Positions 1 to 64,000 of a stretch of 64,000 nucleotides of DNA are shown here, in pieces. Location of the stretch: the NCBI GenBank assembly GCA_946186925.1, contig CAMHPA010000011.1, positions 5,130 to 69,129 of the forward strand, in the 5' to 3' direction. The notes below the pieces were generated by a model. That model saw nothing but the letters and a program-made list of their open reading frames with translations, was not told where the DNA came from and did not search any database. A program made the translations under genes and the position numbers. Numbering within the stretch: position 1 is the stretch's first letter; every line of letters starts with the position of its first letter. The DNA comes from an uncultured Bacteroidota bacterium. Lineage in GTDB: Bacteria; Bacteroidota; Bacteroidia; Bacteroidales; SZUA-534.

Positions 1-876
1 TGAGTAGATGCTTCCGCGAAGCGTGAAATCAACATAATCGTTGCCGGCAAAGTAGTAGCCGCCGTCCGACAGGAAGAATCCACGAGCTTTTTCTTCGCCC
101 ACGCGCGGCATCAGAAAACCCGAAGTTTTCTTTTTGGTGATGGGGAAGTAGCCGAACGGAATCACCAGCGGCAGCGGAATGTCGGCCATCACCATATACG
201 ATGGTCCGGCAATAATGGCCTTGTCAGGAATGTACTTGCCTTTGGTCATCTCAAGGTAGAAGTGTGGGTCCTCGAGCTCGCAGGTGGTGAACTTTCCGTG
301 AAGCATATTAATCGAGTTATCCACCTCTTTTTTAGTCAGTTCGCTATGCAGATAGCCGTCTTCCTGCTCGGTGTAGAGTTTTTCAATGTAGCCGCGCTTG
401 GTGTTCACGTTGTAGGTGATGTTGATGGCCTTCATCTCTTCGTCGCCTTGAGTGAACACCGGCCGGCCTTCGATATTGCCGGTCGAGTCGGCCACACCCT
501 CGGCATAGATAATGCCCTGGTCCATATCGGCCTCAATGTAGGCGGCGGTAAGAACGATGTCCTCATATTCGATTCTCGCATCACCGAAAAGGAACACTTT
601 TTTGCCGTCGAGCGAGAAAATAGTGGAATCCTTGGCGCTAGTTTTCACGTCGGTGGTCAGCAGATTCTTCTTCGCTTTCGGCTTTTTTGTCGCCGACGAG
701 TCGGCCACCGATAACGAATCAGCCGCCGTCGCAAGCGTGTCAGCCGCGCTGGCCGTTACAGTTGTATCTATATTCGCGACAGTGTTAACAGAATCATTAT
801 CAGTGGTTTGAGCCCCAACTGTTAAATTGGTGATTAAGCATATCAACAATGTCGCAAGAAGGCTTTTTGTTTTCAA
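1..876 (-). CDS. LptD/OstA-like LPS-assembly outer-membrane protein, N-terminal 292 codons (rest runs off the left edge)
   Basis: Open minus-strand frame absent from the ORF track (edge-truncated, TTG start at 876-874). My translation gives MKTKSLLATLLICLITNLTVGAQ (signal peptide), then DGKKVFLFGDARIEYEDIVLTAAYIEADMDQGIIYAEG and HGKFTTCELEDPHFYLEMTKGKYIP, typical of Bacteroidota OstA-like/LptD N-terminal regions. The + strand ORFs 262-714 and 557-811 are its shadows. Confidence 0.7.
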   Translation of the reverse strand, partial: MKTKSLLATLLICLITNLTVGAQTTDNDSVNTVANIDTTVTASAADTLATAADSLSVADSSATKKPKAKKNLLTTDVKTSAKDSTIFSLDGKKVFLFGDARIEYEDIVLTAAYIEADMDQGIIYAEGVADSTGNIEGRPVFTQGDEEMKAINITYNVNTKRGYIEKLYTEQEDGYLHSELTKKEVDNSINMLHGKFTTCELEDPHFYLEMTKGKYIPDKAIIAGPSYMVMADIPLPLVIPFGYFPITKKKTSGFLMPRVGEEKARGFFLSDGGYYFAGNDYVDFTLRGSIYS

Positions 877-989
877 ATCAAATAGAAAAATATACTATTT
901 TTGTTACGCAGCAATACATATTATTATTGCGTGCCAAAACTAAACAAAAATAAGGTGCAATCGAAAGTTCGCCGTTTTATAATTTTCAG

Positions 990-2087
990 ATGGGAAAAAA
1001 ACTTGCAATCGCGACACTGGTCTTGACAATATGCTTGGGATTCGGCACCGCCGACGCCCAGAAAAAACAGTCGTACAAACACACCGTGGTGCTCGATGCC
1101 GGCCACGGCGGCCACGATACGGGCGCCATCGGCAAGAAGGGCAAGGAAAAAGATGTGGTGCTCTCAATTGCGCTCAAGGTTGGCGACTACCTTAAGAAGA
1201 ACTCGCCCGACACCCGCGTCATCTACACCCGCGACGCCGATTTCTTTGTCCCGCTCGACGAGCGCGCCGCCATCGCCAACAAAAACAACGCCGACCTTTT
1301 CGTCTCGGTTCACGCAAACTCAAATAAAAACACAAAACCGTTTGGTACTGAGACGTTTGCAATGGGTTTGCACAAATCGCAGGGTAACCTTGAAGTGGCT
1401 CAGAAAGAGAACTCCGTTATTGTGATGGAGCAAGACTATAACACTAAGTATGAGGGATTTGACCCCTCGTCGGCCGAGTCGTACATCATCTTCTCGCTGA
1501 TGCAGAACGTCTATCTGGACAAAAGCCTGAAGCTTGCGTCGATGGTGCAGGACGAGTTCCGCGAGAAGGCAAAGCGCGCCGACCGCGGCGTGAAGCAGGC
1601 CGGATTCCTTGTACTCTGGCACACCAAAATGCCGAGCATCCTGATTGAGACCGGCTTCATCTCGAACGAAGAAGAGGAGAAGTACCTGATGTCGGAGAGT
1701 GGACAGGATTATCTGGCATCGGCCATCTTCCGCGCCATCCGCGACTATCTGGCATCGCTAGACGCTGAGGAGCAGGAGGTGAAGAAGGCCACCACTGTGG
1801 CTCAGGATGACACTGAAGCCGCACAAAGCACGTTGTGCTATCGCCTGCAGGTGGCCACCACATCGGCGCCCGTGGCCAACCCGATTGAGAAGTTTCCCGG
1901 CAAGCCCGACGTTTTCGAGTACAAAGACGGCAACAAATACAAGTATATGATTGGCCGTTTCGCCACATTAGACGAGGCGTCGGCTTACAAGAAGACCATC
2001 AGCGCCGAATACCCCGACGCGTTCATTGTTCCGTTCAATAACGGCAAGAAAATCTCGATGAGCGACGCCAAGAAACTGGAAAAATAA
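990..2087 (+). CDS. N-acetylmuramoyl-L-alanine amidase (Amidase_3 type) with C-terminal SPOR-like domain
   Basis: Signal peptide MGKKLAIATLVLTICLGFGTADA. Amidase_3 motifs VVLDAGHGGHDTGA, FVSVHANS and MPSILIETGFISN. C-terminal YRLQVATTS...YMIGRFATLDEASAYKKTI...AFIVPF resembles a SPOR domain. Confidence 0.9.
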   Translation: MGKKLAIATLVLTICLGFGTADAQKKQSYKHTVVLDAGHGGHDTGAIGKKGKEKDVVLSIALKVGDYLKKNSPDTRVIYTRDADFFVPLDERAAIANKNNADLFVSVHANSNKNTKPFGTETFAMGLHKSQGNLEVAQKENSVIVMEQDYNTKYEGFDPSSAESYIIFSLMQNVYLDKSLKLASMVQDEFREKAKRADRGVKQAGFLVLWHTKMPSILIETGFISNEEEEKYLMSESGQDYLASAIFRAIRDYLASLDAEEQEVKKATTVAQDDTEAAQSTLCYRLQVATTSAPVANPIEKFPGKPDVFEYKDGNKYKYMIGRFATLDEASAYKKTISAEYPDAFIVPFNNGKKISMSDAKKLEK

Positions 2088-2454
2088 TCCTACAACACGC
2101 AGGTTTATAGGTTTGATTACGCATCAGAAAACGTTGAATTTGTATTCACTTTTTTGACGCATTTTTTTCGACGTTTATTCGTCAAAATAGTTCATTTTTT
2201 TTCGATAAAAATCCACTTAAAGTTGTCGCAAATCAATACCGATTTAGTTTTCAATCAGTTATGAATTTTATTTACAGCTATCTGATATTCAATCATTTAT
2301 AAAAAAAATAAAAAAAGTGAAATTTTTTTTAGTTTGATATTTAGAACAATAACGCAAAACTGAAAAATGCAACAGCAAAATCAGTTTTTTTTCTCCGATT
2401 TTTTAACAATGTTTGTACGTCGAAAACGACAAAAAACAAATCATTAGTTATCAA
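2088..2454. other. AT-rich intergenic region upstream of dnaA; candidate oriC / DNA-unwinding region
   Basis: A 367-bp non-coding stretch with long A/T tracts (2299-2330: ataaaaaaaataaaaaaagtgaaatttttttt). Two imperfect DnaA-box-like words are present, tgtATTCACt (2141-2150) and aaaATCCACt (2208-2217), plus a repeated attcaatca word (about 2258 and 2287). No perfect TTATCCACA box was seen. Confidence 0.3.
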
Positions 2455-3879
2455 ATGAATAAAGATTTTAGGCAAGTTTGGGACAACTGCTTGCGTTTTA
2501 TTAAGGACAATGTGAAGGCTGCCGAGTACAGAACGTGGTTTGAACCTATCGTTCCAGTAAAATTGAATGGTAAAGTTTTAACAATCCAGGTGCCGAGTAC
2601 ATTCTACTATGAGTATCTTGAAGAGACGTACATTGACTTGTTACGCAAGGCATTGCTTGCCGAGCTTGGCGAAGGGACAGGACTGGAGTACAATGTTGTG
2701 ATGCAAAACAACATGCCTCATCATCAGTCGACCATAATAACTATGCCAACCAACGACAAGAAGGATTTGTACAACAATCCGGTGAACATGCCTAACGAGG
2801 ATCATTCGTCGATAAAGAATCCGTTTGTTATTCCGGGCATCCAGAAGCTGCAGATTGATCCTAAACTGAATAATCGCAACACGTTCAATCGATTGGTCGA
2901 AGGCGAGTTCAACCGTCTGGCTCGTTCGGCCGGTTATGCAATAGCCACCAATCCGGGCAAGACAACGTTTAACCCGCTATTTATATATGGTGGATCGGGC
3001 CTAGGAAAGACTCATTTGGCACAAGCCATTGGCATTGAAACCAAAGACCGTTTTCAGGATAAGGTTGTGCTTTATGTTACCGGACACGAGTTCAGCACTC
3101 AGTTTGCCGATGCAACATTGAACAACACCCGCAACGACTTCCTGCACTTTTATCAAATGATCGATCTGCTGATAATTGATGACATTCACGAACTGTCTGG
3201 AAAAGAAAAAACTCAGGATATTTTCTTCGAAATTTTCAACCATCTGCATCAGACAGGCAAGCAGTTGATTATCACATCCGATAAGGCGCCAGCAGACTTG
3301 GAGAGCTTTGAGGACCGGCTGTTGTCAAGGTTCAAATGGGGATTGTCGGCCGAGCTTACCAATCCTGACTACGAGTCGCGCAAAGCTATCTTGAAGCAAT
3401 ACGCCTACAACGAAGGTATCGAAATAAACGATGATATTCTTGATTACGTTGCGGCTCACATTACCAACAACATTCGTGAACTTGAAGGTGCGTTGATTTC
3501 GCTACTGGCACATTCAACGCTTAACCGTGAAACCATCACTATCGATCTGGCGCGCCAGATTATTGACAAACTGGTGAAGAATACCACTCGCGAGCTCAGT
3601 GTGGGCTACATACAAAAGGTTGTATGCGACTACTTTAACCTGCAATCAGACGCAATAACATCGAAAACCCGCAAACGTGAGATTGTTCAGGCGCGCCAGA
3701 TTGCAATGTATTTCGCAAAGAACATGACCAAACTGTCGTTGGCAACCATCGGCTCGCAAATCGGCGGAAAAGACCACGCAACGGTTCTGCACGCCTGCAA
3801 GACGGTGAACAACCTCATCGACACCGACCGCCAGTTCAAGGGCTACATTGAGGAGATTGAGAAAAAACTGAAAATTTGA
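2455..3879 (+). CDS. dnaA: chromosomal replication initiator protein DnaA
   Basis: Walker [16 protein letters not shown], Walker B LLIIDDIH, and C-terminal DNA-binding signature [17 protein letters not shown]...[11 protein letters not shown]. The ORF-track start at 2413 is TTG; the ATG at 2455 ([13 protein letters not shown]) fits DnaA N-termini better. Confidence 0.95.
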
Positions 3880-3964
3880 TTTTTGTAAAACATCGATATT
3901 CATAACTTTATGCAGAGCCAAGGCCTACAAGTCTTGGCATTTGCATTATAAAAAGGACAAAATT

Positions 3965-5338
3965 ATGGCACAAGTTCAGACACCATCGATACCAAAAGGC
4001 ACGCGCGATTTCGGTCCGGCCGAGATGATTAAGCGCAACTACATTTTCGATACCATCAAAAGTGTGTTCAAACTCTATGGTTTTCAGCAGATTGAGACAC
4101 CCGCAACCGAGAACCTCTCAACTCTGATGGGCAAGTACGGCGAGGAGGGCGACAAACTGCTCTTCAAGATTCTGAACTCGGGCGATTATCTTGGCAATGT
4201 TGATGCCGAACTTCTGCAATCGAAAGATTCTGTGAAAGTTACCAACAAGATTTCGGAAAAAGGCCTGCGTTACGACCTGACCGTGCCGTTTGCGCGTTTT
4301 GTGGTGCAGCACCGCAACGACCTTCAGTTCCCGTTCAAGCGTTATCAGATTCAACCCGTTTGGCGTGCCGATAAGCCCCAGAAGGGCCGTTACCGTGAGT
4401 TCTACCAGTGCGATGTCGACATTGTTGGCAGCGACTCGCTGATGAACGAAGTTGAACTGATTCAGATAGTTAACGATGTCTATCAGCGTTTCGGAATCCG
4501 CGTGGCGCTGAAAATCAACAACCGCAAGATTCTGGCAGGAATTGCCGAAGCCATCGGTGCACCCGACAAGATGATGGACATCACCGTTGCCATCGACAAA
4601 CTTGACAAAATCGGAATTGAGAACGTCAACAAAGAGTTGGCCGACAAGGGTTTGAGTAGCGATTCAATTGCCCGCTTGCAGCCGATTCTGGCCTTGAGCG
4701 GCGATAATCGCCAGAAACTTGCACAAATCGCCAACGTGCTGAAAGACAGCGAAGTGGGACAGAAGGGCATTGTCGAACTGACCGCTATTTTCGATGCCAT
4801 TGAGCCGCTTGGCCTGCAAACGCAAATCGACCTCGACCTGACGTTGGCCCGCGGCCTGAACTACTACACGGGCGCCATCTTCGAGGTTAAGGCGCTCGAT
4901 GTGCAGATTGGTTCAATTACAGGCGGCGGCCGCTATGATGACCTGACGGGAATTTTCGGAATGCCAGGCGTTTCGGGCGTTGGCATCTCGTTTGGTGCCG
5001 ACCGCATCTACGATGTGCTCGACCAACTTAATCTATACCCGCAGTCGGCAACGCAATCAACTCAACTGCTGTTTGTTACATTCGGCGAAGCCGAGCAGCA
5101 ATGGTGCCTACCCGTGGTTGCTAAAATGCGTGCTGCTGGCATCAGCACCGAACTCTATCCCGAGCCGGCAAAAATGAAGAAACAGATGTCGTACGCCAAC
5201 GGGCGCAACATCCCGTTTGTGGCTGTGGTGGGCGAGAACGAGGTGAACGAGGGCAAGGTGATGCTGAAGAATATGGCAACCGGTGAGCAGCAGTTGCTTT
5301 CGCCCGACGAAGTTGTTGACTTGCTGAAAAACAAATAG
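3965..5338 (+). CDS. hisS: histidine--tRNA ligase
   Basis: Class II aaRS motifs: [43 protein letters not shown]...[10 protein letters not shown], and a C-terminal anticodon-binding domain. ATG at 3965 ([12 protein letters not shown]) is preferred over the TTG at 3941. Confidence 0.95.
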
Positions 5339-5407
5339 ATTCGTTGTAAAGCTTGTTATCGAATTGACAAAATAGAAGCCGTTTTTGTTATACAACTTTG
5401 TAGAATC

Positions 5408-6184
5408 CTATCTGATTGGATATTCGTCGTGAATGTCTGACAGCACCTCCACTCCGGTTTCGGTAACCAGCACGGTGTGCTCAAACTGCGCCGACAGCTT
5501 GCCGTCGATGGTGCGCGCCGTCCAGCCGTCGTTCTTGTCAATATCAACGCGGGCCTTGCCTTGGTTAATCATCGGCTCAATGGTGAAAATCATTCCTGGA
5601 CGCATAATGGCACCCGAGTTGCGGCGGGCGATGTGGTCAACCTGCGGCTCCTCGTGGAATTCAATGCCCACGCCGTGTCCGCAGAACTCCCAAACAACGC
5701 TGTAGCCTTTCATCTGCGCGTATCGGGCAATGAAAAACCCGATGTTGCCGAAAGTGTTTTTCGGGCGCACCTGCTCAATGCCCAAATCGAGGCAATGCTT
5801 GGTTGCATCTATCAGGTCCTGAGCCTGTTGCGAGATTTCGCCAACGGTGAACATCCGGCTGGTGTCGCCATAGTAGCCGTTGAGAATGGTGGTGACATCG
5901 ATGTTGACAATGTCGCCTTCTTTGAGGATGGTGTCGGGCGAAGGAATGCCGTGGCACACCACGTTGTTGGGCGATATGCAGCAGTATTTCGGGAAGTCGC
6001 CGTAACCCTTGCACGCCGATATGGCGCCGTGGTCGCAGATGAACTCGTTGATGAGGTTGTCGAGGCGCTCGGTGTCAACGCCCGGCTTAATGTATTCTCC
6101 GATGAAATCGAGCGAAGCAGCCGCCAGTTTCGCGCTCTTGCGGATGCCGTCAATCTGCTCTGCGTTCTTGATTAAGATACCCAT
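5408..6184 (-). CDS. map: type I methionine aminopeptidase
   Basis: VCHGIPS, DIVNIDVT...GYYGDTS, FCGHGVGIEFHEEP, FTIEPM and EHTVLVT metal-ligand pattern. ATG at 6184 (MGILIKNAEQIDG) is preferred over the 31-codon upstream extension. Confidence 0.95.
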   Translation of the reverse strand: MGILIKNAEQIDGIRKSAKLAAASLDFIGEYIKPGVDTERLDNLINEFICDHGAISACKGYGDFPKYCCISPNNVVCHGIPSPDTILKEGDIVNIDVTTILNGYYGDTSRMFTVGEISQQAQDLIDATKHCLDLGIEQVRPKNTFGNIGFFIARYAQMKGYSVVWEFCGHGVGIEFHEEPQVDHIARRNSGAIMRPGMIFTIEPMINQGKARVDIDKNDGWTARTIDGKLSAQFEHTVLVTETGVEVLSDIHDEYPIR

Positions 6185-6408
6185 TTCAATATTTTTTTTG
6201 CGGCGCAAATTTGCGCTATTCTTTAGAGAAACGAAAGAATTTTTTTTGCCACAAGCCATCACATTCATCATTATCACACTTCAGCGATTAAAAAACACAC
6301 CTTTCGTTTTGATTATTCATAGATTTTGTAATTTTATTGAAACTTTTGACGCGCAAAATGCTCGTAACTGCATTTTGTGTCCAGTGTAACCGTAAAAAAC
6401 TGATTATT

Positions 6409-7716
6409 ATGGAAATAACCATTATCTGTATCGGCCTGCTTTACTTTTTTTCGCACTATCTGACAATACTCTACCAAAAGACGCGCATTCCCGATGTGCT
6501 CATTTTGATTTTTGTCGGCATACTCATTGGGCCGGTTTTTCATCTGGCTTCGATTGACAGCCTTGGAATGTTGGGGCAGGTGCTCACAAGTGTCGCCCTT
6601 ATCATCATTCTTTTCGAAGGCGGCCTGAATATGGAACTCTCGAGCATTGGCGGCTCGATGCGCACGGCATCGAAACTGACGGTCAGTTTCTTCTTCATAA
6701 CCGCCATTATTGTCGGTGTGTTGCTGCACTATATGCTGCACTACTCGTGGCTGCTGTCGTTCATCACCGGTTTTATTCTGGGTGGCACGTCGTCGGCAGT
6801 GGTGCTGCCAATGGTTCGTTTGCTGCGTATGAGCGACAAGCCAAGCACCGTTCTGGTTTTGGAATCGGCTTTGACCGATGTGTTGTGTATCGTGTTTGCA
6901 ATCAGCTTTTTAGGTAGTTATTCGACGGGCGTTGTTGAATTGGGCAAGATTGCCGGCTCGCTCATTTCGTCGCTGGTGCTGGCATCGGCGTTGGGCGTTG
7001 GCGCGGCTTATGTCTGGCTGCGGCTGATGAACTGGATTAAGACATTCCCCAACACGCAGTTCACAACATTCGCGTTTATGTTCATTGTATATGGTATGGC
7101 CGAATATTTCGGGTTCAGCGGCGCCATCACAGCGCTTGCTTTCGGCATTGTGCTGGGCAACTACAGCAAGATTCATCTGCCTGAAAAGATTAAAAGCAAG
7201 CTGCCCGACGGCATCATCACCGAGCTGGAGCGCAAGCTGTACAGCGAAATCGTCTTCTTGCTGAAAATATACTTCTTTGTCTATCTGGGAATGGCCATTC
7301 CGTTCGAGTCGTCGTACTTCTTCATCATTGCGGCGGCGCTGGTGGGTGCCATCTACCTTGCAAGGCTCGTTTCAACGCGGTTTCTGGTGCGCGACACCGA
7401 CATCACCTGGGAAGACAAGTCGGTTATGTCGGCAATGGTGCCCAAAGGCTTGGCCGCTGCTGTATTGGCCGGATTGCCGCTTCAGTATGGCATTCCCGAA
7501 GGCTCTGAGATTCAGATAATTGTGTATAACGTGGTGTTTGTCAGCATACTGACCACATCGGTTTTGATACCGCTCATCCGCACACGGTTCATCAGCCGGT
7601 TCTATCGCGTTTTCTTCCGGCCGATACCAAAACTCGAGAAAATCGCAATGATAGGAAAGAATAATGACGCGACATCAGGAACTGAATCGGTTGTAAATCA
7701 AAATGATGAAGTATGA
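6409..7716 (+). CDS. cation:proton antiporter (Na+/H+ exchanger family)
   Basis: About 12 hydrophobic segments. The motifs IPDVLILIFVGILIGP, LIIILFEGGLNM and LESALTDVLCIV are typical of CPA1-type exchangers. Confidence 0.8.
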   Translation: MEITIICIGLLYFFSHYLTILYQKTRIPDVLILIFVGILIGPVFHLASIDSLGMLGQVLTSVALIIILFEGGLNMELSSIGGSMRTASKLTVSFFFITAIIVGVLLHYMLHYSWLLSFITGFILGGTSSAVVLPMVRLLRMSDKPSTVLVLESALTDVLCIVFAISFLGSYSTGVVELGKIAGSLISSLVLASALGVGAAYVWLRLMNWIKTFPNTQFTTFAFMFIVYGMAEYFGFSGAITALAFGIVLGNYSKIHLPEKIKSKLPDGIITELERKLYSEIVFLLKIYFFVYLGMAIPFESSYFFIIAAALVGAIYLARLVSTRFLVRDTDITWEDKSVMSAMVPKGLAAAVLAGLPLQYGIPEGSEIQIIVYNVVFVSILTTSVLIPLIRTRFISRFYRVFFRPIPKLEKIAMIGKNNDATSGTESVVNQNDEV

Positions 7717-8339
7717 GTAATGTTGAAATTATCGGCTATGTGGCATCGGCACTGCTGCTGCTTGCCATGATGATGACATCTGTAATAAAACTGCGTATTC
7801 TCAATACTTTAGGTTGTATTCTATATATTCTATATGGTTTGCGAATAGGATCATATCCTGTTGCTTTGATGAATGCCGCTATTGCTTGTGTCAATATAGT
7901 GCACATAGGTCGCAGCCTGTTTTTAAAAAATACGTTTAAACTATTGCAAATCAAGGGCAATGACAGCCTTGTCGAGCCGTTTGTCAATCATTATAAAGCC
8001 GATATCAGTCGCCATTTCCCCGAATTCACGTTGACCGACAAAAACTACACCTGTTCGTATGTTATTGTGCGAAACATGAACATCGCCGGCATATTCTTGG
8101 CCAACGATATGGGCAATGGACGTTTGCTTGTTGATCTTGATTATGTGATTCCCGCTTACCGCGACTGTAAGGTTGGTAATTTTCTGTTCAAGACCAATCG
8201 TAATGTATTCGAACGATTGGGCATCAAAACCATTATTGCCTTGTCAGGAACAAATTATCATTCACGCTATTTGAGGCGTGTGGGTTTCAACGAAATTGCG
8301 TCGGAGGCAGGTGTGAAGACTTTTGAGTTAAACTTGTGA
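7713..8339 (+). CDS. hypothetical protein: N-terminal two or three TM helices (YgjV-like) plus a soluble C-terminal domain (possibly acetyltransferase-like)
   Basis: ATGA start/stop overlap with the antiporter gene suggests coupling. The N-terminus IIGYVASALLLLAMMMTSVIKLRILNTLGCILYILYG is hydrophobic. The C-terminal fold assignment is only a guess. Confidence 0.4.
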   Translation: MSNVEIIGYVASALLLLAMMMTSVIKLRILNTLGCILYILYGLRIGSYPVALMNAAIACVNIVHIGRSLFLKNTFKLLQIKGNDSLVEPFVNHYKADISRHFPEFTLTDKNYTCSYVIVRNMNIAGIFLANDMGNGRLLVDLDYVIPAYRDCKVGNFLFKTNRNVFERLGIKTIIALSGTNYHSRYLRRVGFNEIASEAGVKTFELNL

Positions 8340-8407
8340 ATAACACAATTTTTGCGCTTGAATCAGGATTGGTTGTTGATGTTGATGGAGTTCCGCACCG
8401 TTTATTT

Positions 8408-11002
8408 TTACAAATCCTGTGAGCTGTACCTGATGCCGATAACCAGGATATCATCAACTTGGTCGTAGCGGCCGCGCCACTCGTCGTGTTCCTTTTTAAT
8501 CAGCTCTTTCTGCTCTTTCATAGGCAGCGATTTGATGTTATCGAGAAACTCTTTGAACCGTTTGGTCAGATATTTCTTGCCGTCGCCACCGCCAAACTGG
8601 TCGATGATACCATCAGAGAAGATGTAGAATTGGTCGCCAGGATTGAACGGATGCTCGTGGTTTGTATAGGAATTGTTTACTGATGTGTTACCCGAGATGT
8701 TGCTTGTAATAGGGATTTTGTCGCCTTTTAGTTCAACGAATTCGTTGTTTGAGTACAGATACATTGGTCGGAGCGCACCAGAGAACTCGATGGTGTGTTT
8801 CTCCTTGTCGATGACTGCAATGGCAATGTCCATGCCATCGTTGTTCTGGTCGCGTAAGCCTTCGCTTTTCAGCGATATTTTGATTTTTCGGTTCAGATGC
8901 TTCAGAATCTCAGCCGGATGCTGTACGCCATTGTGTATAACGATGGAGTTGAGCAGATAGCTGCCGATAATCGACAGAAAGGCGCCCGGCACACCGTGTC
9001 CGGTGCAGTCGACAGCTGCAATGAAGTATTTGTTGTCGATTCGGTGATACCAGTAGAAGTCGCCGCTTACAATGTCTTTCGGCATAAAGAGCACGAAGCT
9101 GTCGTTGAAATCGCGTTGTATCTGTTTCACTTTCGGCATCATGGCTGTTTGAATGCGTTTAGCGTAGCGTATGCTGCCGAAAATCTCGTTCTGTTTTGCT
9201 TCAATCTCGTCTTTTTGCAGCAGGGCAAGGTTGCGTTGCTTTTCGGCTTCGGCTTTCTGCTGCTCGACACTCATCTCGTATAGTTTCAGCTGTGTGATGT
9301 TGGTGTCCACGGCGATTATGAGAGTCACGTTGTCTTGGGCGTCGAGAATAGGGGTAAGGGTGGTTTGCATCCAGATGCTGTCACCATTGTCGTCAGATTT
9401 TTCTTCCGACTCGTACGATGCGGCCACCTTCTGGTTCAGGCAGGTTGAAAGCGCGTTTTTCAGGCTTTCAGGGGTTGCGCTGACATCGACAATGTTTATG
9501 TGCGGTCCGGCCTTGTATTCTTCAAGGGTTTGGTTGATGATTTTTGCAAATGCGGCGTTGAACCAGTCAATCTCACCATTTGGCTTGAATATCGAAATTC
9601 GGTTGTTCGACAGGTTGGTTACTTGTGATATTTTGCTCAACTCGTTGTTTTTCAGTTGCAGCAGCTCTTTTTGCGCCCGCAACTCTTCGCGCTGGTCTTG
9701 CAGCGTGTTCTTTTGCTGGATAAGCTCTTCGCGTTGCGAGTTCAACTCGTCGTTCTGCTGGTTAATCAGTTCTGTACGCTTCTTGATGCTTTTTTCCATG
9801 TTCTGGCTCATCTCATAGTATTCGGCGCGTGATTTCACAAACTTCCGTCCGAACTGAACCATTGAGAGTGCCGACAGCGTCAGCAACGCAATTTTCACGC
9901 AATGCTCGCTGGTATAGACGAACATGCCTATTTCTGTGTCGATAATGTTTTTGTATACCAGCGATACCAGTATTGTGCCCGATACAATCACATGGATAAT
10001 AAATCCTGTGTTATCTTTGAGTTTATTCCTGTTGCTTATCACGCAGTAGAAGAAATAGGTGAACGTCAGGAAGATAAACGTGTTCAGAGCTAGAAGTCTG
10101 AATACGTGCTCAAACGATAGCAACGACAGGAATGTTGTCAAAAGGCCGAGTATTATCATCAGATTCGATGGGTCGGCTTTCAGCTTTTTGAACGGTTTCG
10201 GCGACAGGCAGTACTTTTGATAATAGATGAAGGCTGTCAGCACCAGCGGTTTCATTATTTTGCTGAAATTGGCGTTGGCTGTTGGCGAGTTCGGGAAAAG
10301 ATATTTGAAAAATGTCAAATCGTAAACCAGCAGCAATATGGTGATGCAAATCATCAGCAACATGCTGGAAATGTAGAGCTTGTCTTTCTCTGATATGTAT
10401 AGCAGCAGCATGGCCAGAATGGTCAGCAGGGCAAGTGCGTACACAAGTCCGTTCATTGTTTGGTTGAATGTTCCTTCATCGAAGAACTGTTTGCCAGGCT
10501 TCATCTCGATTGGGACGTACATTACATTGTGCTGCGCCGTGAATTTTATGCAGTAGGTGGCTGTAACCGCAGGTGGTATTGTTACCACAAAGTTGTAGTT
10601 TTTCGAGTCGCTGGGGCGCTGCGAGAACGGGTAGTGCATACCGGTGTTGAAGAACGTTGAGTCGATTACCGAGTGGAATACCAGCTCGTCGATGTGCGGA
10701 TTTCTTAGACTCAGGAAAAACGACTGCCTGCTTTTTGAGCTGTTTTTCACAAGGATAAGTACCCAGATGTCGTTCTTGTTTCCGCCAATTCTAACAATGT
10801 TGTTTTGTAGCTGTGTGTAGTTGCGGAAGAATTTTTCCGATGTCGCGGTTTCGAATGTCAAACCGCCTGTGGGGTCTTCATAATAGAAGATGTTTTCTGA
10901 AAGGTCTATAGGCTTGTCGGCGTTGGCGTCGGTTATGACAATCTCGCCTTGGCTCAAAAAGGCCAAACTCAACAATAGTAATATGATTGTCAGCCGCTTC
11001 AT
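8408..11002 (-). CDS. 7TMR-DISM sensor with coiled-coil, PAS-like region and C-terminal PP2C/SpoIIE serine phosphatase domain
   Basis: Signal peptide, extracellular domain, then seven hydrophobic helices (aa ~185-390). A Q/E/L-rich coiled coil follows (NQQNDELNSQREELIQQKNTLQDQREELRAQKELLQLKNNEL). SpoIIE motifs: VSGDFYWYH, AAVDCTGHGVPGAF, DGMDIAIAVID and FSDGIIDQFGG. Confidence 0.85.
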   Translation of the reverse strand: MKRLTIILLLLSLAFLSQGEIVITDANADKPIDLSENIFYYEDPTGGLTFETATSEKFFRNYTQLQNNIVRIGGNKNDIWVLILVKNSSKSRQSFFLSLRNPHIDELVFHSVIDSTFFNTGMHYPFSQRPSDSKNYNFVVTIPPAVTATYCIKFTAQHNVMYVPIEMKPGKQFFDEGTFNQTMNGLVYALALLTILAMLLLYISEKDKLYISSMLLMICITILLLVYDLTFFKYLFPNSPTANANFSKIMKPLVLTAFIYYQKYCLSPKPFKKLKADPSNLMIILGLLTTFLSLLSFEHVFRLLALNTFIFLTFTYFFYCVISNRNKLKDNTGFIIHVIVSGTILVSLVYKNIIDTEIGMFVYTSEHCVKIALLTLSALSMVQFGRKFVKSRAEYYEMSQNMEKSIKKRTELINQQNDELNSQREELIQQKNTLQDQREELRAQKELLQLKNNELSKISQVTNLSNNRISIFKPNGEIDWFNAAFAKIINQTLEEYKAGPHINIVDVSATPESLKNALSTCLNQKVAASYESEEKSDDNGDSIWMQTTLTPILDAQDNVTLIIAVDTNITQLKLYEMSVEQQKAEAEKQRNLALLQKDEIEAKQNEIFGSIRYAKRIQTAMMPKVKQIQRDFNDSFVLFMPKDIVSGDFYWYHRIDNKYFIAAVDCTGHGVPGAFLSIIGSYLLNSIVIHNGVQHPAEILKHLNRKIKISLKSEGLRDQNNDGMDIAIAVIDKEKHTIEFSGALRPMYLYSNNEFVELKGDKIPITSNISGNTSVNNSYTNHEHPFNPGDQFYIFSDGIIDQFGGGDGKKYLTKRFKEFLDNIKSLPMKEQKELIKKEHDEWRGRYDQVDDILVIGIRYSSQDL

Positions 11003-11050
11003 CGTTAGTTGTCAACAAGCCATAAATATAGCAAAAAATATTGCCGATGT

Positions 11051-13048
11051 TTATTCTTTGTTGAATTTGCTTAAACCTTTATCCAAAAAATCTACAAACT
11101 CATTGACATTCAGGTTGTAACCCATCGGGTCGGCAAGCAGGTTGCCGTCGGTGTCGAGCAGGCAGTAGTAGGGTTGGGCGTTGATTTTAAAGCGGCTTAT
11201 CTGAAAATCGGCGTTCACCTTGCCGATGCTTTTCTTCACTTTTCCGTCGTAGTCCGATGTCACCCATTCCGACTCGGGCAGCTCGGTTTTGTCGTCAACA
11301 TACAGTGCCACAACAATATAGCCGTTGCGCAGACGGTCGAGCACTTCGGCGTCAGCCCACACGCGGGCTTCCATCTCGCGGCAGTTGACGCAGCCGTGGC
11401 CAGTGAAATCGATAAACAGAGGTTTGTTTTGCTCTTTGGCGCATTCGAGTGCCTGCTCGTAGTCGAAATAGCCTTGCAATCCGTGCGGAAGGCGCAGTAG
11501 GTCAGCGTATTTTGGAGTGCTGCATAGATTATCGTCGTAGTCATCAGTGTTTTGTGGTGCCGAGAGGTCGAAATCGATGGTGGTCTGCGGCGGCAGATAT
11601 CCCGAAAGGGCCTTCAGTGGTGCGCCCCACATTCCTGGAATCAGGTAGATTGTGAAGGCCGTTGTGAGCAGTCCGAGCAGCAGACGGAACACTTTCGGCG
11701 GGTCGTTTTTTGTCTCGCCAATCTGCAGTTTTCCAAGCAGGAACAGGCTCAACAGGGCGAAAACGGCAATCCAGATGGCCAGATAGACTTCGCGGTCAAG
11801 AATGCCCCAGTGGTAGGTTTGGTCGGCCACGCTCAGGAATTTCAGACCGAGCGCAATCTCAATAAAGCCCAGCGTAACCTTAACCGTGTTGAGCCAACTG
11901 CCTGATTTTGGCAGTTTTGTGAGCCACGACGGAAAAAACGCCAGCAGCGTGAACGGCAGCGCAAAGGCCGCCGAGAAGGCCAGCATTGTGATAATCGGTT
12001 CCCAAATGTCGCCTTGAGTTGATTTCACAAGGATGGTGCCCACAATGGGCCCAGTGCACGAGAACGACACCAGAACCAGCGTCAGCGCCATAAAAAGCAC
12101 GCCCACTAGTCCGCCACGGTTCGAGTTTGAGTCGGCTTTGTTGATTAGCGAGCTGGGCAGAACAATCTCGAAAGCGCCCAGAAAAGATGCGGCAAACACC
12201 ATAAAAATGATGAAAAACAGCACGTTGGGCAGCCAATGCGTTGAGAGCCAATTAAAAATGTCTGCTGTAACCGATTGCCCGCCAATCAGATAGGTAGCCA
12301 AAATGATGATGGCGATGGGAATGGTGTAGAGCGCCACAATCGCCAACCCGAAAGCCGATGCCATTGAGCGTGAGCGGCCTTTGTTCTGCTCGTTTTTCAG
12401 GAAGAACGACACTGTCATTGGCACCATCGGGAAGACGCACGGTGTGAGCAGCGCGGCAAAGCCCCACAGAATGGCTTCGAGAATCACCTTCCAAATTGAG
12501 TTTGAGTTTGCGGTGTGCACAACGGGCTCGCTTTCAATGATTTTTGCGTCGTTGCTAGGCTCGGCGGGGGCGTGAACAGAGCTCTGTCCGCCGTCGAGCA
12601 GCGACAGGCTGAACTCTTGGTCGCCCATCACGCACATCTCGTCGGAACAAGTCTGGTACTCAATTTTTCCGCTCACCGTGGGGGCGGGGCCAGTCACTTT
12701 AAATGTCTGCGCAAAAACGGCTTCGTTGCAGAAATAGCGCACAACGGCGCCGGCAATCTCATCTTTTTCTTCAGTCACTTTCGACAATTCTCGCACAGTG
12801 TCAACGCGCTCAACATCAGTCAGTTGCTCAAACGAGAAACTTGTCGGCAGCGAGTAGTTGCCTTTTGGCAGATACTGCGCAAAGATGTGCCAGCCTGCGT
12901 CAATCTTGGCTTTGAAGTTGATTTGGTATTCATTCTCGCCGGTTTTCTGGCTGCTGATGTCCCATTTAACGGGATTCTGGATTTGCGCGCTCACAGCTAT
13001 CGAGCAAAACGCGAAAAGTGTTGTGAAAGTTCGTTTTAGAATGTTCAT
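11051..13048 (-). CDS. dsbD: DsbD-like thiol:disulfide interchange protein (N-terminal periplasmic domain, CcdA-type membrane core, C-terminal thioredoxin)
   Basis: Signal peptide MNILKRTFTTLFAFCSIAVSAQ (ATG at 13048). Membrane core with LLTPCVFPMVP and SFSCTGP cysteines. C-terminal thioredoxin fold with FTGHGCVNCREME (CxxC). Confidence 0.85.
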   Translation of the reverse strand: MNILKRTFTTLFAFCSIAVSAQIQNPVKWDISSQKTGENEYQINFKAKIDAGWHIFAQYLPKGNYSLPTSFSFEQLTDVERVDTVRELSKVTEEKDEIAGAVVRYFCNEAVFAQTFKVTGPAPTVSGKIEYQTCSDEMCVMGDQEFSLSLLDGGQSSVHAPAEPSNDAKIIESEPVVHTANSNSIWKVILEAILWGFAALLTPCVFPMVPMTVSFFLKNEQNKGRSRSMASAFGLAIVALYTIPIAIIILATYLIGGQSVTADIFNWLSTHWLPNVLFFIIFMVFAASFLGAFEIVLPSSLINKADSNSNRGGLVGVLFMALTLVLVSFSCTGPIVGTILVKSTQGDIWEPIITMLAFSAAFALPFTLLAFFPSWLTKLPKSGSWLNTVKVTLGFIEIALGLKFLSVADQTYHWGILDREVYLAIWIAVFALLSLFLLGKLQIGETKNDPPKVFRLLLGLLTTAFTIYLIPGMWGAPLKALSGYLPPQTTIDFDLSAPQNTDDYDDNLCSTPKYADLLRLPHGLQGYFDYEQALECAKEQNKPLFIDFTGHGCVNCREMEARVWADAEVLDRLRNGYIVVALYVDDKTELPESEWVTSDYDGKVKKSIGKVNADFQISRFKINAQPYYCLLDTDGNLLADPMGYNLNVNEFVDFLDKGLSKFNKE

Positions 13049-13152
13049 ACCTGTATGGTTTGTTTTTGTAAAAATATGAAAATTGTTGGCTGTAGTTTCA
13101 CAAATCATTGTTTTTCTTATTCTTATTAACCAACTGAATCACAAAAACTTGA

Positions 13153-13194
13153 TAAAAAAAGCATTTTACAAAGTAGGAATCTTCGTAAAATGCT
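13153..13194 (-). terminator. rho-independent terminator downstream of the LytTR/kinase operon
   Basis: On the minus strand, a 10-bp stem (agcattttac / gtaaaatgct, 13160-13169 and 13185-13194) is followed by TTTTTTTAT (complement of 13153-13160). Confidence 0.55.
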
Positions 13195-13270
13195 GAAATA
13201 GCGGGATTATGTAAAAAATGTCCCGTATGTATATTCACTGAGCAAGTTATCAATACAATGATTATCCGTA

Positions 13271-13993
13271 TTACTGCACCGATTTCCGATTGACAAACTC
13301 GTTGAAGATGTCTTTGTACTTGTCGGCCACTGCAATAGGTTGGTCGTTGATAATCACGCAGTTGCGTTCGATTGATTTTATGGCGTCAAGCGCGATGATG
13401 TAAGAGCGGTGCACGCGCATAAAGCGGTCTTCGGGTAGCGTCTCCTCGAGCGATTTGAGGCTCATCAGCGTCAGAATGGGGCGCGGGCGCGATTTGAGCC
13501 ATATTTTCACGTAGTCTTTCAAACCTTCGAAATAGTATATGTCGCTGTAGTCAATCTTAATTTGCTTATAATCGGCTTTCACAAACATATAGTCGTTGCT
13601 TACAACAGGTTGCTTGCTGGATCGTTGCAGCGAGAACCATTCCAAAGCCTTGTTTGCGGCTGTCAGGAACTCGTTGTAGTCGAAAGGTTTGAGCAGATAG
13701 TCGAGCGCCTCCACCTTGAAGCCGTCGAGCGCGTATTTGTCGAACGCCGTGGTGAAGATGACGCGGTTCTTCTTGCGCAGTGTTTTCGACAGCTCCAGAC
13801 CGTTGAGTCCGGGCATCTGAATGTCGAGAAATAGCAGGTCGATTTGCTCGCGCGCCAGCAGGTCGAGAACCTCGAAGCCATTGATGCACTTGCCCTTCAG
13901 CTCAAGAAAAGGGGTCTTGTTCACATAGCTTTCAATCAGTTCGAGCGCCATTGGCTCGTCGTCGGCAATCAGGCAGGTTATTTTTTGTTCCAT
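13271..13993 (-). CDS. LytR/AlgR-family response regulator (REC + LytTR DNA-binding domain)
   Basis: REC motifs CLIADDEP, LLFLDIQMPGLNG and DYLLKP. C-terminal LytTR motif FMRVHRSYIIALDAI. Confidence 0.9.
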   Translation of the reverse strand: MEQKITCLIADDEPMALELIESYVNKTPFLELKGKCINGFEVLDLLAREQIDLLFLDIQMPGLNGLELSKTLRKKNRVIFTTAFDKYALDGFKVEALDYLLKPFDYNEFLTAANKALEWFSLQRSSKQPVVSNDYMFVKADYKQIKIDYSDIYYFEGLKDYVKIWLKSRPRPILTLMSLKSLEETLPEDRFMRVHRSYIIALDAIKSIERNCVIINDQPIAVADKYKDIFNEFVNRKSVQ

Positions 13994-14005
13994 ATAGTTT
14001 GTGGT

Positions 14006-15052
14006 TTAAATAGTATCAATCGATAGGTATGTGTAGTATTTCTCGTTCTCCACGCTGGTGACGAACTCCGATTTCCCGTTGTAGAGCAGTTCAAGCCGCT
14101 TGCGTATGTTCTCAAGTCCGATTGACGAGCCGCCAGAGAGGTCGGGGCCGGTTTTCTCGAAATAGGGGTTTTCGGTGGTGAAAATCACCTTTGTGCCGTC
14201 GATTTTCATTTCGAATTTCAGCTCCGACGTGCCAATGGGCTTGATGCCGTGCTTGAATGAGTTTTCGATGAGCGATATGAACAGGAGCGGGGCCACCATT
14301 ATGCCGAAGGTGTTCTCGGGGAACGAGTATTCGACTTTTGTGTTGGCCGACGTGCGCAGCTTCATCAGCTCAATGTACTTCGACATAAATGCGATTTCAC
14401 CGTCGAGCGGAACAAGCGCCGAGTTGGTCTCGTAGAGCAGATAGCGCATCAGCTTGCTCAGGTTATGGATGGTTTCTTTGGCGCGCTCGGGCGAGATGTC
14501 AACCAGCGAGTAGATGTTGTTGAGCGAGTTGAAGAAGAAGTGCGGTTGTATCTGATATTCAAGATGTTTTAGCTCGGTTTGCAGTTGTGCGTTGGCGCTT
14601 TCCTGCTGCTTGCGCTCCATTGCCTGCCAACGGTCGTAGGTCTTGAAGGCAATGGCTAGAACCAATGGCAGTACCATCATCAGCATATCCATTATCAGAC
14701 CCGTAACAAAAAACATTGGGCGATACGGAATCTGCCATACAAAATGGTGGAACAGATAAGGTTTCAGCGTTTGGTCGAGGTAGGCTAATGCTAACAGCAT
14801 AGCGGCATTGCTGAAAAAGAACAGCAACTTCTTCTTGCTTAGAAAAACCTTGTCAACCAATACTATATAGTTGACATAGAAGATGATGAAGCAGAAGAAT
14901 GTCGGAATCCACCAATGCTCCAAAACACCGGCAAACCTGAAGTTGTTGTGCAACGACAGTAGCACAGGCATTATTAAAATAAAAATCCAGACCGACAGAT
15001 GCACTAGCACTTTGAACAAGGTCGTGTTGCTCTCAATTGTCTCGTTGTTCAT
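14006..15052 (-). CDS. LytS-type sensor histidine kinase (membrane N-terminus, His_kinase + HATPase domains)
   Basis: Four or five TM helices, then the QIQPHFFFNSLNNIYSL phospho-acceptor box, then LLFISLIENSFKHG and GGSSIGLENIRKRLELLY. It lies 12 nt upstream of the LytTR regulator gene. Confidence 0.85.
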   Translation of the reverse strand: MNNETIESNTTLFKVLVHLSVWIFILIMPVLLSLHNNFRFAGVLEHWWIPTFFCFIIFYVNYIVLVDKVFLSKKKLLFFFSNAAMLLALAYLDQTLKPYLFHHFVWQIPYRPMFFVTGLIMDMLMMVLPLVLAIAFKTYDRWQAMERKQQESANAQLQTELKHLEYQIQPHFFFNSLNNIYSLVDISPERAKETIHNLSKLMRYLLYETNSALVPLDGEIAFMSKYIELMKLRTSANTKVEYSFPENTFGIMVAPLLFISLIENSFKHGIKPIGTSELKFEMKIDGTKVIFTTENPYFEKTGPDLSGGSSIGLENIRKRLELLYNGKSEFVTSVENEKYYTYLSIDTI

Positions 15053-15133
15053 ATCACTGCGTTTTTAACCTTAATAAACCAAGTTGTAATAATATGAAGA
15101 TTTTTTATTCAATCGCGGTTTTTGTTGACGTTT

Positions 15134-16102
15134 TTAGTTTGCATTATCGTTTTTCCTCCCGAACCGCATGAAAATGCCGGCCAGAATGGTGCCCGAAATT
15201 GAGTGCCAGGCGCACGATATGGCGCACGGAACAACGGCCAGCGGGTTGGTGGCCATAAAGAAATTGGTGGCCAGATTGGTGGCCAGTCCGGCGTTTTGCA
15301 TACCCACTTCGATGCTGATGGTGCGCTTTTTGGCCGTGTTGAATTTGAACAGCGTACCTGTCAGGAAACCAAGCAGATAGCCGATGGTGTTATGGCAGAA
15401 AACCACGCCGAATGTCAGAAGAAATATTGTCAAACCATTGGCAATCAGTTGGTTGTGAACAGCCGAGATGACGCCGCCCACAATGCAAGCCAGGCAGATG
15501 ACGCTCACGCCGGGCATCACACCCTGAATGGTTTTGAACTGCTCTTTGTGACCGAGCCAAAGGTTTAGCAAAAAGCCAAGCGTTACAGGTATGATGGTGA
15601 CAATCAGTATGTTTACAAACATTCCCACAGCATCAACAACCACACTCTGACCAGCCAGCCAAAGCACCAGCAGCGGCGTCACAATGGGCGCCAGCAGGGT
15701 GGAAGCGGTGGTCATCCCGACGGAAAACGCCACATCGCCCTTGCACAGGAAACTCATAATGTTGCTCGACACGCCGCCCGGGCAGCAGCCAACCAGAATA
15801 ATACCGATGGCCATCGGGGTATCGAGATTGAATATCCGCGTCAGCGACCACGCCACCAGCGGCATAATGGTAAACTGCGCGCACGCCCCGATGAAAATAT
15901 CGCCCGGCCGCGAGAAAAGTATTTTGAAGTCCTGCGTGGTGAGCGTCAGGCCCATTGTGAGCATTATAATGCCCAAAATGACCGTCTGTGTGTATCCCGA
16001 AACCCAGCGGAACGCCCCCGGCACAAAAAACGTGAACACCGCCGTGGCTATCACAAACCACGAGGCCTTGCTCGATAGTAACTGACTGATTTTTTGTAAC
16101 AT
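15134..16102 (-). CDS. bile acid:sodium symporter (BASS) family transporter
   Basis: About 9-10 TM helices. GCCPGGVSSNIMS and EVGMQNAGLA are signature-like motifs of the SBF/BASS family. Confidence 0.85.
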   Translation of the reverse strand: MLQKISQLLSSKASWFVIATAVFTFFVPGAFRWVSGYTQTVILGIIMLTMGLTLTTQDFKILFSRPGDIFIGACAQFTIMPLVAWSLTRIFNLDTPMAIGIILVGCCPGGVSSNIMSFLCKGDVAFSVGMTTASTLLAPIVTPLLVLWLAGQSVVVDAVGMFVNILIVTIIPVTLGFLLNLWLGHKEQFKTIQGVMPGVSVICLACIVGGVISAVHNQLIANGLTIFLLTFGVVFCHNTIGYLLGFLTGTLFKFNTAKKRTISIEVGMQNAGLATNLATNFFMATNPLAVVPCAISCAWHSISGTILAGIFMRFGRKNDNAN

Positions 16103-16118
16103 TGATTAAAGAATTGAT

Positions 16119-17693
16119 TTATTCATTTATCATCACCCGTTTTGCCGTACTGCCAACCTTCACAATGTAAATGCCGGCGGTGTTGATGTGGATTTCCGTA
16201 GAGACGTCACAATGTGGCGTCTCTGCAACCAACCTGCCCATTGTATCATAAACACAGATTTCATCTGTGGCGTTTTCAACCACAATGGTGTTGTCGTGGG
16301 CGTAGATGTTTATGTTGGTGGCTGTTTCGGTGATAATACCGACGGAAGATAAATCTGTTTTCCAAACAATCTCACCTTCAAAATTATATAAATTATTTCC
16401 AAGCCAATCTTTATCCCAATCATCAGGTCTTTCTTCCACATAACAATATATTGTAGCCTTACAATCTCCAAAAGCACAAACACCAATTGTTTTGACAGAA
16501 TTAGGAATGTTTACTGAAATCAAACCAATGCATTCACAAAATGAATATTTGCCGATGTTAGAAACCGTATTAGGTATGTCTATTGAAGATAACCCAATGC
16601 AATTTTTGAATGCATAGTTGTTGATGCTTGTAACCGAATTAGGAATGGTGTAAGAACCTGCTTTTTGTGCTGGACAACAAATGAGAGTCGTTTTATCTTT
16701 GTTAAACAAAACTCCATTTTCTGATGAGTATTTCGCATTATCGTCAGCAACATTTATTTCCTTCATTTTGATACAATCACCAAACGCGTTGTCGCCGATG
16801 TTTGTTACTGAACTTGAAATTGTTACATATTCCAAACCACCACAATCATAGAATGCAAAATCGCCAATGTTTGTTACTGAATTGGGAATGTCAACAACTG
16901 ATAGTCCGACGCAATGGTTGAATGCACTTTTGCCAATGTTAATAACTGAATTTGAAATAGTTATTGATGTTAGTTCTGTGCAATTATTAAACGCATATTC
17001 ACCGATGCTTATAACCGAATTAGGAATTTCAATTGAAGTCAGACCAAGACAAGTATCGAATGCATAATCTCCAATTTTTGTGACAGAATTTGGAATGTTT
17101 ACCAAAGTCAGGTCTCTACAACCCGAAAATGCATAATCACCAATGGTGGTGACAGATTCCGGAATTATTACAGAAGTCAAGCCACTGCCAGAAAAAGCAC
17201 TCTCACCAATACTTATAACAGAATTGGGTATGGTTATCGTAGTTAATTTCCAACAACTTGTGAATGTGTTGTAGCTAATACTTGTTAAAGAAGTAGGGAT
17301 TAATATTTCTTTCAATTCGTAACACCCCAAGAAAGCATATTCCTCAATAATAGATACGGTATTGGGGATATATACTGATGTGAGATTAGTACAATAACTG
17401 AACGCACCTCTGCCAATGCTTTTAACCCGGTCGGGAATACTAACAGATGTCAGACTATGGCAACCATCAAAAGCATCTTCACTAATATTTGTAACGGTAT
17501 AAGTTACATTGTTGTAATCTACTGTAGAAGGAATTACAAGGTCTCCTGAAAGTTCGTCAGTGTCTTTACTAACCGAAACCTCGTGTTTTGCGGTGTCGAT
17601 AATAGTGTATTTCAAGTTACCAACAACAAACTCTTGAGCAAGAGTCTGCCCAACAATCATTGTGGCAAATAGAAAAACGAAAAATCCTTTCAT
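16119..17693 (-). CDS. BspA-like leucine-rich-repeat surface protein with T9SS C-terminal sorting domain
   Basis: About 15 tandem ~23-aa repeats of the form IPNSVTxIGxxAFxxCxxLTS(I/V). Signal peptide MKGFFVFLFATMIVGQTLAQ. The C-terminal ~80 aa (NINIYAHDNTIVVEN...GIYIVKVGSTAKRVMINE) look like a Por/T9SS CTD. The gene is clearly more AT-rich than its neighbours (hand count ~35% vs ~55% G+C on single 60-nt lines). Confidence 0.85.
   Translation of the reverse strand: MKGFFVFLFATMIVGQTLAQEFVVGNLKYTIIDTAKHEVSVSKDTDELSGDLVIPSTVDYNNVTYTVTNISEDAFDGCHSLTSVSIPDRVKSIGRGAFSYCTNLTSVYIPNTVSIIEEYAFLGCYELKEILIPTSLTSISYNTFTSCWKLTTITIPNSVISIGESAFSGSGLTSVIIPESVTTIGDYAFSGCRDLTLVNIPNSVTKIGDYAFDTCLGLTSIEIPNSVISIGEYAFNNCTELTSITISNSVINIGKSAFNHCVGLSVVDIPNSVTNIGDFAFYDCGGLEYVTISSSVTNIGDNAFGDCIKMKEINVADDNAKYSSENGVLFNKDKTTLICCPAQKAGSYTIPNSVTSINNYAFKNCIGLSSIDIPNTVSNIGKYSFCECIGLISVNIPNSVKTIGVCAFGDCKATIYCYVEERPDDWDKDWLGNNLYNFEGEIVWKTDLSSVGIITETATNINIYAHDNTIVVENATDEICVYDTMGRLVAETPHCDVSTEIHINTAGIYIVKVGSTAKRVMINE
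16198..16226. repeat. near-perfect palindrome (AGAGACGTCACA / TGTGGCGTCTCT) embedded in the T9SS CTD coding sequence
   Basis: The sequence is gtAGAGACGTCACAaTGTGGCGTCTCTgc, 12-nt arms with one mismatch. In the gene frame it encodes AETPHCDVST. It shares the GTAGAGAC...GTCTCT arms with the palindrome at 17725-17758. Confidence 0.8.
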
Positions 17694-17724
17694 AATTGGT
17701 TTTGTTTAAATATCGTTATTTGGC

Positions 17725-17758
17725 ATTGTAGAGATGCGATTAATCGCGTCTCTACAAT
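17725..17758. repeat. 34-bp palindrome between DJ-1 stop and LRR gene start
   Basis: The sequence is attgtagagatgcgattaatcgcgtctctacaat, 17-nt arms with one mismatch (a G-U pair in RNA). The location suits a terminator or insulator, but no U-run follows on the minus strand. Confidence 0.8.
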
Positions 17759-17768
17759 AATACCTGAA

Positions 17769-18320
17769 TTATAGTGCCAATTCCATTCCCTTCTTAACCT
17801 TCTCAACAGTGGCTTCGTTGGTGAGAGCGGCAAGCAGTTCAAGGCCGAAATCGATTGACAGGCCGGCGCCCACAGCGGTTATCAGGTTGCGGTCGCTGAC
17901 CACGTCGCCGCCAACGTAGTTGTAGCGGGCTTCCATTGTCTCAACGGCGCAACTGTGGCAAGTCACGGTGGCGCCTTCGGCCACGCCGTTGGCTGCCAGA
18001 ACGGTTGGGGCGGCGCAGATGGCACCCACAAGTTTTCCCTTGCTGTAGAACTCTTTCAGCACTTTGCCCACAGCCGCCGATTCGCCTAGATTCTTGTAGC
18101 CGGGGTATCCGCCGGGCAGAATCAGCGCGTCGCCGTTCTCAAAATCGGCCTTGCCGATGGTGGTGTCGGCCTTCATTGGTATGCCGTGCGATGACTCAAC
18201 TTCCACAGATTCGGTTATCGATACGGTTTTCACGTCAACGCCGCCGCGGCGCAGAATGTCGATGGGGGCAACGGCCTCAATATCTTCAAAGCCATTGGCA
18301 AGTAATACAAATGCTTTCAT
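17769..18320 (-). CDS. DJ-1/PfpI (ThiJ) family protein
   Basis: MKAFVLLANGFEDIEAVAPIDILRRGG, LILPGGYPG, and the nucleophile-elbow motif GAICAAP. Confidence 0.85.
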   Translation of the reverse strand: MKAFVLLANGFEDIEAVAPIDILRRGGVDVKTVSITESVEVESSHGIPMKADTTIGKADFENGDALILPGGYPGYKNLGESAAVGKVLKEFYSKGKLVGAICAAPTVLAANGVAEGATVTCHSCAVETMEARYNYVGGDVVSDRNLITAVGAGLSIDFGLELLAALTNEATVEKVKKGMELAL

Positions 18321-18371
18321 TGTTTTATGTTTTAAGTTATAAGTTTTCGGAGTTTTAAGTTTTTATTGTTT

Positions 18372-18441
18372 AATCGGTGAAGTGGTGAATCGGTGAACTG
18401 AAAAACATCGATTTACCAATTAGCCGATTGTCCGATTCACC
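18372..18441. repeat. inverted arrays of 8-bp stutter repeats (AATCGGTG x3 facing RATTNNCC x4)
   Basis: 18372-18397 reads aatcggtg aagtggtg aatcggtg aa. 18410-18441 reads gatttacc aattagcc gattgtcc gattcacc. The two arrays are reverse complements of each other, so a long imperfect hairpin sits right after the flavoprotein stop codon. The same GATTCACC word family occurs at 39245-39278, 60812-60820 and 60969-60988. Confidence 0.8.
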
Positions 18442-18447
18442 ATCTGT

Positions 18448-19071
18448 TCAATCCTTAATAAAATTCGTCCAGACTTTTTGCTCAGTTGCGGGAGCGGGCA
18501 CGCCAGCCGATTTTCCTGCCTCAATGCACTTCAGCAGCCAGGCCATATTGTTGCCCAGAATGCGCATTGTCTGCATTCCCTCAAGGTCTTTCAGCACATC
18601 GTCGGGAGTGCTGCCGTGAACCATATTCCAATAGTTCGACGAAACCACAGGCATACAGTTGATTGTGAAATACTTGTTCAGTTGGTCGAGAGCGGCTGTT
18701 GCGCCACCGCGGCGGCAACTGACAACGGCTGCGGCTGGTTTGTTGCGCATTTTGCCCGATGCGGCGTAGAAGGCGCGGTCCATAAACGATGTGATGGCGC
18801 CGTCGGCTGAGGCATAGTGCACGGGCGAGCCGAAAACGTAGCCGTCGAACTGGTCGGCCACGTCAACAAACTGGTTTACAACATCGCCGCGGAAGCAGTT
18901 GCCCTTTGTGCGGCACTGACCGCAACCAATGCATCCTGCAATCGGCTGAACGCCAAGTTGCATCAGTTCGGTTTCAATTCCATTGGCTTTCAAGGCCGAA
19001 GCCACTTCGCAGAGCGCGGTGTAGGTGCAGCCCTTCGGATGCGGGCTTGCGTTTATAAGAAGAACTTTCAT
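18448..19071 (-). CDS. flavodoxin-like NAD(P)H-dependent FMN reductase / iron-sulfur flavoprotein family
   Basis: MKVLLINASPHPKGCTY N-terminus, a Cys cluster IAGCIGCGQCRTKGNC, and FGSPVHYASADG. Confidence 0.75.
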   Translation of the reverse strand: MKVLLINASPHPKGCTYTALCEVASALKANGIETELMQLGVQPIAGCIGCGQCRTKGNCFRGDVVNQFVDVADQFDGYVFGSPVHYASADGAITSFMDRAFYAASGKMRNKPAAAVVSCRRGGATAALDQLNKYFTINCMPVVSSNYWNMVHGSTPDDVLKDLEGMQTMRILGNNMAWLLKCIEAGKSAGVPAPATEQKVWTNFIKD

Positions 19072-19317
19072 TGCTTTAAAGTTTAATGTGTGCCAAAAGT
19101 ACGCAATTGTGAGAATTGAGCAAGGATTTTATCTTTAGCAAAAGGCGTGGCGCAAGAATGCTGATATTGGAAGAAATGTTCATAACCGTCAAAATAATTC
19201 GTTAAACGTGCGTTATGGTCATTCTGATTGTTAGTTTTTAATAGCGTTAAAAAGGTGCAAGCAATCGGATTTTGTGTATCTTGTTGCACTTTTTTGAATC
19301 GAAATAATGGAATACCG

Positions 19318-20712
19318 ATGAACAAAAAAATTATCAATCTGCTTGGAATCTTGTGCGCGTGTCCGGCACTTCTGGTTGCGCAAGATGTTGATGACGAAAC
19401 CAATATGGTGTTCAATCCGAGCTTCGAACAGTATGAGAAGTGTCCTGAAGGCTACATTTACAACGACAAATCGCACCGGCTGATACCGCACTGGACATAC
19501 CCGTCGTTTACAACGCCCGACTACTTCAACAAGTGCAGCACCGGCGAAGTGCGCGTGCCTGACAATTTTGCGGGTTACAGCCAGCCGCATAGCGGAAAGG
19601 GTTATATGGGCGCTATACTCACTGGTTCAGACCGCGACTACCGTGAGTACATCCAAGGAGAGCTGAAAACTCCTATGAAATCAGGGCAGGTTTACTGCGT
19701 GTCGTTTTGGTACAAGCTGGCCAACGGCTCTATGTTTGCCGTGGATCAAATGAGTATCTACTTCACTGAGCAAAAGATAGAAAATGGCAACAACACGTTT
19801 CTAAGCTATAACTCACAGTTGAACAACGAGTCGGGCTTGTTCCTCGACAATACTGACGAGTGGAAGCATTACTGCATGCTATACACGGCATCGGGTAACG
19901 AGTCGTTCTTTATTGTTGGTAATTTCAAAAACTATGAGAACACCAACTATGTGGTCACTGGCAAGGATGTGCAGAACAAGAAAGGCAAGAAATACGCATA
20001 TTATTTCTTCGACGATTTCGAGATTCGTCCGCTTACCGATTGCGATGTGTGCGCCTGTGTGCCGAAAGGCCTTGAGACTGTGATTGTTGACTCGGTTTAT
20101 ACCGGCGGTTTGGACCCGGTGACGGGCAAAATACAGCGCATCATCGACGATGGTGTCATCAGTCTTGGCATTTCGGGTGGAACACCTCCATATAATGTTA
20201 AATGGTCGAATGGCGCGACAGGGCAGAAGCTCACTAATCTGCCGGCCGGTACCTATACTTATAATGTATCGGACCAGAATAATTGCCACAATAGCGGCAA
20301 GGTAGTTTTTGTTCAGCCAGAAATACCCGAAGATCCCTTTACCGATGGTCTGCGTAATATTGAGGAGGGTTCGGCGCTAATTCTGAACAACATCTTCTTC
20401 GAGACTGGCAAAAGCACACTGCTTCCGCAGTCGAACGCAGAACTTGACAAAGTGGCGGCATTCCTGGCAGAAGGAACTGTCAGTCAGATAGAAATCAGCG
20501 GTCATACTGATAACGTGGGCTCTGATGAGCTTAACCTCAAACTGAGTCAGGCACGAGCTCAAGCTGTGGTCAATTACTTGGTGTCGAAGGGAATAAACGC
20601 CAATATGCTGCAAGCCAAGGGCTATGGCAAAACTCGCCCCATCGACACTAACCTCACCGAGCAAGGCAAGAGCAACAATCGCCGAGTTGAATTTTTTGTT
20701 TTAAAGAAGTAA
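19318..20712 (+). CDS. OmpA-family protein with SprB-type repeat and C-terminal OmpA/MotB peptidoglycan-binding domain
   Basis: Signal peptide MNKKIINLLGILCACPALLVAQ (ATG at 19318). ISGGTPPYNVKWSNGATGQKLTNLPAGTYTYNVSDQNNC is SprB-repeat-like. The C-terminus NIFFETGKSTLL...ISGHTDNVGSDELNLKLSQARAQAV...NRRVEF is an OmpA_C domain. Confidence 0.85.
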   Translation: MNKKIINLLGILCACPALLVAQDVDDETNMVFNPSFEQYEKCPEGYIYNDKSHRLIPHWTYPSFTTPDYFNKCSTGEVRVPDNFAGYSQPHSGKGYMGAILTGSDRDYREYIQGELKTPMKSGQVYCVSFWYKLANGSMFAVDQMSIYFTEQKIENGNNTFLSYNSQLNNESGLFLDNTDEWKHYCMLYTASGNESFFIVGNFKNYENTNYVVTGKDVQNKKGKKYAYYFFDDFEIRPLTDCDVCACVPKGLETVIVDSVYTGGLDPVTGKIQRIIDDGVISLGISGGTPPYNVKWSNGATGQKLTNLPAGTYTYNVSDQNNCHNSGKVVFVQPEIPEDPFTDGLRNIEEGSALILNNIFFETGKSTLLPQSNAELDKVAAFLAEGTVSQIEISGHTDNVGSDELNLKLSQARAQAVVNYLVSKGINANMLQAKGYGKTRPIDTNLTEQGKSNNRRVEFFVLKK

Positions 20713-20723
20713 TATAACCGACT

Positions 20724-22727
20724 ATGAACAAGCGTATTATATTTACAATAATGCTGTCGGCTGCTGTTGTTTTCACAGCATCGGCACAGAAACCTGAAAA
20801 AGCTTTTGAGGATATTGTCGCCGGAGTGAAAGCGAAAGAGCGTCAGCCTGATGTCGATAACAACATGAACAAGGCTCGCGCCACATTGGAAAAGATTCTG
20901 GCTAAAGACGCCAGCAACGCCATGGCTAATATGGGTATGGCCATAATTCTGTCATATGACGCCTATTCGCAAAAAGACTATTTCCGCGGCTGGCACTACT
21001 TTAAGAAAGCCGATGCAGGCGTTTCAACATTCACGCCAGATGATAAAAAGGTGCTTGACGGCTACTTTATGGCCCAAAAACTTGAACGACGTGGAAAGCC
21101 TATTGACAAGAACATGGAAATTGAGCGTAACTTGGTGGAGGAGAAGCTGATAAAGTTTGTCCGTGAGGAGAATAACCTGCAATACGCCGAAAAATTCCTT
21201 GAGGAGTTCCCCGATTCTAAATACTACAACAATGTAGTGCATATCCGCAATTATATTGAGTTCCGTAAGGCCGAGAACGCAGGAACGGTTGAGGCTTTCA
21301 ACTATTTCCTGAGCAAATACCCTGACGCCGCGCAGACAAAAATAGCGTCGGAGGAACGTAACGCACTGGCTTACAAGCTGACACAGGAGGCTAATACCTT
21401 TGCCGCCTACAAGAATTTCGTTGATAACTACCCCGATGCCGTTCAATATGAGGAGGCAAAGAAGAAGCTGGGTATTTTGGCTTTCGACGAAGCTGCAAAA
21501 AAGCATACTCTCGAAGCCATTGAGCAGTTTATGGAACAATATCCCAACTCGCCCAAAATGCCCGATGCCAAGATTATGAAACGCCAACTGTTGTTTGAAT
21601 GGGCCAAATCAGTCAACAGCCTTGAGGCATACAATAAATTTGTGTCGCAATATCCTGAAGGAGAGATGTTTATCGACATCTTTAACCTTAAATCGGCCGC
21701 TCTTGGGCAGTCAATCGCTGCCGACCTGCCGATGGAAAACTATAAGGTTATTCGCGGATTCGACAACAAACAGGCGCGCGATTACGGTGGCGCCATTGCC
21801 ACATACACCGATGGTACGATACTGGTAATTGCCAACACCCCCTCACTTAATGACGACATGGATGATGTTTGGATGATTAAGCTCGACGCAGAAGGTAGGA
21901 TGATTAAGAACGACATCCTGGGCAACGATTTCGATGATCGTGTGAATACAGCTTATATTGACAAGGCAGGCGCACTCTCTGGAGCCGGTCTGACAAACGC
22001 CATCAAAGATAATGTGCCCGGGCAGTCGTGGTTCTTTAAGATGAATCCGCAGGGCAAGAACATCTGCAACGCTAAATTCGAGGGCAACGAGGTTCTGTCG
22101 ATGGTGGTTTACGAAGACGGACGCTCGCTGCTTGGCGGTTATCTGCAAGCCGCTGATACGGTTGAGCCCACGCCGCTAATCACCAAACTCAACGCCCAGG
22201 GCCGTAAGCTCTGGACGCGTACTTACGCTCCCGGGCATAAGGTTACATCAATGGCTTCCGACGGCCGCATGTGCAGCATTGCCTTCAACGGCGGCTGGGT
22301 GATGCAGATTGACGAGTTGGGCTACATCAAATGGGATGCTATGGTAGATGGCTGCAATCTGTCTGCTGTCGCCACGGCAAATGGCAAAACCGTTTACACC
22401 GGAACCAAAGAGGGGCAGGGATGTGCTGTCGCTTTCGACCTCAATGGCAAGAAACTTTGGGAGACTGCTTTTGAGTTGCCAGCCGAGGGCAGTTTCACCC
22501 AAAGCTGCACCATGCCCGACGGCTCGGTAATTAGCGGCGGATCATTCGGAAACGCTATGGTACTGGTCAAAGTTGACAATAGCGGTAAAATTGTTTTTGC
22601 CAAAACATTCGATGCTTCGAAATCAGTGTCGTTTAACGGACTGGCCGCATCGGCCGCCGACAATTCGGTCTGGGTTAGTGCCACATATGCCGATTCTGAC
22701 ATTGTGGTGTTCAAATTGGGATTGTAA
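20724..22727 (+). CDS. secreted hypothetical protein: helical (A/F)xxFxxxYP repeats followed by a beta-propeller-like C-terminal half
   Basis: Signal peptide MNKRIIFTIMLSAAVVFTASAQ. Five copies of an xFxxxYPxxxxxxxA helical repeat (FLEEFPDSKYY, FLSKYPDAAQ, FVDNYPDAVQ, FMEQYPNSPK, FVSQYPEGEM). The C-terminal half is rich in repeated beta-strand/G-D-G patterns. It starts 11 nt after the OmpA-family gene. Confidence 0.55.
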   Translation: MNKRIIFTIMLSAAVVFTASAQKPEKAFEDIVAGVKAKERQPDVDNNMNKARATLEKILAKDASNAMANMGMAIILSYDAYSQKDYFRGWHYFKKADAGVSTFTPDDKKVLDGYFMAQKLERRGKPIDKNMEIERNLVEEKLIKFVREENNLQYAEKFLEEFPDSKYYNNVVHIRNYIEFRKAENAGTVEAFNYFLSKYPDAAQTKIASEERNALAYKLTQEANTFAAYKNFVDNYPDAVQYEEAKKKLGILAFDEAAKKHTLEAIEQFMEQYPNSPKMPDAKIMKRQLLFEWAKSVNSLEAYNKFVSQYPEGEMFIDIFNLKSAALGQSIAADLPMENYKVIRGFDNKQARDYGGAIATYTDGTILVIANTPSLNDDMDDVWMIKLDAEGRMIKNDILGNDFDDRVNTAYIDKAGALSGAGLTNAIKDNVPGQSWFFKMNPQGKNICNAKFEGNEVLSMVVYEDGRSLLGGYLQAADTVEPTPLITKLNAQGRKLWTRTYAPGHKVTSMASDGRMCSIAFNGGWVMQIDELGYIKWDAMVDGCNLSAVATANGKTVYTGTKEGQGCAVAFDLNGKKLWETAFELPAEGSFTQSCTMPDGSVISGGSFGNAMVLVKVDNSGKIVFAKTFDASKSVSFNGLAASAADNSVWVSATYADSDIVVFKLGL

Positions 22728-22766
22728 TTTGTTTTCACACAACAATAAAATGCGCAGTGCGCATTT

Positions 22767-22797
22767 AAGGCTGCCTCTTTCGGGGTAGCCTTTTTTT
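22767..22797 (+). terminator. rho-independent terminator after 20724-22727
   Basis: Stem aaggctgcc / ggtagcctt with loop tctttcgg, followed by TTTTTTT. It is preceded by a second palindrome, aaatgcgcagtgcgcattt (22747-22765). Confidence 0.7.
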
Positions 22798-22977
22798 ATG
22801 GTTTTACGTAGAAATAAACTGCATCTTGGCATAAACTGATGTTATGAATTCCCGTTTGACAATATCAATATAAACCGTAATATTGTGCGTTTTTTTTAGC
22901 AAGATTCTGATAATCAGTGCTAAAAGTGATGGTGGTAGATTAAGAAATTATTAATCAATTAAATAGAAACTGTAATT

Positions 22978-25035
22978 ATGTTGAACAAGAAACGTCTTCC
23001 GATTGGTGATTCGCTTGCAATGATAGGCGGCTACGCCAAATCGCGGATTATGGGACAGATAAAGTCGGTAGCCTTTATCATCCTATACCTTGTGTTTTTT
23101 CAGGTGGCCATTCTGCGCACGCCGCTGGCCAACGCTTGGGGAACGGCGGGCGGCATCGCCCTTGTGGTGTTCGGTCTGGCCTTCTTCCTTGAGGGACTCG
23201 TGCTGGGTATGATGCCCATTGGCGAGCGCGTGGGAGTGAAGTTGCCCGCCAAAGTTGGCATTGTGCCAATCTGCATCTTCGGCATCATTCTGGGCTTCGG
23301 CTCAACGCTTGCCGAGCCTGCCATCAGTTCGCTGAAGACGGCTGGCGCAACCATCACGGCGTGGGACTCACCGCTGCTTTATATGATTCTCGACAAATAC
23401 TCGGGAATGCTTGTCAACGCCGTTGGAGCGGGCGTGGGACTGGCCGTGGCGCTCGGTATGTGCCGATTCTACTATGGCTGGAACATCAAACCGATAATAT
23501 TCGTGGTGATTCCGCTGGTTATGGCAATGACGGTTTACGCGTCGTTCAACGTCAATCTGTCGAAGATAATCGGCCTGGCTTGGGACTGTGGCGCCGTAAC
23601 CACTGGTGCGGTGACCGTGCCGCTTGTGCTGGCGCTGGGTATCGGTGTTTCACGCACGGCCAACAAGGGTTCGGGCAACGACGGCGGATTCGGCATCATT
23701 ATGCTGGCGTCGGCATTCCCGATTGCGGCTGTGCTGGGCCTTGGCTTGTATCTGAACACGCTCATTCCCGCCGCAACAACCGAGGAAGTCTTCTTCGCGC
23801 CTGAAAACAAGACCGTTTCGGCTCAACTGTTCAACGGCAACGAGGCAATGGTTGCCGAGCACGCCTTCACTCACGGCAGCGAGGCGGGCCGCCGCGCCTT
23901 GTTCGGCAACGATTCGGCGCAGTTCGACAAAGCTGTTATGGCCATCGCCACAAACGATTCGGTTTGCAAGAAATATCTTGGAAATGAGACACTTCAGGAG
24001 TGGCTCGCACTTCGTGCAAGCGATTACGAGCGCGGGCTGCTGTCGTCGGTTGAGATTGCAAGCGAGGCGCCCGTCACCGAGCCGCTGAGCACAACGCTCA
24101 AAGAGGAGACGGTTGGCGGCCTGCGGGCTGTGATTCCGCTCACGCTGCTGCTCATTCTGGTGCTGACGCTCTTCCTTCGCGAGAAAATCCGCAACAAAGA
24201 CGAAGTGGCTCTGGGCCTGACATTCACGCTGGTGGGTATGATTCTGCTCACATCGGGCATCAAACTTGGTTTGGGTTCGCTCGGCGGCGAAGTGGGCTCG
24301 CAGTTGCCGAAGGCTTTCGCAAGCGAGGAGAAGTTTGTTGAGCAGGTGGTTATCAATAATTTCGACAGCACAATGCTCTACAGCGGCATCAGCCCCGAGG
24401 GCGAAAATCTGACCTTCTTCAACCTTTACGAGAAGGGCGAGGTTAAGCCCGTTGAGTTCAATCCCGCTTATTACGACAGTGAGAAACACACTTATACACA
24501 GATAATTACCGAAAAGCCGCTGTTCAACAGCAAGTTGTCGGTTTTGGGACTTGTGCTGGTGCTGCTGTTCGCCTTCGGCCTTGGCTATGGCGCGACACTT
24601 GCCGAGCCCGCGCTTAACGCATTGGGAATCACCGTTGAAGACCTGACCGTTGGCGCCATCAAGCGCAAGCAGATTGTGCAGGTGGTGTCGGTGGGCGTGG
24701 GAATGGGCATTGTGCTCGGTTTGGCGCGCATCTTGTTCGATTTGCCGCTTGTCTGGCTGATAGTCATCTCTTACGGTTTGCTGCTGATTCTCACCATTTT
24801 CAGCGAGGACGGATTCGCGTCAATCGCCTGGGATAGCGGCGGCGTGACCACTGGCCCCGTGACCGTGCCGCTGGTGCTGGCTCTGGGCCTTGGAATCGGC
24901 GGAGCGCTCAACATTTCCGACGGTTTCGGCATTCTGGCAATGGCTTCGGCCTGGCCAATCATCACTGTGCTTCTGTTCGGCATCTTCACCCGACTGAAAC
25001 AACGTAAAACCCTAAAGACCAATGACAATGAATGA
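22978..25035 (+). CDS. membrane protein made of two fused DUF1538-like halves separated by soluble inserts
   Basis: Internal duplication. First half: TLAEPAISSLKTAG...AWDCGAVTTGAVTVPLVLALGIG. Second half: TLAEPALNALGITVE...AWDSGGVTTGPVTVPLVLALGLG. The (A)WDxGxVTTGxVTVPLxLALG motif is what I recall as the DUF1538 signature. There are more than 10 predicted TM helices, a ~120-aa hydrophilic linker (aa ~265-385) and a second ~65-aa insert. Confidence 0.7.
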   Translation: MLNKKRLPIGDSLAMIGGYAKSRIMGQIKSVAFIILYLVFFQVAILRTPLANAWGTAGGIALVVFGLAFFLEGLVLGMMPIGERVGVKLPAKVGIVPICIFGIILGFGSTLAEPAISSLKTAGATITAWDSPLLYMILDKYSGMLVNAVGAGVGLAVALGMCRFYYGWNIKPIIFVVIPLVMAMTVYASFNVNLSKIIGLAWDCGAVTTGAVTVPLVLALGIGVSRTANKGSGNDGGFGIIMLASAFPIAAVLGLGLYLNTLIPAATTEEVFFAPENKTVSAQLFNGNEAMVAEHAFTHGSEAGRRALFGNDSAQFDKAVMAIATNDSVCKKYLGNETLQEWLALRASDYERGLLSSVEIASEAPVTEPLSTTLKEETVGGLRAVIPLTLLLILVLTLFLREKIRNKDEVALGLTFTLVGMILLTSGIKLGLGSLGGEVGSQLPKAFASEEKFVEQVVINNFDSTMLYSGISPEGENLTFFNLYEKGEVKPVEFNPAYYDSEKHTYTQIITEKPLFNSKLSVLGLVLVLLFAFGLGYGATLAEPALNALGITVEDLTVGAIKRKQIVQVVSVGVGMGIVLGLARILFDLPLVWLIVISYGLLLILTIFSEDGFASIAWDSGGVTTGPVTVPLVLALGLGIGGALNISDGFGILAMASAWPIITVLLFGIFTRLKQRKTLKTNDNE

Positions 25036-26239
25036 TAATATGGAAATGGTGAATGCGAACAGGAACCGCGCATTCTCGCCGTCGCGTACCGTTTGGCGGA
25101 CGCAAATGGCCAAAGGCATCTACACGCCGCATCGCGTGAGCCTTATAACCTGTATGATTAACAATAATTTGGCGCCTGTTGTGCAGGATTTTCTGACGCA
25201 ACTCGAGGTTGACGCCTACATTGAGCAGGCCCGAAACGTGCGCGAACTTGTCAAGCCGCTGCCGTTCGGCATTCCTGGCGACACAGTGAAGTTAAGAAGC
25301 ACACCTTCAACCATTTTCCGCTTCACCGTGCCGCGCGAGAACGTGAGAGACACCATTGGCGCCATCATCGCCCTGGCGGGACTGAACGTGCCTGGCCGCG
25401 GAACCATCTTCTCGCAGGACCTTATGGAGTTCAGCAATCAGCCGCCTGTCATCAATCTGGCTTTTCTGGATAGCAAAAAGGTTGAAAACAACGACGTTAC
25501 GCTGCTGAATCACCTTTCGTATATGATTTGCGTGCTGTCGGAGAACGGCGAGGGCGACAATCTGGCCAAGAACGCGCTCGACCTGGGCATCTGCGTGCCG
25601 CAACTCACCAACGCCACTGGCAACGACATCCGCGACCAACTGGGCCTTATCCGCGTCACCATCCCCGCTGAAAAGGAGATTGTGCACCTGATTATGCCCG
25701 AGCAGGATTCGAGCAGCATTGCCCAACTGCTGGCTGAGCAGGCCAAACTCGACCGCCCTGGACGAGGATTCATCTACCAAACGCCTATCACTGTGGGACT
25801 TATCGACACCTATATGAAGATTGGCGGGCAGAAGTTCGCCGCGTCAATGGAGCAGGTGATAGCCGCCATCGACTCGCTCAAGGGCAACACCAACTGGCGC
25901 CGCCGCTTGGACGCCGAAGGGTCGGCCGACAATCGCAACGCCTGTGTTCATTCTGACAACTGCGAGGTGACCATCATATCGGACGAGGACCGCATCGACG
26001 ACCTGCGCGCCACCTGCCTGAGCGTGGGCGCAACAGGCGCAACCACAACGCGCATCACCCGCATATCGGGGCAAGGCGAACTTGGCAAACAGTCGCTCGT
26101 GCGCAGCGCCGTGAGCATTCCCGCTTCAATGGCCGACGCGGTGGTTGATTCGCTGCTGCAAATCAGCACCATCGACAAGGAAAACGTTGACAAAATCAAA
26201 GTTCTCGACTCGCCTTCGACGTATGTCAGGGCGCTGTAG
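25022..26239 (+). CDS. hypothetical regulator with three tandem P-II-like (beta-alpha-beta x2) repeats
   Basis: The start overlaps the DUF1538 gene stop by 14 nt. Three ~100-aa repeats share one pattern. Strand 1: VSLITCMI / LSYMICVL / CEVTIISD. Helix 1: LAPVVQDFLTQL / GDNLAKNALDLG / RIDDLRATCLSVG. The end motif is PGRGTIFSQ / PGRGFIYQT in repeats 1 and 2, positionally like the GlnB GDGKIFV strand. Repeat 3 is degenerate. Confidence 0.5.
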   Translation: MTMNDNMEMVNANRNRAFSPSRTVWRTQMAKGIYTPHRVSLITCMINNNLAPVVQDFLTQLEVDAYIEQARNVRELVKPLPFGIPGDTVKLRSTPSTIFRFTVPRENVRDTIGAIIALAGLNVPGRGTIFSQDLMEFSNQPPVINLAFLDSKKVENNDVTLLNHLSYMICVLSENGEGDNLAKNALDLGICVPQLTNATGNDIRDQLGLIRVTIPAEKEIVHLIMPEQDSSSIAQLLAEQAKLDRPGRGFIYQTPITVGLIDTYMKIGGQKFAASMEQVIAAIDSLKGNTNWRRRLDAEGSADNRNACVHSDNCEVTIISDEDRIDDLRATCLSVGATGATTTRITRISGQGELGKQSLVRSAVSIPASMADAVVDSLLQISTIDKENVDKIKVLDSPSTYVRAL

Positions 26240-26300
26240 GAGAGAATGTTAGATAACGCAAAAGGCCGCTAGAAGACGATTCGGACGGCCTTTTTTATTT
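26191..26300. repeat. direct repeat copy 1 (3' end of P-II-like gene plus its terminator)
   Basis: The sequence aaaatcaaagttctcgActcgccttcgacgt...gttagataac...gaagacgattcggAcggcctttttt recurs at 27574-27665 with a few substitutions and one ~12-nt deletion. Confidence 0.85.
26261..26297. terminator. hairpin terminator shared by convergent genes (P-II-like gene, + strand; T9SS cargo gene, - strand)
   Basis: Stem aaaggccg / cggccttt (26261-26268 and 26286-26293) is followed by TTTTTTA on the + strand. Confidence 0.65.
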
Positions 26301-26352
26301 TTGTGCCTCACGCATTGGTGCGAATTTGGATTCAGAAATAACCGATTTAAAA

Positions 26353-27459
26353 TCAATGTTTTATGAATTGCCGAATGGCGTAGCCTTGAGTTGTGTGTAT
26401 AATTACATAATTTACCCCCTGCGGTAGATTGCTTATGCTGTACGAAGCCTGTAGGCCTGCAGCAGACAGAACCCGTCCGCTTGCATTTACAAATTCCACG
26501 CTCACAATGCCGTCCCCATTAATTTGCACATAATCGGTTGCTGGATTCGGATAAATCTTTATGTCGATATTGCTGACGTTGGCGGTCTGGTGCCCGGCAA
26601 GGGAGAGAGCCACAATGTCAGAGCATTCCGTTTGGCCGTCGTAATCGGTCTGGCGCAGACGGTAATACATCACACCGGTAGCATTTGTGCTGTAATTGTA
26701 TTCATAGTTTATTATTTCCGTTGACGTGCCTGCACCGCTCACTGTTGCCAGCTCGCTGAAGTTAAGCGCATCGGTACTGTACTCAATGGTGAAGTAGTCG
26801 TTGTCCTTCTCCGAGGCCGTCTGCCACTCGAATTTTACGCCATTCGAAGTTTGACGGGCAATGAAATAGGTGAGTTCAATGGGTAGAGGTGTAATCGATA
26901 CAAGAGCTTCTGGAACATCAATATTAGCGCTTTCCAGAATCTCGGTCAATTCATTTGTTATCAATGCCAGAACTTCCCGGTCTGCATATCCCGCACCTGG
27001 CAGATATGTGTTGCATTCGTTGCCCATACTATTATCAGCCACATCAAGGATAAAATTATTGCTTCCGGTTAAACCACCGATAGCTGCAAAATCAGAGTCG
27101 TTAGATAAATTGGCATGTCCGTTTGACTCAACTACTCCGGTAACCATTACTATCGCGCCTTCTTCCACATTCACTGTAGCCCCATTTTTTATACGCAGGT
27201 TACCTTCAACAAGCAAAGTAGCACCAGTAATAGTTAATGTGCCATTAACAATAATGTTTCCTTTAACTCTAACAATTGAACCGTCAGAAATGGTCGTATT
27301 GGTGATATTATACTCGCTTTTTCCGGTATATTCTTTTATCTTATTGTTTATTACATCGGGTAAGTCAGATTTTGGTCCTCCAAATACATCACCTGCAAAG
27401 CCAGTCAACAGCAATGCCAACAAAATAATATTTTTCCTAAGTCTCATCATAGTTTCCAT
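26353..27459 (-). CDS. T9SS C-terminal-target-domain protein (beta-helix-like N-terminal region, Ig/FN3-like module, Por CTD)
   Basis: ATG at 27459 gives the signal peptide METMMRLRKNIILLALLLTGFAGDVFG. The region GSIVRVKGNIIVNGTLTITGATLLVEGNLRIKNGATVNVEEGAIVMVTG is beta-helix-like. The C-terminus IKIYPNPATDYVQINGDG...LPQGVNYVIIHTTQGYAIRQFIKH is a typical T9SS CTD. The gene is AT-rich relative to its flanks. Confidence 0.8.
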   Translation of the reverse strand: METMMRLRKNIILLALLLTGFAGDVFGGPKSDLPDVINNKIKEYTGKSEYNITNTTISDGSIVRVKGNIIVNGTLTITGATLLVEGNLRIKNGATVNVEEGAIVMVTGVVESNGHANLSNDSDFAAIGGLTGSNNFILDVADNSMGNECNTYLPGAGYADREVLALITNELTEILESANIDVPEALVSITPLPIELTYFIARQTSNGVKFEWQTASEKDNDYFTIEYSTDALNFSELATVSGAGTSTEIINYEYNYSTNATGVMYYRLRQTDYDGQTECSDIVALSLAGHQTANVSNIDIKIYPNPATDYVQINGDGIVSVEFVNASGRVLSAAGLQASYSISNLPQGVNYVIIHTTQGYAIRQFIKH

Positions 27460-27573
27460 TTTTTTGTTGCTTATATACGAACCTTTTGAAAATTTGTTCG
27501 TTTTTGCTCGCGTTTTAATAGTAAACTTACTGATTGTCAGAACATTACCATTGTGCGCTTTGAAATGTGAAAT

Positions 27574-27665
27574 CAAAATCAAAGTTCTCGGCTCGCCTTC
27601 GACGTCAGAGCTTTGCAAGAGATTGTGTTAGATAACTGAAGACGATTCGGGCGGCTTTTTTTAGT
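27574..27665. repeat. direct repeat copy 2 (relic of the P-II-like gene 3' end and terminator)
   Basis: The sequence is aaaatcaaagttctcgGctcgccttcgacgtcagag...gttagataactgaagacgattcggGcggcttttttt. In frame it still encodes KIKVLGSPST, against KIKVLDSPST at the real gene end. Confidence 0.85.
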
Positions 27666-27751
27666 ATATTTAACGTGTCAGTAGAGGTGGGTCCCATTAC
27701 TTGCTGTTTTCCCGAAAAACCATTTTCTTTGCCACACAAAATAATACGAAT

Positions 27752-28303
27752 ATGAAAATAGAAAATGGAAAAATGGTGTCGGTGACTTACGAGTTGAAGT
27801 ATGACGACGCTGATGCGAAACTGATAGAAGTGTGTGATAAAAGCCGTCCGCTGACATTCCTATTCGGTGCTGGCATGATGTTGCCGCATTTCGAGAAGAA
27901 TCTTGATGGCCTTGAGAATGGCTCGTTGTTCGATTTTGTGCTGACAGCCGATCAGGCTTACGGTCAGGTTACTGAAGAAGCCATTGTCGATGTGCCAATT
28001 AATGTCTTTCAGGATGAAAGCGGTAAAGTGAACAAGGAACTTATTACCGTTGGCAACACAATTCCTATGATGGATGCCCACGGAAACCGTCTGCATGGCG
28101 TTGTTGTGTCATCGACAGCTGAGGCGGTGAAAATGGATTTCAACCACCCGCTTGCAGGTGCCGACCTTCATTTTAAAGGCAAAGTGATTGAAGTTCGCAA
28201 TCCCACTATGGCCGAGCTTGAACGCAATTGCGGCGGAGGTTGTGGGGGTGGTTGCAACTGCGCCGACAAAGGCAAAGATAGTGGTTGCAGCGGTTGCTGC
28301 TAA
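27752..28303 (+). CDS. slyD: FKBP-type peptidyl-prolyl cis-trans isomerase SlyD-like, with Cys/Gly-rich C-terminal tail
   Basis: MKIENGKMVSVTYELKYDD...PLTFLFGAGMMLPHFEKNLDGL...MDFNHPLAGADLHFKGKVIEVR shows the FKBP + IF-domain architecture. The tail is CGGGCGGGCNCADKGKDSGCSGCC. Confidence 0.85.
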   Translation: MKIENGKMVSVTYELKYDDADAKLIEVCDKSRPLTFLFGAGMMLPHFEKNLDGLENGSLFDFVLTADQAYGQVTEEAIVDVPINVFQDESGKVNKELITVGNTIPMMDAHGNRLHGVVVSSTAEAVKMDFNHPLAGADLHFKGKVIEVRNPTMAELERNCGGGCGGGCNCADKGKDSGCSGCC

Positions 28304-28328
28304 CCTAATCCGCAAATTGTATATCATC

Positions 28329-28360
28329 AAGGCTTCACAGTGTGAAGCCTTATTTATTTA
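28329..28360 (+). terminator. rho-independent terminator after slyD
   Basis: Perfect 11-bp stem aaggcttcaca / tgtgaagcctt, followed by atttattta. Confidence 0.65.
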
Positions 28361-28466
28361 GTTTTAAGGGGGATTTTATCAGAAATTCATACATTGTTCA
28401 TCGGTTCGTCCAAAAGCTCTGCGCCCTCATTCATCAATTCAATGTCCGAAGTCTGTAGTCCGATGT

Positions 28467-29822
28467 CTATTTAACATCCTTCACAAAACTCTTCGTCGTC
28501 CATTTCAGGCCCCACCAGCGCTTAATAAACACGCCAGCGCGGATGTTCTCGTCGAGCACGAAGGCCACCCACATTCCAATCAGGCCCCAGCCGAAGCCAA
28601 TGCCGAACAGGTAACTCAGCCCGACTGACACCGTCCACATTACGCCAATGCCCAGCAACACAGGGAAATAAATGTCGCCAGCCGAACGCAGGGCGTTCAC
28701 GGCGAACACGTTCACGGCGCGGCCGAATTCCAGCACCACATCAATCCAGAGAATGACAACGCCCATTGCAATAATCTCTTGATTATCAGTAAGGAAATTG
28801 AATATAAACTTGCCGAATATCGCAAAAATCACCGACACCACAATCGACGTTACAACGGCAATCTTCATCACCAACTTGCCGAAAACAAAGGCCGCGCGCG
28901 GACGGCGGTCGCCCACAAGGTGCCCAATGGTTATGGCACCGCTTTGGCCCACCGAAACCGAGAACAGATAGACGAACATTATAATGTTCATACAGTAGGT
29001 GCGGGTGGCCAGCGCTTCGTTGCTTATCATATTGATAAAGTAGGTGATAACCACCATCGAAAGGCTGTACGACATCTGCTCGCCAGCCGAAGGAACGCCA
29101 ATGTGCAGCAGTTTTTTGAGTTCGCCGAACGGGAAGGGGCGGAACAGCGCGCGCGGAAAGTGCCGAACGTGCTTTGTCTTAAGCAGATAGAGCAGCGCGA
29201 GCATTGCAATGGTGCGGCAAGCGGCGGTGGAAATAGCCGCACCTTCGACACCCAGCGCGGGCATCCCGAACTTGCCGAAAATCAGCGTGTAGTTGCCAAT
29301 CACGTTGACAATGTTCACCACAAGCGTCACCATCATCGGATAGACGGCTTTGTTGGCGCTTCGCAGCGACGCCGACGCAGCCATCGATATTGCTTGCGCG
29401 AAGGCGAACGAGCCCACAATTCGCATATATGAAAGACCGTCGGGCATCAGTTCGGGACGAAGCCCCATCAGGTGCAGAATATTGCCCGCAAAAAAGAACA
29501 TCAGGCAACTGATAATCAGGCCGAAAGTGGCGTTCAGCACAAGCGACACGCCAACCGTCTGCGTCACCTTGTCCGACAGTTTTGCGCCAATGTACTGCGA
29601 GCATAGGATAGAAGTGCCCAGCGCCGTGACTTCGAACACCAGGAAAATCATACTCACCAGTTGGTTCACCATACCCACGGCGGCCACGCTGTTGTCAGAA
29701 TGTTGGCTCAACATTATGGTATCGACCGCGCCCAGCGTCATCACCAGCAGGGTTTCCATAAAGATTGGCCCCGCCAGCAGCGCCAGTTGTTTTTGCAGGC
29801 CGTCGAGTTGAAAAACTTTCAT
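28467..29822 (-). CDS. MATE family efflux transporter
   Basis: 12 TM helices. The N-terminus LLAGPIFMETLLVMTLGAVDTIMLSQ, an internal duplication, and GVPSAGEQMSYSL are typical of MATE/NorM proteins. Confidence 0.9.
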   Translation of the reverse strand: MKVFQLDGLQKQLALLAGPIFMETLLVMTLGAVDTIMLSQHSDNSVAAVGMVNQLVSMIFLVFEVTALGTSILCSQYIGAKLSDKVTQTVGVSLVLNATFGLIISCLMFFFAGNILHLMGLRPELMPDGLSYMRIVGSFAFAQAISMAASASLRSANKAVYPMMVTLVVNIVNVIGNYTLIFGKFGMPALGVEGAAISTAACRTIAMLALLYLLKTKHVRHFPRALFRPFPFGELKKLLHIGVPSAGEQMSYSLSMVVITYFINMISNEALATRTYCMNIIMFVYLFSVSVGQSGAITIGHLVGDRRPRAAFVFGKLVMKIAVVTSIVVSVIFAIFGKFIFNFLTDNQEIIAMGVVILWIDVVLEFGRAVNVFAVNALRSAGDIYFPVLLGIGVMWTVSVGLSYLFGIGFGWGLIGMWVAFVLDENIRAGVFIKRWWGLKWTTKSFVKDVK

Positions 29823-29836
29823 TGTTTGAAATAACT

Positions 29837-29940
29837 GATTGAAGGACTGAAGGATTGAAGGACTGACTAATTGATAATCGTGTTTAAAGTTGAACAGGTT
29901 GAATTAGTCGTAACTCGTAATTCATAATTCATAATTCAAT
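29837..29940. repeat. spacer built from stutter repeats: GAYTGAAG x4 (29837-29867) and CRTAATT x4.5 (29909-29940)
   Basis: The first run reads gattgaag gactgaag gattgaag gactga. The second reads cgtaact cgtaatt cataatt cataatt caat, which is the reverse complement of the AATTAYG heptamers at 60776-60810. The GAYTGAAG word recurs at 38923-38962 and 45660-45678. Confidence 0.85.
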
Positions 29941-30000
29941 CAAATCTGTGAAAATCAGTTCAATTTGCGTCATCTGTGTTCAAAAATACATCGCTCTAAA

Positions 30001-31185
30001 TCAGTTCCCCGTAATCCGTTTCAGCGCGCCCGTTTCAGGCTCAAATTCAATCGAATACTTGTGATTGTTGAGATAGTCGGACGGCATCGGCACAACCACG
30101 CCTTTCTGCGCGATTCCGAACTGTCCGCTGAAGTATTGTTGGCCATCGTAATCAACTGATACCGAAACTGTTGCGGGGATTCGGTGGTAGAGCCCGTATT
30201 TTATGCTCGACGACGATTTCGACGACGTGTCAACTTCCTTAATCGACACCTTTGGCGAACTTGTCAATGTCTTGATTGTCATTGTGATAGGATAGGTGTC
30301 GTTGCGTTTTCCTGTTTTTGAGAAATAACTCAACGAGATTTGTTCGTCTTCTGTCTTGCCATTCGGCGTTACCACAAACGACTGTGTGTAAGTGCTTTTG
30401 ACGCTCTTACCTACAAAAAGACTTAAATATTCGTTTTCCAGGCGGTCGAGTTCGGCAATCATCAGTTTCAGCGCCTTGCCGCTTGGGTTGTTGGCTTCTT
30501 CGGCAATGCCTGCAACAAGTTTCAGGCGGCGTTTGCGGATTTTGCGAATGAAAGCGGCGGCCGCGTCGGCGTTCTCTTCTTCGGTCATCACAATGGGCTG
30601 CTGCTGTTTCGGCTTCTTCACTTCAACCGAGTCTTCTTCATTCGTATCTTCTTCTTCTTCAATAACTATGAACGGCTTCACGCCCATATCCAAAAAGGTG
30701 ATTGGCTTTGCGTCGGGTTCAGCGTTGTTCTGTGGTTTTGGCGCCTTGTAACCTTCTATGACGCGCGGGCAGTTGCAGGCCAGAATGGTGCCGTCGGCGT
30801 TCAGTTGAACCATCGGCAGATTGTCGATTCCTGTGAAATTGATTGCGTAGAGTTGGCTCGTGTCGGGCTGACTGATACGTTCAACTTTCACATTCTCAAT
30901 CGAATAAGCGGTTTCCGACTCGTTGATAATGCCTGTGGTTATGTTCAGATATTTCTCGGCGTATTGTGCATACGGACCTTTGGCCTTCACCGTTTTTTCG
31001 ATTTTCAGGCTGACCATCAGCGAATTGCTTGGTAATGAGTAAAATACTTGGTGCCCATCGACATTCATCTCACCTTGAACAGGCGTTACAAAATAACTGT
31101 TCTCAACATCTTTTTGGCCGAAAGCCACTGTTGCCGAAGTTAAAGCAGCGATTGAGATAATCAATTTCAAACTATTCATTGTCAA
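30001..31185 (-). CDS. secreted hypothetical protein (possibly DUF4831 family)
   Basis: Signal peptide MTMNSLKLIISIAALTSATVAFGQ. No catalytic motif was recognised. An acidic/lysine-rich central linker (EEEEDTNEEDSVEVKKPKQQQP) is present. The start overlaps the nnr stop by 14 nt. The family assignment is from memory only. Confidence 0.45.
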   Translation of the reverse strand: MTMNSLKLIISIAALTSATVAFGQKDVENSYFVTPVQGEMNVDGHQVFYSLPSNSLMVSLKIEKTVKAKGPYAQYAEKYLNITTGIINESETAYSIENVKVERISQPDTSQLYAINFTGIDNLPMVQLNADGTILACNCPRVIEGYKAPKPQNNAEPDAKPITFLDMGVKPFIVIEEEEDTNEEDSVEVKKPKQQQPIVMTEEENADAAAAFIRKIRKRRLKLVAGIAEEANNPSGKALKLMIAELDRLENEYLSLFVGKSVKSTYTQSFVVTPNGKTEDEQISLSYFSKTGKRNDTYPITMTIKTLTSSPKVSIKEVDTSSKSSSSIKYGLYHRIPATVSVSVDYDGQQYFSGQFGIAQKGVVVPMPSDYLNNHKYSIEFEPETGALKRITGN

Positions 31186-32695
31186 TATCTTTTAGTTTCA
31201 GAAACGCTTTCCCTATATTGTCGATAATGTTGCTTGCCGTAACAAATTCCATACCATTGGCTCGGGCGGCAATATCGCCAGCCAGACCGTGCAGCCCCAC
31301 GCCCAGAACCGCGGCGTCGGCGGGGGAATAGTTTTGAGCCAGCAAAGATAAGATAATTCCCGTCAAAACATCGCCGCTGCCCGCCGTGGCCATTCCCGCA
31401 TTGCCCGTGGAGTTGAAGCGCACGGTGCCGTCGGGCATTGCCACCGAAGTAAACGCGCCCTTGAGCACAATTATTATATTGTGTCGGCGCGCCAGGTCGA
31501 TTTGCGTCTGCAGCCGCTCGTAGCCCGTCGTGTGGCGGTGCGTCAGGCGGTCGAACTCGCCAGGGTGCGGCGTAAGTATTGTATTGGGTTTCAGCAGTTT
31601 GAACATTTCTTGATTGGCGGCGATAATGTTGAGAGCGTCTGCGTCAATCACCATTGGCGCGGTGCAGTTTTGCAGCAGTTGCGCCAGTCCGTTGCGTGCG
31701 GCGTCGCTCTGCCCAATGCCAGGCCCAATGCCAATGGCCGAAAACCGTTGCAGACGGTCGGCCGCGCTGTATTCCATCTGACTGTCGTCGATATTCAGAA
31801 TTACTTCAGGCACAGCCGTTTGCATAATCTGATAGGCCGATTGCGGAACGTGCGCCGTGAGCAGTCCGCAGCCCGCGTGCAGGCACGCCCGCGACGCCAG
31901 AACGGCCGCACCGCTCATTTGGTAACTGCCCGCCGTGAGCAGCGCGTGGCCGAACGTGCCCTTGTGCGCAAACCGCGGACGGGGCTTCACAAGCCGCGCC
32001 AAATCGCGCTTTTGGGTCAGGCTGAAAGGTGTTTCGGCGCTGTCGATAGCCTGTTTGCTAATGCCGATTGGAAGAATGTCGAAATCGCCAACAAACTGCT
32101 CATTTTCAGCAAAGAAGAATGACAGTTTCGGCAGTTGAAGGCTCAGCGTGTTGTTGGCCTTAATGATTGCGCCTGTGTTCGCCCGATTGTCGGTGCAGAA
32201 CAATCCCGACGGAATGTCGATTGCAATCGTCTCATTTCCAGCACTATTGATATGCTCAATCAGTTCTGCCCAATAGCCTTCGACGGGGCGGTTCAGGCCC
32301 GAGCCGAAAATGCCGTCGATAATCACGCTGTGGGGCTTGATTTCGGGCAGCGCATCGCCTTTGTTAATGAATGTAACGCTCACGCCTTCAGTGTTTTGCA
32401 AGCGTTCGAGATTCTGTTGGCAGTCGGGCGAGTTGTTGCCAATGTTAAGTTTGTAAACCGTCACGCCGCCGCCGAACATTTTCGCCAACTGCCGAGCCAC
32501 GGCCAGCGCGTCGCCGCCATTGTTGCCCGAACCTGCAAAAACGGTAAACTGTGTGTCGCAGTAAAAGTAATTCCCTGTCAGCCAATCGGTTATTGCGTCA
32601 GCGGCACGTTCCATCAAATCGATAGAAGCAATGGGCTCGTTTTCGATAGTAAATCGGTCGCAGGCTCTGATTTGTGCAGCATCGAGAATTTTCAT
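31172..32695 (-). CDS. nnr: bifunctional NAD(P)H-hydrate repair enzyme (epimerase + ADP-dependent dehydratase)
   Basis: YjeF_N half: FAGSGNNGGDALAVARQL. C-terminal carbohydrate-kinase half: KGTFGHALLTAGSYQMSGAAVLA, VIDADAL, TPHPGEF, GNAGMATAGSGDVLTG. Confidence 0.9.
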   Translation of the reverse strand: MKILDAAQIRACDRFTIENEPIASIDLMERAADAITDWLTGNYFYCDTQFTVFAGSGNNGGDALAVARQLAKMFGGGVTVYKLNIGNNSPDCQQNLERLQNTEGVSVTFINKGDALPEIKPHSVIIDGIFGSGLNRPVEGYWAELIEHINSAGNETIAIDIPSGLFCTDNRANTGAIIKANNTLSLQLPKLSFFFAENEQFVGDFDILPIGISKQAIDSAETPFSLTQKRDLARLVKPRPRFAHKGTFGHALLTAGSYQMSGAAVLASRACLHAGCGLLTAHVPQSAYQIMQTAVPEVILNIDDSQMEYSAADRLQRFSAIGIGPGIGQSDAARNGLAQLLQNCTAPMVIDADALNIIAANQEMFKLLKPNTILTPHPGEFDRLTHRHTTGYERLQTQIDLARRHNIIIVLKGAFTSVAMPDGTVRFNSTGNAGMATAGSGDVLTGIILSLLAQNYSPADAAVLGVGLHGLAGDIAARANGMEFVTASNIIDNIGKAFLKLKDIDNE

Positions 32696-32712
32696 TATTT
32701 ATTGAATATCAA

Positions 32713-33426
32713 TTACTTCTCAATATCGCTAAAATCGAACACTTCATCGTTTTTCAGTTCGATAAGCGTCTCGTTCTCGCACTTGATAATGCGGCCGGGG
32801 AATTCCTTAATCATCGAGTAATCGTGCGTGGCAATGAGCACGGCGCGGCCGTTGTGGCTGATTTCGGTGAGCAGCGTCAGAATGCCGCGCGACGTTTCGG
32901 GGTCGAGATTGCCAGTGGGCTCGTCGGCCAGAATGATTTCGGGGTTGTTGAGCAGTGCGCGCGCAATCACCACGCGCTGCTGTTCGCCGCCCGACAGTTC
33001 GTTGGGCATCTTGTAGCCCTTCTGCGACAGCCCAACCTTGTTCAGCACGTCCTGAATGCGGTTCTCAATCTCGATTTTGTTCTTCCAGCCCGTGGCCTTG
33101 AGCACAAAAAGCAGATTCTCGTGCACGTTGCGGTCGGTTAGCAGTTGAAAGTCCTGAAACACAATGCCCAACTTGCGGCGCAGGTAGGGGATTTGCTTGC
33201 GGCGCAGGCTCTCGAGTTGGAAGCCCGCCACGGTGCCGCTGCCCTTTGCGAGCGGAAGGTCGGCGTAGAGCGTTTTGAGCAGACTGCTCTTGCCGCTTCC
33301 AGTGCGGCCGATAAGGTAAACCAACTCACCGCTGTCGATTTTCAAGTTTATGTTGGTGAGAATCACGTTGTCAGGCTGCGCAATTGTTGCGTCGGTCAGT
33401 TGAATTTTGGTGTCCATTGTGTCCAT
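32713..33426 (-). CDS. ftsE: cell-division ABC ATPase FtsE
   Basis: Walker A GRTGSGKSSLLK, signature LSGGEQQRVVIARAL, Walker B ILADEPTGNLD, H-loop IATHD. ATG at 33426 (MDTMDTKIQL). Confidence 0.85.
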   Translation of the reverse strand: MDTMDTKIQLTDATIAQPDNVILTNINLKIDSGELVYLIGRTGSGKSSLLKTLYADLPLAKGSGTVAGFQLESLRRKQIPYLRRKLGIVFQDFQLLTDRNVHENLLFVLKATGWKNKIEIENRIQDVLNKVGLSQKGYKMPNELSGGEQQRVVIARALLNNPEIILADEPTGNLDPETSRGILTLLTEISHNGRAVLIATHDYSMIKEFPGRIIKCENETLIELKNDEVFDFSDIEK

Positions 33427-33726
33427 CGTATCACTGTTTTTATTGATTTTCCAAATTGAATTATGCGATTGCAGCACCCCAAACGGTGCCTTCCATACAA
33501 AATTCAAAAGTATTATTTAGAGTGTTCAAAGGGTGCAATGGGCGGTGCATTTAATAAACACTCACTTGTTAATTAAAACCTTCGTCGCACAAATTGCGTG
33601 TGGCTGAAAACGATTTTATTTGTTTCGGATAAAAAGAGTCGGATTTGGGCGGAAATTGGCACCGGTTCGGCCGAAAATTGGAATAGAAACGGGGAGCGGG
33701 AGCGTTCCCATTTAGTTCATTCTTTT

Positions 33727-36700
33727 ATGCGTAGAAAATTATTGGCCAAATGTTTGGCGGCTGTTATCTCACTAACGGCTTTAAGTGCTTCGGCACAGAA
33801 ATCGATAATCTATAACGACGAGGACTACGATTACCGCGTAGGCGTCGATTTGTTCAGCAAGCAGCATTATTCGCAGGCTCAGGAGTTCTTTGAGCGGGTG
33901 GTGGCGCGTTACGGCAACGAGTTTGCCGACATCAAGGCCGACGCCGAATACTACGCTGCGCTTTGCGCCCTTGAGCTCTTCAACAACGACGCAGAGTACC
34001 GCATCGGCAAGTTCATCAGCGACTATCCCGAGAGTCCGCGTACGCGCACGGCTTACTTCGAAATGGGCCGCTACCAGTACCGCGTGAACCACTACCGTGA
34101 GGCCATCGAGTACTTTGACAAGGTGTGGAAGCAGCACCTGAACCGCGACCAGCAGGCCGAGCTCTACTTCAAGAAGGGCTACAGCTACTTCAAGCTCGGG
34201 CAGACCGAGAAGGCGCAGAAAATGTTCTACGAGCTGATTGACAAGAACAACAAATATTCGGCGCCGGCCATCTATTTCTACGCTCATTTGGCCTACACTA
34301 ATAAGAATTATGAGACGGCGCTCAACAATTTTGCCAAAATCGAGAACGACCCGGCTTTCGCGCCCATCGTGCCGTACTACAGGGTGCAGATTTACTTCCT
34401 TCAGGGGAAAGACGACAAGGTGCTTGAGTTGGGCAAGGAGCTGCTCGACCAGGGCGACGCCAAGCGTCAGGCCGAAATGTCGCGCATAGTGGGTGAGGCG
34501 CTCTACAACAAAGAGCTCTACGCCGAGGCGCTGCCTTATCTTGAGACCTACAAGAGCAACGCCAGCAACTACACCCGCGAGGACATCTACCAGTTGGGCT
34601 ACGCCTATTTCAAGACCGGCGAGTTTGAGAAGACGGTGAGCACAATGTCGAACGTGACGAACCTTGACGACGCGCTTACGCAGAACGCCTATTTCCACAT
34701 CGCTTACGCGAATATGAAGATTGAGCAGAAGGAGCAGGCCCGAATGGCTTTCGAGGCTGCGGCAAAATACGATTTCAACGCTCGCATTCAGGAGCAGGCG
34801 CTGCTCAACTACGCAAAACTGTCATATGAATTGTCGTACTCGCCATTTAACGAGACGGTGCGCGCCTTTAACAAATATTTGGAGAAATACCCCAAATCGA
34901 TTCACCGCGACGAGGCCTACGGCTATTTGGTGAAGGCCTACCTGTCGTCGAAAAACTATCAGGCGGCGCTCGAATCGTTGGCCAAAATCGAGAACAAGAC
35001 AGCCGAGATGCAGTCGGCGTGGCAGCGTGTGGCCTATTTCCGCGGCCTTGAGCTCTTCAACAATCTGAAGTTCGACGAGTCGGTGGAGGCGTTCAACCAG
35101 GCCATATCGCTTAAAGCGTACGACAAGGAGATACGCGCCTTGGCAAGCTATTGGAAGGCCGAGGCTCTCTACCGCCAGGAGCGCTACCACGATGCCGCCG
35201 ACGCCTACAACCAACTGCTCACAACGCCCGGCGCCTACACAATGCCCGAGTACAAGACGTGCTACTACAACATTGGCTACTGCTATTTCAAGACCAAGGA
35301 GTACACCAAGTCGGCCGATTGGTTCCGCAAATATGTTGAGAAACCCGCCGAGGCCGACACCGCAAAACTTGCCGACAGTTACATCCGCATTGGCGACTGC
35401 TATTTTGTGACATCGAAGTTCAACGATGCCGTGATGTTCTACGGAATGGCCGCCGACCTTGACAAGTTCGATGCCGAATACGCGCTCTTCCAGAAGGGTT
35501 TTGCGATGGGATTAGACAAGAACTTGCACGGCAAGATTTTGGCAATGAGCGATTTGCTTGCGCGATACCCGAAATCGAAATACGCCGCCGACGCACTCTT
35601 TGAGCGTGGCCGCGCCTACACAATTCTCGATTCCACACAGTTGGCAATCAGCGATTTCCGCTCGTTGGCGAAGACCTATCCGAACAGCTCTTATGTGGTT
35701 AAATCAATGCTTCAAACGGGCTTGCTTTACTATGCTGATGGTCAGAACTATTTGGCAATCGACAACTTCAAAAACGTGATTGAGAAGTACCCGGGCTCAT
35801 CGGAAGCCGACGAGGCGCTGTTCGCCCTGAAGAACGTCTATGTGGATATGAACAAGGTTGACGACTATTTCGACTACGTGCAGAGCAAGGGCAACCTTGG
35901 CAACATCGACCAGAACGAGCGTGACTCGCTTACCTACGCATCGGCCGAAAAAGTCTATATGTCAGGCAATTGGACCGAAGCCGCAGGCCTGTTCGACAGC
36001 TATTTGGATAAGTTCCCCGCCGGCCGTTTCTCGCTCAACGCCACTTACTACCGCGGCGACTGCAACCTGAAACTGCACAAGAACAGCGAGGCCAAAGCCG
36101 ATTTTATTGCCGTGGCCGGAAAACAAAAAAACACCTTCACCGAGGCGGCGCTGCTATCGTCTGCCACCTTGGCCGAGAACGACAAGGACTACAAGCAGGC
36201 ATACGACCTTTATAAACAGTTGGAAGACAATGCTGAAGTGAAGTCGAACCTGATGATTGCGCGCGAGGGGCAGATGAAAACGGCCTTTGCCGACAGCAAC
36301 TTCAACAACGCGCTTGAGTCGGCTCGCAAGCTGCTCATAACCGACAAGGTTTCGGACGAGCAGGTGCGCACGGCCCGCCACATTATGGCCGTAAGTTACT
36401 ATCAGACAAACCAATTGGACCCGGCCATCACGCAGTTCCGCATTCTGGCGCAGGATATGAACAGCCGCGAGGGTGCCGAGGCACAGTATATGGTTGCTCG
36501 TATGTTGTTCGAACAGAACGAGTTGCAGAAGTCGGAAGATGAGATTAACAACCTTATCGGTTCGGGCACGCCGCATATTTATTGGATTGCAAAATCGTTC
36601 TTCCTGCTGTCCGACATCTGTATGAGCCGCAACGACCGCTTCCAGGCCAAAGCCAACCTGCAGAGCGTTATCGACAACTACGGCGACGACAGCGATGGCA

Positions 36701-37209
36701 TTGTGGCTGAAGCCAACGCCAAACTGAAACTGATTGTTGACGAGGAGAGCGAGAAATTCATTGACGACAACTCGAAACAGGAAGTTGAAGTAACGATTGA
36801 TATGAGCGGCGGTAAAGACAACGAAAACAATTACTATAACGAAAACACAAACACAGACACAGACTCAAACTCAAACGAAAACCCAGACACAAACAATAGC
36901 GATAACAACGGCGAGAGCGTAGAGCCGCAGCAGACGGAAGCGCCAACAACCGAATCGGGCGCAACCTACGCGCCAGAGCCGCAAAACGGGCAGGATAGTG
37001 CACCGCAGGAGGAGGAAGCTGTGATTGAAGAACCGGCGTCAACCACCGAGGCTGAGCCTGAAGCCGCAGAGCCCGTCAGCGAACCGGCAGAAGAGCCAGC
37101 CGCTGAAGAACCCGCTGCCGAACCGACCGATGAATCGGCAGAACCTTCTGATTCAGAAGAAAATACCGAAGCACCGGCCGAAGAAAACACAATTCAAGAA
37201 CAAGAATAA
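33727..37209 (+). CDS. large secreted TPR-repeat protein with ~170-aa acidic low-complexity C-terminal tail
   Basis: Signal peptide MRRKLLAKCLAAVISLTALSASAQ (ATG at 33727). More than 20 TPR-like A/Y/F-periodic helical repeats. The tail from about nt 36800 is N/D/E/P/A-rich (NENTNTDTDSNSNENPDTNNSDNN...EPAAEEPAAEPTDESAEPSDSEE). Confidence 0.8.
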   Translation: MRRKLLAKCLAAVISLTALSASAQKSIIYNDEDYDYRVGVDLFSKQHYSQAQEFFERVVARYGNEFADIKADAEYYAALCALELFNNDAEYRIGKFISDYPESPRTRTAYFEMGRYQYRVNHYREAIEYFDKVWKQHLNRDQQAELYFKKGYSYFKLGQTEKAQKMFYELIDKNNKYSAPAIYFYAHLAYTNKNYETALNNFAKIENDPAFAPIVPYYRVQIYFLQGKDDKVLELGKELLDQGDAKRQAEMSRIVGEALYNKELYAEALPYLETYKSNASNYTREDIYQLGYAYFKTGEFEKTVSTMSNVTNLDDALTQNAYFHIAYANMKIEQKEQARMAFEAAAKYDFNARIQEQALLNYAKLSYELSYSPFNETVRAFNKYLEKYPKSIHRDEAYGYLVKAYLSSKNYQAALESLAKIENKTAEMQSAWQRVAYFRGLELFNNLKFDESVEAFNQAISLKAYDKEIRALASYWKAEALYRQERYHDAADAYNQLLTTPGAYTMPEYKTCYYNIGYCYFKTKEYTKSADWFRKYVEKPAEADTAKLADSYIRIGDCYFVTSKFNDAVMFYGMAADLDKFDAEYALFQKGFAMGLDKNLHGKILAMSDLLARYPKSKYAADALFERGRAYTILDSTQLAISDFRSLAKTYPNSSYVVKSMLQTGLLYYADGQNYLAIDNFKNVIEKYPGSSEADEALFALKNVYVDMNKVDDYFDYVQSKGNLGNIDQNERDSLTYASAEKVYMSGNWTEAAGLFDSYLDKFPAGRFSLNATYYRGDCNLKLHKNSEAKADFIAVAGKQKNTFTEAALLSSATLAENDKDYKQAYDLYKQLEDNAEVKSNLMIAREGQMKTAFADSNFNNALESARKLLITDKVSDEQVRTARHIMAVSYYQTNQLDPAITQFRILAQDMNSREGAEAQYMVARMLFEQNELQKSEDEINNLIGSGTPHIYWIAKSFFLLSDICMSRNDRFQAKANLQSVIDNYGDDSDGIVAEANAKLKLIVDEESEKFIDDNSKQEVEVTIDMSGGKDNENNYYNENTNTDTDSNSNENPDTNNSDNNGESVEPQQTEAPTTESGATYAPEPQNGQDSAPQEEEAVIEEPASTTEAEPEAAEPVSEPAEEPAAEEPAAEPTDESAEPSDSEENTEAPAEENTIQEQE

Positions 37210-37223
37210 ACCGACATACAGAT

Positions 37224-38924
37224 ATGATACGTTTGAAACGAAATATCCTGATTCTGACAATGTTAGGTTCGTGCACCGTAATGGCGCAGAACAACCTGAA
37301 TCAAGAAGTGAAGGTCATAAAATCGTATGAGCCAGTCATCAACGACGCATACAAAATCAGTTCGCTGCCGAAAATTGTTGATACAATCAAAGTTACGCCA
37401 ACTTTTGAGTACGATGATGGCGAGCTTGAAATGTATCCGACCAAATATCAGCCGAAGCAACTGAAGCCGGCCAAATTGGTGGCAGAGCCGCTGCCGAAAC
37501 TCTATTACGCTTACGTGAAGGGCGGTTTCGGGTCGTACGCGTCGCCAATGCTGAACATCTACACGGGCAGCCAACGTTCAGAGAAATGGATTTGGAACGC
37601 CAACGCCAACTATCTGTCGAGCAACGGCAAGGTGAAGAACGAAGCCGATGAGCACGTTTACGCCGGTCTGTCGCGTTTCGATGTGGGCGGGCAGGTGCGA
37701 CGCATCTTCAAGAAAGACCTTGCAGCCAGCATTGATGCCGGTTACGGCTATCGCGCCAATTATTATTATGGTTACGACACCAACCTGAAAATTGCCGACG
37801 ACTCGCTTCCGCTGAAGAAGAAAGACATTGAAAAACAATCGCTTAACTACTATTCGATTGGCGCGTCATTCGGCACCACCAATCTCGATTCATCGAAATT
37901 AGACTATCGCATCGCGCTGAACTACAGCGGAATAAAGACCAAAGACAGCAAGGGCGACAACATTCTGCACGTTGATGCCTTCTTGAGCTACATATTGGAC
38001 AAAGAGTTTATGGGCCTGAATGTGGTGATTGACAATTACAGCACCAAAGGCTTGAATATCAATGGTAAAGGCGACATCAGCGCGGCTGTGGTCAACTTCA
38101 ATCCGTGGATTGGCGCCTACGGCCGCAAATGGCGCGTGAAGGTGGGCGCGAGCACTTTCTACGACCAACGCAACTCGAAGTTTTGGTTCTTCCCCGACAT
38201 CAGTATGCAGTACAACATCATCGACTACTTCCTGCTGCCGTACATTGAGGTGAACGGCAACTACGATGTGCACAGCTATCGCGAGATGTACGGCGAGAAC
38301 CCGTTTGTGCGTTCCGACCTGAACATCAATCCAACCAAGACACGTTGGAACCTTGCAGCCGGATTCCGCGGCAATGTCAGCTCTAAGGTGGCGTTCAACA
38401 TCCGCGCCGAATACGCCAAAATCGACAATCAGTATCTGTTTGTAAACGATATAAATAGCGATTTGCACAAGAAATTTACGGTGGCCTACGACGAGATTAT
38501 GCGCACCCGCATTTTGGGCGAGATTTCGTACAAGATGAGCGACAAATTCAAGATGGGGCTGAAGGGCAACTATTTCGTTTACGATATGTCGCACGAGATA
38601 GAAGCTTGGCATCTGCCGACCTACACCGTCAGCCTTGACGCAAGCTACAACCTTGAGAATAAGATAATTGCGCGCGTCAATGTTTACGCCGTCAGCAAGC
38701 GCTATGCCCGCATCGACCACATCAACGACAAAGGCGAGAACCTGCCCGAATCAAAAGAGCTGAAGGGCGTGATTGACGCCAATCTTGGGCTCGAATACCG
38801 CATCACAAAGCGTTTCTCGTCGTTTCTCGACCTGAACAACATTGCCGGTCAGCGCTACTACGAGTGGAATCAGTACGCCAATCAGCGGTTCAATTTTATG
38901 TTGGGACTGACGTACACGTTTTGA
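37224..38924 (+). CDS. putative outer-membrane beta-barrel protein
   Basis: Signal peptide MIRLKRNILILTMLGSCTVMAQ. Alternating beta-strand pattern throughout, aromatic-rich girdles, and a C-terminal ...FMLGLTYTF ending in Phe, the classic OMP C-terminal signature. It starts 14 nt after the TPR gene. Confidence 0.65.
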   Translation: MIRLKRNILILTMLGSCTVMAQNNLNQEVKVIKSYEPVINDAYKISSLPKIVDTIKVTPTFEYDDGELEMYPTKYQPKQLKPAKLVAEPLPKLYYAYVKGGFGSYASPMLNIYTGSQRSEKWIWNANANYLSSNGKVKNEADEHVYAGLSRFDVGGQVRRIFKKDLAASIDAGYGYRANYYYGYDTNLKIADDSLPLKKKDIEKQSLNYYSIGASFGTTNLDSSKLDYRIALNYSGIKTKDSKGDNILHVDAFLSYILDKEFMGLNVVIDNYSTKGLNINGKGDISAAVVNFNPWIGAYGRKWRVKVGASTFYDQRNSKFWFFPDISMQYNIIDYFLLPYIEVNGNYDVHSYREMYGENPFVRSDLNINPTKTRWNLAAGFRGNVSSKVAFNIRAEYAKIDNQYLFVNDINSDLHKKFTVAYDEIMRTRILGEISYKMSDKFKMGLKGNYFVYDMSHEIEAWHLPTYTVSLDASYNLENKIIARVNVYAVSKRYARIDHINDKGENLPESKELKGVIDANLGLEYRITKRFSSFLDLNNIAGQRYYEWNQYANQRFNFMLGLTYTF

Positions 38925-38980
38925 TTGAAGGATTGAATGCGTGAAGGATTGAATGTGTGAAGTCCCGATAGCTATCGGGA
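38923..38980. repeat. GATTGAAG-type 8-bp stutter repeat x5 (overlapping the OMP stop codon), followed by a perfect 18-bp palindrome
   Basis: The repeat reads gattgaag gattgaat gcgtgaag gattgaat gtgtgaag (38923-38962). The palindrome is tcccgatagctatcggga (38963-38980). Confidence 0.85.
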
Positions 38981-39159
38981 TGAATAACAGATTGTCAATT
39001 ATGAAATTACGACTATTTAAAAAGAAAACCATTCCGACGGCCATTCAGCCGGAAACCGCTGTCGAAGAGCAGCACAGGCGCAAACTTGCCGAAGTGGGCA
39101 TCTTCTCGTCAGCCGACCGCCTTGCCAAAATGGCCAAAATGCTGAGGAATAGAGAGAAT

Positions 39160-39278
39160 TAGGGGATAGGCATTAGGTGTTGGGTGTTAGGTTTTGGTTT
39201 ATGGGTTTTGGTAATAACTCGTTAACCTATTAAACATTAAACGATTCACCAATTCACCGATTTACCAATTCACCGATT
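39160..39278. repeat. chain of stutter repeats: eight T[AG]GG-core heptamers, three TTAAAC-type units, four TTCACC-type octamers
   Basis: 39160-39215: tagggga taggcat taggtgt tgggtgt taggttt tggttta tgggttt tggtaat. 39222-39244: ttaaccta ttaaaca ttaaacga. 39245-39278: ttcaccaa ttcaccga tttaccaa ttcaccga tt. Confidence 0.85.
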
Positions 39279-39340
39279 ATCCCTTAAAAATTGTCAATTT
39301 CGTGTTAACAAATAGCGGAAAATGCTCTTGCCGCAGGCTT

Positions 39341-39368
39341 TTGCGCACCCCCGTTTTTGGTATATTTG
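39341..39368 (+). promoter_or_regulatory. candidate Bacteroidota sigma-A-type promoter for gyrB
   Basis: TTG at 39341-39343 and TATATTTG (matches TAnnTTTG) at 39361-39368, about 60 nt upstream of the gyrB ATG. Confidence 0.35.
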
Positions 39369-39425
39369 TTTGTTTTGGCGAAGGTGTAATTTTGCCAATT
39401 AATTAATTGAAACACAAAATTTTAA

Positions 39426-41399
<1,974 letters not shown>

Positions 41400-41424
41400 A
41401 CGGCTTTGTTTACTTGATATGAAT

Positions 41425-41459
41425 ATGTCCCGTGGCACTTGCTGCGGGACATTTTTTTT
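41425..41459 (+). terminator. rho-independent terminator after gyrB
   Basis: Stem atgtcccg / cgggacat with a 12-nt loop, followed by TTTTTTTT. Confidence 0.75.
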
Positions 41460-41676
41460 GGCTCAAATCACAATTCCGCCTGCGGATTAAAAAAACGGTT
41501 TGCGCCGAAAATTTGTGCAAATCAATATGATTAAGCAATCGGGATTGAAATAAAACAAGCGCTCATCAAAAAAACACAAATTATCGGGTAGGGTAAAGGC
41601 TTCGAAAATTGTCTTACATTTGGAATACGAAACAATCGCTTACCAATATTTAATGTAAAACTAAACTTAGACGATT

Positions 41677-42255
41677 ATGAAAAAGTTTTTAATGACAATT
41701 GCCGCAGCAGCAATGTGTATGACGGTTGCGGCTCAGGAATCAGGTTTCTCGGCAGCGCCGGCCGATGGCTATCGCGGTTTTGCCGGACTGAATGTTTTCA
41801 CCGGCCTTGGCGACCAGCCGTTCGACCGCTTTGCAGTAACTACTGTCCACGGTTTCCAGGCCGACCAGCTTTTTATCGGTATCGGTGCGTCGATGCAGTT
41901 TGTAACCAACACTAACAGCGAAAGTGGCTACTACGATGAAAACGGCGATTATCACTACTATAGCTACGACGAAGAATTGGATTTTGTGATGCCGTTCTTC
42001 ATCAACGCCAACTATGAGTTCCCATCGGGCCGCATAGCACCTTTTGCCGACCTGAAACTTGGCTATGCCGTGGGTGACGCCTGTGGTCTTTATGTGCTTC
42101 CGTCGGTGGGTGTCCGCCTGTCGCACATTAGCCTTTGGTGCGGCTACAACCTGATGCAGGACAAGAAGATAACCGGTCGTGACAATAAGAAAACGTTGAC
42201 AAATTACAATTCAATAGCATTTGGTGTCACACTCGATTGGGGCAGACGAAAATAG
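41677..42255 (+). CDS. small outer-membrane beta-barrel (porin-family-like) protein
   Basis: Signal peptide MKKFLMTIAAAAMCMTVAAQ. About 8 amphipathic beta-strand segments. A TACATTTG box at 41615-41622 may be its -7 element. Confidence 0.5.
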   Translation: MKKFLMTIAAAAMCMTVAAQESGFSAAPADGYRGFAGLNVFTGLGDQPFDRFAVTTVHGFQADQLFIGIGASMQFVTNTNSESGYYDENGDYHYYSYDEELDFVMPFFINANYEFPSGRIAPFADLKLGYAVGDACGLYVLPSVGVRLSHISLWCGYNLMQDKKITGRDNKKTLTNYNSIAFGVTLDWGRRK

Positions 42256-42274
42256 CGCTGTTGTATCATACCTA

Positions 42275-42320
42275 AAAAGAGCCGCAATCAAGCTCCAGGC
42301 TTCGATTGCGGCTTTTTTTG
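42275..42320. terminator. bidirectional terminator between convergent genes
   Basis: Stem gccgcaatc / gattgcggc (42281-42289 and 42304-42312), flanked by aaaaaga upstream and ttttttt downstream. Confidence 0.7.
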
Positions 42321-42346
42321 TGAGTCAGAAGTTACTAGTTGACCGT

Positions 42347-43243
42347 TCAGTTCACCATCATGTTTCTGATGTCGTTAGTAACTTGGCGGATATTCTTTAT
42401 TTGCTCGATTTCAAATTTCAGATTGCCGTTGTCTCGGATAATGATTCGCTTGTTGGCGGTATCAATGGTCATACACCCTTGCGGAACGCGGATTACAAAC
42501 TCGTCGAAAGCTTTGCGCAGCTTGCGTAGCATCACCAGATAGCTGGCCACGTCAATGTCGTTCTGCTGGCTTTGCAGTAAGTTGATGATTATAGCCAGTG
42601 AGAATTTTTGCGTCGCGATACGGCTTACCATCTTGGCATCAGGCTGGCTGTACATGTTAACGGCTATATATAGCGTTTCAATCCATCCGCCGAGAAGAAC
42701 CAAAGCCGCACTGTTGCCGCGCCCACAATCGTTCAAATATCCAGTAAGATCCTTGTATGCTGAGCGCGCTATTGATTTCAGCGAGTCGATGTTGTTGGAG
42801 TTTGATTCACCTTTTTCGGCAATGAGCGATATGTAGTTCGATGGAATGCCCATTTGATCGGCTAGTTTCTGTATTGTGGAAACATACGAAGCTGCCTGCT
42901 GGTTCTGCTCAAACACCCATAGGTAATTGAGGTCGGCGCCGTACACACCGATGTTCAATGCCTTGGCTGTGCTTTGTGTATATTTCGACGAATTGTTGAG
43001 TGAGTTAACCAGACTCGATTTGTAAAACGACGAATACTCGTTTATCAGGTTCGACATATCGGTCGGTGTGAAGATGTTATAGAAGATAACATCCTCATCT
43101 TTAAGGTTTTTGGGTAACGGCTTCTCATTCTCAAAGATATCATTGTCAGCCAATTTTGAATTATTGGTGTTATGACAGCCCGAAAGTGCTAATGTCGCAC
43201 ACATTGCTGTGCAGTAGAAAAACATTATCCCATTCTTTTTCAT
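42347..43243 (-). CDS. hypothetical lipoprotein
   Basis: Lipobox ATLALSGC near the N-terminus. No recognisable catalytic motif. AT-rich gene. Confidence 0.55.
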   Translation of the reverse strand: MKKNGIMFFYCTAMCATLALSGCHNTNNSKLADNDIFENEKPLPKNLKDEDVIFYNIFTPTDMSNLINEYSSFYKSSLVNSLNNSSKYTQSTAKALNIGVYGADLNYLWVFEQNQQAASYVSTIQKLADQMGIPSNYISLIAEKGESNSNNIDSLKSIARSAYKDLTGYLNDCGRGNSAALVLLGGWIETLYIAVNMYSQPDAKMVSRIATQKFSLAIIINLLQSQQNDIDVASYLVMLRKLRKAFDEFVIRVPQGCMTIDTANKRIIIRDNGNLKFEIEQIKNIRQVTNDIRNMMVN

Positions 43244-43405
43244 ACAATTCCCCCTTTTGAGTAAAATCTTGTAAATTTAGAAAATTTCAATAATAAAACT
43301 CAAATTCTCAAAAGTTTTTGTTGTTGATAAATGTGCGCAGAAACAAGTGTTTTTATTTTCAAAAAACAGGTGCTTGCCGTATGTTTGGAATCAGATTTTA
43401 CTAAC

Positions 43406-44305
43406 ATGGCTACAAAACTCAAAAACTGGATAGACGCCGCGCGCTTGCGCACATTGCCACTTTCGGTGTCGGGAATAATTGTTGGTTGCGGCATGGCTTT
43501 CGCCGAAGGTGTATTCAACTGGCCGCTGCTTGCACTGCTTTTTGCAACAACGGTGCTTTTGCAGATATTAGGCAATTTCGCCAATGATTTGGGCGATTTC
43601 CAGCATGGAACAGACAACGCCGAACGCGTTGGGCCGCAGCGTACACTGCAAGGCGGCGGGCTCACCGTTAAAGCTATGAAGCGCGGAATTGTGACTGCCG
43701 CCGCGCTATCGTTCGCTGTCGGACTGCTGATGCTCTGGGTGTCGTTCGGTTTTGGTGTGGGCTTCTGGGTGTTTGTGGGCATCGGCATCGCCGCCATTGT
43801 TGCCGCAATGCGATACACAATGGGCCGCAATCCGTTTGGCTATCGCGGTTTGGGCGATCTGATGGTATTGGTTTTCTTTGGATTTGCCACCGTTGCCGGC
43901 TCGTACTTTATTGTTTGTCATCAAATTACCTTAGAGGCCGTGCTGATTAGCATAGCTATTGGCTTTATGAGCGTTGGTGTTCTGAATGTCAATAATTTAC
44001 GCGATTCATCCGGCGACCGTCAATCGGGCAAAATGACCATTGTCGTCAAGTTTGGCACACGCTTCGGGCAGGTTTACCACCTTGTCTTGTGTCTTTCGGC
44101 GATATTGCTGATTGTTGTCAGTCTGCTTGCTTGGCATTGCACCACAGATCTGCTTTGGGTGTTGGTTCCGTCGGCGTTATTGCTGGTTCACGGCATTAGA
44201 GTTTTCCGGGCCGCCGATGTCAAAACTCTCGACCCCGAGCTGAAAAAACTATCGCTCACAACGCTGCTGATGTCGGTTCTTTATGCTGCGGCAGTGTTGG
44301 TTTAG
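43406..44305 (+). CDS. menA: 1,4-dihydroxy-2-naphthoate polyprenyltransferase
   Basis: UbiA-family membrane protein. WIDAARLRTLPLSVSGIIVG, the NDLGDFQHGTD Asp-rich motif, and a second motif NNLRDSSGDRQSGKMT. ATG at 43406. Confidence 0.85.
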   Translation: MATKLKNWIDAARLRTLPLSVSGIIVGCGMAFAEGVFNWPLLALLFATTVLLQILGNFANDLGDFQHGTDNAERVGPQRTLQGGGLTVKAMKRGIVTAAALSFAVGLLMLWVSFGFGVGFWVFVGIGIAAIVAAMRYTMGRNPFGYRGLGDLMVLVFFGFATVAGSYFIVCHQITLEAVLISIAIGFMSVGVLNVNNLRDSSGDRQSGKMTIVVKFGTRFGQVYHLVLCLSAILLIVVSLLAWHCTTDLLWVLVPSALLLVHGIRVFRAADVKTLDPELKKLSLTTLLMSVLYAAAVLV

Positions 44306-44432
44306 ACTGCCGATTGCCATGTGAAGGTGATGGTGAAAATGTCGAAAATCTTAATAATCAGTTATTTATTGTTGGCAAATTAAGCGAGGATGTGGCAGTG
44401 AAAAACTCGAAAAAACAAAAATCAGAAAATGT

Positions 44433-44460
44433 TTGCCACTTGATATTTTTTATACATTTG
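44433..44460 (+). promoter_or_regulatory. candidate promoter of tRNA-Pro
   Basis: TTTG at 44432-44435 and TACATTTG (TAnnTTTG) at 44453-44460, 15 nt upstream of the mature tRNA 5' end. The 17-nt spacer is slightly short. Confidence 0.4.
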
Positions 44461-44475
44461 CACCGCCAAAAGGAA

Positions 44476-44548
44476 CGGAGTTTAGCGCAGTTGGTAGCGC
44501 GCTACGTTCGGGACGTAGAGGTCGCTGGTTCGAATCCAGTAACTCCGA
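44476..44548 (+). tRNA. tRNA-Pro (anticodon CGG)
   Basis: Hand-folded cloverleaf. Acceptor CGGAGTT/AACTCCG, D-arm GCGC-AGTTGGTA-GCGC, anticodon arm CTACG-TTCGGGA-CGTAG (C34 G35 G36, G37), variable AGGTC, T-arm GCTGG-TTCGAAT-CCAGT, discriminator A. Length 73 nt, no encoded CCA. Confidence 0.95.
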
Positions 44549-44550
44549 CA

Positions 44551-44579
44551 AGCTCAACTGAAAAGTTGGGCTTTTTTTG
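44551..44579 (+). terminator. terminator after tRNA-Pro
   Basis: Stem agctcaact / agttgggct (one G-U pair) with a GAAA loop, followed by TTTTTTT. Confidence 0.6.
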
Positions 44580-44672
44580 TTTTATGCCAGGAACTTGCGC
44601 CTTTGTTTGTGACTTGTGATTACTATCTCAAATTGACATCGTCCAACACCCAACACCAATCAATTCAGCACT

Positions 44673-45449
44673 TTAAATCAACCCGTGAATCAGCTTGTAA
44701 GCAATCGAGCCAGGCTGCGGGCTTGCGGGGCAGTTGTCGCGGCTGAACCAGTCGGCGTCGGCAATCTCGTCTTTCTGCAGGCGGATTTCGCCGCTCTCGT
44801 AATCGGCTGTGTATCCGAGCATTAGTTGGTCGGGGAAGGGCCAGCTCTGACTGCCGCGGTAGCGGATGTTCTTCACGCGGATGCCGATTTCTTCCTGCAG
44901 CTCGCGCTCAACGGCGTGCTCGGGCGTCTCACCGCCTTCAATGAATCCCGCAATGCAGGCGTAGATGTCCTGATTGCGCTGAACGTGGCGGGCAAGCAGA
45001 ATCTTGTCATCGCGGCTCACAAGCACAATCACGCACGGCTCGATGCGCGGAAAATGAATCTTGCCGCACTGCGGACACTCGCGCGCTGTAAACTGCTTGC
45101 TCTCAATGAGTTTTGCACCACACGTGCAGCAAAAATTCGTGCTCTGCCGCCAGTTGGCCACCGCCTTTGCCCGCGATGTGCGGAAAACAGTCGGTTCGTC
45201 GCTCTCGTTGAAGAACTGACGGATGGTTTTGGTGACGAAACGGTCGGGCAGTGGCTCGGCTGTTTCGAAGTTAAGAACGCAAATACCAAATTCTTGTTCT
45301 TCAAACAAATCGGCATTGCTATCTAAAGTTTTTATTTCAGTCAGGTCGGCCAGCGTAAGGGCGCTGCCGTCGGCTTTCAGCACAATGTTGCGCCCCGTTA
45401 GCGCAAAGCATTGGCAATTAGTTGTTTGCGGATTCGCTATTATTGGCAT
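44673..45449 (-). CDS. nudC: NAD+ diphosphatase / NADH pyrophosphatase NudC (zinc ribbon + Nudix)
   Basis: Zinc ribbon CCTCGAKLIESKQFTARECPQCG. Nudix box GFIEGGETPEHAVERELQEEIG. The downstream SQSWPFP motif is typical of NudC. ATG at 45449. Confidence 0.85.
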   Translation of the reverse strand: MPIIANPQTTNCQCFALTGRNIVLKADGSALTLADLTEIKTLDSNADLFEEQEFGICVLNFETAEPLPDRFVTKTIRQFFNESDEPTVFRTSRAKAVANWRQSTNFCCTCGAKLIESKQFTARECPQCGKIHFPRIEPCVIVLVSRDDKILLARHVQRNQDIYACIAGFIEGGETPEHAVERELQEEIGIRVKNIRYRGSQSWPFPDQLMLGYTADYESGEIRLQKDEIADADWFSRDNCPASPQPGSIAYKLIHGLI

Positions 45450-45583
45450 AGTCTGATTGTTTTCGCTTTTAAATGATATGGCAAAGTTGGGGAAAATTCG
45501 GCTCAAAACATAGGCAAGTAGGTTGTAAATTTAACAGAGAAACTATATTTCAACGCATAATTGTATTTTGTATGAGAAGAATA

Positions 45584-45784
45584 ATTGTCTGAAAGACAAT
45601 ATTTTCATAACCGCGGGTAAGCGAAGCGTAACCCGTGGTATCGTACACTCAAGTTCTGCAGACTGAAAGACTGAACCTTTGTATTGTTCACTCTTTCAGA
45701 GTGTTTCTTTTTTTTGCTTTGGCAACCGGCGGCTGCGCTACGCTTGCGGCCGGTTATGCAAATTCAGTCCTTCGGACTGTTTTG
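45584..45784 (+). ncRNA. hairpin-dense intergenic module; candidate small structured RNA or repeat element (function unknown)
   Basis: Five hairpins lie within 200 nt. H1 attgtct-gaa-agacaat (45584-45600). H2 accgcgggt-12 nt-acccgtggt (45610-45639). H3 cactct-ttc-agagtg followed by tttcttttttttg (45689-45716). H4 aaccggc-18 nt-gccggtt (45724-45755). H5 cagtcc-TTCG-ggactg followed by tttt (45765-45784). H3 and H5 look like + strand intrinsic terminators, yet they sit inside a divergent promoter region. Confidence 0.3.
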
Positions 45785-45914
45785 TGTAAAAACGTATTCT
45801 TGCGAAAAATCTTCACTTTTTTCAAAAATTTTTCAAACCTCTGCTTCAATCTCGCATAGGTTGCGGTTTCATTTGCGACAAATTTTATTGTTTAACTTTT
45901 AAAAAGCATTGATT

Positions 45915-46268
45915 ATGAAAGCAAGAAAGATGTTTTTTATGGATTGCCACTTGGCAGGACGTATGTATCACGATGCCGACGAGGTTTGGGACGAACTGAA
46001 GGTTGGCACGCAGTTGCAACTAGTGCTTGACACCGAAAACCGCTACGACCCCAAAGCCGTGGCCGTTTTGTACAACAAACAAGGCGAAGAAGAACCGTAT
46101 TTACTCGGCTACATTCCGCGTGGGCGGAACTCAGAAATCGCTTGTTTCTTAGAGTCTGGCTGGACAAATGTTTTCAGTTGCCGTATTCGCCGCATTACAC
46201 CCGATGCACACCCTGAAAATCAAGTGCAGCTCACAATCAGTGTCAACCGCAACCCCGAAGCCCAATAA
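45915..46268 (+). CDS. stand-alone HIRAN-domain protein
   Basis: KMFFMDCHLAGRMYHDADEVWDELKVGTQLQLVLDTENRYDPKAVAVLYN...LLGYIPRGRNSEIACFLESGW...SCRIRRI follows the HIRAN pattern (aromatic pair, G-x-L-x-L-x-x-E-x-x-N-x-Y-D-x-x-A-V, then GY(I/L)PR). ATG at 45915. Confidence 0.75.
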   Translation: MKARKMFFMDCHLAGRMYHDADEVWDELKVGTQLQLVLDTENRYDPKAVAVLYNKQGEEEPYLLGYIPRGRNSEIACFLESGWTNVFSCRIRRITPDAHPENQVQLTISVNRNPEAQ

Positions 46269-46295
46269 GGGCTGAAAGGTTTGAGTGCCGAACTT

Positions 46296-46326
46296 GCAGA
46301 CGGGCGTTGAGCCCGTTTGCTTTTTT
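46296..46326 (+). terminator. strong rho-independent terminator between the HIRAN gene and the mcrB-like gene
   Basis: 10-bp stem gcagacgggc / gcccgtttgc (includes a G-U pair) with loop gttga, followed by TTTTTT (46321-46326). Confidence 0.7.
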
Positions 46327-46335
46327 GGGGGTGAG

Positions 46336-46367
46336 TTTGAAAGGGATAGATATTATTGTTAGATTTG
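46336..46367 (+). promoter_or_regulatory. candidate Bacteroidota promoter for the mcrB-like operon
   Basis: TTTG at 46336-46339, a 20-nt spacer, then TAGATTTG (TAnnTTTG) at 46360-46367, 30 nt before the ATG at 46397. Confidence 0.5.
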
Positions 46368-46396
46368 GAAATGAAAAATGATAAAAACGATTTAAT

Positions 46397-47998
46397 ATGC
46401 AATTTAACAAGCAGAAATCACAAACCGATAGGCTTTGGATGTGGAATAAAAATGATATATGGAACGACGGCGTAACCATTTTTTCAACCAGTATTTTAAA
46501 AATGGGGGACTCCGCCCAAGGAAAGTTGGATTTTAAGTCATTTGAAACCAAAGCAGATTTAAGGACAGAATATCAAAGAATTGTTGGAAATACAGACCCA
46601 GTGATTCCCAATATGTATTGGCAATTTATGCACGAAGTCCAACCTAACGATATTGTTGTTGTGTTTGAAACCATTAAGGAAAATGGTACATTAAATCATT
46701 TGTTATATGGTTGGGGACGATTTACGTCAGAATGTAAAATTGTGGAAACAGATAATTACCCATTACAACGCGATGTGGTTTGGCATTTGCCAGCATTGTT
46801 AGAACCTGTAAAAGACATAAATACAAGTAATGCTATATATTTCCATTTAGTTGAAGGTGAGGGAGCAATAACAATTAAAAAACTATTAGGAATTGATATC
46901 AATAACATACAAGACTCTATGATACAGAAATATATCAACGTATTAAAATCCAACCACAACCTAATCCTAACAGGCGCCCCAGGCACAGGCAAAACCTATT
47001 TGGCAAAGCAGATAGCCCAGGCAATGGGTTGCACAGACAATGAAATCGGCTTTGTCCAATTCCACCCGTCGTACGACTACACCGACTTTGTTGAAGGTTT
47101 GCGGCCACTGAACGATGATGGCGGAAATGTCGGATTCGAACGCAAAGACGGGGTTTTCAAAGCCTTTTGTGCAAAGGCACTATCATTTAATACGAAATAC
47201 GAATGGTTGATTAATCATTTACAAACTAGACAAGCACCTATTGTTTTGGAAAGACCACGAAGCGAATCTTTTGAAGTGACTGTCGATAATTCTACTTTAA
47301 GGATTAATGGAGAATCAGTAACGAAAGAATTATTTAAGAGTTATTATGATGGAACTAAAACAGACAGGTGGTTTAATACACATTTTAAAAAGATACTTGA
47401 TTACATTGACAAGAATTATTTTGTAGTCTTCATTATCGACGAAATCAACCGCGGTGAAATCAACAAAATCTTCGGCGAGTTGTTCTTCTCAATCGACCCA
47501 GGCTATCGCGGCGAGAAGGGCCGAGTGCAGACGCAGTACCAGAATATGGTTGAAGATGGCGATGCTTTCAAAAAAGGCTTCTTCGTTCCCGAAAACGTCT
47601 ATATCATTGGTACAATGAACGATATCGACCGAAGCGTTGAGAGTATGGATTTCGCCTTCCGCCGCAGGTTCGCGTTTGTCGAGGTTAAGGCGGATGAAAA
47701 CACAGGAATGCTCAATGGAAAGGTGTGGAAAGACGACGCAATCAAACGAATGAATAGTCTGAACGCCACAATCGAGAAAATCGAGGGACTTTCGTCGGCT
47801 TACCACATAGGTGCAAGTTATTTCTTGAAACTTGATAATTATAATGGTGATTTCAAACAGTTATGGAAATATCACTTGGAAGGTCTTTTGTTCGAGTATC
47901 TACGTGGTACACAAAGTGTTGGCGAGAATATGCGGAAACTTGAGAAAGCCTACAATTTAAACAACACCGCAGCCGATGATTCGGATACCGACAACTGA
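46397..47998 (+). CDS. mcrB: McrB-like AAA+ (GTPase-type) restriction motor with an unassigned ~185-aa N-terminal domain and an ~80-aa insertion between Walker A and B
   Basis: Walker A NLILTGAPGTGKTY (aa ~189), FHPSYDYTDFVEG, Walker B FVVFIIDEINRGEINKIFGELF (aa ~344), IIGTMNDIDRSVESMDFAFRRRF. All are hallmark McrB/AAA_5 motifs. The N-terminal region (YWQFMHEVQPNDIVVVFE...LLYGWGRFTSE) might be a PUA/EVE-like reader, but this is unproven. Confidence 0.85.
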   Translation: MQFNKQKSQTDRLWMWNKNDIWNDGVTIFSTSILKMGDSAQGKLDFKSFETKADLRTEYQRIVGNTDPVIPNMYWQFMHEVQPNDIVVVFETIKENGTLNHLLYGWGRFTSECKIVETDNYPLQRDVVWHLPALLEPVKDINTSNAIYFHLVEGEGAITIKKLLGIDINNIQDSMIQKYINVLKSNHNLILTGAPGTGKTYLAKQIAQAMGCTDNEIGFVQFHPSYDYTDFVEGLRPLNDDGGNVGFERKDGVFKAFCAKALSFNTKYEWLINHLQTRQAPIVLERPRSESFEVTVDNSTLRINGESVTKELFKSYYDGTKTDRWFNTHFKKILDYIDKNYFVVFIIDEINRGEINKIFGELFFSIDPGYRGEKGRVQTQYQNMVEDGDAFKKGFFVPENVYIIGTMNDIDRSVESMDFAFRRRFAFVEVKADENTGMLNGKVWKDDAIKRMNSLNATIEKIEGLSSAYHIGASYFLKLDNYNGDFKQLWKYHLEGLLFEYLRGTQSVGENMRKLEKAYNLNNTAADDSDTDN

Positions 47999-49295
47999 TA
48001 ACTCAACTCGCACGCTGACAGACAGTGAGTTAGCCGCCAAATCCGACATTGAACTGATTTCTGACAAGAAAATCAGCGATTTGCTGTCGGGGCAGAAGAA
48101 CCTGCTTGTCTTTCCGCTCGATTTGAAACAGCACGGCGACGAAATCGGCGATGACCAGATTCTGTCGTTTCCCGACGGCAAAATCAGCACAGGCAACATA
48201 ATGGGCTTTGTGGGCGTGAACCAGACGCAAATCGACATTCGCTCGCGTTTCGCCCAAACCGACGGCAACGACTATTTCCTGCACTATATGTTGCAGAAAG
48301 TGTTTGCAATCAATCTGTTCGATTTGAAGCACGACACAAGCGCCGAGCGGATTTTCGATTTCCTGTTCTATCTGTTTCCCCATTTTCTGCGGAAGGCGGT
48401 GGCGCAGGGCGTTTTCAAGAAGTACCGCCACTTTGAGCACAACGACGCCAACATTCGCGGCCTCATTGATGTGAGCCGCCATATCCGCCAGAACATTCCG
48501 TTCCGCGGTACGGTGGCCTACACCACGCGCGAGCACACCTACGACAACGAACTCACGCAACTTGTTCGCCACACCATTGAGTTCATTCGCGGCAAGGAGC
48601 AGGGGCAGGCAATTCTGAACAACGATGCCGACACCAAAACGGCTGTCAGCCAGATTGTTATGGCCACGCCAACCTACAACGCCCGCGAGCGCGCCAAAAT
48701 CGTCAGCCAGAACCTTCGGCCCGTGCGGCACCCGTACTTTTCGGCCTACACCGACTTGCAGCGGCTCTGCCTGCAAATCCTTCGCCACGAGGAACTCAAA
48801 TACGGCCGCCAGAAAGACCAAATCTACGGCATTCTGTTCGACGGTGCTTGGCTTTGGGAGGAGTATTTGAATACGATTCTGAAGGATTTGGATTTCAAGC
48901 ACCCGAAGAACAAGGAAAGCCGTGGCGGTATCAGAATGTTTGAAAAGCCTGATGATGAAAACTTTTTCGACAAAAACAGCCGTCGTCTATATCCCGATTT
49001 TTGGAAAGAAAACTTCATTCTCGATGCCAAATATAAGCGTTTAGACAATGGAGTTGGCCGCGAGGATTTGTACCAGGTTGTTACTTATATGCATTGTATG
49101 AGGGCTGATAACGGCGGTTTTGTGTATCCTGTTGAAACAGAATCTAAAACAGAGAAATATGGACTTGCAGGCTACGGCGGTACAATGAGGTTGATTGGCT
49201 TGCAAGTACAGCACCAGTGCGGTTCGTATACTGATTATGTTGCTGCAATGAAAGGTGCGGAGAGCAATTTGTTGGAGTATTTGAAGCAAACCTGA
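47976..49295 (+). CDS. mcrC: McrC-like PD-(D/E)xK nuclease subunit
   Basis: The start overlaps mcrB by 23 nt. Its length and position are right for McrC. The C-terminal motif RRLYPDFWKENFILDAKYKRL has the D...(D/E)xK pattern, followed by DLYQVVTYM. Confidence 0.8.
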   Translation: MIRIPTTDNSTRTLTDSELAAKSDIELISDKKISDLLSGQKNLLVFPLDLKQHGDEIGDDQILSFPDGKISTGNIMGFVGVNQTQIDIRSRFAQTDGNDYFLHYMLQKVFAINLFDLKHDTSAERIFDFLFYLFPHFLRKAVAQGVFKKYRHFEHNDANIRGLIDVSRHIRQNIPFRGTVAYTTREHTYDNELTQLVRHTIEFIRGKEQGQAILNNDADTKTAVSQIVMATPTYNARERAKIVSQNLRPVRHPYFSAYTDLQRLCLQILRHEELKYGRQKDQIYGILFDGAWLWEEYLNTILKDLDFKHPKNKESRGGIRMFEKPDDENFFDKNSRRLYPDFWKENFILDAKYKRLDNGVGREDLYQVVTYMHCMRADNGGFVYPVETESKTEKYGLAGYGGTMRLIGLQVQHQCGSYTDYVAAMKGAESNLLEYLKQT

Positions 49296-49320
49296 AAACC
49301 AATGTGTATATTTGGCCATA

Positions 49321-50478
49321 ATGAAGACCGATTGGAAAGCATATTGGGAGAGAAAGCGAAAAGCGGAAGGTTCGGAAAAGCCAAACAGCGTATATCGTCC
49401 GCACACCAAGTGGTACAATTACAAAGGTGCAGGTGTGTATATGATAACCATTGTCACCTACAATCGAAAGCCGATACTTGGTGAATTGAATAACGACACC
49501 AGCAATCCGCGAGTCGAACTGTCAGCACTCGGAAAATATGTTGAGCAGCAATGGTTGCAGATACCAGCCGTTCAAGCCTTGCACAAACGCCGCGTCAGTC
49601 TGCTTGGTCACCAGGTTATGCCCGACCATTTTCACGGTATACTGCGTGTGGATGCGGATTTGGATGTGTCAATGGGAGAAATAATCCGTGGATTCAAGAT
49701 AAGTTGCACAAAAGAGTGGCGTCAAAAATATCAGACATATATGTCTGATATAGAATTGGAAAAGAAGAAGAGCCACCTTTCACACATATCACAAAAGAAA
49801 CGCCAGGCGTATTATGTAACCCACCCCGAAATGGCGCCGCTTTTTACCGATGGCTATGACGACACCATTTGCTTTCACGATGGCCAACTCAACAATGTAA
49901 TCAACTACGTTCGCGATAATCCGCGTCGCGCCATACTCAAACGAGCGAACCCGCAGTTGTTTGTGCTGAATCAAAACATTGAGGTTGCAGGCTTTCGATG
50001 CACAACACTCGGCAAGCAGTTTTTGCTCGATTATCCGCAAAAGGCCGCATTGCAATGCTCTCGCTCGCTGACGCAAGAACAGATTGATAAGCAGAAAGAG
50101 CAATGTTTGGCCGATGCCGAGCGAGGAACAGTTTGGGTTAGCGCTTGTATTTCAGAAGGTGAGAAGCAAATTAGCAAAGCCTTGCGCGAGGCAGGTTTCC
50201 CGATTATCATTCTGCTCAAAGATGGCTTTCCAAAACCCGATAGTCCGCACTGTAAGTATTTCAAGCCGCAAGGGGCATATTTTGAGGCTTGCGCCGATGG
50301 TCGGCTATTGCTTGTCGAACCAACCCTGCAATTATTCGATGACCGAACAATCGAAGCCCGTGTATCTCAAAAAGCAGGAATGCTACCGCACGACACGTTG
50401 CGGTATAAATTTTTGGCACTCAATGCCTTCGCTCAACTAATAAGCAACCAAACGCTTTGTGTTAGCAACCGTTCTTGA
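49321..50478 (+). CDS. Y1 HUH (IS200/IS605 TnpA / RayT-like) domain protein with ~190-aa C-terminal extension
   Basis: VYMITIVTYNRKPILGEL (beta 1), HQVMPDHFHGILRV (HUH = H-F-H), SMGEIIRGFKISCTKEW, and LFTDGYDDTICFHDGQLNNVINYVRDNPRRA (catalytic-Tyr helix, Y-x-x-x-N-P). The C-terminal region GTVWVSACISEGEKQISKALREAGFPIIILLKDGFP...GRLLLVEP loosely resembles a DprA/SLOG-type Rossmann motif. The ATG at 49321 is 25 nt after the mcrC stop. I could find no flanking IS-end hairpins. Confidence 0.7.
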   Translation: MKTDWKAYWERKRKAEGSEKPNSVYRPHTKWYNYKGAGVYMITIVTYNRKPILGELNNDTSNPRVELSALGKYVEQQWLQIPAVQALHKRRVSLLGHQVMPDHFHGILRVDADLDVSMGEIIRGFKISCTKEWRQKYQTYMSDIELEKKKSHLSHISQKKRQAYYVTHPEMAPLFTDGYDDTICFHDGQLNNVINYVRDNPRRAILKRANPQLFVLNQNIEVAGFRCTTLGKQFLLDYPQKAALQCSRSLTQEQIDKQKEQCLADAERGTVWVSACISEGEKQISKALREAGFPIIILLKDGFPKPDSPHCKYFKPQGAYFEACADGRLLLVEPTLQLFDDRTIEARVSQKAGMLPHDTLRYKFLALNAFAQLISNQTLCVSNRS

Positions 50479-51001
50479 ATGACCGATTTTTCCCTTCCAC
50501 CCATTCCCCAAACTTCCGTGCCAGCCAATGCGCCAGTAGCAGATTGGCGCCCACGGCCACCACAGCGGCAAGGCTGTAGATGGTGATTTCGATGGGTGAG
50601 AAGTCGGAAGTTTTGATGCAATCGGCTATCAGCCAAAGGCTTACGGGCAGAACAAAAATGCTTGTAGCAAGCGCGGGAATGTATTTGCGGATGACAACCG
50701 CCTGCCCAATGTGAACCACCAGATGCAGCGCGAAGGCGATGAACGTGCCCAGCCAGAGCAGGTTGAACGCGCGGATGCCTGTGAATGTCAATCCGCAGAT
50801 TATCAGCAGCAAAACAAACTCTTCGGCAACGGCAAGCGCGAAGCCTTCGGTGGCGGTTGTGCTCTTGAAAATGAAAGCGAATCGCGGAAAGCGTTGGCAA
50901 ATGGCGGCGGCGTTTCGGGCAGTCCACGCGCGCATTCCGATAATCTCTTCGAAATCGTGAAAAACAAACAGCAGCGGCAAAAGCCAGATGTATTGGTCCA
51001 T
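50462..51001 (-). CDS. HXXEE-domain membrane protein
   Basis: N-terminal MDQYIWLLPLLFVFHDFEEIIGM carries the H-x-x-E-E motif. There are five or six TM helices. The 3' end overlaps the convergent Y1 gene by 17 nt. Confidence 0.65.
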   Translation of the reverse strand: MDQYIWLLPLLFVFHDFEEIIGMRAWTARNAAAICQRFPRFAFIFKSTTATEGFALAVAEEFVLLLIICGLTFTGIRAFNLLWLGTFIAFALHLVVHIGQAVVIRKYIPALATSIFVLPVSLWLIADCIKTSDFSPIEITIYSLAAVVAVGANLLLAHWLARKFGEWVEGKNRSFKNGC

Positions 51002-51003
51002 TT

Positions 51004-52311
51004 TTACTCGAAATTCTCAGCCAGAAGTTTCCGTTTCCCGGCCGCAAAAGCCATCGCTGCAAAGGCAATCAGGAAGAAGACGGAGAGAAGTGCCACACTG
51101 TTGCGCATTGAGCCGGAAATCTGCTCAATGAAGCCAAATCCGAACATTCCGATGACAATGCCGATTTTCTCTGTGATGTCGTAGAAGGTGAAGTACGACG
51201 CGGTGTCGGTGGTGTCGGACGGGATGAGCATTGCGTAGGTTGAGCGCGCCTGCGACTGGATGCCGCCCATCACAAAGCCCAGGAACGTGGCCAGAATGTA
51301 GAACTGCGCGGCGTTCTGAATGAAATAGCCGGCCACGCAGATGACAATCCATATCACAAGCATCACCAAAAGCGAAGTGAAGTTGCCGTAGCGGTTTGAT
51401 ACTCTTGCAAATACAACCGAACCGAACATCGCCAGAAACTGAATGAGCAGAATCACCACAATCAGCTCGATGGTGCCGATATGCAGCTCGGCGCTGCCAA
51501 ACAGCGTGGCCACCAGCAGAATGGTCTGCACGCCCATACTCAGGAACAGGAACGACACCAGAAAAAGATTCATAACCTGCTGACGGAAAAGGTTTTTGGC
51601 AACAGTGGCAATCTCTTTGAATCCTTTCGAAAGAATGCCGGTGTCAATTTTTGTTTTTGCCTTAAACTCAGTCAGATATCGGAACGAGAACAGCGCAATG
51701 CCAATCCACCAGATGCCCACCAGCAGAAACGAGAACCGGTAGGCCGCATCTTCGCTGCCAAAGCCCCAGAAATACCACGTGTAAATCATTATCACGCTGA
51801 AAATGAACAAAATCATACTGCCAAGGTAGCCCCAGGCAAAACCTTTCGCGCTCACAATGTTGTGCAGGCGGGGTGTGGCGATTATCGGCAGAAACGAGTT
51901 GTAATAGACCGTTGCGCCCGCCCAGCCGATGACTGCTAAAATGGTCATCATCAGGCCGAAACCGATGTTGCCGCCAGTGAAAAAGTAGAGCCCCGAGCAG
52001 GCCGCCGCACCAATTGCGGTGAACATCACCATAAAGCGCTTGCGGTAGCCGCCCATATCGGCAATGCCTGATAATAAAGGCGTTATAAGAATAATTATGG
52101 CATAGCCGATGGCAATCGAGTAGTCGTAGAGAACAGTGTTTTTGATACTGTGGCCGAAAATGCTCACCATACCATTGGCAAAGGCATCTGTGGTAACCCG
52201 CTCATAATAAATGGGAAACAACGCTGACGCTACAATCAGGCTATAGACAGAATTGGCTATATCGTATGAGCACCAAGCGTTTATGACCTTCCGGTTGTTC
52301 TTCTCAATCAT
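51004..52311 (-). CDS. MFS transporter (UMF1 / Atg22-like family)
   Basis: 12 TM helices. The N-terminus VINAWCSYDIANSVYSLIV is typical of the UMF1 family. ATG at 52311. Confidence 0.8.
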   Translation of the reverse strand: MIEKNNRKVINAWCSYDIANSVYSLIVASALFPIYYERVTTDAFANGMVSIFGHSIKNTVLYDYSIAIGYAIIILITPLLSGIADMGGYRKRFMVMFTAIGAAACSGLYFFTGGNIGFGLMMTILAVIGWAGATVYYNSFLPIIATPRLHNIVSAKGFAWGYLGSMILFIFSVIMIYTWYFWGFGSEDAAYRFSFLLVGIWWIGIALFSFRYLTEFKAKTKIDTGILSKGFKEIATVAKNLFRQQVMNLFLVSFLFLSMGVQTILLVATLFGSAELHIGTIELIVVILLIQFLAMFGSVVFARVSNRYGNFTSLLVMLVIWIVICVAGYFIQNAAQFYILATFLGFVMGGIQSQARSTYAMLIPSDTTDTASYFTFYDITEKIGIVIGMFGFGFIEQISGSMRNSVALLSVFFLIAFAAMAFAAGKRKLLAENFE

Positions 52312-52312
52312 A

Positions 52313-54133
52313 TCACTTTTGATTGAAATCGTGCAGCAAAGTTTGCAAAAAAGCCTGACTTTGCATAACAATCGAGTCGCAAACTTCGGAATCCGACAGT
52401 TTTGATGATTCTAAATCGTATGTAAATTGTTCGTTTTCAGTTACAAAACCATAGCCGTTGTTGTAGGCGTAGATGGCGAATTCGGGGCTTCCTGTCAGCA
52501 CGTCCTTACTGAATGTGAAATCGCCGCCATCTACTTCAAGTTGATTGCAAAGTAAAAGTGGTAAGTCGCACTGATTCATATATTTATCAACAACGATTCC
52601 CGTGGTGTCAAGTGCGCCGCCAAGCCAAATCATTGGAATGTGGAACTTCTCGGGCACGTGGATGGGCGAAGCGCCGGGGTGGCGGCTTCCGTGGTCGGCA
52701 ACCAGAATCATTAGAGTGCTGTTCCACCAGGGCTCAGCCGACGCGCGGCGCACGAAATCGCCAATGCAGCTGTCGGTGTAGTGCACCGAGTTCAGGAACA
52801 GGCTTTCTTCGTCAGAGCCATTGAACTGGCTTGTGTGCGGCACTTCAAACGGCTCGTGGCTGCTGAGTGTGAACAGAGCGCTGAAAAATGGCGGCTGCAT
52901 TGCGCAAATGTCGCTGTGCCAGCGGTCGAGCACCACGTGGTCGTGGGCGCCCCATTTCGAGTTCATATCGCGGCGGCTGAATTCGTCCATCGTCACCATT
53001 CGGCCGTAATTGCCTGTTATAAAGTACGATTTGAGATTTGCAAAATCGATGTCGCCACCGTAGTAGAACGACGATTGGTAGCCTTCGGCGTGCAGCTTGT
53101 GGCTCAGGTGCGGCAGTTTCTGCGCCTTTTCGGTCAGTTTGACGATAGATGTGGTTGGTTGCGCCGGATAGCCGCTCAGAATGCAGATGAGCCCCTTGTC
53201 GGACCGGTCGCCGTTGGCGTAGCAGTTGCTGAACAGCACGCCGGTGCGGGCCAGGCTGTCGAGATTCGGCGTCACACCCGGCATTCCGCCCACGCAGCCC
53301 ACGACCTTTGCTGTAAAGCTTTCCATCACTATTATTAGAATATTTGGACGCGTGGTTTTCAGAAGGTTAACTCGCTCATTGCCGCTTTTCAGCATCTGAG
53401 CGGTCAGGCTGTCGGCTTTGGCTTGCGGCATAAAATGGGGCGTGCGCGCATTGTCGATGTAGCGCAGCGAGTTGCAGAAGTTCCACTGCACGTTCACTGC
53501 CGCATGGTTGGCGTAGGGGTGGCTGCTGAAATAAACCGTTCCGGTGCGGATGGGGGCAATGCCCACGCCGCCGCGGATTGGAATGACGCATAGCGCCGAC
53601 ACAAACAGCAGCACCGGCAGAGTGTACCACCGAGCAGGTTCAAGCTGACGCAATGGCTTGCCAATCAGTTTGATATAAATTTTAATGCAGCCCCACGCAA
53701 ACACTGCAATCCACACCACAAAAAGAGCGGTGAGCCATACAGGCGTCGATGCGGCGGCTTCTTTGGGCGTTTTCAAGTAGGCGAGTACCGTACAATCCAT
53801 ACGGAAGCCCCAATTTCGGTAAAGCTCGCAGTCGCAAATGCCTATTATCGAGAAAATTACAATAAAGCATATTGTCACCGGATTCACAATGACAGCTGTC
53901 ATGCGGCCCTTGCACCAGAAGGTCAGCATCATCACAAGTAGTACAAAGCCAACCAGGTAGCCACCCATCGACAGGTCGAGCTTCAGTCCGTGGCCGAACG
54001 TGCCCAAAACAGTGCCAAAGTCGAGCCCCGATGTGAGCCCAATGTTGTAAATCACAAAAAACAAGCGGATTACCACAAAAAAAGCAATCCAGAAAAGGTA
54101 GTATTTAGCTATTGACAATAATCGTTGCAACAT
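52313..54133 (-). CDS. LTA-synthase-family sulfatase-domain membrane protein (phosphoglycerol/phosphoethanolamine-transferase-like)
   Basis: Five N-terminal TM helices, then an alkaline-phosphatase-superfamily domain: NILIIVMESFTAKV, TPNLDSLARTGVLFSNCYANGDRSDKG, SSHEPF, LVADHG. ATG at 54133. The stop is 1 nt from the MFS start. Confidence 0.85.
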   Translation of the reverse strand: MLQRLLSIAKYYLFWIAFFVVIRLFFVIYNIGLTSGLDFGTVLGTFGHGLKLDLSMGGYLVGFVLLVMMLTFWCKGRMTAVIVNPVTICFIVIFSIIGICDCELYRNWGFRMDCTVLAYLKTPKEAAASTPVWLTALFVVWIAVFAWGCIKIYIKLIGKPLRQLEPARWYTLPVLLFVSALCVIPIRGGVGIAPIRTGTVYFSSHPYANHAAVNVQWNFCNSLRYIDNARTPHFMPQAKADSLTAQMLKSGNERVNLLKTTRPNILIIVMESFTAKVVGCVGGMPGVTPNLDSLARTGVLFSNCYANGDRSDKGLICILSGYPAQPTTSIVKLTEKAQKLPHLSHKLHAEGYQSSFYYGGDIDFANLKSYFITGNYGRMVTMDEFSRRDMNSKWGAHDHVVLDRWHSDICAMQPPFFSALFTLSSHEPFEVPHTSQFNGSDEESLFLNSVHYTDSCIGDFVRRASAEPWWNSTLMILVADHGSRHPGASPIHVPEKFHIPMIWLGGALDTTGIVVDKYMNQCDLPLLLCNQLEVDGGDFTFSKDVLTGSPEFAIYAYNNGYGFVTENEQFTYDLESSKLSDSEVCDSIVMQSQAFLQTLLHDFNQK

Positions 54134-54228
54134 AGTTTTTGCGCTTTTTACGCGGTTGGCGAAAATAACAAAAGAAAATTGTGACAAGTAACGAAAAAAG
54201 CAATATATTTAGGTTTCACTTTTCGAGT

Positions 54229-56415
54229 ATGGAAGACATTCGGTTTGACATAAACAATGCCATCGACTGTAACAATTGGTTTGTCCGCAGTCCGCAGCCG
54301 ATTTTTGTAATGAAAGTCGATGGCAGCAATCTGACGCTTCACAGAATAAATCGCAGCGCGTGCGAATTGCTCAAATGTACCGACGACGGCTACCATTCGC
54401 TATCGCCGTTAAAAATTGGATTGTTTAAGTCCGATGCTGATATTCAGCAATATATAGATTCAGAAATTGGACCGGAAGGTGTCACTTACGTAACGCAGAT
54501 TGTTCCGCTTATCGAGCCTGAAATATCATCGGAAATAACGCTCTACAAAATGCGCTCGGCCGACGGACAGACGTATCTGACAGCTTTCCAGCAGAATGCC
54601 GGCAATCTGACTAAAATTCTCAGCGCCCTGCGCCACAGTGAGTTCCGCTTCCTGATGATGGCCGAGAACATCACCGACGGCATAATGATTTACGAGAACG
54701 GCAAATTGACGTTTGCCAACACGGCGAGCACAAAAATCACGGGGTATAGCAAAGAACAGCTCAAAACAACGTCGCCGCTGGCGCTTATATGCGATTACGA
54801 ACGCGAGCGTGTGCACCGGCTGATGGAAGAGCAGAAAAAAACAAACCCGAACTTTTTCAGCACCGAAGTGTGGATTCTGAATCGGACCGGTCAGGAAAAG
54901 TGTATCAAATGTGTGTTCTCAATGACAAAAACGCAGATTGGCGAAACCATCTCATACAATGTTATTACCGACATCACCGCGCAAAAACTCACCGAGCGGG
55001 CGCTTATCAAGAGCCAGGAAGAGTTCAAAATGCTGGCCGACAACAGCCCCGACATCATCACGCGTTACAACCGCAATCTGACATACGCCTATGTGAACCG
55101 CGCCATCGAAGAAATCACGAAGATTCCGGCTGAGAAATTCATCGGGCGCAACACAATGGATATCGAGCTCGACCAAAATATGGCATCGTTCATCGAAGAG
55201 ATGCACCTTGAAGTGTTCCGCACCGGGCGCAAGCTCAAATTTGAGTTCCGGATGAATGTCGATGGCAAACAGCGCATTTTCCAGGCCAGCATGGTGCCTG
55301 AAATGTCAAACGATGGTTCGGTGAACACCGTGCTCAACGTGTCGCGCGACATCACACAGATAAAAGAGTTCGAAGTCGAGCTCAACAAAGAGAAACAACG
55401 GATGATTGAAAGCAACAGCAACATCGCATCAAATATCAAACTGTTGGGTGTCAGGTTGTTGGAGTCATATCCCGAAATTAAGAATACCAATTTGTTCACA
55501 TCAATAACGCGTATTGCAGAATGGACCGGCATAGGAGCACGGTTGCTCAAAACCGAACCAACCACCATCGACGTCATACAGCTGCTTACCGACTATCACA
55601 TGAAGAAAGTGAACGATTTGGCAGAACTTGGAATAAAACTCGATCTTGAATTTCCCGGCGACACCACTAAAATTTACACCGATCCTGTTATTCTGAACAC
55701 AATTTTCAATAGCCTGATTGATAATGCTATAGAGTCAAAGGGTGTTACCGAGATACACATTGGTTTTGGCAAATCCGACAACAACAATGAGATAGTACTC
55801 TTTGTGAAGGACAACGGAAAGGGTGTGCCGTCCGACGTTTTTGAGAAGATTTTCGAGCCATTCTGCACTATTGGCAAAGACGGCCATTTGGGGCTTGGTT
55901 TGAGCACAGCTCGCGAATGCGTCGAGCACTTGAAAGGCCGCATCTGGTGTTACTCGGCGGCAGGTGAGGGGGCGCAATTCTTCTTCACTCATCCGATTGG
56001 TGTGCAGCAACCCGATGTGAAACCAACCAGCACCAACAGCCATAATTGGGCAGGTAAGAAAATCCATGTCGTAGAAGACACCGATGCCAACTACATCCTA
56101 ATCGAAGCCATGCTCAAGATGCAGGGCGCCATACAACTCACACGTTCTGTCAACGGTCAGAACGCCATCGATTACGTTCGCAACAACACCGACATTGACT
56201 TGATCCTCATGGATATACAGTTGCCCGACATTGACGGTTATACTGTGACACAGCAAATCCGCACCTTCAACACCAGTGTGCCGATTATCGCGCAGACAGC
56301 TTATGCCATGTACGCCGATGTGGTGAAAGCAATCAATGCCGGCTGCAACGATTTCATTGCAAAGCCGATAAAAATCAAGAAGATGATCTCGCTATTGGAG
56401 AAGTATTTAGGATAG
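54229..56415 (+). CDS. PAS-containing hybrid histidine-kinase-like protein with C-terminal receiver; the canonical H-box histidine is not detectable
   Basis: Multiple PAS-like modules. HATPase_c motifs NSLIDNAIES (N box), VKDNGKGV (G1), FEPF (F), GLGLGLSTA (G2). REC motifs HVVEDTDAN, LILMDIQLPDIDG, IAKP. Where FLANMSHELRTP is expected, the sequence reads SNIASNIKLLGVRLLE, with no His. Confidence 0.8.
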   Translation: MEDIRFDINNAIDCNNWFVRSPQPIFVMKVDGSNLTLHRINRSACELLKCTDDGYHSLSPLKIGLFKSDADIQQYIDSEIGPEGVTYVTQIVPLIEPEISSEITLYKMRSADGQTYLTAFQQNAGNLTKILSALRHSEFRFLMMAENITDGIMIYENGKLTFANTASTKITGYSKEQLKTTSPLALICDYERERVHRLMEEQKKTNPNFFSTEVWILNRTGQEKCIKCVFSMTKTQIGETISYNVITDITAQKLTERALIKSQEEFKMLADNSPDIITRYNRNLTYAYVNRAIEEITKIPAEKFIGRNTMDIELDQNMASFIEEMHLEVFRTGRKLKFEFRMNVDGKQRIFQASMVPEMSNDGSVNTVLNVSRDITQIKEFEVELNKEKQRMIESNSNIASNIKLLGVRLLESYPEIKNTNLFTSITRIAEWTGIGARLLKTEPTTIDVIQLLTDYHMKKVNDLAELGIKLDLEFPGDTTKIYTDPVILNTIFNSLIDNAIESKGVTEIHIGFGKSDNNNEIVLFVKDNGKGVPSDVFEKIFEPFCTIGKDGHLGLGLSTARECVEHLKGRIWCYSAAGEGAQFFFTHPIGVQQPDVKPTSTNSHNWAGKKIHVVEDTDANYILIEAMLKMQGAIQLTRSVNGQNAIDYVRNNTDIDLILMDIQLPDIDGYTVTQQIRTFNTSVPIIAQTAYAMYADVVKAINAGCNDFIAKPIKIKKMISLLEKYLG

Positions 56416-56433
56416 GTGAGTGGCTCGCATAAA

Positions 56434-56455
56434 AAAAGCACCCAATGGTGCTTTT
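56434..56455. terminator. bidirectional terminator between the kinase gene and rng
   Basis: The sequence aaaagcacc-caat-ggtgctttt has A/T runs on both sides. Confidence 0.6.
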
Positions 56456-56479
56456 AATGACGATTTGAGTTTGATTATT

Positions 56480-58027
56480 CTACAAGTAAATCTTCTCGTT
56501 ATCCTTGTCCAAAAAGGCGTACTCAAGAAAGGCGTGCGAACTTGTTTCCACAACCTTAAGACGATGCAGATACTTGAGTCTCCAGCGCCGTTTGATTGAA
56601 AACAGCCCCTTGTTCAGATATGCTGCAATAAACGGATGTACAACCAGTTTTATCCGTTTGTTCTTATAGGTTTTAAGCCCCCAGCGGATGATGTTTTCAA
56701 GTTCATCTATAAGCAGGAATGTCGGTGTAACCTCTCCGGTACCGTTGCATGACGGGCACTTTTCCAATGTGCGCACGGTGGTTTCGGGACGCACACGCTG
56801 GCGGGTGATTTGTATCAATCCGAACTTGCTCAGCGGCAGCACATGATGGCGCGCACGGTCGTGCTGCATACATTCTTTCATGTACTCGTAGAGCTTGTTC
56901 TTGTTCTCAGCCGTGTGCATATCAATGAAATCAATGACAATGATGCCGCCCATATCGCGCAAACGCAGCTGGCGGGCAATCTCGGCGGCGGCCACCATGT
57001 TCACATCAATGGCGTTCTCCTCCTGATTGGTGCTGTTTTGTGTGCGGTTGCCTGAATTGACATCAATAACATGCAGAGCCTCAGTGCGTTCTATGACTAG
57101 ATATGCGCCCTTCTGCATGGCGACAGTTCGGCCAAAGAGTGACTTTATCTGTTTCTCAAGTCCGAAATGTTCAAAAATCGGCTGCGCGCCATCGTACAGT
57201 TTCACAATTTTTTCACATTCAGGAGCAATGCTTTTGATGTACTCTTTAGTTTCTTCGTACAGTTTCTGATTGTTGATGTAAATGTTGTTGTACTCGGGGG
57301 TGAACATATCGCGTAGCATTGCCGTAGTACGGTCGAGCTCACCGATAAGCAGGCGCGGCGGTTGGCTTTTGATGTTCTGGAAAGCCGCGTTCCATTTGTC
57401 CATAAGTTCGCGCATCTCAGAGTCAAGATCGGCCAGGCTGGCGTTTTCAGCTACTGTGCGCACAATCACGCCGAAATTCTTCGGTTTCACGCTTTGAATC
57501 ATCTTGCGCAGACGGTCGCGTTCGGCTTGCGACTGTATTTTTTGCGACACCGAAACCTTGTCAGAGAAGGGTATGAGCACCAGATTGCGTCCGGCTATCG
57601 ATATCTCCGATGTTAGCCGCGGGCCTTTGGTCGAGATGGGCTCTTTGGCAATCTGCACAAGAATAGTTTGTCCGTCGCGAAGCACCTGACTGATCTTGCC
57701 ATGCTTGTCAATATCCTCTTCCATATCGAAGTTGCTGATTGACGTGAGAGGATTCTTGCGCTCAAGATTGCTCTGCACAAATTTGTTGATTGAGCGGAAC
57801 TGCGGTCCTAGATCAAGATAATGCAGGAATGCGTCTTTTTCATAGCCCACATCAACAAAAGCGGCGTTCAGCCCTGACATTATCTTCTTGACCTTGCCTA
57901 AGTATATGTCGCCAACCGAGAAGCTGGTGTTCGTTTTTTCGCGGTTTAGCTCAACCAGTGTCTTATCTTCAACCAGTGCAATCACAACCTCTGATGGGGT
58001 TGCGTTAATCACCAATTCCTTATTCAT
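56480..58027 (-). CDS. rng: ribonuclease G/E family endoribonuclease
   Basis: S1 domain VGDIYLGKVKKIMSGLNAAFVDVG. Catalytic core IVRTVAE, ALHVIDVNSG, GGIIVIDFIDM. Zn-link CPSCNGTG. ATG at 58027. Confidence 0.9.
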   Translation of the reverse strand: MNKELVINATPSEVVIALVEDKTLVELNREKTNTSFSVGDIYLGKVKKIMSGLNAAFVDVGYEKDAFLHYLDLGPQFRSINKFVQSNLERKNPLTSISNFDMEEDIDKHGKISQVLRDGQTILVQIAKEPISTKGPRLTSEISIAGRNLVLIPFSDKVSVSQKIQSQAERDRLRKMIQSVKPKNFGVIVRTVAENASLADLDSEMRELMDKWNAAFQNIKSQPPRLLIGELDRTTAMLRDMFTPEYNNIYINNQKLYEETKEYIKSIAPECEKIVKLYDGAQPIFEHFGLEKQIKSLFGRTVAMQKGAYLVIERTEALHVIDVNSGNRTQNSTNQEENAIDVNMVAAAEIARQLRLRDMGGIIVIDFIDMHTAENKNKLYEYMKECMQHDRARHHVLPLSKFGLIQITRQRVRPETTVRTLEKCPSCNGTGEVTPTFLLIDELENIIRWGLKTYKNKRIKLVVHPFIAAYLNKGLFSIKRRWRLKYLHRLKVVETSSHAFLEYAFLDKDNEKIYL

Positions 58028-58297
58028 GTGCAAAATATAAGATTGTCAAACAGTTAATAGTGACAACCGCACAACTATTGTTGGCGCTAATCACCTCACT
58101 TATCTTTTTTTCAAAATTGAAAAACAGACCTCAGGCACAAAAAAAACAATTTGCCGTGGCTGACTTTAGTCAGGGAGTGATGGTTGCAAAATTGCACTCA
58201 GACAACCGAAAAAACGCAAATGACGGCAAAAACCAACACACGCAAACATCTGCTTGGCAATGTGACGGTGAGTTTGAGTGCCACCTATATATAAAAC

Positions 58298-58330
58298 AAT
58301 AAACCTTAAGAGCACGCTCCAAGGTTTATT
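58298..58330 (-). terminator. hairpin terminator after the hup / small-basic-ORF unit
   Basis: On the minus strand, 10-bp stem aataaacctt / aaggtttatt with a 13-nt loop, followed by GTTTTATATAT. Confidence 0.45.
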
Positions 58331-58350
58331 GCATTATCATCGAAAAGATG

Positions 58351-58440
58351 TTATTTCTTTTTGTGACGATTCTTGCGAAGGCGTTTTTTACGCTTATGCG
58401 TAGCCATTTTGTGCCTTTTGTGTTTCTTTCCGTTTGGCAT
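58351..58440 (-). CDS. 29-aa extremely basic peptide (bS22/THX-like ribosome-associated small protein?)
   Basis: Not in the ORF track (too short). My translation is MPNGKKHKRHKMATHKRKKRLRKNRHKKK, 18 of 29 residues K/R plus 4 His. The ATG is 17 nt downstream of the hup stop and is followed by the hairpin at 58298-58330. The composition resembles small ribosomal proteins such as bS22. Confidence 0.5.
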   Translation of the reverse strand: MPNGKKHKRHKMATHKRKKRLRKNRHKKK

Positions 58441-58457
58441 ATTCGTATCGTTTAAAA

Positions 58458-58745
58458 TTATTTTTTAATGCTTTCTCTTACTTTAACCATAAAGGTTTTG
58501 GCTGGTTTGAACGACGGAATGAAGTGTTCCGGAATAACCAACGATGTGTTCTTGGTGATGTTTCGAGCGGTTTTCTTGGCTCTTTTCTTTGTGGTGAAGC
58601 TGCCAAAGCCTCTCAAGTATACGCTCTCACCTTTTGCTACTGAACTTTTGATGTTATCCATCAAAGCGTCAACAATCTTTTGTGCTGCTACTTTCTCAAT
58701 ACCTGTGTTTTTCGAGATTTCGCTAACGATATCTGCTTTTGTCAT
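58458..58745 (-). CDS. hup: HU family DNA-binding protein
   Basis: MTKADIVSEISKNTGIEKVAAQKIVDALMDNI...VYLRGFGSFTTKKRAKKTARNITKNTSLVIPEHFIPSFKPAK has the canonical HU/IHF fold pattern (R-G-F-G-x-F, the beta-arm, P...F-K-P). Confidence 0.9.
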   Translation of the reverse strand: MTKADIVSEISKNTGIEKVAAQKIVDALMDNIKSSVAKGESVYLRGFGSFTTKKRAKKTARNITKNTSLVIPEHFIPSFKPAKTFMVKVRESIKK

Positions 58746-58795
58746 AGCTTAAAATATTTTATTATCAATAAATTATTTGTGTTCAAAAGTGTCTG

Positions 58796-58830
58796 CAAAT
58801 ATAGGCTAATAATTATTACTGAAAAACAAA
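58796..58830 (-). promoter_or_regulatory. candidate promoter of hup
   Basis: On the minus strand: TTTG (complement of 58827-58830), a 23-nt spacer, then TATATTTG (complement of 58796-58803), about 50 nt upstream of the hup ATG. The spacer is slightly long. Confidence 0.35.
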
Positions 58831-58876
58831 ATTGATTTTTTTTTTGAAAATGTTGTTTCTGTTCCGAAAACCGGTG

Positions 58877-59266
58877 TCAGTCAGATTGTTGGTGGCAATT
58901 GGCAGCTATCAGTTGTTTGATTTTGCCAGGTAGGAAAGGCTTGATAATGGCACCTGAAAAATGACTGGTGTTCAATTTGTTGAAAATCTCATCTTCTGTA
59001 TGGCGGTTATGGTGATGATGGGCGTCAACGTTTTTTTCGTTTCCAATTGCTCGGATAGCGGCAGTAGTCTCAACTCCATTCATTACAGGCATTTCCAGAT
59101 CCATGAGTGTCATGTCGAACGACTGCTCCCGCACTAGGCCTATGGCTTCTTCGCCTTGCACGCCATTGTGCAGCGGCAGCCCAGCGATGTGCAAATGAGC
59201 CCAGCATCATGCGGTTAGAATGTTGTTAACAATCAGAATTTCAGGCTGTTTCGTACTGTCATACAT
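58877..59266 (-). pseudogene. degenerate single-domain response-regulator receiver interrupted by an in-frame TGA
   Basis: The ATG at 59266 (4 nt after the helicase stop) gives MYDSTKQPEILIVNNILTA, then TGA (59209-59207). The same frame continues CWAHLHIAGLPLHNGVQGEEAIGLVREQSFDMTLMDLEMPVMNG...IIKPF. The acidic DD pair is NN, and the beta4 region reads VDAHHHHNRHT. TGA is a genuine stop elsewhere in the window (for example dnaA). Confidence 0.6.
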
Positions 59267-59269
59267 GGG

Positions 59270-60709
59270 CTACTTGAAAAACTCATCTTTGAAATTGACC
59301 AGATAGAGCCGCACGGTGGGGCGGGTAAAGGCGGTGTAGAGCCAGCGCAGGAACTCGGTGTTGAGCATGTCGTCGGTGAGCCAGCCCTGGTCGATGAAAA
59401 CGGCCTGCCACTGGCCGCCTTGTGCCTTGTGGCAGGTGATGGCGTAACTGAATTTCACCTGCAAGGCGTTGAAATAGGGGTTCTCTTTCACCTTTTTAAT
59501 ACGGTCGCGCTTGTTGCCTATTTCGGCGTAATCGGCCATCACGGATTCAAACAGCCGCTGGTTCTCGTCCCACGTGAGCGACGGTGATTCCGACGTGAGC
59601 GTGTCGAGCATAATCTTTGTCTGTATCTCGATTTCGGGATAGTCTGCCAGCCGCAAGTCAACGTCGGCAAAGCGGAATCCGTAGAGTTCGCGGTATTTGC
59701 CGATGCGTGTGATTTCGGCAATGTCGCCGTTGGCGATGAACGGCGTTGTTTCCTTCTCTTCGTCGCTGAGCCAGAAGTAGTTGTTCTTGACCACCATCAG
59801 CAGGTCGCCTTTCGAAATCTCTTCGTCGCGCCAGAGAATGGTGCGGCGGATGCCTTCGTTGTATTTATTGGCGCGCTTGTTCGAGCGGCAGAGCACCATG
59901 GTGTTGCCGATGCCGAACTCATCGTAGCAGTTCTCAATCTCTTCAATCAGTTCGCCGCCTGTGATTCGCCGCACATCGGCAAAGCCTGTGGTTGTCAGGG
60001 GCGGATAGCCTTGCAGGTTCTCAGCAAGCGACTGGCGCAAGAGCGTGGCGTTGTGCAGAATGCCCGATTCGCGCGTCTGCCGCACCACTTGCTTCATCTC
60101 AAATTCGCTGACGCTGAATCCCATCTCGCCAATCACTTTTGCGTCGAGCGCAGGGCTGATGGCAAGTCCAACGGGCGGCAACTGAGCGGTGTCGCCTACA
60201 AGAATCAGTTTGCACATCTCGCCGCGATAGACATACTCGAAAAGGTCGTCGAGCAGGCGGCCGCTGCCGAAAATGGAGTTTTCCGACTGGTCATTCGAAA
60301 TCATTGACGCTTCATCAACAATAAATATGGTGCGCTGGTGCTTGTTGTTGTCGAGAGCAAAACTGCCCAATCCGTTGGCTGTGGCCGATTTCTGGCGGTA
60401 GATTTTCTTATGGATTGTAAACGCCTGATGGCCCGAATACCCTGCAAGCACTTTGGCGGCGCGGCCCGTGGGGGCGAGCAGAACGGCTTTCAGTCCGATT
60501 TTCGGCAGAATCTTGACTAGAGCCGCCACCATTGATGTTTTTCCCGTTCCCGCGTATCCTTTTATTATAAGTGTGTCGTCGCGGTGGTCGGGCGAGAAAT
60601 AGTTGCCGATGAACGTGCTGATGCGCGAAATCAACTCTTGCTGGTCGATTGTCGGCATGTAGCCCAAGGCGTCTTTTATCCGTTCCGAAACACTCTGAAT
60701 CATGGCCAC
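59270..60709 (-). CDS. RecD-like SF1 DNA helicase (AAA_30 + UvrD_C_2 type)
   Basis: Walker A GYAGTGKTSMV, LLAPTGRAAKVL, Walker B IFIVDEASMI, LILVGDTAQLPPVG, and the C-terminal YAITCHKAQGGQW motif. Confidence 0.85.
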   Translation of the reverse strand: MAMIQSVSERIKDALGYMPTIDQQELISRISTFIGNYFSPDHRDDTLIIKGYAGTGKTSMVAALVKILPKIGLKAVLLAPTGRAAKVLAGYSGHQAFTIHKKIYRQKSATANGLGSFALDNNKHQRTIFIVDEASMISNDQSENSIFGSGRLLDDLFEYVYRGEMCKLILVGDTAQLPPVGLAISPALDAKVIGEMGFSVSEFEMKQVVRQTRESGILHNATLLRQSLAENLQGYPPLTTTGFADVRRITGGELIEEIENCYDEFGIGNTMVLCRSNKRANKYNEGIRRTILWRDEEISKGDLLMVVKNNYFWLSDEEKETTPFIANGDIAEITRIGKYRELYGFRFADVDLRLADYPEIEIQTKIMLDTLTSESPSLTWDENQRLFESVMADYAEIGNKRDRIKKVKENPYFNALQVKFSYAITCHKAQGGQWQAVFIDQGWLTDDMLNTEFLRWLYTAFTRPTVRLYLVNFKDEFFK

Positions 60710-60749
60710 GAACTAAAATAAAACAAACGGATTTGACAAGAGAAAAGTT

Positions 60750-60845
60750 TAGGTGTTAGGCACTAGGCATTAGTTAATTACGAATTACGAATTATGAATT
60801 ATGAATTACGATTCACCGATTATCAAAATTCTGTAGTTTGTAGTC
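60750..60845. repeat. chain of heptamer stutter repeats: TAGGYRY x3.4, AATTAYG x5, TGTAGTY x2
   Basis: 60750-60773: taggtgt taggcac taggcat tag. 60776-60810: aattacg aattacg aattatg aattatg aattacg, running into attcaccgatt. 60832-60845: tgtagtt tgtagtc. Confidence 0.9.
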
Positions 60846-60850
60846 CATTT

Positions 60851-60927
60851 TAAACCTGTTAAACCTGTTAAACGTGTTAAACCTGTTAAACGTGTTAAAC
60901 GTGTTAAACGCGTTAAACGTGTTAAAC
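60851..60927. repeat. 9-bp tandem repeat TAAACSYGT x8.5
   Basis: The array reads taaacctgt taaacctgt taaacgtgt taaacctgt taaacgtgt taaacgtgt taaacgcgt taaacgtgt taaac. Only positions 6-7 of the unit vary. Confidence 0.95.
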
Positions 60928-60968
60928 TTTAAACTCAACTTCTAAACAGCGAAGCGACTAAATCTTTC

Positions 60969-60988
60969 GATTCACCGATTCACCAATT
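60969..60988. repeat. GATTCACC octamer repeat x2.5
   Basis: The run reads gattcacc gattcacc aatt. The same word family occurs at 39245-39278 and 18410-18441. Confidence 0.85.
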
Positions 60989-61206
60989 TTGTCCGTAGTC
61001 TATAATCTAAATATTAATCCTTTGGCTATCTGTGATTTATCGGCGGAAAAATAATTTTATGACGAAAAAAAGCCCCAATCGGCTAATTTTTGGAACAAAC
61101 CTTTATATTTGCACTCGTTTGCAGAGCATGCATGGCAGTTAGGGCTTGCGCCGAGAGGCTTTGCGGTTTTGCTTCTAATAGTTAATAATTAAACATTTAT
61201 ATTGTA

Positions 61207-61821
61207 ATGAAAGCACTTATCCACGTATTGTTAGGTTTGTTGATTGTTTTTTTGGCATACGCCACAGTTCAAAGCATTGTCAAACCGATTGAATTTCAGA
61301 AAGAACAGCAGAAACGCTATGCTGAAACCATTCAGAGGTTGAAAGACATCCGTACCGCACAAGGTGCCATAAAAGAGGTAACTGGCGATTACACTGCAAG
61401 TTTCGATACTTTGATTGAATTCGTAAAGAATGGTCAGTTCTCAATTGTCCGTAAAGTTGGTGAGATTCCAGAGGATTTGTTGGGCAAAATCACAGAGAAA
61501 GAAGCCATCCAGAAGGGTATGATTATCCGTGACACCACAAAAGTATCTGTTTTGGATTCATTGTTTCCTTCCAACTACAAAATTGATTCACTGCGCTATA
61601 TTCCTTATTCTGGCGGTCGTGAATTCACACTGAAGAAAGGCACTATCGAGACAGCATCAAAATTGAAGGTGAAAGTATTTGAAGCATCGGCACCGTCGAA
61701 ATATATCTTGAAAGATCTTGATGAGCAGGAGATCATCAATCTTAATGATGGTCTCGACTATAAAGGCCTGAAGGTTGGTTCGGTTACCGAAGTCAACAAC
61801 GGCGCAGGCAACTGGGAATAA
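61207..61821 (+). CDS. hypothetical protein with a single N-terminal TM helix
   Basis: MKALIHVLLGLLIVFLAYATVQSIV is a hydrophobic anchor, followed by a helical region. This is vaguely pilin-like logic, but no prepilin G/FxxxE cleavage motif is present. No named motif was found. Confidence 0.45.
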   Translation: MKALIHVLLGLLIVFLAYATVQSIVKPIEFQKEQQKRYAETIQRLKDIRTAQGAIKEVTGDYTASFDTLIEFVKNGQFSIVRKVGEIPEDLLGKITEKEAIQKGMIIRDTTKVSVLDSLFPSNYKIDSLRYIPYSGGREFTLKKGTIETASKLKVKVFEASAPSKYILKDLDEQEIINLNDGLDYKGLKVGSVTEVNNGAGNWE

Positions 61822-61834
61822 AAAACATACTGAT

Positions 61835-62692
61835 TTGTTGCAGAACATTCATTTCATAGACAAATCGTTCGACTACGTCAATGTCGACAAATACCATATG
61901 TCCCTTCAGGTTTTCCTGAAGGGATTTTCGTTTTCCGTGCTCGACCGCGAACGGAACAAATATGTGGCTTTGGCGCACTATCAGTTCAACCGGATAACAT
62001 CGTACCGTACGCTTGCTCGCCAGATAGAAGGCATCCTGAATAGTGAGCCGATGCTGCAATGCCCGTTTAGCCACGTAAAACTGATGTTCTGCACAACCGA
62101 ATACACCTTTGTGCCAGCCGCTTATTACAATGACGCCGACAAGGCCGCCTGGTTCGATTTCAATCAGGATTTGAAACGCGACTGCGAGCTTATATCGAAT
62201 TATATCTTCGGAAACTCGTCGAATGTTGTGTTCAGCGTCCCAAAAGTGCTTGTAGATCTGTTCAGAGCGCACTATCCGGCAGTGAGATTCTATCACCAGT
62301 CGGTACCGCTGATTGAGGAATTGACGCTGAAAAGCAAGCTTGAAGGCGAGGGCAGAAGGGTGCTAGTTAACATAATGCCAGCGTTTTTCGACTTTGTGTT
62401 AATCGATAACGGCGAGATTACGCTTTACAATACGTTTAGTTATAAATCAACCGACGATTTCAAATATTTCTTCCTGAACGCCATCGACAACATGAGGCTG
62501 TCGCCTGTAAGCACGCAAGTGAGCGTATGCGGTTTTGTCCCAGCTGATAGCGCCATTCTCGAGTCGATGAAGGAGTATATCCGCAACATCGACTATTTTA
62601 TTAAACCGGCTCATTTCGACTATGTTTACGGCATCAACGATGTGCCGGCGCATTATTTCACCAATATGATAAACCTATACCAATGCGGATAA
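61835..62692 (+). CDS. DUF3822-like protein (start uncertain)
   Basis: A conserved Bacteroidota partner gene directly upstream of rsmD. The core reads YHMSLQVFLKGFSFSVLDRERNKYVAL. The ORF-track start at 61775 overlaps the previous gene. A TTG at 61835/61838 or the ATG at 61898 are the realistic starts. Confidence 0.55.
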   Translation: MLQNIHFIDKSFDYVNVDKYHMSLQVFLKGFSFSVLDRERNKYVALAHYQFNRITSYRTLARQIEGILNSEPMLQCPFSHVKLMFCTTEYTFVPAAYYNDADKAAWFDFNQDLKRDCELISNYIFGNSSNVVFSVPKVLVDLFRAHYPAVRFYHQSVPLIEELTLKSKLEGEGRRVLVNIMPAFFDFVLIDNGEITLYNTFSYKSTDDFKYFFLNAIDNMRLSPVSTQVSVCGFVPADSAILESMKEYIRNIDYFIKPAHFDYVYGINDVPAHYFTNMINLYQCG

Positions 62693-63216
62693 TCAGCGGA
62701 ACATACCGGCACAGGGTGATTCAGCCGCCATCGAACTTCAAGGCTCGGCCGACTACCGATCTTGCGAAAGAGAGCTTGTTCAATATACTTGATAATTGTA
62801 TTGATATTGAATCAGTTAGGGTGCTTGATTTGTTTGGAGGCACTGGTGGAATCTCATATGAATTTGCTTCGCGCGGTTGTACCGATATAACTTGTGTTGA
62901 GCTTAATTATCATCATTATAATTTCATTAAAAGAACCGTGACAGATCTGAAAATGGAAGGAGTGAAGGTTATTCGTGCCGACGCACTGAAATTTATTGCC
63001 AACTGCAACGAATCTTTTGATCTGATTTTCGCTGATCCGCCATATGATCTGCCACAATTGCCGGATATACCTAAAATGGTTATTGATTATAAGTTGATTG
63101 CCGAAGATGGACTTTTCATAATGGAGCATTCCGAAAAAAACAAATTCGACCATATGCCACAGTTTTTCATGCATAAGCATTACGGAGCGGTCAATTTCAG
63201 TTTTTTTAAATTGTAA
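62683..63216 (+). CDS. rsmD: 16S rRNA (guanine966-N2)-methyltransferase RsmD
   Basis: MRIISGTYRHRVIQPPSNFKARPTTDLAKESLFNIL, the SAM motif LDLFGGTGGISYEFASRG, and the catalytic FADPPY. Confidence 0.9.
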   Translation: MRIISGTYRHRVIQPPSNFKARPTTDLAKESLFNILDNCIDIESVRVLDLFGGTGGISYEFASRGCTDITCVELNYHHYNFIKRTVTDLKMEGVKVIRADALKFIANCNESFDLIFADPPYDLPQLPDIPKMVIDYKLIAEDGLFIMEHSEKNKFDHMPQFFMHKHYGAVNFSFFKL

Positions 63217-63445
63217 CTTTTTTTGTCGTTTTGGGCTTAAATAGTGGAGTTTTTCTCATTTTCGCATATGCTATTTAACATAATATAAATTATCAAACAA
63301 TCAGACATATTCAATAATTAAAGCAAATAAATGAATCAATACGGAACCAGAATTTAATGAACTTGCCGAGAATCGCACAGAATGAAAAATTCGGACAGTT
63401 AATCAGAATATCGCAAAAATTCGAGTTAAGCGTATCAATTAGAAA

Positions 63446-64000
63446 TTAAAACAATGGCTTGAATAAATGCAGAATTTTCAGCAACGGATTGTTGATTCGC
63501 GAAATCTGAAAATATTCAACCGGCTTGGCGCCAAACCGCCGGTACGACTGCTCAACATTCTCAATCATACTGCCTTCAAAATCAAACGATTTGGTAACTG
63601 TGGCGGCCAGTTTAATTGCATTGAACATCAGAAAATCGCCGACACCGGTACTGCGATATTTGTCTGGAAATGTGTAAGTTAATGCGTACATTGCTTCGGA
63701 ATCCCAAACCACAAACAAAGTTCCGTTTGTAACGCCTTCAGAATCAACTGCTTGAAGTATTGTTCCGGCATTGTTTGCCACGCAAGCGTCATATAGCTTC
63801 AAGAACATTGTTTTTGAAAAGCTAACTTGCTGATTTTTAGAGCGTAATTCGTCCTCAAAAAATGAATAGAACTCCTCTCCTGTCATTTCGTTATTGATTG
63901 TCAGCAACTTAGATGCTTTTCGGATGTTGCGTTTCTTGGAGTCGTCGAACTTGCTGAAAACGGCATCAACATCGCTTAAATTGTTGATTACAAAGCTGTA
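63446..64000 (-). CDS. FemAB/BioF2-like GNAT-fold acyltransferase, C-terminal part (5' end beyond the right edge)
   Basis: The frame stays open upstream of the ORF-track start (63907) to the window edge: YSFVINNLSDVDAVFSKFDDSKKRNIRKASKLLTINNEMTGEEF. The KRNIRKA motif and the C-terminal FDFEGS...RFGAKP are typical of FemAB-like/acetyltransf_6 proteins. Confidence 0.5.
   Translation of the reverse strand, partial: YSFVINNLSDVDAVFSKFDDSKKRNIRKASKLLTINNEMTGEEFYSFFEDELRSKNQQVSFSKTMFLKLYDACVANNAGTILQAVDSEGVTNGTLFVVWDSEAMYALTYTFPDKYRSTGVGDFLMFNAIKLAATVTKSFDFEGSMIENVEQSYRRFGAKPVEYFQISRINNPLLKILHLFKPLF

What the first reader, a model, noticed from the sequence alone, without database searches (positions are those of the whole stretch)
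22978..26239. Fused double-DUF1538 membrane protein translationally coupled to a P-II-like protein: a candidate uncharacterised transporter-regulator pair
Seen: a 685-aa polytopic protein contains two copies of the same module. Each copy has TLAEPA(I/L) and AWD(C/S)G(A/G)VTTG(A/P)VTVPLVLALG(I/L)G. The copies are joined by a ~120-aa hydrophilic linker, and the second half carries an extra ~65-aa insert. The next gene overlaps its stop by 14 nt and reads as P-II-like repeats.

Established knowledge: P-II-family proteins gate membrane transporters by direct plugging, as in GlnK-AmtB and SbtB-SbtA. As far as I know, DUF1538 has no assigned function.

Inference: the pair is a plausible solute or ion (possibly inorganic carbon/nitrogen) transporter with a nucleotide- or metabolite-sensing plug. 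The fusion of two halves would fix a pseudo-dimeric transporter in a single chain.
Basis: partly seen in the sequence, partly recalled or inferred. Interest (0 to 1): 0.65.

Follow-up and report, generated by a model that had tools for sequence, protein, structure and literature searches.

The report
PII-regulated DUF1538 transporter gene pair
A rumen Bacteroidota genome carries a two-gene unit, a membrane transporter made of two oppositely oriented DUF1538 halves fused into one chain followed by a soluble protein made of three PII-type sensor domains in one chain, and this transporter-plus-PII pairing turned up in every lineage sampled but is not described in the papers that could be searched.

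Summary
ORF A (22978-25035, 685 aa) holds two DUF1538 modules. ORF B (25022/25028-26239, about 404 aa) overlaps its stop codon.

B is three tandem PII-like domains, shown by the AlphaFold2 model, Foldseek matches to GlnK/GlnB, and profile comparisons.

- **Pairing:** B homologues lie directly downstream in all 75 fused-DUF1538 loci with enough sequence, across 11 or more phylum-level labels. Split DUF1538 pairs carry a single PII gene. Shorter clostridial fusions carry a double PII.
- **Outdated premise:** DUF1538 is not function-less. UmpAB of Halomonas is a Na+(Li+,K+)/H+ antiporter that works without any PII. The window protein scores far below the UmpA/UmpB equivalog cut-offs.
- **Substrate:** nothing supports a carbon or nitrogen substrate. 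Potassium channels next to the pair in seven loci point to monovalent cations.
- **New point:** charge bias shows the two halves, and the split genes, are inverted relative to each other (7+7 antiparallel).

Best reading: a PII-like, probably single-chain pseudo-trimeric regulator gates a cation/proton exchanger. Binding, ligand and substrate are inferred.

Novelty: new variant of a known kind. Interest 0.6.

The parts
22767..22792 (+). Terminator-like hairpin plus T-run after the upstream gene (20724-22727). It marks the pair as its own transcription unit.
   Evidence: 11-bp stem, 6 GC pairs, T-run; sequence
22856..22883 (+). Promoter-like site (TTGACA, 16 nt, TAATAT) about 95 nt upstream of ORF A
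   Evidence: 10 of 12 matches. This is a consensus match only. Bacteroidota promoters differ, so it is weak evidence.
22978..25035 (+). ORF A, 685 aa: a fused double-DUF1538 polytopic membrane protein (UmpA-like half plus UmpB-like half)
   Evidence: PF07556, 350.6 bits, 2 stretches; NF041627 216 bits on aa 25-256; NF041628 150 bits on aa 527-675; both far below cut-offs
23050..23757 (+). N-terminal DUF1538 module (aa ~25-260), 7 predicted TM helices, N-terminus in and C-terminus out. It carries TLAEPAI (aa 110-116, nt 23305-23325) and AWDCGAVTTGAVTVPLVLALGIG (aa 201-223, nt 23578-23646).
   Evidence: K+R: N-term 5.2, loop 2-3 3.0, loop 6-7 2.4, against 0.4-1.0 in the alternate loops
23758..24105 (+). 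Hydrophilic all-helical linker domain (aa ~261-376), net acidic, predicted periplasmic. Conserved H295, H299, R305, W342 and E351.
   Evidence: net charge -6. Its location is inferred from the positive-inside rule.
24106..25032 (+). C-terminal DUF1538 module (aa ~377-685), 7 predicted TM helices in the opposite orientation (N-terminus out, C-terminus in). It carries TLAEPAL (aa 540-546, nt 24595-24615) and AWDSGGVTTGPVTVPLVLALGLG (aa 617-639, nt 24826-24894).
24274..24531 (+). Beta-rich insert in loop 2'-3' of the second half (aa ~433-518), net acidic, predicted periplasmic. UmpB also has an enlarged loop II-III.
   Evidence: (strands 452-512)
25022..26239 (+). ORF B, 405 aa (403 aa from the likelier start at 25028): a soluble protein of three tandem PII-like domains, translationally coupled to A
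25127..25432 (+). PII-like repeat R1 (aa 36-137): long beta2-beta3 hairpin (aa 65-104) and B-loop-like PGRGTIF (aa 124-130)
   Evidence: (R1 against DUF1538-linked single PII: probability 95%, E 3e-8)
25514..25789 (+). PII-like repeat R2 (aa 165-256), the most PII-like. Its conserved T-loop and beta3 read GNDIRDQLGLIRVTIPAEKE (aa ~200-219, nt 25619-25678). Its B-loop-like motif is PGRGFIY (aa 246-252).
   Evidence: aligns to GlnK1 61-97; invariant R, G, R, K across phyla; probability 98%, E 1.7e-13 against single PII
25817..25921 (+). Inter-repeat segment (aa ~266-300) with invariant A, Q, D, W and R (AASMEQVIAAIDSLKGNTNWRRR). It is highly conserved but modelled with low confidence, which makes it a candidate partner-binding element.
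   Evidence: (pLDDT 50-59). Its role is inferred.
25958..26206 (+). PII-like repeat R3 (aa 313-395). It keeps the alpha1-beta2 junction VGATGATTT but lacks the PGRG B-loop motif.
   Evidence: P-II 20.9 bits on aa 315-378; R3 against single PII: probability 82%, E 1e-5

Best explanation
The two genes encode a transporter and its dedicated cytoplasmic PII-type regulator.

**Protein A.** A is a member of the DUF1538/UmpAB family in which the two homologous 7-TM subunits are fused into one chain. In other bacteria these are separate genes that form a heterodimer. The two halves sit in the membrane in opposite orientations, giving an inverted 7+7 repeat. The helical linker domain and the beta insert face the periplasm. 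The conserved TLAEPA and AWDxGxVTTGxVTVPLVLALG motifs occur once per half and most likely line the ion pathway.

**Protein B.** B consists of three diverged copies of the small PII-like protein that follows split DUF1538 genes elsewhere. Most likely it folds as a single-chain pseudo-trimer, so its three faces are no longer equivalent. R2 keeps the conserved T-loop. R1 carries a long hairpin. R3 keeps only one half of a nucleotide site.

**Proposed mechanism.** B docks on the asymmetric cytoplasmic face of A and opens or closes it according to a bound small molecule. An adenine nucleotide or second messenger is the default expectation for the PII superfamily. GlnK does this for AmtB and SbtB for SbtA.

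**Substrate.** The most likely substrate class is monovalent cation/proton exchange (Na+/K+/Li+ against H+), as measured for UmpAB.

**Shown here.** Family membership of A, the three-PII-domain make-up of B, strict gene linkage across phyla, and opposite charge bias of the halves.

**Inferred.** Physical A-B binding, the pseudo-trimer packing, the ligand, the direction of regulation and the substrate.
For: **A is a DUF1538 protein.** PF07556 scores 350.6 bits in two stretches. The halves hit UmpA and UmpB respectively.

**Family function.** UmpAB is a heterodimeric Na+(Li+,K+)/H+ antiporter with 7 TMS per subunit, active in E. coli without a PII (PMC5484666).

**Inverted halves.** K+R counts alternate in opposite phase in the two halves over 42 homologues. 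The same holds in 5 split gene pairs: the first gene gives 6:0, 7:1, 6:0, 6:3 and 4:2; the second gives 3:7, 3:8, 1:9, 2:9 and 4:5.

**B is three PII domains.**
- AF2 model: pLDDT 78.6, pTM 0.81.
- Foldseek to GlnK/GlnB/PII: probability 1.00.
- R2 aligns with the GlnK1 B-loop region.
- R1+R2 are colinear with the clostridial double PII: probability 97.7%, E 2e-12.
- All three repeats match DUF1538-linked single PII proteins.
- Those single and double proteins pass Pfam P-II.

**Linkage.**
- 75 of 75 loci with room, over at least 11 phylum-level labels, have B directly downstream.
- B-type ORFs are 350-426 aa throughout.
- Only A and B are conserved in these loci.
- Split pairs carry a single PII in 4 of 4 cases sampled and in Methylocystis.
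- Five clostridial records carry a double PII.

**Translational coupling.** The overlap is 8 or 14 nt.

**Cation hint.** K+ channels of three architectures flank the pair in 7 loci, two of them on the same strand 23-53 nt after B. A P-type cation ATPase lies next to a split pair.

**Precedent.** PII proteins gating transporters is documented in bioRxiv 10.1101/2023.08.10.552651.
Against: - No direct evidence of A-B contact. A complex could not be modelled here.
- The model coordinates could not be inspected, so the pseudo-trimer packing rests on pTM 0.81 and on complementary half-site motifs only.
- Double-PII relatives cannot close a trimer within one chain. This suggests trimerisation between chains is possible for this subfamily.
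- The canonical PII signatures, as recalled from PROSITE, are absent from B and from the single DUF1538-linked PIIs. Nucleotide binding is therefore not assured.
- The window protein scores 216 and 150 bits against UmpA/UmpB cut-offs of 490 and 500 and is ~26-32% identical over a whole half (up to ~41% over the conserved ~145-residue core) to the split DUF1538 proteins compared here. Substrate transfer is weak.
- The KNabc complementation assay has given Na+/H+ activity for several unrelated families in the same laboratory's papers.
- K+ channel adjacency is seen in only 7 of 75 loci, and four of these are from one family.
- T-loops in this subfamily are shorter than in GlnK. A deep 'plug' is not implied.
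Confidence: 0.6

Rival explanations
1. One reading: the pair is an inorganic carbon or nitrogen (bicarbonate, ammonium or similar) transporter with a C/N-sensing PII plug, analogous to SbtA-SbtB or AmtB-GlnK.
For: PII-superfamily proteins encoded next to transporters classically control C or N uptake. One locus (L082) has a SulP-STAS-cNMP gene directly after B, and the SulP family includes bicarbonate carriers by general knowledge. Pfam's nearest model for B is the nitrogen regulator P-II.
Against: The only characterised DUF1538 member exchanges Na+/Li+/K+ for H+. No nitrogen or carbon assimilation genes are conserved around the pair in 80 loci. The recurrent neighbours are K+ channels. The canonical GlnB/GlnK signatures and the uridylylation-site motif are absent.
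Confidence: 0.12
2. B is not a switch but an obligatory cytoplasmic subunit needed for assembly, stability or energy coupling of this subclass of DUF1538 transporters, in the way RCK rings (TrkA/KtrA) are integral to TrkH/KtrB.
For: Co-occurrence is absolute and the genes are translationally coupled. This fits a fixed-stoichiometry complex as well as it fits a regulator. The conserved inter-repeat helices of B, modelled at low confidence, look like a permanent docking element.
Against: UmpAB alone is active in E. coli KNabc without its PII. PII-fold proteins are, as far as is known, ligand-controlled regulators rather than structural subunits.
Confidence: 0.15
3. Architecture rival: B does not form a single-chain pseudo-trimer. 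Instead three B chains assemble so that each repeat type forms its own homotrimeric PII ring (R1x3, R2x3, R3x3). The regulator would then be a 9-domain particle able to bind up to three transporters.
For: The clostridial relatives have two PII domains per chain. They can only complete PII trimers between chains. PII-like domains of other multi-domain proteins trimerise between chains (SA1388, PMC1779786).
Against: The AF2 monomer model packs the three domains confidently (pTM 0.81). The motifs are complementary. R3 keeps the GxxGxT-like alpha1-beta2 side but no B-loop, whereas R1 and R2 keep PGRG B-loops. Complete sites would therefore form only between different repeats. Exactly three repeats are kept in at least 200 clusters at 50% identity.
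Confidence: 0.25
4. The pair is a membrane sensor or signalling module (a 'transceptor') rather than a flux-carrying transporter. The periplasmic linker domain and beta insert would sense an external cue, which B relays inside the cell.
For: The ~685-aa form has two large, conserved, probably periplasmic additions that the ~500-aa clostridial fusions and the split forms lack. Conserved His, Arg and Trp residues lie in the linker.
Against: The transmembrane motifs are as strictly conserved as in the active UmpAB-type proteins. There is no linked transcription factor, kinase or cyclase in 80 loci.
Confidence: 0.05

Closest known systems
UmpAB, the two-component Na+(Li+,K+)/H+ antiporter of Halomonas zhaodongensis (DUF1538 family; NCBIfam NF041627/NF041628; PMC5484666)
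   Same: Same Pfam family (PF07556). Two homologous modules of 7 TM each. The N-half matches UmpA best and the C-half matches UmpB. UmpB also has an enlarged loop II-III where the window protein has its beta insert.
   Different: The subunits are fused into one 685-aa chain, with a ~115-aa helical linker domain. Scores are far below the equivalog cut-offs: 216 against 490 and 150 against 500. No PII partner was cloned or discussed for UmpAB. Transport was not tested here.
GlnK-AmtB and SbtB-SbtA (PII or PII-like protein encoded with, and gating, a transporter)
   Same: A PII-fold protein is encoded immediately next to a membrane transporter, in a conserved operon. The expected logic is ligand-dependent docking on the cytoplasmic face.
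   Different: The transporter family is unrelated, and it is a pseudo-dimer of inverted halves rather than a homotrimer. The regulator is three diverged PII domains in one chain instead of a homotrimer. The canonical PII signatures are absent. T-loops are shorter, except for the R1 hairpin. No binding data exist.
DUF1538-linked single and double 'P-II family nitrogen regulator' proteins (e.g. Methylocystis rosea WP_124740562.1, 122 aa; Peptoclostridium acidaminophilum WP_025436965.1, 222 aa)
   Same: Direct homologues of B's repeats. They share the motifs G.G...(I/L)..I.PEKE.V and L..P(G/N).G..(F/Y). They occupy the same position right after the DUF1538 gene or genes.
   Different: They have one or two domains per chain, not three. 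They pass the Pfam P-II threshold, whereas the window protein does not. They lack the conserved inter-repeat helices and R3.
NifI1/NifI2 (heteromeric PII proteins of methanogen nitrogenase regulation; PDB 9p1x)
   Same: A precedent for a PII assembly built from non-identical PII modules. It is a weak sequence neighbour of R1 and R2.
   Different: The modules are separate chains. They regulate a soluble enzyme, not a transporter, and there is no DUF1538 link.

Membership tests
DUF1538 (Pfam PF07556) | Match to the family HMM above the gathering score | tested here: met
   350.6 bits against a cut-off of 22.6, in two stretches; the best covers profile positions 2-211 of 211
DUF1538 (Pfam PF07556) | Conserved glycine/threonine-rich transmembrane motif and TLAEPA motif in each module | tested here: met
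   Both motifs are present once per half and invariant in 42 homologues
UmpA/UmpB Na,Li,K/H+ antiporter subunits (NCBIfam equivalogs NF041627, NF041628) | Score at or above the equivalog cut-off | tested here: not met
   216 bits against 490 (UmpA) and 149.9 bits against 500 (UmpB). The protein is a family relative, not an equivalog.
UmpA/UmpB Na,Li,K/H+ antiporter subunits | Two separate homologous subunits forming a heterodimer, 7 TMS each | tested here: inconclusive
   Two 7-helix modules are predicted, but they are fused into one chain. Heterodimer formation is replaced by an intramolecular pseudo-dimer, which is inferred.
UmpA/UmpB Na,Li,K/H+ antiporter subunits | pH-dependent Na+(Li+,K+)/H+ antiport activity | not testable with these tools
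   Needs everted-vesicle or proteoliposome assays, as in PMC5484666
P-II (Pfam PF00543; canonical GlnB/GlnK) | Match to the family HMM above the gathering score | tested here: not met
   20.9 bits against 25, on R3 only. 8 of 38 cross-phylum homologues match at E<=0.01.
P-II (Pfam PF00543; canonical GlnB/GlnK) | Double beta-alpha-beta ferredoxin-like fold with T-loop and B-loop | tested here: met
   Three such units in the AF2 model. Foldseek probability 1.00 and target-normalised TM-score ~0.5-0.68 (best ~0.6-0.68) to GlnK/GlnB/PII structures.
P-II (Pfam PF00543; canonical GlnB/GlnK) | C-terminal signature [ST]-x3-G-[DY]-G-[KR]-[IV]-[FW]-[LIVM] and uridylylation-site signature Y-[KR]-G-[AS]-[AE]-Y (patterns recalled from PROSITE) | tested here: not met
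   No regex match in B or in five DUF1538-linked single PIIs. Only the relaxed forms GRGTIF and GRGFIY are found.
P-II (Pfam PF00543; canonical GlnB/GlnK) | Homotrimer with three inter-subunit nucleotide sites; binds ATP/ADP (and 2-oxoglutarate) | not testable with these tools
Ligand binding needs ITC, DSF or DRaCALA.
PII-gated transporter systems (GlnK-AmtB, SbtB-SbtA type) | PII-fold gene conserved next to the transporter gene | tested here: met
   75 of 75 fused loci, 4 of 4 split loci and 7 of 7 plasmid-collection records
PII-gated transporter systems (GlnK-AmtB, SbtB-SbtA type) | Direct, ligand-dependent binding of the PII protein to the cytoplasmic face of the transporter | not tested

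The most novel reading that the evidence does not exclude
DUF1538 transporters and their PII-like partners form a third, phylogenetically broad PII-transporter paradigm alongside AmtB-GlnK and SbtA-SbtB. In it the regulator's oligomeric logic was rebuilt. A homotrimeric PII (split systems) became a single-chain, asymmetric pseudo-trimer (this window). Its three non-equivalent faces match the single asymmetric cytoplasmic face of an inverted-repeat 7+7 transporter. This couples monovalent-cation/proton exchange to an intracellular nucleotide or second-messenger signal.
Probability: 0.3. Interest if true: 0.8.

Novelty: new variant of a known kind. Interest (0 to 1): 0.6.

Why it matters
**For PII signalling.** PII proteins are among the most widespread signal transducers, yet only a few transporter targets are understood. 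These are AmtB, SbtA and the nitrate and urea ABC systems.

This work shows that a whole transporter family, DUF1538/UmpAB, is accompanied by its own PII-like protein wherever it was sampled. The family has only one studied member, and that member was studied without its partner.

The partner comes in one-, two- and three-domain versions. This gives a natural series for asking how PII trimers evolve asymmetry.

**For transport studies.** The UmpAB results were obtained in the absence of the likely regulator. Physiological substrate and control may therefore differ from what was measured.

**For annotation.** About 200 clusters at 50% identity (E <= 1e-30) are mostly labelled 'hypothetical protein'. 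They can be annotated as triple PII-like, DUF1538-associated proteins.

**For membrane-protein evolution.** The split and fused forms, with opposite charge bias, are a clean example of an antiparallel pair captured both before and after fusion.

Tried and rejected
- **Riboswitch or leader RNA upstream of A.** Rfam at gathering threshold on the whole window found only a tRNA. A permissive scan of 22650-23050 gave only a chance snoRNA hit at E 0.94. Rejected.
- **Solved structure for DUF1538.** The profile search of PDB sequences gave no hit at E<=1. Foldseek of the AF2 model gave only spurious matches to large transporters (TM <=0.17, rmsd >25 A). No fold assignment was possible.
- **Whole-chain structural relative of B.** None was found. 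Only single PII domains match.
- **A conserved third gene.** All-against-all clustering of ORFs in 80 loci found none beyond lineage-local synteny.
- **Literature link between DUF1538 and PII.** Searches for DUF1538, UmpAB, PF07556 and tandem or fused PII terms gave none. Subscription-only reviews are not covered.
- **Borrelia BB0017 lead (PII-like with a membrane domain).** It is YitT/DUF2179, unrelated to DUF1538. Rejected.
- **PDB 9p1x with two PII chains.** This is the nitrogenase NifI complex, not a DUF1538 partner.
- **Rosetta-stone A-B fusion.** None appears among the best 150 representatives, which are all 113-436 aa.
- **Complex prediction.** Not attempted.

Full report
**1. What is in the sequence**

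ORF A runs from 22978 to 25035 (+, 685 aa). ORF B runs from 25022 to 26239 (+, 405 aa).

A terminator-like hairpin (22767-22792) follows the upstream gene. A promoter-like site (22856-22883) precedes A. The next gene downstream of B is convergent. A and B therefore form a two-gene unit.

No RNA family matches the leader region.

The window is 99% identical at protein level to a contig of a sheep-rumen Salinivirgaceae MAG (Bacteroidota; L004).

**2. Checking the observation**

- TLAEPA(I/L) lies at aa 110 and 540.
- The AWD...LALG(I/L)G motif lies at aa 201-223 and 617-639.
- The halves align at 36% identity, E 3e-21.

Pfam assigns DUF1538 with 350.6 bits in two stretches.

The linker (aa ~261-376) is an all-helical domain. 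The insert (aa ~433-518) is beta-rich in the AlphaFold2 model (pLDDT 74, pTM 0.74).

The 14-nt overlap holds for the first ATG. Homologues start at the position of the second ATG (25028), which gives an 8-nt overlap, as in locus L001. Either way the genes are translationally coupled.

**3. Protein B is three PII-like domains**

- The AlphaFold2 model (40-sequence alignment; pLDDT 78.6, pTM 0.81) shows three beta-alpha-beta-beta-alpha-beta units at aa 36-137, 165-256 and 313-395.
- Foldseek against the PDB returns GlnK, GlnB and plant or cyanobacterial PII monomers. Probability is 1.00, target-normalised TM-score ~0.5-0.68 (best ~0.6-0.68), and for the best matches rmsd is about 2.6 A over about 83 residues. 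No whole-chain match was found.
- A profile of the family aligns R2 (aa 217-253) to the beta3-alpha2-B-loop region of M. jannaschii GlnK1.
- With a cross-phylum alignment the repeats are demonstrably homologous: R1-R2 E 1.5e-10, R2-R3 E 4.4e-6, R1-R3 E 1.3e-4.
- By sequence alone Pfam P-II stays under threshold: 20.9 bits against 25, and 8 of 38 homologues match at E<=0.01.
- The canonical PII signature patterns, recalled from PROSITE, are absent.

B is therefore PII-like, not a canonical GlnB/GlnK.

**4. The pair is conserved**

A scan of one genome per species returned 80 loci that encode full-length fused A homologues (42-99% identity). By record title they come from these groups:
- Bacteroidota
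- Spirochaetota
- Riflebacteria
- Kiritimatiellia/Pontiellaceae
- Lentisphaerae/Victivallales
- Planctomycetota
- Cloacimonadota
- Latescibacterota
- Delongbacteria
- Fibrobacterota
- Gemmatimonadota
- Bdellovibrionales

In all 75 loci that extend beyond A, a B homologue lies immediately downstream on the same strand. The other five loci end within 189 nt of A.

These ORFs are 350-426 aa, so the three-domain build is kept. Clustering of all flanking ORFs shows that only A and B are conserved.

An exhaustive HMM search finds 201 representatives (50%-identity clusters) at E<=1e-30 and 499 at E<=1e-3. Almost all are 365-405 aa. None of the 150 listed is fused to a membrane domain.

**5. The linkage is a property of the whole DUF1538 family**

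- In annotated plasmid and chromid records, Methylocystis rosea has two separate DUF1538 genes (219 and 242 aa) followed by a 122-aa 'P-II family nitrogen regulator'.
- Five clostridial records have a ~500-aa fused DUF1538 gene followed by a ~222-aa protein with two P-II domains.
- Four split pairs, taken from metagenome contigs of 169-840 kb, each have a 108-111-aa P-II gene directly after the second DUF1538 gene.
- B's R1+R2 align colinearly with the clostridial double PII (probability 97.7%, E 2e-12).
- R2 aligns best with the single PIIs (probability 98%, E 1.7e-13).

The series is therefore:
- split genes with one PII domain;
- short fusion with two PII domains;
- long fusion with three PII domains.

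**6. What is known about DUF1538**

UmpAB of Halomonas zhaodongensis is a heterodimer of two 7-TMS DUF1538 proteins. It confers Na+/Li+ and alkaline tolerance on E. coli KNabc. It shows pH-dependent Na+(Li+,K+)/H+ antiport in vesicles (PMC5484666).

NCBIfam carries equivalog models for both subunits. The window protein hits them (UmpA on the N-half, UmpB on the C-half) but at 216 and 150 bits, against cut-offs of 490 and 500. The fold and the general mechanism can be transferred. The substrate can be transferred only tentatively.

UmpAB was active without any PII, which argues that the PII partner is regulatory rather than catalytic.

No paper in the searchable library connects DUF1538 with PII.

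**7. The halves are inverted (new anatomical point)**

Lys+Arg counts were taken over 42 homologues.
- In the N-half, the N-terminus and loops 2-3, 4-5 and 6-7 are positive (5.2, 3.0, 1.0, 2.4). The alternate loops are not (0.4, 0.4, 1.0).
- In the C-half the phase is reversed. Loops 1'-2' and 3'-4' and the C-terminus score 3.9, 2.1 and 3.9. Loops 4'-5' and 6'-7' score 0.
- One short loop (5'-6') does not fit the pattern.

By the positive-inside rule, the N-half is N-in/C-out and the C-half is N-out/C-in. The acidic linker domain and the insert then face the periplasm.

The same opposite bias separates the first and second genes of five split pairs. The family is therefore built from antiparallel partners, and the fusion makes a 7+7 inverted repeat.

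The cytoplasmic face is then a single asymmetric surface. A three-fold-symmetric homotrimer cannot match such a surface, but a diverged single-chain pseudo-trimer can. This last step is inference.

**8. Features of B relevant to mechanism**

Cross-phylum invariant residues (confirmed) cluster in five places:
- the B-loop-like PGRG of R1;
- the B-loop-like PGRG of R2;
- the R2 T-loop and beta3 (G-x-R-D-x-L-G-L-x-R ... P-x-E-K-E);
- the segment between R2 and R3 (AAS-EQ-I-A-D ... W-R);
- the VGA-GAT junction of R3.

The R2 T-loop and the inter-repeat helices are the least confident parts of the model (pLDDT 50-66) despite being the most conserved. This is typical of elements that order on binding a partner, so they are the best candidates for the contact with A.

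R3 keeps the alpha1-beta2 side of a PII nucleotide site but not the B-loop. R1 and R2 keep B-loops. Complete sites would then form only between different repeats, which fits an intramolecular pseudo-trimer. The coordinates could not be inspected. The two-domain relatives show that assembly between chains is also possible, so this remains an open alternative.

**9. Substrate hints from context**

- Potassium channels lie next to the pair in seven loci.
  - 2-TM channels with TrkA_N/TrkA_C occur in four Spirochaetaceae loci, at varying positions.
  - Slo-like RCK channels lie on the same strand 23-53 nt after B in L066 and L077.
  - A cyclic-nucleotide-gated channel lies in L083.
- One split pair sits between a P-type cation ATPase and a universal stress protein.
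- One locus has a SulP-STAS-cNMP gene after B.

This is modest and partly non-independent evidence. It agrees with UmpAB in pointing to monovalent cation homeostasis rather than C or N uptake.

**10. Verdict**

The claim that the family has no known function is outdated, and the carbon/nitrogen guess is unsupported.

The most likely reading is a PII-like regulated cation/proton exchanger of the UmpAB family. Its regulator has become a three-domain single chain and its transporter a fused inverted repeat.

Physical interaction, ligand, direction of control and substrate remain to be shown.

Relative to known systems it is a new variant of a known kind (PII-gated transporters).

Noticed in passing
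L045:8216-9109(-), L048:3847-4863(-), L049:2148-3203(-), L068:8190-8705(-), L066:8265-9614(+), L077:8241-9590(+), L083:8235-9554(-): Potassium channels of three different architectures lie next to the DUF1538/triple-PII pair in seven loci. The architectures are 2-TM with TrkA_N/TrkA_C, Slo-like RCK, and cyclic-nucleotide-gated 6-TM. In L066 and L077 the channel gene follows B on the same strand after 23-53 nt.
   Followed up: partly
L082:8246-10516(+): In a Bdellovibrionales MAG, a SulP-family permease with STAS and cyclic-nucleotide-binding domains starts 7 nt after the B homologue on the same strand.
   Followed up: no
L089:1-2743 and 4784-5686: A split DUF1538 + DUF1538 + P-II operon is flanked by a P-type cation ATPase (upstream, same strand) and a tandem universal stress protein (downstream).
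   Followed up: no
L085, L086, L091-L093 (clostridial plasmid/chromid records): Clostridia have an intermediate form: a ~500-aa fused DUF1538 without the large linker, followed by a ~222-aa protein with two P-II domains. A two-domain chain cannot close a PII trimer on its own, so its assembly state is unexplained.
   Followed up: partly
window 23758-24105 (A aa 261-376): The linker between the two DUF1538 halves is a conserved helical domain with invariant H299, R305, W342 and E351. By charge bias it is predicted to be periplasmic. It is absent from split and clostridial forms, and its role is unknown.
   Followed up: partly
window 27701-28303 (+): An FKBP-type peptidyl-prolyl isomerase (SlyD-like) ends in a Cys/Gly-rich tail (NCGGGCGGGCNCADKGKDSGCSGCC), which suggests a metal-binding C-terminus.
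   Followed up: no
window 26353-27618 (-) and 19228-20712 (+): The flanking genes encode a protein with a type IX secretion C-terminal sorting domain (Por_Secre_tail) and an OmpA-family protein with a SprB-like repeat. Both are typical of Bacteroidota, and neither is conserved next to the pair elsewhere.
   Followed up: partly
window 25022-25035: Two in-frame ATGs (25022 and 25028) could start B. The homologue alignment favours 25028, which changes the overlap with A from 14 to 8 nt.
   Followed up: yes
window 44476-44548 (+): A tRNA gene is the only Rfam gathering-level hit in the window.
   Followed up: no

Follow-up and report, generated by a model that had tools for sequence, protein, structure and literature searches.

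An ordinary McrBC pair in a mosaic Bacteroidota islet, accompanied by a stand-alone HIRAN protein and a predicted HUH-Y1-DprA fusion

McrBC systems, such as those of E. coli and Thermococcus gammatolerans, are the described systems with which the core of the locus reported here is best compared: it shares with them an AAA+ GTPase motor that carries Walker A/B and MNxxDRS motifs and resembles solved McrB in its predicted structure, a PF10117 McrC protein with a PD...DxK site, overlapping genes and a variable N-terminal domain, here a putative reader. In the McrBC census of Bell et al. 2024 (PMC11090510), HIRAN appears only as a structural look-alike of the CoCoNuT OB-fold, HIRAN or Y1-DprA companion genes are not reported, and prokaryotic HIRAN members are uncharacterised. 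Iyer et al. 2022 (PMC9503650, section 3.8) noted that the gene for their ARPP protein is paired with a HIRAN gene or with that of a WYL factor in two-gene units. Relatives of our HIRAN gene resemble the ARG-centric anti-ADP-ribosylation systems of that study (PMC9503650) in lying behind WYL genes, together with ADP-ribosylglycohydrolase/PARG genes and restriction-fold nucleases, whereas the islet itself lacks the ADP-ribosylglycohydrolase core that goes with a WYL or Nudix factor in those systems, and has no WYL gene; the study does not report HIRAN immediately at the head of McrBC or GmrSD cassettes.

The last gene of the islet encodes a protein that shares the HUH-Y1 core and the Y..NP tyrosine motif with RAYT/TnpA_REP and IS200/IS605 TnpA, and its predicted fold with IS608/ISDra2 TnpA and E. 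coli RAYT. As in RAYT subclass 2.4 (Quentin et al. 2018, PMC6006769), hairpins flank and interrupt the gene in many of its relatives, but none of the 12 published subclasses (PMC6006769) combines its DH[FL]H and YVxDNPRR motifs, a length of ~380 aa and a large DprA-like C-domain. Unlike IS200/IS605, the copy studied here has no subterminal hairpins at its ends, and a recurrent place beside restriction genes is not described for RAYT/IS200/IS605 (PMC6006769). By its predicted fold the C-domain may be akin to DprA/Smf and the DprA-like antitoxin ShosA, from which it differs by its fusion to an HUH nuclease and by having no ShosT-like partner gene.

We analysed a window of 64,000 nt from an uncultured Bacteroidota bacterium (GCA_946186925.1, CAMHPA010000011.1:5130-69129), in which four plus-strand genes lie between nudC and an HXXEE gene (Table 1). 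The mcrB and mcrC frames overlap by 23 nt, the Y1 gene follows mcrC after 25 nt, and the Y1 and HXXEE genes are convergent and overlap by 17 nt. This arrangement had been proposed in an earlier note; its ORFs, spacing and intact motifs are borne out, and profiles, motifs and folds agree with its assignment of the products as HIRAN, McrB, McrC and Y1-HUH. The note had also known of no described McrBC variant with a HIRAN or HUH partner, and a literature search found no paper reporting such links. In our reading, the conserved site between nudC and the HXXEE gene holds a small defence islet that recombination has made mosaic, and we consider it somewhat better than an even chance that the islet holds an ordinary McrBC together with a shared HIRAN companion and a Y1-DprA from a wandering family, neither of them a fixed subunit.

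Table 1. The islet, its neighbours and the predicted domains of its products; nucleotide positions count from the first letter of the window.
Feature	Position	Strand	Remarks
tRNA-Pro	44476-44549		Beyond the nudC side of the islet
nudC	44673-45506	-	Left neighbour of the four-gene islet
Long structured inverted repeat	45580-45785		Left edge of the islet
HIRAN ORF	45909/45915-46268	+	117 aa from ATG 45915; ORF opens at TTG 45909
Intrinsic-terminator-like hairpin and T-run	46296-46330 (hairpin 46296-46320)	+	10-bp stem with 7 GC pairs, then TTTTTT
Putative -7 promoter box TAGATTTG	46361-46368	+	Fits TAnnTTTG; the mcrB ATG follows after ~30 nt; read from sequence
mcrB	46397-47998	+	533 aa
McrB, N-terminal domain	aa ~10-165		Predicted
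McrB, AAA+ GTPase motor	aa ~175-533		Predicted
mcrC	47976-49295	+	439 aa
Y1 gene	49312/49321-50478	+	388/385 aa
Y1-DprA, HUH-Y1 nuclease domain	aa ~35-215		Predicted fold
Y1-DprA, DprA-like Rossmann domain	aa ~220-380		Predicted fold
HXXEE gene	50462-51001	-	Right neighbour of the four-gene islet

The core of the islet is, as far as its sequence tells, an ordinary McrB/McrC type IV restriction pair. McrB has AAA_5 as its Pfam match and carries a Walker A motif (aa 193-200), the Walker B motif IIDEINR (346-352) and the McrB signature MNDIDRS (407-413); its score against the NCBIfam McrB profile (6e-40) stays below the equivalog cutoff because its N-terminus differs. The AF2 model (pLDDT 83) is matched by Foldseek to the McrB structures 6ut5 and 6hz4 with E values of 6e-20 to 2e-17. 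The N-terminal domain (~155 aa) is confidently folded and beta-rich in the model, finds no match in Pfam or in PDB sequences, and fits no described reader family at the sequence level; one homologue gives a faint EVE match (E 0.069), and in relatives this domain is exchanged for, or stacked with, other reader domains. McrC matches PF10117 over the full profile (3.9e-54) and has its PD-(D/E)xK site at PD 340-341 and DAK 350-352. From what is known of the family, we expect that the reader domain would find the target, presumably modified, DNA, that the GTP-driven AAA+ ring would translocate, and that McrC would cut through its PD-DxK site.

Three related loci (L003, L008 and L011) show 84-100% identity from nudC through the intergenic region, and a fourth (L007) does so too except for a 65-nt deletion. 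Identity then falls to 66-87% in the HIRAN ORF of the first three, homology is lost in the N-terminal region of mcrB, and it resumes at 47426-50530 in L003, from 47426 onward in L007 and only from ~48100 in L011. HIRAN itself occurs at the nudC locus in two allele classes, with dS of ~0.7 vs 0.1-0.2 in the flanks. This mosaic pattern already suggests that the islet is gained and lost piece by piece and not en bloc.

Between HIRAN and mcrB, the region 46270-46340 folds at -27 kcal/mol (z -2.9), and because of the terminator-like hairpin that it contains, HIRAN probably forms a transcription unit of its own. The 100-nt bin 46286-46385 keeps 90-98% identity in four related loci, though the adjoining HIRAN and mcrB diverge. 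It includes TAGATTTG, a candidate mcrB promoter element that fits TAnnTTTG, the Bacteroidetes -7 box established for Bacteroides promoters.

The predicted product of the last gene joins an HUH-Y1 nuclease to a DprA-like, putatively ssDNA-binding domain. Its HUH motif MPDHFH (100-105, in the 385-aa numbering) and tyrosine motif NYVRDNPRR (195-203) are intact, and 29 homologues all keep the HUH histidines and the Tyr. We assign it from motifs and predicted fold because its profile scores fall under curated cutoffs: 20.6 bits against Y1_Tnp (PF01797; cutoff 23), with the match limited to aa 88-144, and 40.1 bits against REP_Tyr_transpos (RAYT, NCBIfam NF047646; cutoff 80). In the AF2 model (pLDDT 79), Foldseek matches the N-domain to ISDra2/IS608 TnpA and to RAYT 4er8, with target-normalised TM of 0.6-0.7 and probability 1.0 for 2xma, 2vju and 2ec2. 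The C-domain, which the earlier note had missed, is better conserved than the HUH-Y1 domain; it matches ShosA 8zva and DprA 3uqz/4ljk with probability 0.96-1.0 and weak E values of 0.005-0.2, and DprA is not matched at the sequence level in Pfam and PDB sequence searches. The C-domain is matched by 588 representative clusters and is C-terminal in nearly all of the best 150 of these 588.

As a family, Y1-DprA has the character of low-copy, hairpin-flanked elements resembling REP-associated transposases. In ~25-30 of 82 family loci the gene is flanked on either side, and interrupted, by hairpin repeats of one orientation; these are clade-specific, and across loci of 12-21 kb they are found only at the gene. 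Most genes next to Y1 are unrelated, with 116 Pfam families represented among 150 of them; 77 of the 80 loci fetched through Y1 have no McrBC, and only two contexts with McrBC occur among the 80. The McrC-Y1 adjacency, with Y1 downstream of McrC, is found in two separate Y1 lineages. One of these is a non-syntenic locus (L051). Its Y1 gene has its own REP-like hairpins, and no McrBC accompanies its nearest Y1 relatives (58-64% identity), from which it follows that the adjacency arose at least twice and was not inherited.

The earlier note had allowed that Y1 might belong to a bounded mobile copy found elsewhere. That holds for relatives, which form bounded, repeat-flanked units in unrelated housekeeping contexts, and fails for the window copy: neither it nor the four genes most closely related to it showed flanking repeats or hairpins, and the 64 kb contain it only once. 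The window gene evolves under purifying selection (dN/dS 0.12-0.23 among four related genomes), with dS similar to that of nudC. It is probably an old, immobilised resident that is still selected, and HIRAN-McrBC persists without it in two of six related genomes (L001 and L008). With no mobile-element hallmarks and inheritance as stable as that of nudC, the window Y1 also fits a domesticated functional partner.

Y1-DprA could instead be the transposase of a composite, ssDNA-mobilised element, with HIRAN-McrBC as its cargo and HIRAN and Y1-DprA as conserved brackets, a reading that we regard as quite improbable. It would account for the position of Y1-DprA, last in three of the four HIRAN islands in which it occurs and beside core genes; for three loci (L013-L015) in which the same Y1-flanking remnants recur in three different housekeeping contexts, as if Y1 units moved with attached flanking DNA; for the inverted repeat at the left edge (z -5.3); and for McrC and Y1 forming a single inherited block when compared with L001 and L008. 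The islet, however, is not flanked by shared end sequences, the left-edge repeat is single in the window and belongs to a flank conserved with nudC even in the Y1-less L008, and neither a second islet copy in another context nor an empty site was found among the loci compared. The equality of dS in Y1 and nudC argues against recent movement. Under the favoured reading of an ordinary McrBC with loose companions, Y1-DprA may still aid ssDNA-based rearrangement or mobility of restriction cassettes rather than restriction itself, since the family repeatedly sits at their 3' edge.

The HIRAN domain of eukaryotic HLTF binds free 3'-OH ssDNA ends. The islet protein matches Pfam PF08797 above the curated cutoff (2.5e-11; 43.7 bits against 24.7), and the bacterial HIRAN structure 3k2y is its nearest solved structure by sequence (profile match 7.6e-6). 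It belongs to a conserved Bacteroidales family of ~400 stand-alone proteins of 110-146 aa (mostly 113-125) with 56-80% identity to it, in which GR.Y, N..D..A, GY.PR and HPE.Q are invariant, including the core residues N44, D47, A50 and G67-Y68-P70-R71. A candidate assignment to PADLOC PDC-M03 was rejected: HIRAN matches PDC-M03B by domain only (profile positions 125-229 of 250, the C-terminal half), PDC-M03A is unmatched by the four islet proteins, and the neighbouring ORFs include no kinase gene. PDC-M03 would correspond to a HipA-like kinase plus HIRAN pair; PMC11706625 reports such HipA-HIRAN pairs in Actinobacteria, among other groups, and does not name PDC-M03.

We compared 11 HIRAN contexts, picked for long contigs and all belonging to related Bacteroidales of gut and rumen. 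In six of them HIRAN comes straight after a WYL regulator, a type IV nuclease lies near HIRAN in six (McrBC in three, GmrSD in three), and PARG or ADP-ribosylglycohydrolase genes follow HIRAN in three; WYL, ARG or PARG genes were seen in the relatives L051, L095-98 and L114-117. Besides McrBC, its companions are GmrSD, PD-(D/E)xK and type I RM genes or genes of unknown kind, in most cases with a WYL regulator in front. Because WYL regulators and McrBC/GmrSD each recur in 6/11 contexts, HIRAN appears to be a genuine companion of defence cassettes generally, not one specific to McrBC. The link to McrBC drawn in the earlier note stands to the extent that it recurs: HIRAN lies upstream of McrBC in 6/6 related nudC loci and accompanies McrBC in two further, non-syntenic architectures (L051 and L095-98). 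Stand-alone HIRAN proteins, usually with a WYL regulator, sit at the head of variable cassettes in which type IV nucleases and ADP-ribose hydrolases prevail. HIRAN may serve these cassettes in common, as a sensor of DNA 3' ends or an adaptor, rather than being a dedicated McrBC subunit.

It is also conceivable, though we think it rather unlikely, that McrBC alone matters, that HIRAN is a leftover of a WYL-HIRAN-ADP-ribose-hydrolase module or a conserved recombination anchor, and that Y1 is a hitchhiking insertion, neither influencing restriction. In keeping with this, ORFs and a profile search reveal no WYL, ARG, PARG or phosphatase gene in the window islet, HIRAN is followed by a terminator of its own, L007 apparently has a frameshift in the HIRAN C-terminus where McrBC is still intact, and the Y1 neighbours elsewhere are mostly unrelated. 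Set against it are the retention of HIRAN in all six related nudC loci with dN/dS of ~0.3 even across allele replacement, the type IV nucleases near HIRAN in 6/11 contexts, and the purifying selection on Y1.

At the opposite extreme, HIRAN, McrB, McrC and Y1-DprA would form one defence/DNA-processing system for ssDNA or transfer intermediates, in which Y1 nicks ssDNA, HIRAN binds the 3'-OH and McrBC is recruited or licensed to destroy the molecule; we consider this unlikely. The same order, HIRAN-(PARG)-McrB-McrC-Y1, recurs in the non-syntenic L051 at only 41-48% identity, two HIRAN islands (L095-98 and L099) are closed by a divergent Y1-DprA paralogue, the window Y1 is selected and has no transposon-like ends, and the biochemistry would be complementary, the HUH product being the HIRAN ligand. 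Against it, beyond the Y1-less L001 and L008 and the 77 McrBC-less Y1 loci, which together with the repeat-flanked relatives go most of the way towards the refutation that the earlier note had set for Y1, six non-syntenic McrBC relatives have neither HIRAN nor Y1 (tblastn; the upstream flank is short in several), the McrC-Y1 adjacency of L051 arose separately, and the terminator and the L007 frameshift set HIRAN apart. The compact, dedicated four-gene machine of the earlier note is therefore not upheld, HIRAN being separately transcribed and found equally with GmrSD, PD-(D/E)xK and type I RM genes. An obligate four-gene system is not supported by these comparisons, which do support a looser association of HIRAN, type IV nuclease and Y1-DprA.

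Y1-DprA relatives close four of the 11 HIRAN contexts, and in three of these four (the window, L095-98 and L099) Y1-DprA is the final co-oriented island gene, adjoining core genes. Four of 11 exceeds a pure bystander expectation, unless both genes simply favour defence islands. HIRAN at the 5' end and Y1-DprA at the 3' end could then be brackets of an unrecognised class of Bacteroidales defence cassettes, a proposal that we consider rather doubtful. By one mechanism, an ssDNA-based HUH/DprA process would move or reshuffle the nuclease cargo (McrBC, GmrSD or PD-(D/E)xK); by the other, an HUH-made 3'-OH would be passed to HIRAN, which would license the nuclease to attack invaders at an ssDNA stage, for example conjugative DNA and rolling-circle replicons.

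McrBC itself is textbook, and its HIRAN and Y1-DprA surroundings appear undescribed. A highly conserved stand-alone HIRAN heading type IV restriction/ADP-ribose-hydrolase cassettes would offer a concrete, testable setting for prokaryotic HIRAN. Likewise, a large Bacteroidales family of HUH-Y1 plus DprA-like proteins, with REP-like hairpins around and inside the gene and repeatedly beside restriction genes, is apparently undescribed; should its association with restriction prove functional, the turnover of defence islands would be tied to transposase-type chemistry on ssDNA. Members of this family adjoin MmeI in nine loci.

The islet of four co-oriented genes between nudC and the HXXEE gene, which ends in Y1-DprA (a HUH-Y1 domain followed by a DprA-like C-domain), is most likely, and we favour this reading with some reserve, a conventional McrBC pair with a shared HIRAN accessory and an immobilised Y1-DprA resembling REP-associated tyrosine transposases (RAYTs) that is dispensable for the persistence of HIRAN-McrBC. 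In such an arrangement, McrBC would be the conventional effector, HIRAN would sense or bind DNA 3' ends as a shared accessory (a biochemical role that we infer), and Y1-DprA would be an immobilised member of a REP-associated-transposase-like family, without which HIRAN-McrBC would be able to persist. Nothing categorically new was found at the islet. Two known kinds seem to occur here in forms not yet described: the association of HIRAN (with or without the regulator WYL) with type IV nucleases, and the Y1-DprA family, which carries REP-like repeats and shows an affinity for restriction genes. They provide two testable, apparently unreported associations, HIRAN(/WYL)-type IV and Y1-DprA-restriction genes.

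The gene models described in the earlier note proved real, with the 23-nt mcrB/mcrC overlap, the 25-nt gap to the Y1 ATG and all quoted protein motifs recovered; the Y1 and HXXEE genes additionally overlap convergently by 17 nt. Its domain assignments held in profile searches for HIRAN (PF08797, 2.5e-11, exceeding the curated cutoff), McrB (AAA_5 and NCBIfam McrB, the latter at 6e-40) and McrC (PF10117, 3.9e-54), but the Y1 gene product reached only sub-threshold scores against Y1_Tnp (20.6 bits, cutoff 23) and REP_Tyr_transpos (40 bits, cutoff 80). PADLOC reported no complete system among the islet proteins, matched McrB to type II restriction-enzyme profiles, and gave no match for McrC or Y1; membership of the HIRAN protein in PDC-M03 was considered and dropped, as the PADLOC match covers only the HIRAN half of PDC-M03B, a candidate-system protein. 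A search of window 43-53 kb against Rfam returned nothing besides tRNA-Pro.

Features of the islet and its surroundings (window coordinates)
Feature	Position	Strand	Basis or remark
tRNA-Pro	44476-44549		
nudC	44673-45506	minus	NUDIX + Zn-ribbon
Spacer palindrome	45580-45785		between nudC and HIRAN
Palindrome arms	45587-45633, 45731-45777		
Palindrome inner hairpin	45663-45699		
Similar stretches	45877-45903, 46345-46371		upstream of HIRAN, of mcrB
HIRAN	45909/45915-46268	+	ORF call
Hairpin and T-run	46296-46330		HIRAN-mcrB gap
mcrB	46397-47998	+	ORF call, 533 aa
mcrC	47976-49295	+	ORF call, 439 aa
Y1 gene	49312/49321-50478	+	ORF call, 388/385 aa
HXXEE gene	50462-51001	minus	right neighbour of islet
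Small hairpin	50531-50551		

The McrBC pair is of a conventional, already known type. The AlphaFold model of McrB (pLDDT 83) matches the solved Thermococcus and E. coli McrB motors with E-values of 6e-20 to 2e-17. The beta-rich N-terminal domain (~155 aa) is confidently folded in the model; it has no PDB relative by phmmer or profile search and no Pfam match among 14 homologous domains searched, and full-length Foldseek, whose matches were dominated by the motor, gave it no name. Modular N-terminal readers are the usual McrB architecture, and McrB relatives of 650-980 aa stack this domain with one or two additional N-terminal ones; one such relative gives a faint EVE match.

Exact-sequence look-ups of the window McrB and McrC gave no match, and a genome scan with McrB gave only 9 loci. 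Five further loci (L001, L003, L007, L008 and L011/L012, handles for metagenomic loci compared with the window) share a nudC protein 90-97% identical to that of the window, and HIRAN-McrB-McrC is present in all five, with DNA identity along the islet forming a patchwork. Across nudC and the intergenic region, identity is 84-100% in L003, L008 and L011, and similarly high in L007 minus a 65-nt deletion; it drops to 66-87% over the HIRAN ORF in L003, L008 and L011, and climbs back to 90-98% in four loci over the 100 nt that hold the putative terminator and mcrB promoter. Over the N-terminal part of mcrB, DNA homology among related loci disappears, a short patch around Walker A (~46946-47181) is conserved, and the stretch 47426-50530 (McrB C-terminus, McrC and Y1) is ~94% identical in L003; L007 is ~95% identical from 47426 on, and high identity in L011 begins only at ~48100. 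HIRAN falls into two allele classes whose dS (~0.7) exceeds that of nudC (0.1-0.2), which points to allelic replacement of HIRAN at the nudC locus. L001 and L008 have no Y1; their homology to the window breaks off at ~48870 and resumes at ~50500. An integrated four-gene system acting on ssDNA intermediates, the compact machine proposed in the earlier note, is unlikely given this mosaic, in which parts are exchanged piecemeal, and given the two loci that lack Y1. The same two features weigh against a composite mobile cassette with HIRAN and Y1-DprA as its brackets, a reading that we regard as improbable.

The L003/L011 breakpoint at 50530 was considered as the end of a Y1 element and dropped, because the Y1 block stops ~30 nt earlier, at ~50500, relative to L001 and L008. 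Since the junction with these two loci lies there, roughly the final 10 codons of the window HXXEE gene (window 50500-50530) come from the Y1-containing block. Past 50530, L003 (~13765) and L011 (~11210) have other sequence in place of the remaining HXXEE gene and the MFS/LtaS block, and the small hairpin adjoins this replacement point. The nudC-HIRAN spacer contains a ~200-nt extended imperfect palindrome that folds at -72.5 kcal/mol (z -5.3), occurs once in the window, has no Rfam match, and lacks 65 nt of its left arm in L007. Candidate explanations for it are an sRNA, a MITE-like relic and a regulatory structure.

Within the window, Y1 has no transposon-type ends or flanking repeats, and the 64 kb contain no REP copies, no related hairpin family elsewhere and no second Y1 copy. 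The gene is intact in the four genomes that have it, with dN/dS of 0.12-0.23 and dS of 0.08-0.14, on par with nudC. The window Y1 is an old, stably inherited, selected resident, not a fresh insertion. That McrBC merely sits beside two irrelevant neighbours is unlikely, as both HIRAN and Y1 are retained and under selection.

HIRAN is most likely its own transcription unit, because a GC-rich 10-bp hairpin, a T-run and then a -7-like box precede mcrB. This box, TAGATTTG, lies downstream of the terminator-like hairpin, fits the Bacteroidetes -7 consensus and is a putative promoter box of mcrB. HIRAN and mcrB are each immediately preceded by a 27-nt stretch; the two stretches share 70% identity (…ATTATTGTT…) and could be duplicated promoter or operator elements. 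The stand-alone HIRAN family comprises ~400 clusters of 110-146 aa, mostly 113-125, from Prevotella-like, Muribaculaceae and Bacteroidaceae assemblies, with members 56-80% identical to the window HIRAN. Among solved structures, the one nearest to the window HIRAN in sequence is 3k2y, a bacterial HIRAN protein. In L007, the HIRAN gene (8787-9185) has an apparent frameshift near its C-terminus, with loss of the conserved CRI...HPExQ strands, and mcrBC and Y1 are intact; either genuine decay to a pseudogene or an error in the MAG assembly may account for this.

Distinct genomic contexts of HIRAN, in a sample chosen for long contigs
Context	Locus	Gene order
i	nudC locus of window	HIRAN-McrBC
ii	L051	WYL-HIRAN-PARG-McrB-McrC-Y1
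iii	L095-98	McrB-McrC-WYL-HIRAN-ADP-ribosylglycohydrolase-Y1 paralogue
iv	L100/101	HicB-HIRAN-four small genes-GmrSD...WYL
v	L102-104	WYL-HIRAN-66 aa-GmrSD
vi	L114-117	HIRAN-411-229-GmrSD-171-ADP-ribosylglycohydrolase
vii	L099	WYL-HIRAN-221-275-PDDEXK_4-DUF6994-Y1 paralogue
viii	L092-94	WYL-HIRAN-three unknown genes
ix	L091	Type I RM-HIRAN
x	L111-113	WYL-HIRAN-159 aa, then contig end
xi	L118	HIRAN-DUF4419

Among these 11 contexts, a WYL regulator lies directly upstream of HIRAN in six, and a type IV nuclease (McrBC or GmrSD) lies no more than a few genes away in six. HIRAN genuinely accompanies defence cassettes, those with type IV nucleases in particular, but is not McrBC-specific. In viral contigs, the HIRAN profile matched only remote phage HIRANs, whose surroundings were uninformative. 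The literature searched yielded three related reports: PMC9503650 notes the ARPP protein paired with HIRAN as well as with a WYL factor, and describes ARG-centric systems regulated by WYL; PMC11706625 describes HipA-HIRAN modules; and PMC11090510 calls prokaryotic HIRAN domains uncharacterised. None of the literature searched was found to place HIRAN at the head of McrBC or GmrSD cassettes. A further uncharacterised protein family, h10, recurs in HIRAN islands (L095 785-2083, L092 8973-10364, L114 7173-7688). Its C-terminal LRWNP...W segment resembles EVE/ASCH-type reader domains, and the family may supply these cassettes with a further modified-base reader.

Homologues of Y1-DprA form ~640 clusters (263-465 aa, mostly 310-440) in rumen and gut Bacteroidales. 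All members of a 29-sequence alignment keep the HUH histidines (MPDHxH) and the Y(V/I)xDNPRR tyrosine, and conservation is higher still in the C-terminal half. The AlphaFold model (pLDDT 79) has two domains: by fold search, the N-domain is folded like ISDra2/IS608/IS200 TnpA and the E. coli RAYT (4er8), and the C-domain resembles the DprA-like antitoxin ShosA (8zva) and DprA (3uqz, 4ljk), with high probability and weak E-values. A sequence search with the C-domain gave 588 representative clusters, and it is C-terminal in nearly all of the 150 matches listed, among which there is no canonical DprA. Quentin et al. 2018 (PMC6006769) distinguish 12 TnpA_Y1 subclasses, and Y1-DprA, by its motif combination, length and C-domain, falls outside all of them. 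A candidate Rosetta-stone fusion, P0372 (1082 aa), was uninformative, as it fuses phosphatidylserine decarboxylase and condensation domains.

Of 80 metagenomic loci fetched via the Y1 family, McrBC is present only in L011/L012, which represent the nudC locus of the window, and in L051. In 9/80, Y1 has an MmeI-type IIL restriction-modification gene as its neighbour, an adjacency that recurs across several Y1 clades. Within two positions of Y1, 150 de-duplicated genes with 116 Pfam families include defence-type matches to MmeI/type IIG (4), PDC-S01 (3), McrBC (2) and WYL (2), the others being unrelated genes. Two separate Y1 lineages lie directly downstream of mcrC, because the L051 Y1, which has its own REP-like hairpins and 42% identity to the window Y1, has its nearest relatives (58-64% identity) in loci without McrBC; this position most likely arose at least twice. 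L095-98 and L099, fetched through HIRAN only, end in a divergent Y1-DprA paralogue (~30% identity) that keeps the HUH, Tyr and ISxxEK motifs. A Y1-DprA gene is thereby present in four of the 11 HIRAN contexts and is the last co-oriented gene beside the core genes in three of these (window, L095-98 and L099); by a rough estimate on this long-contig sample, 4/11 is far above chance even at ten copies per 3-Mb genome. The pattern could stem from both gene types simply favouring defence islands. A pure bystander role for Y1 is countered by the L051 lineage, the MmeI adjacency and the HIRAN-island paralogues, and the Y1-restriction association is recurrent but loose. At the end of the McrBC-WYL-HIRAN-ARH island, one metagenome (L096 8644-9652) has the type-2 Y1-DprA paralogue broken into two ORFs, and three others have it intact.

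The closest non-syntenic relatives of the window Y1 (L013-L015, 58-62% identity) have MmeI C-terminal coding remnants on both sides in three different housekeeping contexts; these relatives are therefore a bounded unit that moved. The remnants (...AAYGFSPKMTESECVAELF...; 60-90 nt) flank the Y1-DprA genes at L013 303-1670, L014 9780-11170 and L015 1-1250, though the MmeI gene is absent, and the upstream one in L013 is in frame with Y1.

Same-orientation short hairpin repeats, often tandem and clade-specific, flank Y1 on both sides in ~25-30 of 82 loci, with units TGCGCATCCATGCGCA (L021-L031), CTGCGGAATACCGCAG (L057, L072, L077, L080) and CAGCCATnnATGGCTG (L016, L020). They also occur within the gene's own variable linker and are confined to the Y1 gene in loci of 12-21 kb, a REPtron-like arrangement as in REP-associated transposases. 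In L077 (8775-10232), L072, L057, L080, L021-L031, L016 and L020, the units have a period of ~35 nt and are inserted in frame between the HUH and Tyr motifs, yielding low-complexity peptide repeats. A DUF3987 protein of L016 (7086-8660) carries four tandem 20-aa repeats (EAEENKIDHxWSMRSxGAEL); reading its DHVWSM codons back, we infer a near-palindromic unit like the hairpins of the neighbouring Y1 gene, and if the repeat is truly hairpin-like, such repeats would invade other coding genes too.

Follow-up and report, generated by a model that had tools for sequence, protein, structure and literature searches.

A RAYT-like Y1-HUH protein with a DprA-like C-terminal domain, recurrently encoded beside restriction and other defence cassettes in gut and rumen Bacteroidales

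Domesticated transposases of the RAYT-type HUH class are widespread, and the TnpA proteins of IS200/IS605 elements cleave single-stranded DNA (ssDNA) by a hairpin-guided chemistry; HUH chemistry is also common to relaxases and Rep proteins. DprA loads RecA on incoming ssDNA, and HIRAN domains bind 3′ ssDNA ends. Class-2 TnpA_Y1 proteins are marked by a Y---NP signature that occurs together with HuH, and in RAYT subclass 2.4 REP hairpin sequences are inserted inside the gene itself, in the loop that joins the HUH motif to the Tyr motif (Quentin et al., 2018; PMC6006769). RAYT, or TnpA_REP (E. coli YafM, PDB 4ER8), and especially its subclass 2.4, is the closest known system to the gene analysed here, HUH-DprA (P0001; 49321–50478, + strand), which lies in a 64-kb stretch of DNA that we refer to as the window. 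On balance, we favour the reading that HUH-DprA encodes a domesticated RAYT-like (class 2 TnpA_Y1) ssDNA nuclease-ligase, fused to a DprA-fold domain and located at a hotspot for defence cassettes. Our literature searches found no description of such an HUH-DprA fusion or of its link to restriction systems.

HUH-DprA is an intact ORF of 385 aa, uninterrupted by stop codons, with two domains, one RAYT-like Y1-HUH and the other DprA-like Rossmannoid. The N-terminal Y1-HUH nuclease/ligase domain (residues 1–209; 49321–49947, + strand), identified by Foldseek, BLASTP and invariant motifs, contains the HUH motif MPDHFHGIL at residues 100–108, with histidines H103 and H105 (49627–49635, + strand), and the Tyr helix NVINYVRDNPRRA at residues 192–204, with the predicted catalytic Tyr196 (49906–49908, + strand). 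A preliminary description of this DNA had held both motifs to be intact, as is indeed the case: H103, H105, Y196, N200 and P201 are retained in 85/85 homologues, the sample on which our motif and intragenic-hairpin counts are based, and so is the class-2 signature Y---NP, which here reads Y196-V-R-D-N200-P201 (YVRDNP). In Foldseek, the N-terminal half matched the TnpA proteins of IS608 and ISDra2 and the E. coli RAYT 4er8, with E from 2e-5 to 1e-4, and BLASTP against the canonical RAYT of the same genome aligned residues 30–203, that is, the whole core, with E 5e-11. The sole NCBIfam match, to REP_Tyr_transpos (NF047646), spans residues 37–205 at 40.1 bits for a cut-off of 80, and that to Pfam Y1_Tnp (PF01797) covers residues 85–141 only, at 20.6 bits for a cut-off of 23. 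No significant match was returned by a PDB sequence search with the whole protein, whose AF2 model has a pLDDT of 85, and no PADLOC model matches it. The K-rich insertion reported previously is present (approximately residues 142–165) and falls inside the single hypervariable stretch of the family alignment. Judged from its sequence, the protein is a Y1-HUH enzyme with intact catalytic motifs and predicted activity.

The C-terminal domain (residues 210–385; 49948–50475, + strand), already noticed as an extra region, comprises about 176 residues after the Y1 core that are better conserved than the core in the family alignment, and is modelled as a four-stranded Rossmann-like beta-alpha fold with an invariant loop, S278-E-G-E-K282. 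AlphaFold modelling followed by Foldseek, the check that had been proposed for this region, gave an ordered domain-only model (AF2; pLDDT 86, pTM 0.83) with a DprA-family fold. The top 14 PDB matches of the isolated domain were all of the DprA family (ShosA 8zva; DprA 3uqz/4ljk/5mll/3maj), with probability 0.94–1.0, E from 5e-3 to 0.18 and a TMq of 0.41–0.49 over ~110–128 columns, which is a modest likeness, and the remaining matches had probability ≤0.51, all but one of them <0.25. Residues 210–385 had no Pfam or NCBIfam match (DNA_processg_A, PF02481, being unmatched), a PDB profile search with the domain gave nothing significant, and hhalign of its profile against an alignment of 11 Bacteroidales DprA sequences yielded a probability of 0.55%, i.e. 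no homology. The DprA/SLOG likeness suggested earlier thus holds for the fold, where all matches above 0.9 are to the DprA family, but not for the sequence, and since hhalign found no sequence homology to DprA we make the claim at the level of fold. At that level, the model supports a Rossmann-like DprA fold for the C-terminal half. Among the best 150 of 899 representative clusters the domain is at the C-terminus, with full-length matches sharing the architecture and shorter ones being fragment-like. A canonical DprA is encoded elsewhere in the same genome. A 1082-aa match that we considered as a Rosetta-stone fusion was rejected, since it reads through from an upstream ORF full of REP-encoded repeats.

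Hairpins or REP pairs had been described as lacking on either side of the gene, which is correct for the flanks of the window copy but overlooks a perfect 24-nt palindrome inside it, with halves ATATCAGACATA and TATGTCTGATAT (49728–49751, unstranded), at codons 136–144, on the 5′ margin of the variable K-rich insert. No other perfect palindrome in the window is as long, and the genome has no second copy of it. A perfect hairpin of ≥8 bp centred at residues 135–170 is found in 49 of the 85 genes, its stem sequences differing and covarying (a compensatory double change in the case of the G027 hairpin), whereas in a codon-shuffled control only 11.5% of whole genes held such a hairpin anywhere. 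Upstream, internal and downstream copies of the cognate hairpin are common in the family, whereas the window copy has the single intragenic one. At eight loci a hairpin copy lies ~40 nt upstream of the gene (−36 to −48), and direct flanking repeats occur in 19/80 family genes compared to 6/273 control genes (p = 5e-9). In L058 and in L044/L045, identical hairpins form direct-orientation arrays on both sides of the gene, and the L058 hairpin has seven copies in its genome (G033), six of them around the gene. We presume the 24-nt palindrome, from its sequence and position, to be the candidate cognate hairpin of the enzyme. Because the family has a conserved hairpin in an insertion-tolerant loop of the gene, and many members are also bracketed by cognate repeats, it is tentatively placed with REPtrons and not with hairpin-less 'effectors', and its layout is REPtron-like with a low hairpin copy number (a 'mini-REPtron'). 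Instead of serving as an ssDNA substrate, the hairpin could alternatively have a role at the RNA level, as an attenuator or stability element, or be a duplex operator; moreover, with its single hairpin and no upstream or flanking copy, the window gene has no visible second site for a two-site reaction (excision/insertion). A strict integron-like array, in which cassettes would be bracketed by the cognate hairpin, had no general support in the family, a repeat-gene-repeat-gene-repeat order being seen only in L052.

Two other sets of repeats in the window had been put forward as substrates for ssDNA cleavage, and both belong to other repeat families. The hairpins at 45584–45784 represent a single copy of a dispersed palindromic repeat of ~200 nt (45582–45783), and the GTAGAGAC palindromes (16198 and 17748; GTAG REP at 16198–16226) are part of an ordinary GTAG-REP family, with ~35 genomic sites and its own RAYT on another contig.

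The unit in the window is HIRAN/mcrB-mcrC/HUH-DprA, all on the + strand. It begins with a gene for a stand-alone HIRAN-domain protein (45909–46268, 119 aa; Pfam HIRAN, E 2.5e-11; PADLOC PDC-M03B), after which a terminator scan identified a terminator-like hairpin (46296–46320), and continues with a gene for an McrB-like AAA+ GTPase (46397–47998, 533 aa; AAA_5, NCBIfam McrB, E 6e-40), whose variable N-terminal DNA-binding part is unalignable with the sister genomes, and with mcrC (47976–49295, 439 aa; Pfam McrBC, E 3.9e-54). The 25-nt gap between the end of mcrC and the start of HUH-DprA, and the 17-nt overlap of the HUH-DprA ORF with a convergent gene for an HXXEE membrane protein (50462–51001, − strand; Pfam HXXEE, E 1.9e-26), are both as first reported. 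The HXXEE gene is a neighbour outside the unit; synteny with G030 stops at 50530, 52 nt past the HUH-DprA stop codon. An Rfam scan of 44300–51200 found tRNA-Pro only. A pattern search identified in the 25-nt gap a candidate −7 promoter box, TATATTTG (49307–49314, + strand), that fits the Bacteroidetes TAnnTTTG consensus, the chance of a match in such a gap being ~0.8%; the family as a whole does not conserve such a box ahead of the start codon. We infer that the box may be a promoter of the HUH gene itself. HUH-DprA thus adjoins McrBC but may have its own promoter, and any role as an McrBC subunit is hypothetical.

With >1030 full-length homologues, HUH-DprA is a large family of gut and rumen Bacteroidales, often found at the downstream edge of restriction systems. 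At ≥24/85 loci a restriction or other defence cassette (MmeI, McrBC, Type I, Wadjet, others) lies directly upstream, the kinds observed including MmeI (9 loci at −1, plus remnants), McrBC, JetCD, a Mokosh-like helicase, an NsnA-like gene and a PLD-helicase. In L086 the gene is inside a Type I operon, with hsdM upstream and hsdS/hsdR after it, and in L052 and L093 RhuM and YhcG adjoin it. Downstream genes are mostly housekeeping, a contrast with the upstream side that derives from partial annotation, namely Pfam family tallies and ~40 individually annotated neighbours, and not from a DefenseFinder-type census; PADLOC tallies on pooled neighbour sets are hard to read, since related models fill the lists. 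HUH-DprA is thus often at the 3′ edge of, or inside, restriction or other DNA-targeting defence cassettes, and the breakpoints lie in the hairpin zone just upstream, synteny between close pairs breaking 0–100 nt before the start codon. For example, the McrBC of the window is replaced in G021 by a DUF6361-PLD-helicase cassette between HIRAN and HUH-DprA, such that the HIRAN gene forms the left flank of a swappable cassette. HIRAN was considered and rejected as a constant partner of HUH-DprA, being present only in the clade of the window copy (window, L030, L031, L035) and in L062. An association with defence genes could also arise without any role of the enzyme, as mobile DNA accumulates in variable islands.

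In the reading that we favour, the enzyme would bind its cognate hairpin where the DNA becomes single-stranded, as in lagging-strand templates, transcription bubbles or incoming ssDNA, and would nick beside it, with formation of a 5′-phosphotyrosine link via Tyr196. The DprA-like domain would hold the ssDNA and may recruit RecA. Local nicking and rejoining would then make the upstream site a hotspot for the gain, loss and swap of restriction cassettes.

The preliminary description had instead cast the protein as an effector or accessory recruited to McrBC. Extended to an accessory or effector of restriction systems in general (McrBC here; MmeI, Type I and Wadjet elsewhere), we consider this unlikely. 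Such a protein might process or cleave ssDNA that escapes dsDNA-specific restriction (conjugative or transforming strands, ssDNA phages, rolling-circle intermediates) or might handle ssDNA ends left after restriction. The gene is co-oriented with mcrC across the 25-nt gap, and the HIRAN-mcrBC-HUH block is conserved in two sister species, but that gap holds the possible promoter noted above, and an McrBC cassette lies upstream only in the single lineage formed by the window, L030 and L031 (with an McrB-like gene in L080), the 80 other loci being different. Family members are found repeatedly beside DNA-targeting defence systems of at least seven kinds, and 61/81 upstream genes are co-oriented with them, the gaps often being very short; nonetheless, these partner systems have no common mechanism, ~70% of family loci have no recognised defence gene adjoining and housekeeping or unannotated genes upstream, and gains or losses of an MmeI neighbour number at least six on the tree, among close relatives. 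HIRAN flanks three different cassettes that end in the HUH-DprA gene, that of the window and two other types in L025/L035 and in L062, and the best structural match of the C-terminal domain is ShosA, the DprA-like protein of the Shosta defence system, features that would fit a defence accessory. On the other hand, PADLOC provides no match for the gene, and a cognate hairpin within the gene itself is more in line with self-directed REPtron logic than with recognition of foreign DNA.

It is rather improbable that HUH-DprA is a still-mobile minimal IS200-like element, in which the ~1.2-kb gene and short hairpin ends would move through an ssDNA intermediate and land in or behind restriction genes via insertion-tolerant variable islands or a target preference. 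Pairs of genes that are 90–98.6% identical in unrelated flanks, with only the gene itself alignable in L062/L072 and homology beginning 11 nt before the start codon in L070/L098, are consistent with such movement, as are the L058 and L044/L045 hairpin arrays, which resemble the LE/RE of IS200/IS605, the frequent direct flanking repeats, and L047/L052, where duplicated fragments of the 3′ end of MmeI lie on either side of the gene. The family also has a patchy distribution, being present in 7/16 genomes of the genus with 1–4 divergent paralogues each, but paralogues within a genome are only 40–60% identical; moreover, MAG assemblies collapse repeats, which makes copy numbers in the relatives uncertain in either direction. 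The genome of the window, 98.8% complete, has one full-length copy, its other Y1 genes being <36% identical, and contains no further copy of the gene 3′ end, the mcrC 3′ end or the palindrome; no flanking repeats or hairpin pairs surround the window copy or the sister orthologues L030/L031. In addition, dN/dS values of 0.17–0.21 indicate purifying selection on both domains, tblastn against plasmid and phage collections found no match, and the Y motif (Y---NP) is that of RAYTs and not that of IS200 (PMC6006769). Given the single copy, the lack of terminal hairpins in the window copy and the purifying selection, HUH-DprA is not a live IS, in agreement with the preliminary description.

We regard as speculative and improbable a further possibility, drawn by analogy, that HUH-DprA is the recombinase of a hairpin-dependent ssDNA capture system for defence genes, with insertion or exchange of cassettes through nicking and rejoining at the cognate hairpin, within the gene or just ahead of it, and a DprA-like domain that would handle ssDNA and recruit RecA; the integron integrase acting on folded attC sites would be a loose analogue of such a putative capture. 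If true, it would explain why MmeI, McrBC, Type I, Wadjet and other cassettes end at the HUH-DprA gene, and also their exchange among closely related genomes. Finally, a relaxase- or Rep-like initiator that nicks the intragenic hairpin as an oriT or double-strand origin, stays on the 5′ end and starts island transfer or rolling-circle copying, its DprA-like domain promoting RecA-dependent integration in the recipient, would suit the single hairpin site of the window copy (one being enough for such enzymes), the chemistry shared with relaxases and Rep proteins, the loading of RecA by DprA and the cassettes swapped between conserved flanks, but is very improbable, given that no conjugation, mobilisation or replication genes are seen nearby and that the structural matches are to TnpA/RAYT and not to relaxases or Reps.

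Compared with the systems described so far, HUH-DprA shares with RAYTs the Y1-HUH fold, the Y---NP signature, a low copy number with divergent paralogues, a patchy distribution and an alignment of the whole core with the canonical RAYT of the same genome; many relatives, though not the window copy, also have cognate hairpins around the gene in a REPtron-like layout. As in subclass 2.4, its hairpin is located within the gene, in the HUH-Tyr loop (PMC6006769). It differs from RAYTs in its obligatory and highly conserved 176-aa C-terminal domain of DprA fold, undescribed in PMC6006769, in scoring below the NCBIfam and Pfam cut-offs, in its DHFH motif without a WQ motif, in hairpins that lack a GTAG foot and are not dispersed (one copy in this genome, seven in G033), and in its recurrence beside restriction systems. 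The TnpA proteins of IS200/IS605 (IS608, ISDra2) provide the best structural matches of the N-terminal domain, and some HUH-DprA relatives have similar direct-orientation hairpins on both sides of the gene; HUH-DprA, however, has 385 aa rather than about 130–155, no tnpB, a single copy with no element ends in the window, Y---NP in place of the class-1 Y motif, and evolves under purifying selection, as a host gene does. Only DprA/Smf and ShosA (Shosta) structures superpose at high Foldseek probability on the Rossmann-like core of the C-terminal domain, and in the model the conserved SEGEK loop would sit where Rossmann folds bind phosphate, but the domain has no detectable sequence similarity to DprA/Smf and is smaller, with four core strands and neither SAM nor winged-helix parts. 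RhuM and YhcG/DUF1016, which habitually reside in restriction loci, are placed in a comparable way, within Type I, IIG and IV loci or at their 3′ ends; HUH-DprA is an unrelated protein that brings its own cognate hairpins and a predicted recombinase-type chemistry.

Three features thus set the family apart from described RAYTs. The DprA-fold domain is a permanent part of the protein, the cognate hairpins stay within the gene and close beside it instead of being scattered over the genome, and the gene recurs at the edge of very different restriction and defence cassettes that close relatives exchange. Should the enzyme act on its own hairpin, HUH-DprA would represent a compact and testable case of an ssDNA nuclease-ligase shaping a defence-island hotspot in gut and rumen Bacteroidales.

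The gene at 49321–50478 (+) is an open reading frame of 385 residues whose product carries both motifs named in the preliminary description, MPDHFHGIL (residues 100–108) and NVINYVRDNPRRA (residues 192–204); on rechecking the ORF and its neighbours, the coordinates and distances reported there all proved correct. Sequence libraries barely detect this protein, which scored 20.6 bits against Pfam Y1_Tnp (cut-off 23) and 40 bits against the NCBIfam REP-associated tyrosine transposase (RAYT) model (cut-off 80), with no match in PADLOC or in a PDB sequence search. Its HUH core (residues 30–203) aligns full length to a canonical short RAYT that the genome also encodes (E 5e-11), and it has the class-2 Tyr signature Y---NP defined by Quentin et al. 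2018 (PMC6006769). The N-terminal half of a full-length AlphaFold model built with 46 homologues as input (pLDDT 85) superposes on TnpA of IS608 and ISDra2 and on 4ER8, the REP-associated transposase of E. coli; DprA and the DprA-like ShosA make up the second group of structural matches. When residues 210–385 were modelled separately from 56 sequences (pLDDT 86, pTM 0.83), the best 14 PDB matches were all of the DprA family (probability 0.94–1.0, TM 0.41–0.49) and the remaining ones were all at probability ≤0.51; thus, the earlier guess of a C-terminal DprA/SLOG domain was right at the level of the predicted fold. By sequence it found no backing, since a profile of this domain retrieved no DprA from the PDB and hhalign against a Bacteroidales DprA alignment gave a probability of 0.55%. 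An ordinary DprA is encoded elsewhere in the genome.

Upstream of the HUH-DprA gene lie a stand-alone HIRAN gene (45909–46268), an mcrB-like AAA+ gene (46397–47998) and mcrC (47976–49295; Pfam McrBC, E 4e-54), the last separated from it by 25 nt, and a convergent HXXEE gene (50462–51001) overlaps its 3′ end by 17 nt. A strong terminator-like hairpin follows HIRAN, so that these four genes are unlikely to form a single operon. The 25-nt gap may hold a predicted promoter box for the HUH-DprA gene itself. A McrBC-specific role is unsupported. The block at 44686–50530 (a NudC-like gene, HIRAN, mcrBC and the HUH-DprA gene) is conserved in the sister species G030 and G027, with divergence in G030 beginning 52 nt past the HUH-DprA stop codon, and with the N-terminal part of McrB replaced in both. 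This DNA-recognition part (46387–46946 and 47181–47426) is unalignable with the sister genomes, the rest of the block being 92–97% identical; the McrB specificity domain has thus been exchanged. G021, a third species, has a different cassette, of DUF6361, PLD nuclease and helicase genes, between the same HIRAN gene and an HUH-DprA gene of 61% identity. Since a tRNA-Pro(CGG) gene (44476–44549) ends 137 nt before the left end of the shared block at 44686, and the sequence to the left of that point differs in both G030 and G027, the block may lie in a tRNA-linked variable region.

Neighbourhoods were surveyed at 85 loci using simple longest-ORF gene calls. The upstream gene has the same orientation as the HUH-DprA gene at 61 of 81, and a recognised defence gene that targets DNA lies at −1 or −2 in at least 24 of the 85, an approximate figure given partial annotation. 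MmeI-type enzymes occur at −1 in nine loci and at −2 in one, with deleted remnants in L033 and L052; elsewhere upstream are McrBC, Wadjet JetCD, a Mokosh-like helicase, an NsnA/HEC-05-like gene with HIRAN, YhcG, RhuM and GmrSD. In one Type I locus (L086:235–8002), the HUH-DprA gene lies inside the operon, in the order hsdM, HUH-DprA, hsdS, hsdR. Such settings suit a true accessory of restriction systems, a reading we consider unlikely: at ~70% of the loci the upstream genes are ordinary (ABC ATPase, GDH, SusD, polyprenyl synthase, Mur ligase, glycosyltransferases) or without annotation, and MmeI adjacency requires at least six gains or losses on the protein tree. As far as the partial annotation goes, the 3′ neighbours are mostly housekeeping genes (tRNA synthetases, aconitase, SHMT, PPDK, glycoside hydrolases). 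Between close pairs, synteny breaks 0–100 nt 5′ of the start codon, in the hairpin zone described below.

Several loci have further peculiarities. MmeI-type 3′-end pieces of about 70–95 nt with a small GC hairpin occur in L052 (1–2830) and L047 (2100–3800), with three direct copies in L052 (MmeI end, rhuM, repeat, HUH-DprA, repeat), an arrangement resembling a cassette array or an 'insertion with long target duplication'. In two loci, a pair of divergent family copies is separated by a few kb: those in L001:6001–10944 are inverted relative to each other, with an NAD synthase gene between them, and those in L080:4805–11230 are in direct orientation on either side of a McrB-like gene and have a WYL/WCX regulator upstream. 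Six loci (L083, L092, L093, L099, L103, L109) have a giant ORF of 2660–3093 aa immediately 5′ of the HUH-DprA gene, followed in most by a conserved 120–170-aa ORF; the giant protein had no match in a PDB sequence search.

Full-length relatives (340–420 aa) form more than 1030 clusters, with conservation higher in the C-terminal half than in the HUH core; Bacteroidales from rumen and gut metagenomes account for almost all of them. Searching 1.8 billion representatives with the C-terminal domain yielded 899 clusters, and among the best 150 the domain is C-terminal and full-length matches have the same architecture; shorter ones look like fragments, and the lone exception, of 1082 aa, was dismissed as a read-through. 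H103, H105, Y196, N200 and P201 are kept in 85/85 homologues, and dN/dS relative to the two closest orthologues is 0.17–0.21 in both domains. The window's genome has a single copy; of the 16 genomes of the genus, 7 have the gene, as 1–4 divergent paralogues each, and it is absent from the other genera of the taxonomic family and from the plasmid and phage records searched. Together, these features fit a domesticated RAYT-like gene and not an active IS, as had been proposed from the sequence. A still-mobile minimal IS could account for near-identical HUH-DprA genes in unrelated flanks, but copy number and selection speak against it and make it a distinctly doubtful reading, and a relaxase- or Rep-like initiator is highly improbable.

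The preliminary description rightly found no hairpins flanking the window copy but overlooked one within the gene, where a perfect palindrome with halves ATATCAGACATA and TATGTCTGATAT (49728–49751, codons 136–144), the longest in the 64-kb window and unique in the genome, begins the 'K-rich insertion', the sole hypervariable stretch of the family alignment. A perfect hairpin of ≥8 bp, its centre falling within the equivalent of residues 135–170, is found in 49 of 85 genes (the window's copy and 84 homologues); codon shuffling of whole genes left one, at any position, in only 11.5%. Stems vary by clade with pairing retained (e.g. CAGACATATATGTCTG, CAGCCAATATTGGCTG, CAGTCAAGCTTGACTG, CGGTGGCGAAAACGCCACCG), and G027 has ATTT...AAAT where the window has ATAT...ATAT, a compensatory pair that entails two amino-acid replacements; selection thus acts on the nucleic-acid structure. 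Many relatives repeat the same hairpin 36–48 nt 5′ of the start codon, sometimes arrayed and sometimes also past the stop; in the window copy and in its two close orthologues, only the intragenic one is present. Direct repeats of ≥25 nt lie on both sides of 19 of 80 family genes and of 6 of 273 controls (p = 5e-9), most relatives being MAGs, in which repeats collapse. L058 has three hairpin units on each side of the gene and a single further copy in that genome.

The two hairpin sets earlier proposed as substrates belong elsewhere. The GTAGAGAC hairpins belong to a GTAG-footed REP family of the classic type, with about 35 genome sites and the form (T)GTAGAGACG-N8-CGTCTCTAC(A). Two of them flank the canonical 206-aa RAYT on contig C84 of the same genome (L006:1456–2076), which itself contains REP-derived sequence, forming an ordinary REPtron. 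In the window, GTAG REPs at 16198–16226 and 17722–17755 flank an ORF at 16119–17693 (−), a segment missing from G030. The other set, reported at 45584–45784, is a ~200-nt repeat of several hairpins (45582–45783) between the NudC-like and HIRAN genes, overall a large imperfect palindrome (arms 45587–45633 and 45731–45777) with at least seven other full copies in the genome, plus fragments, and no Rfam match; it resembles a MITE or BIME-type element. A Fic/HTH gene occupies its position in G021.

The predicted fold, motifs, selection, copy number, hairpin covariation and placement, and neighbour pattern all come from the analysis itself, and the reading with most support is a domesticated RAYT-class enzyme, a predicted hairpin nuclease-ligase with an obligatory DprA-fold domain, forming a low-copy mini-REPtron at a site of repeated gain, loss or swapping of restriction and defence cassettes. 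The enzyme would nick its own hairpin in ssDNA, the DprA-like domain might bind ssDNA or recruit RecA, and such activity could render the site upstream of the gene recombinogenic.

Quentin et al. 2018 (PMC6006769) reported that some RAYT subclasses carry extra C-terminal sequence and that genes of subclass 2.4 contain REP insertions; they mention neither a DprA-like domain nor a restriction-system link. A full-text literature search found no paper on a RAYT/HUH-DprA fusion, and the fusion of a DprA-fold domain to a RAYT-class enzyme appears to be new. The layout seen in many relatives, with the hairpin upstream, in arrays, after the stop and within the gene, is REPtron-like, down to an intragenic insertion such as that reported for RAYT subclass 2.4, but in the HUH-DprA family, unlike REPtrons, the hairpins are restricted to the gene's own neighbourhood.
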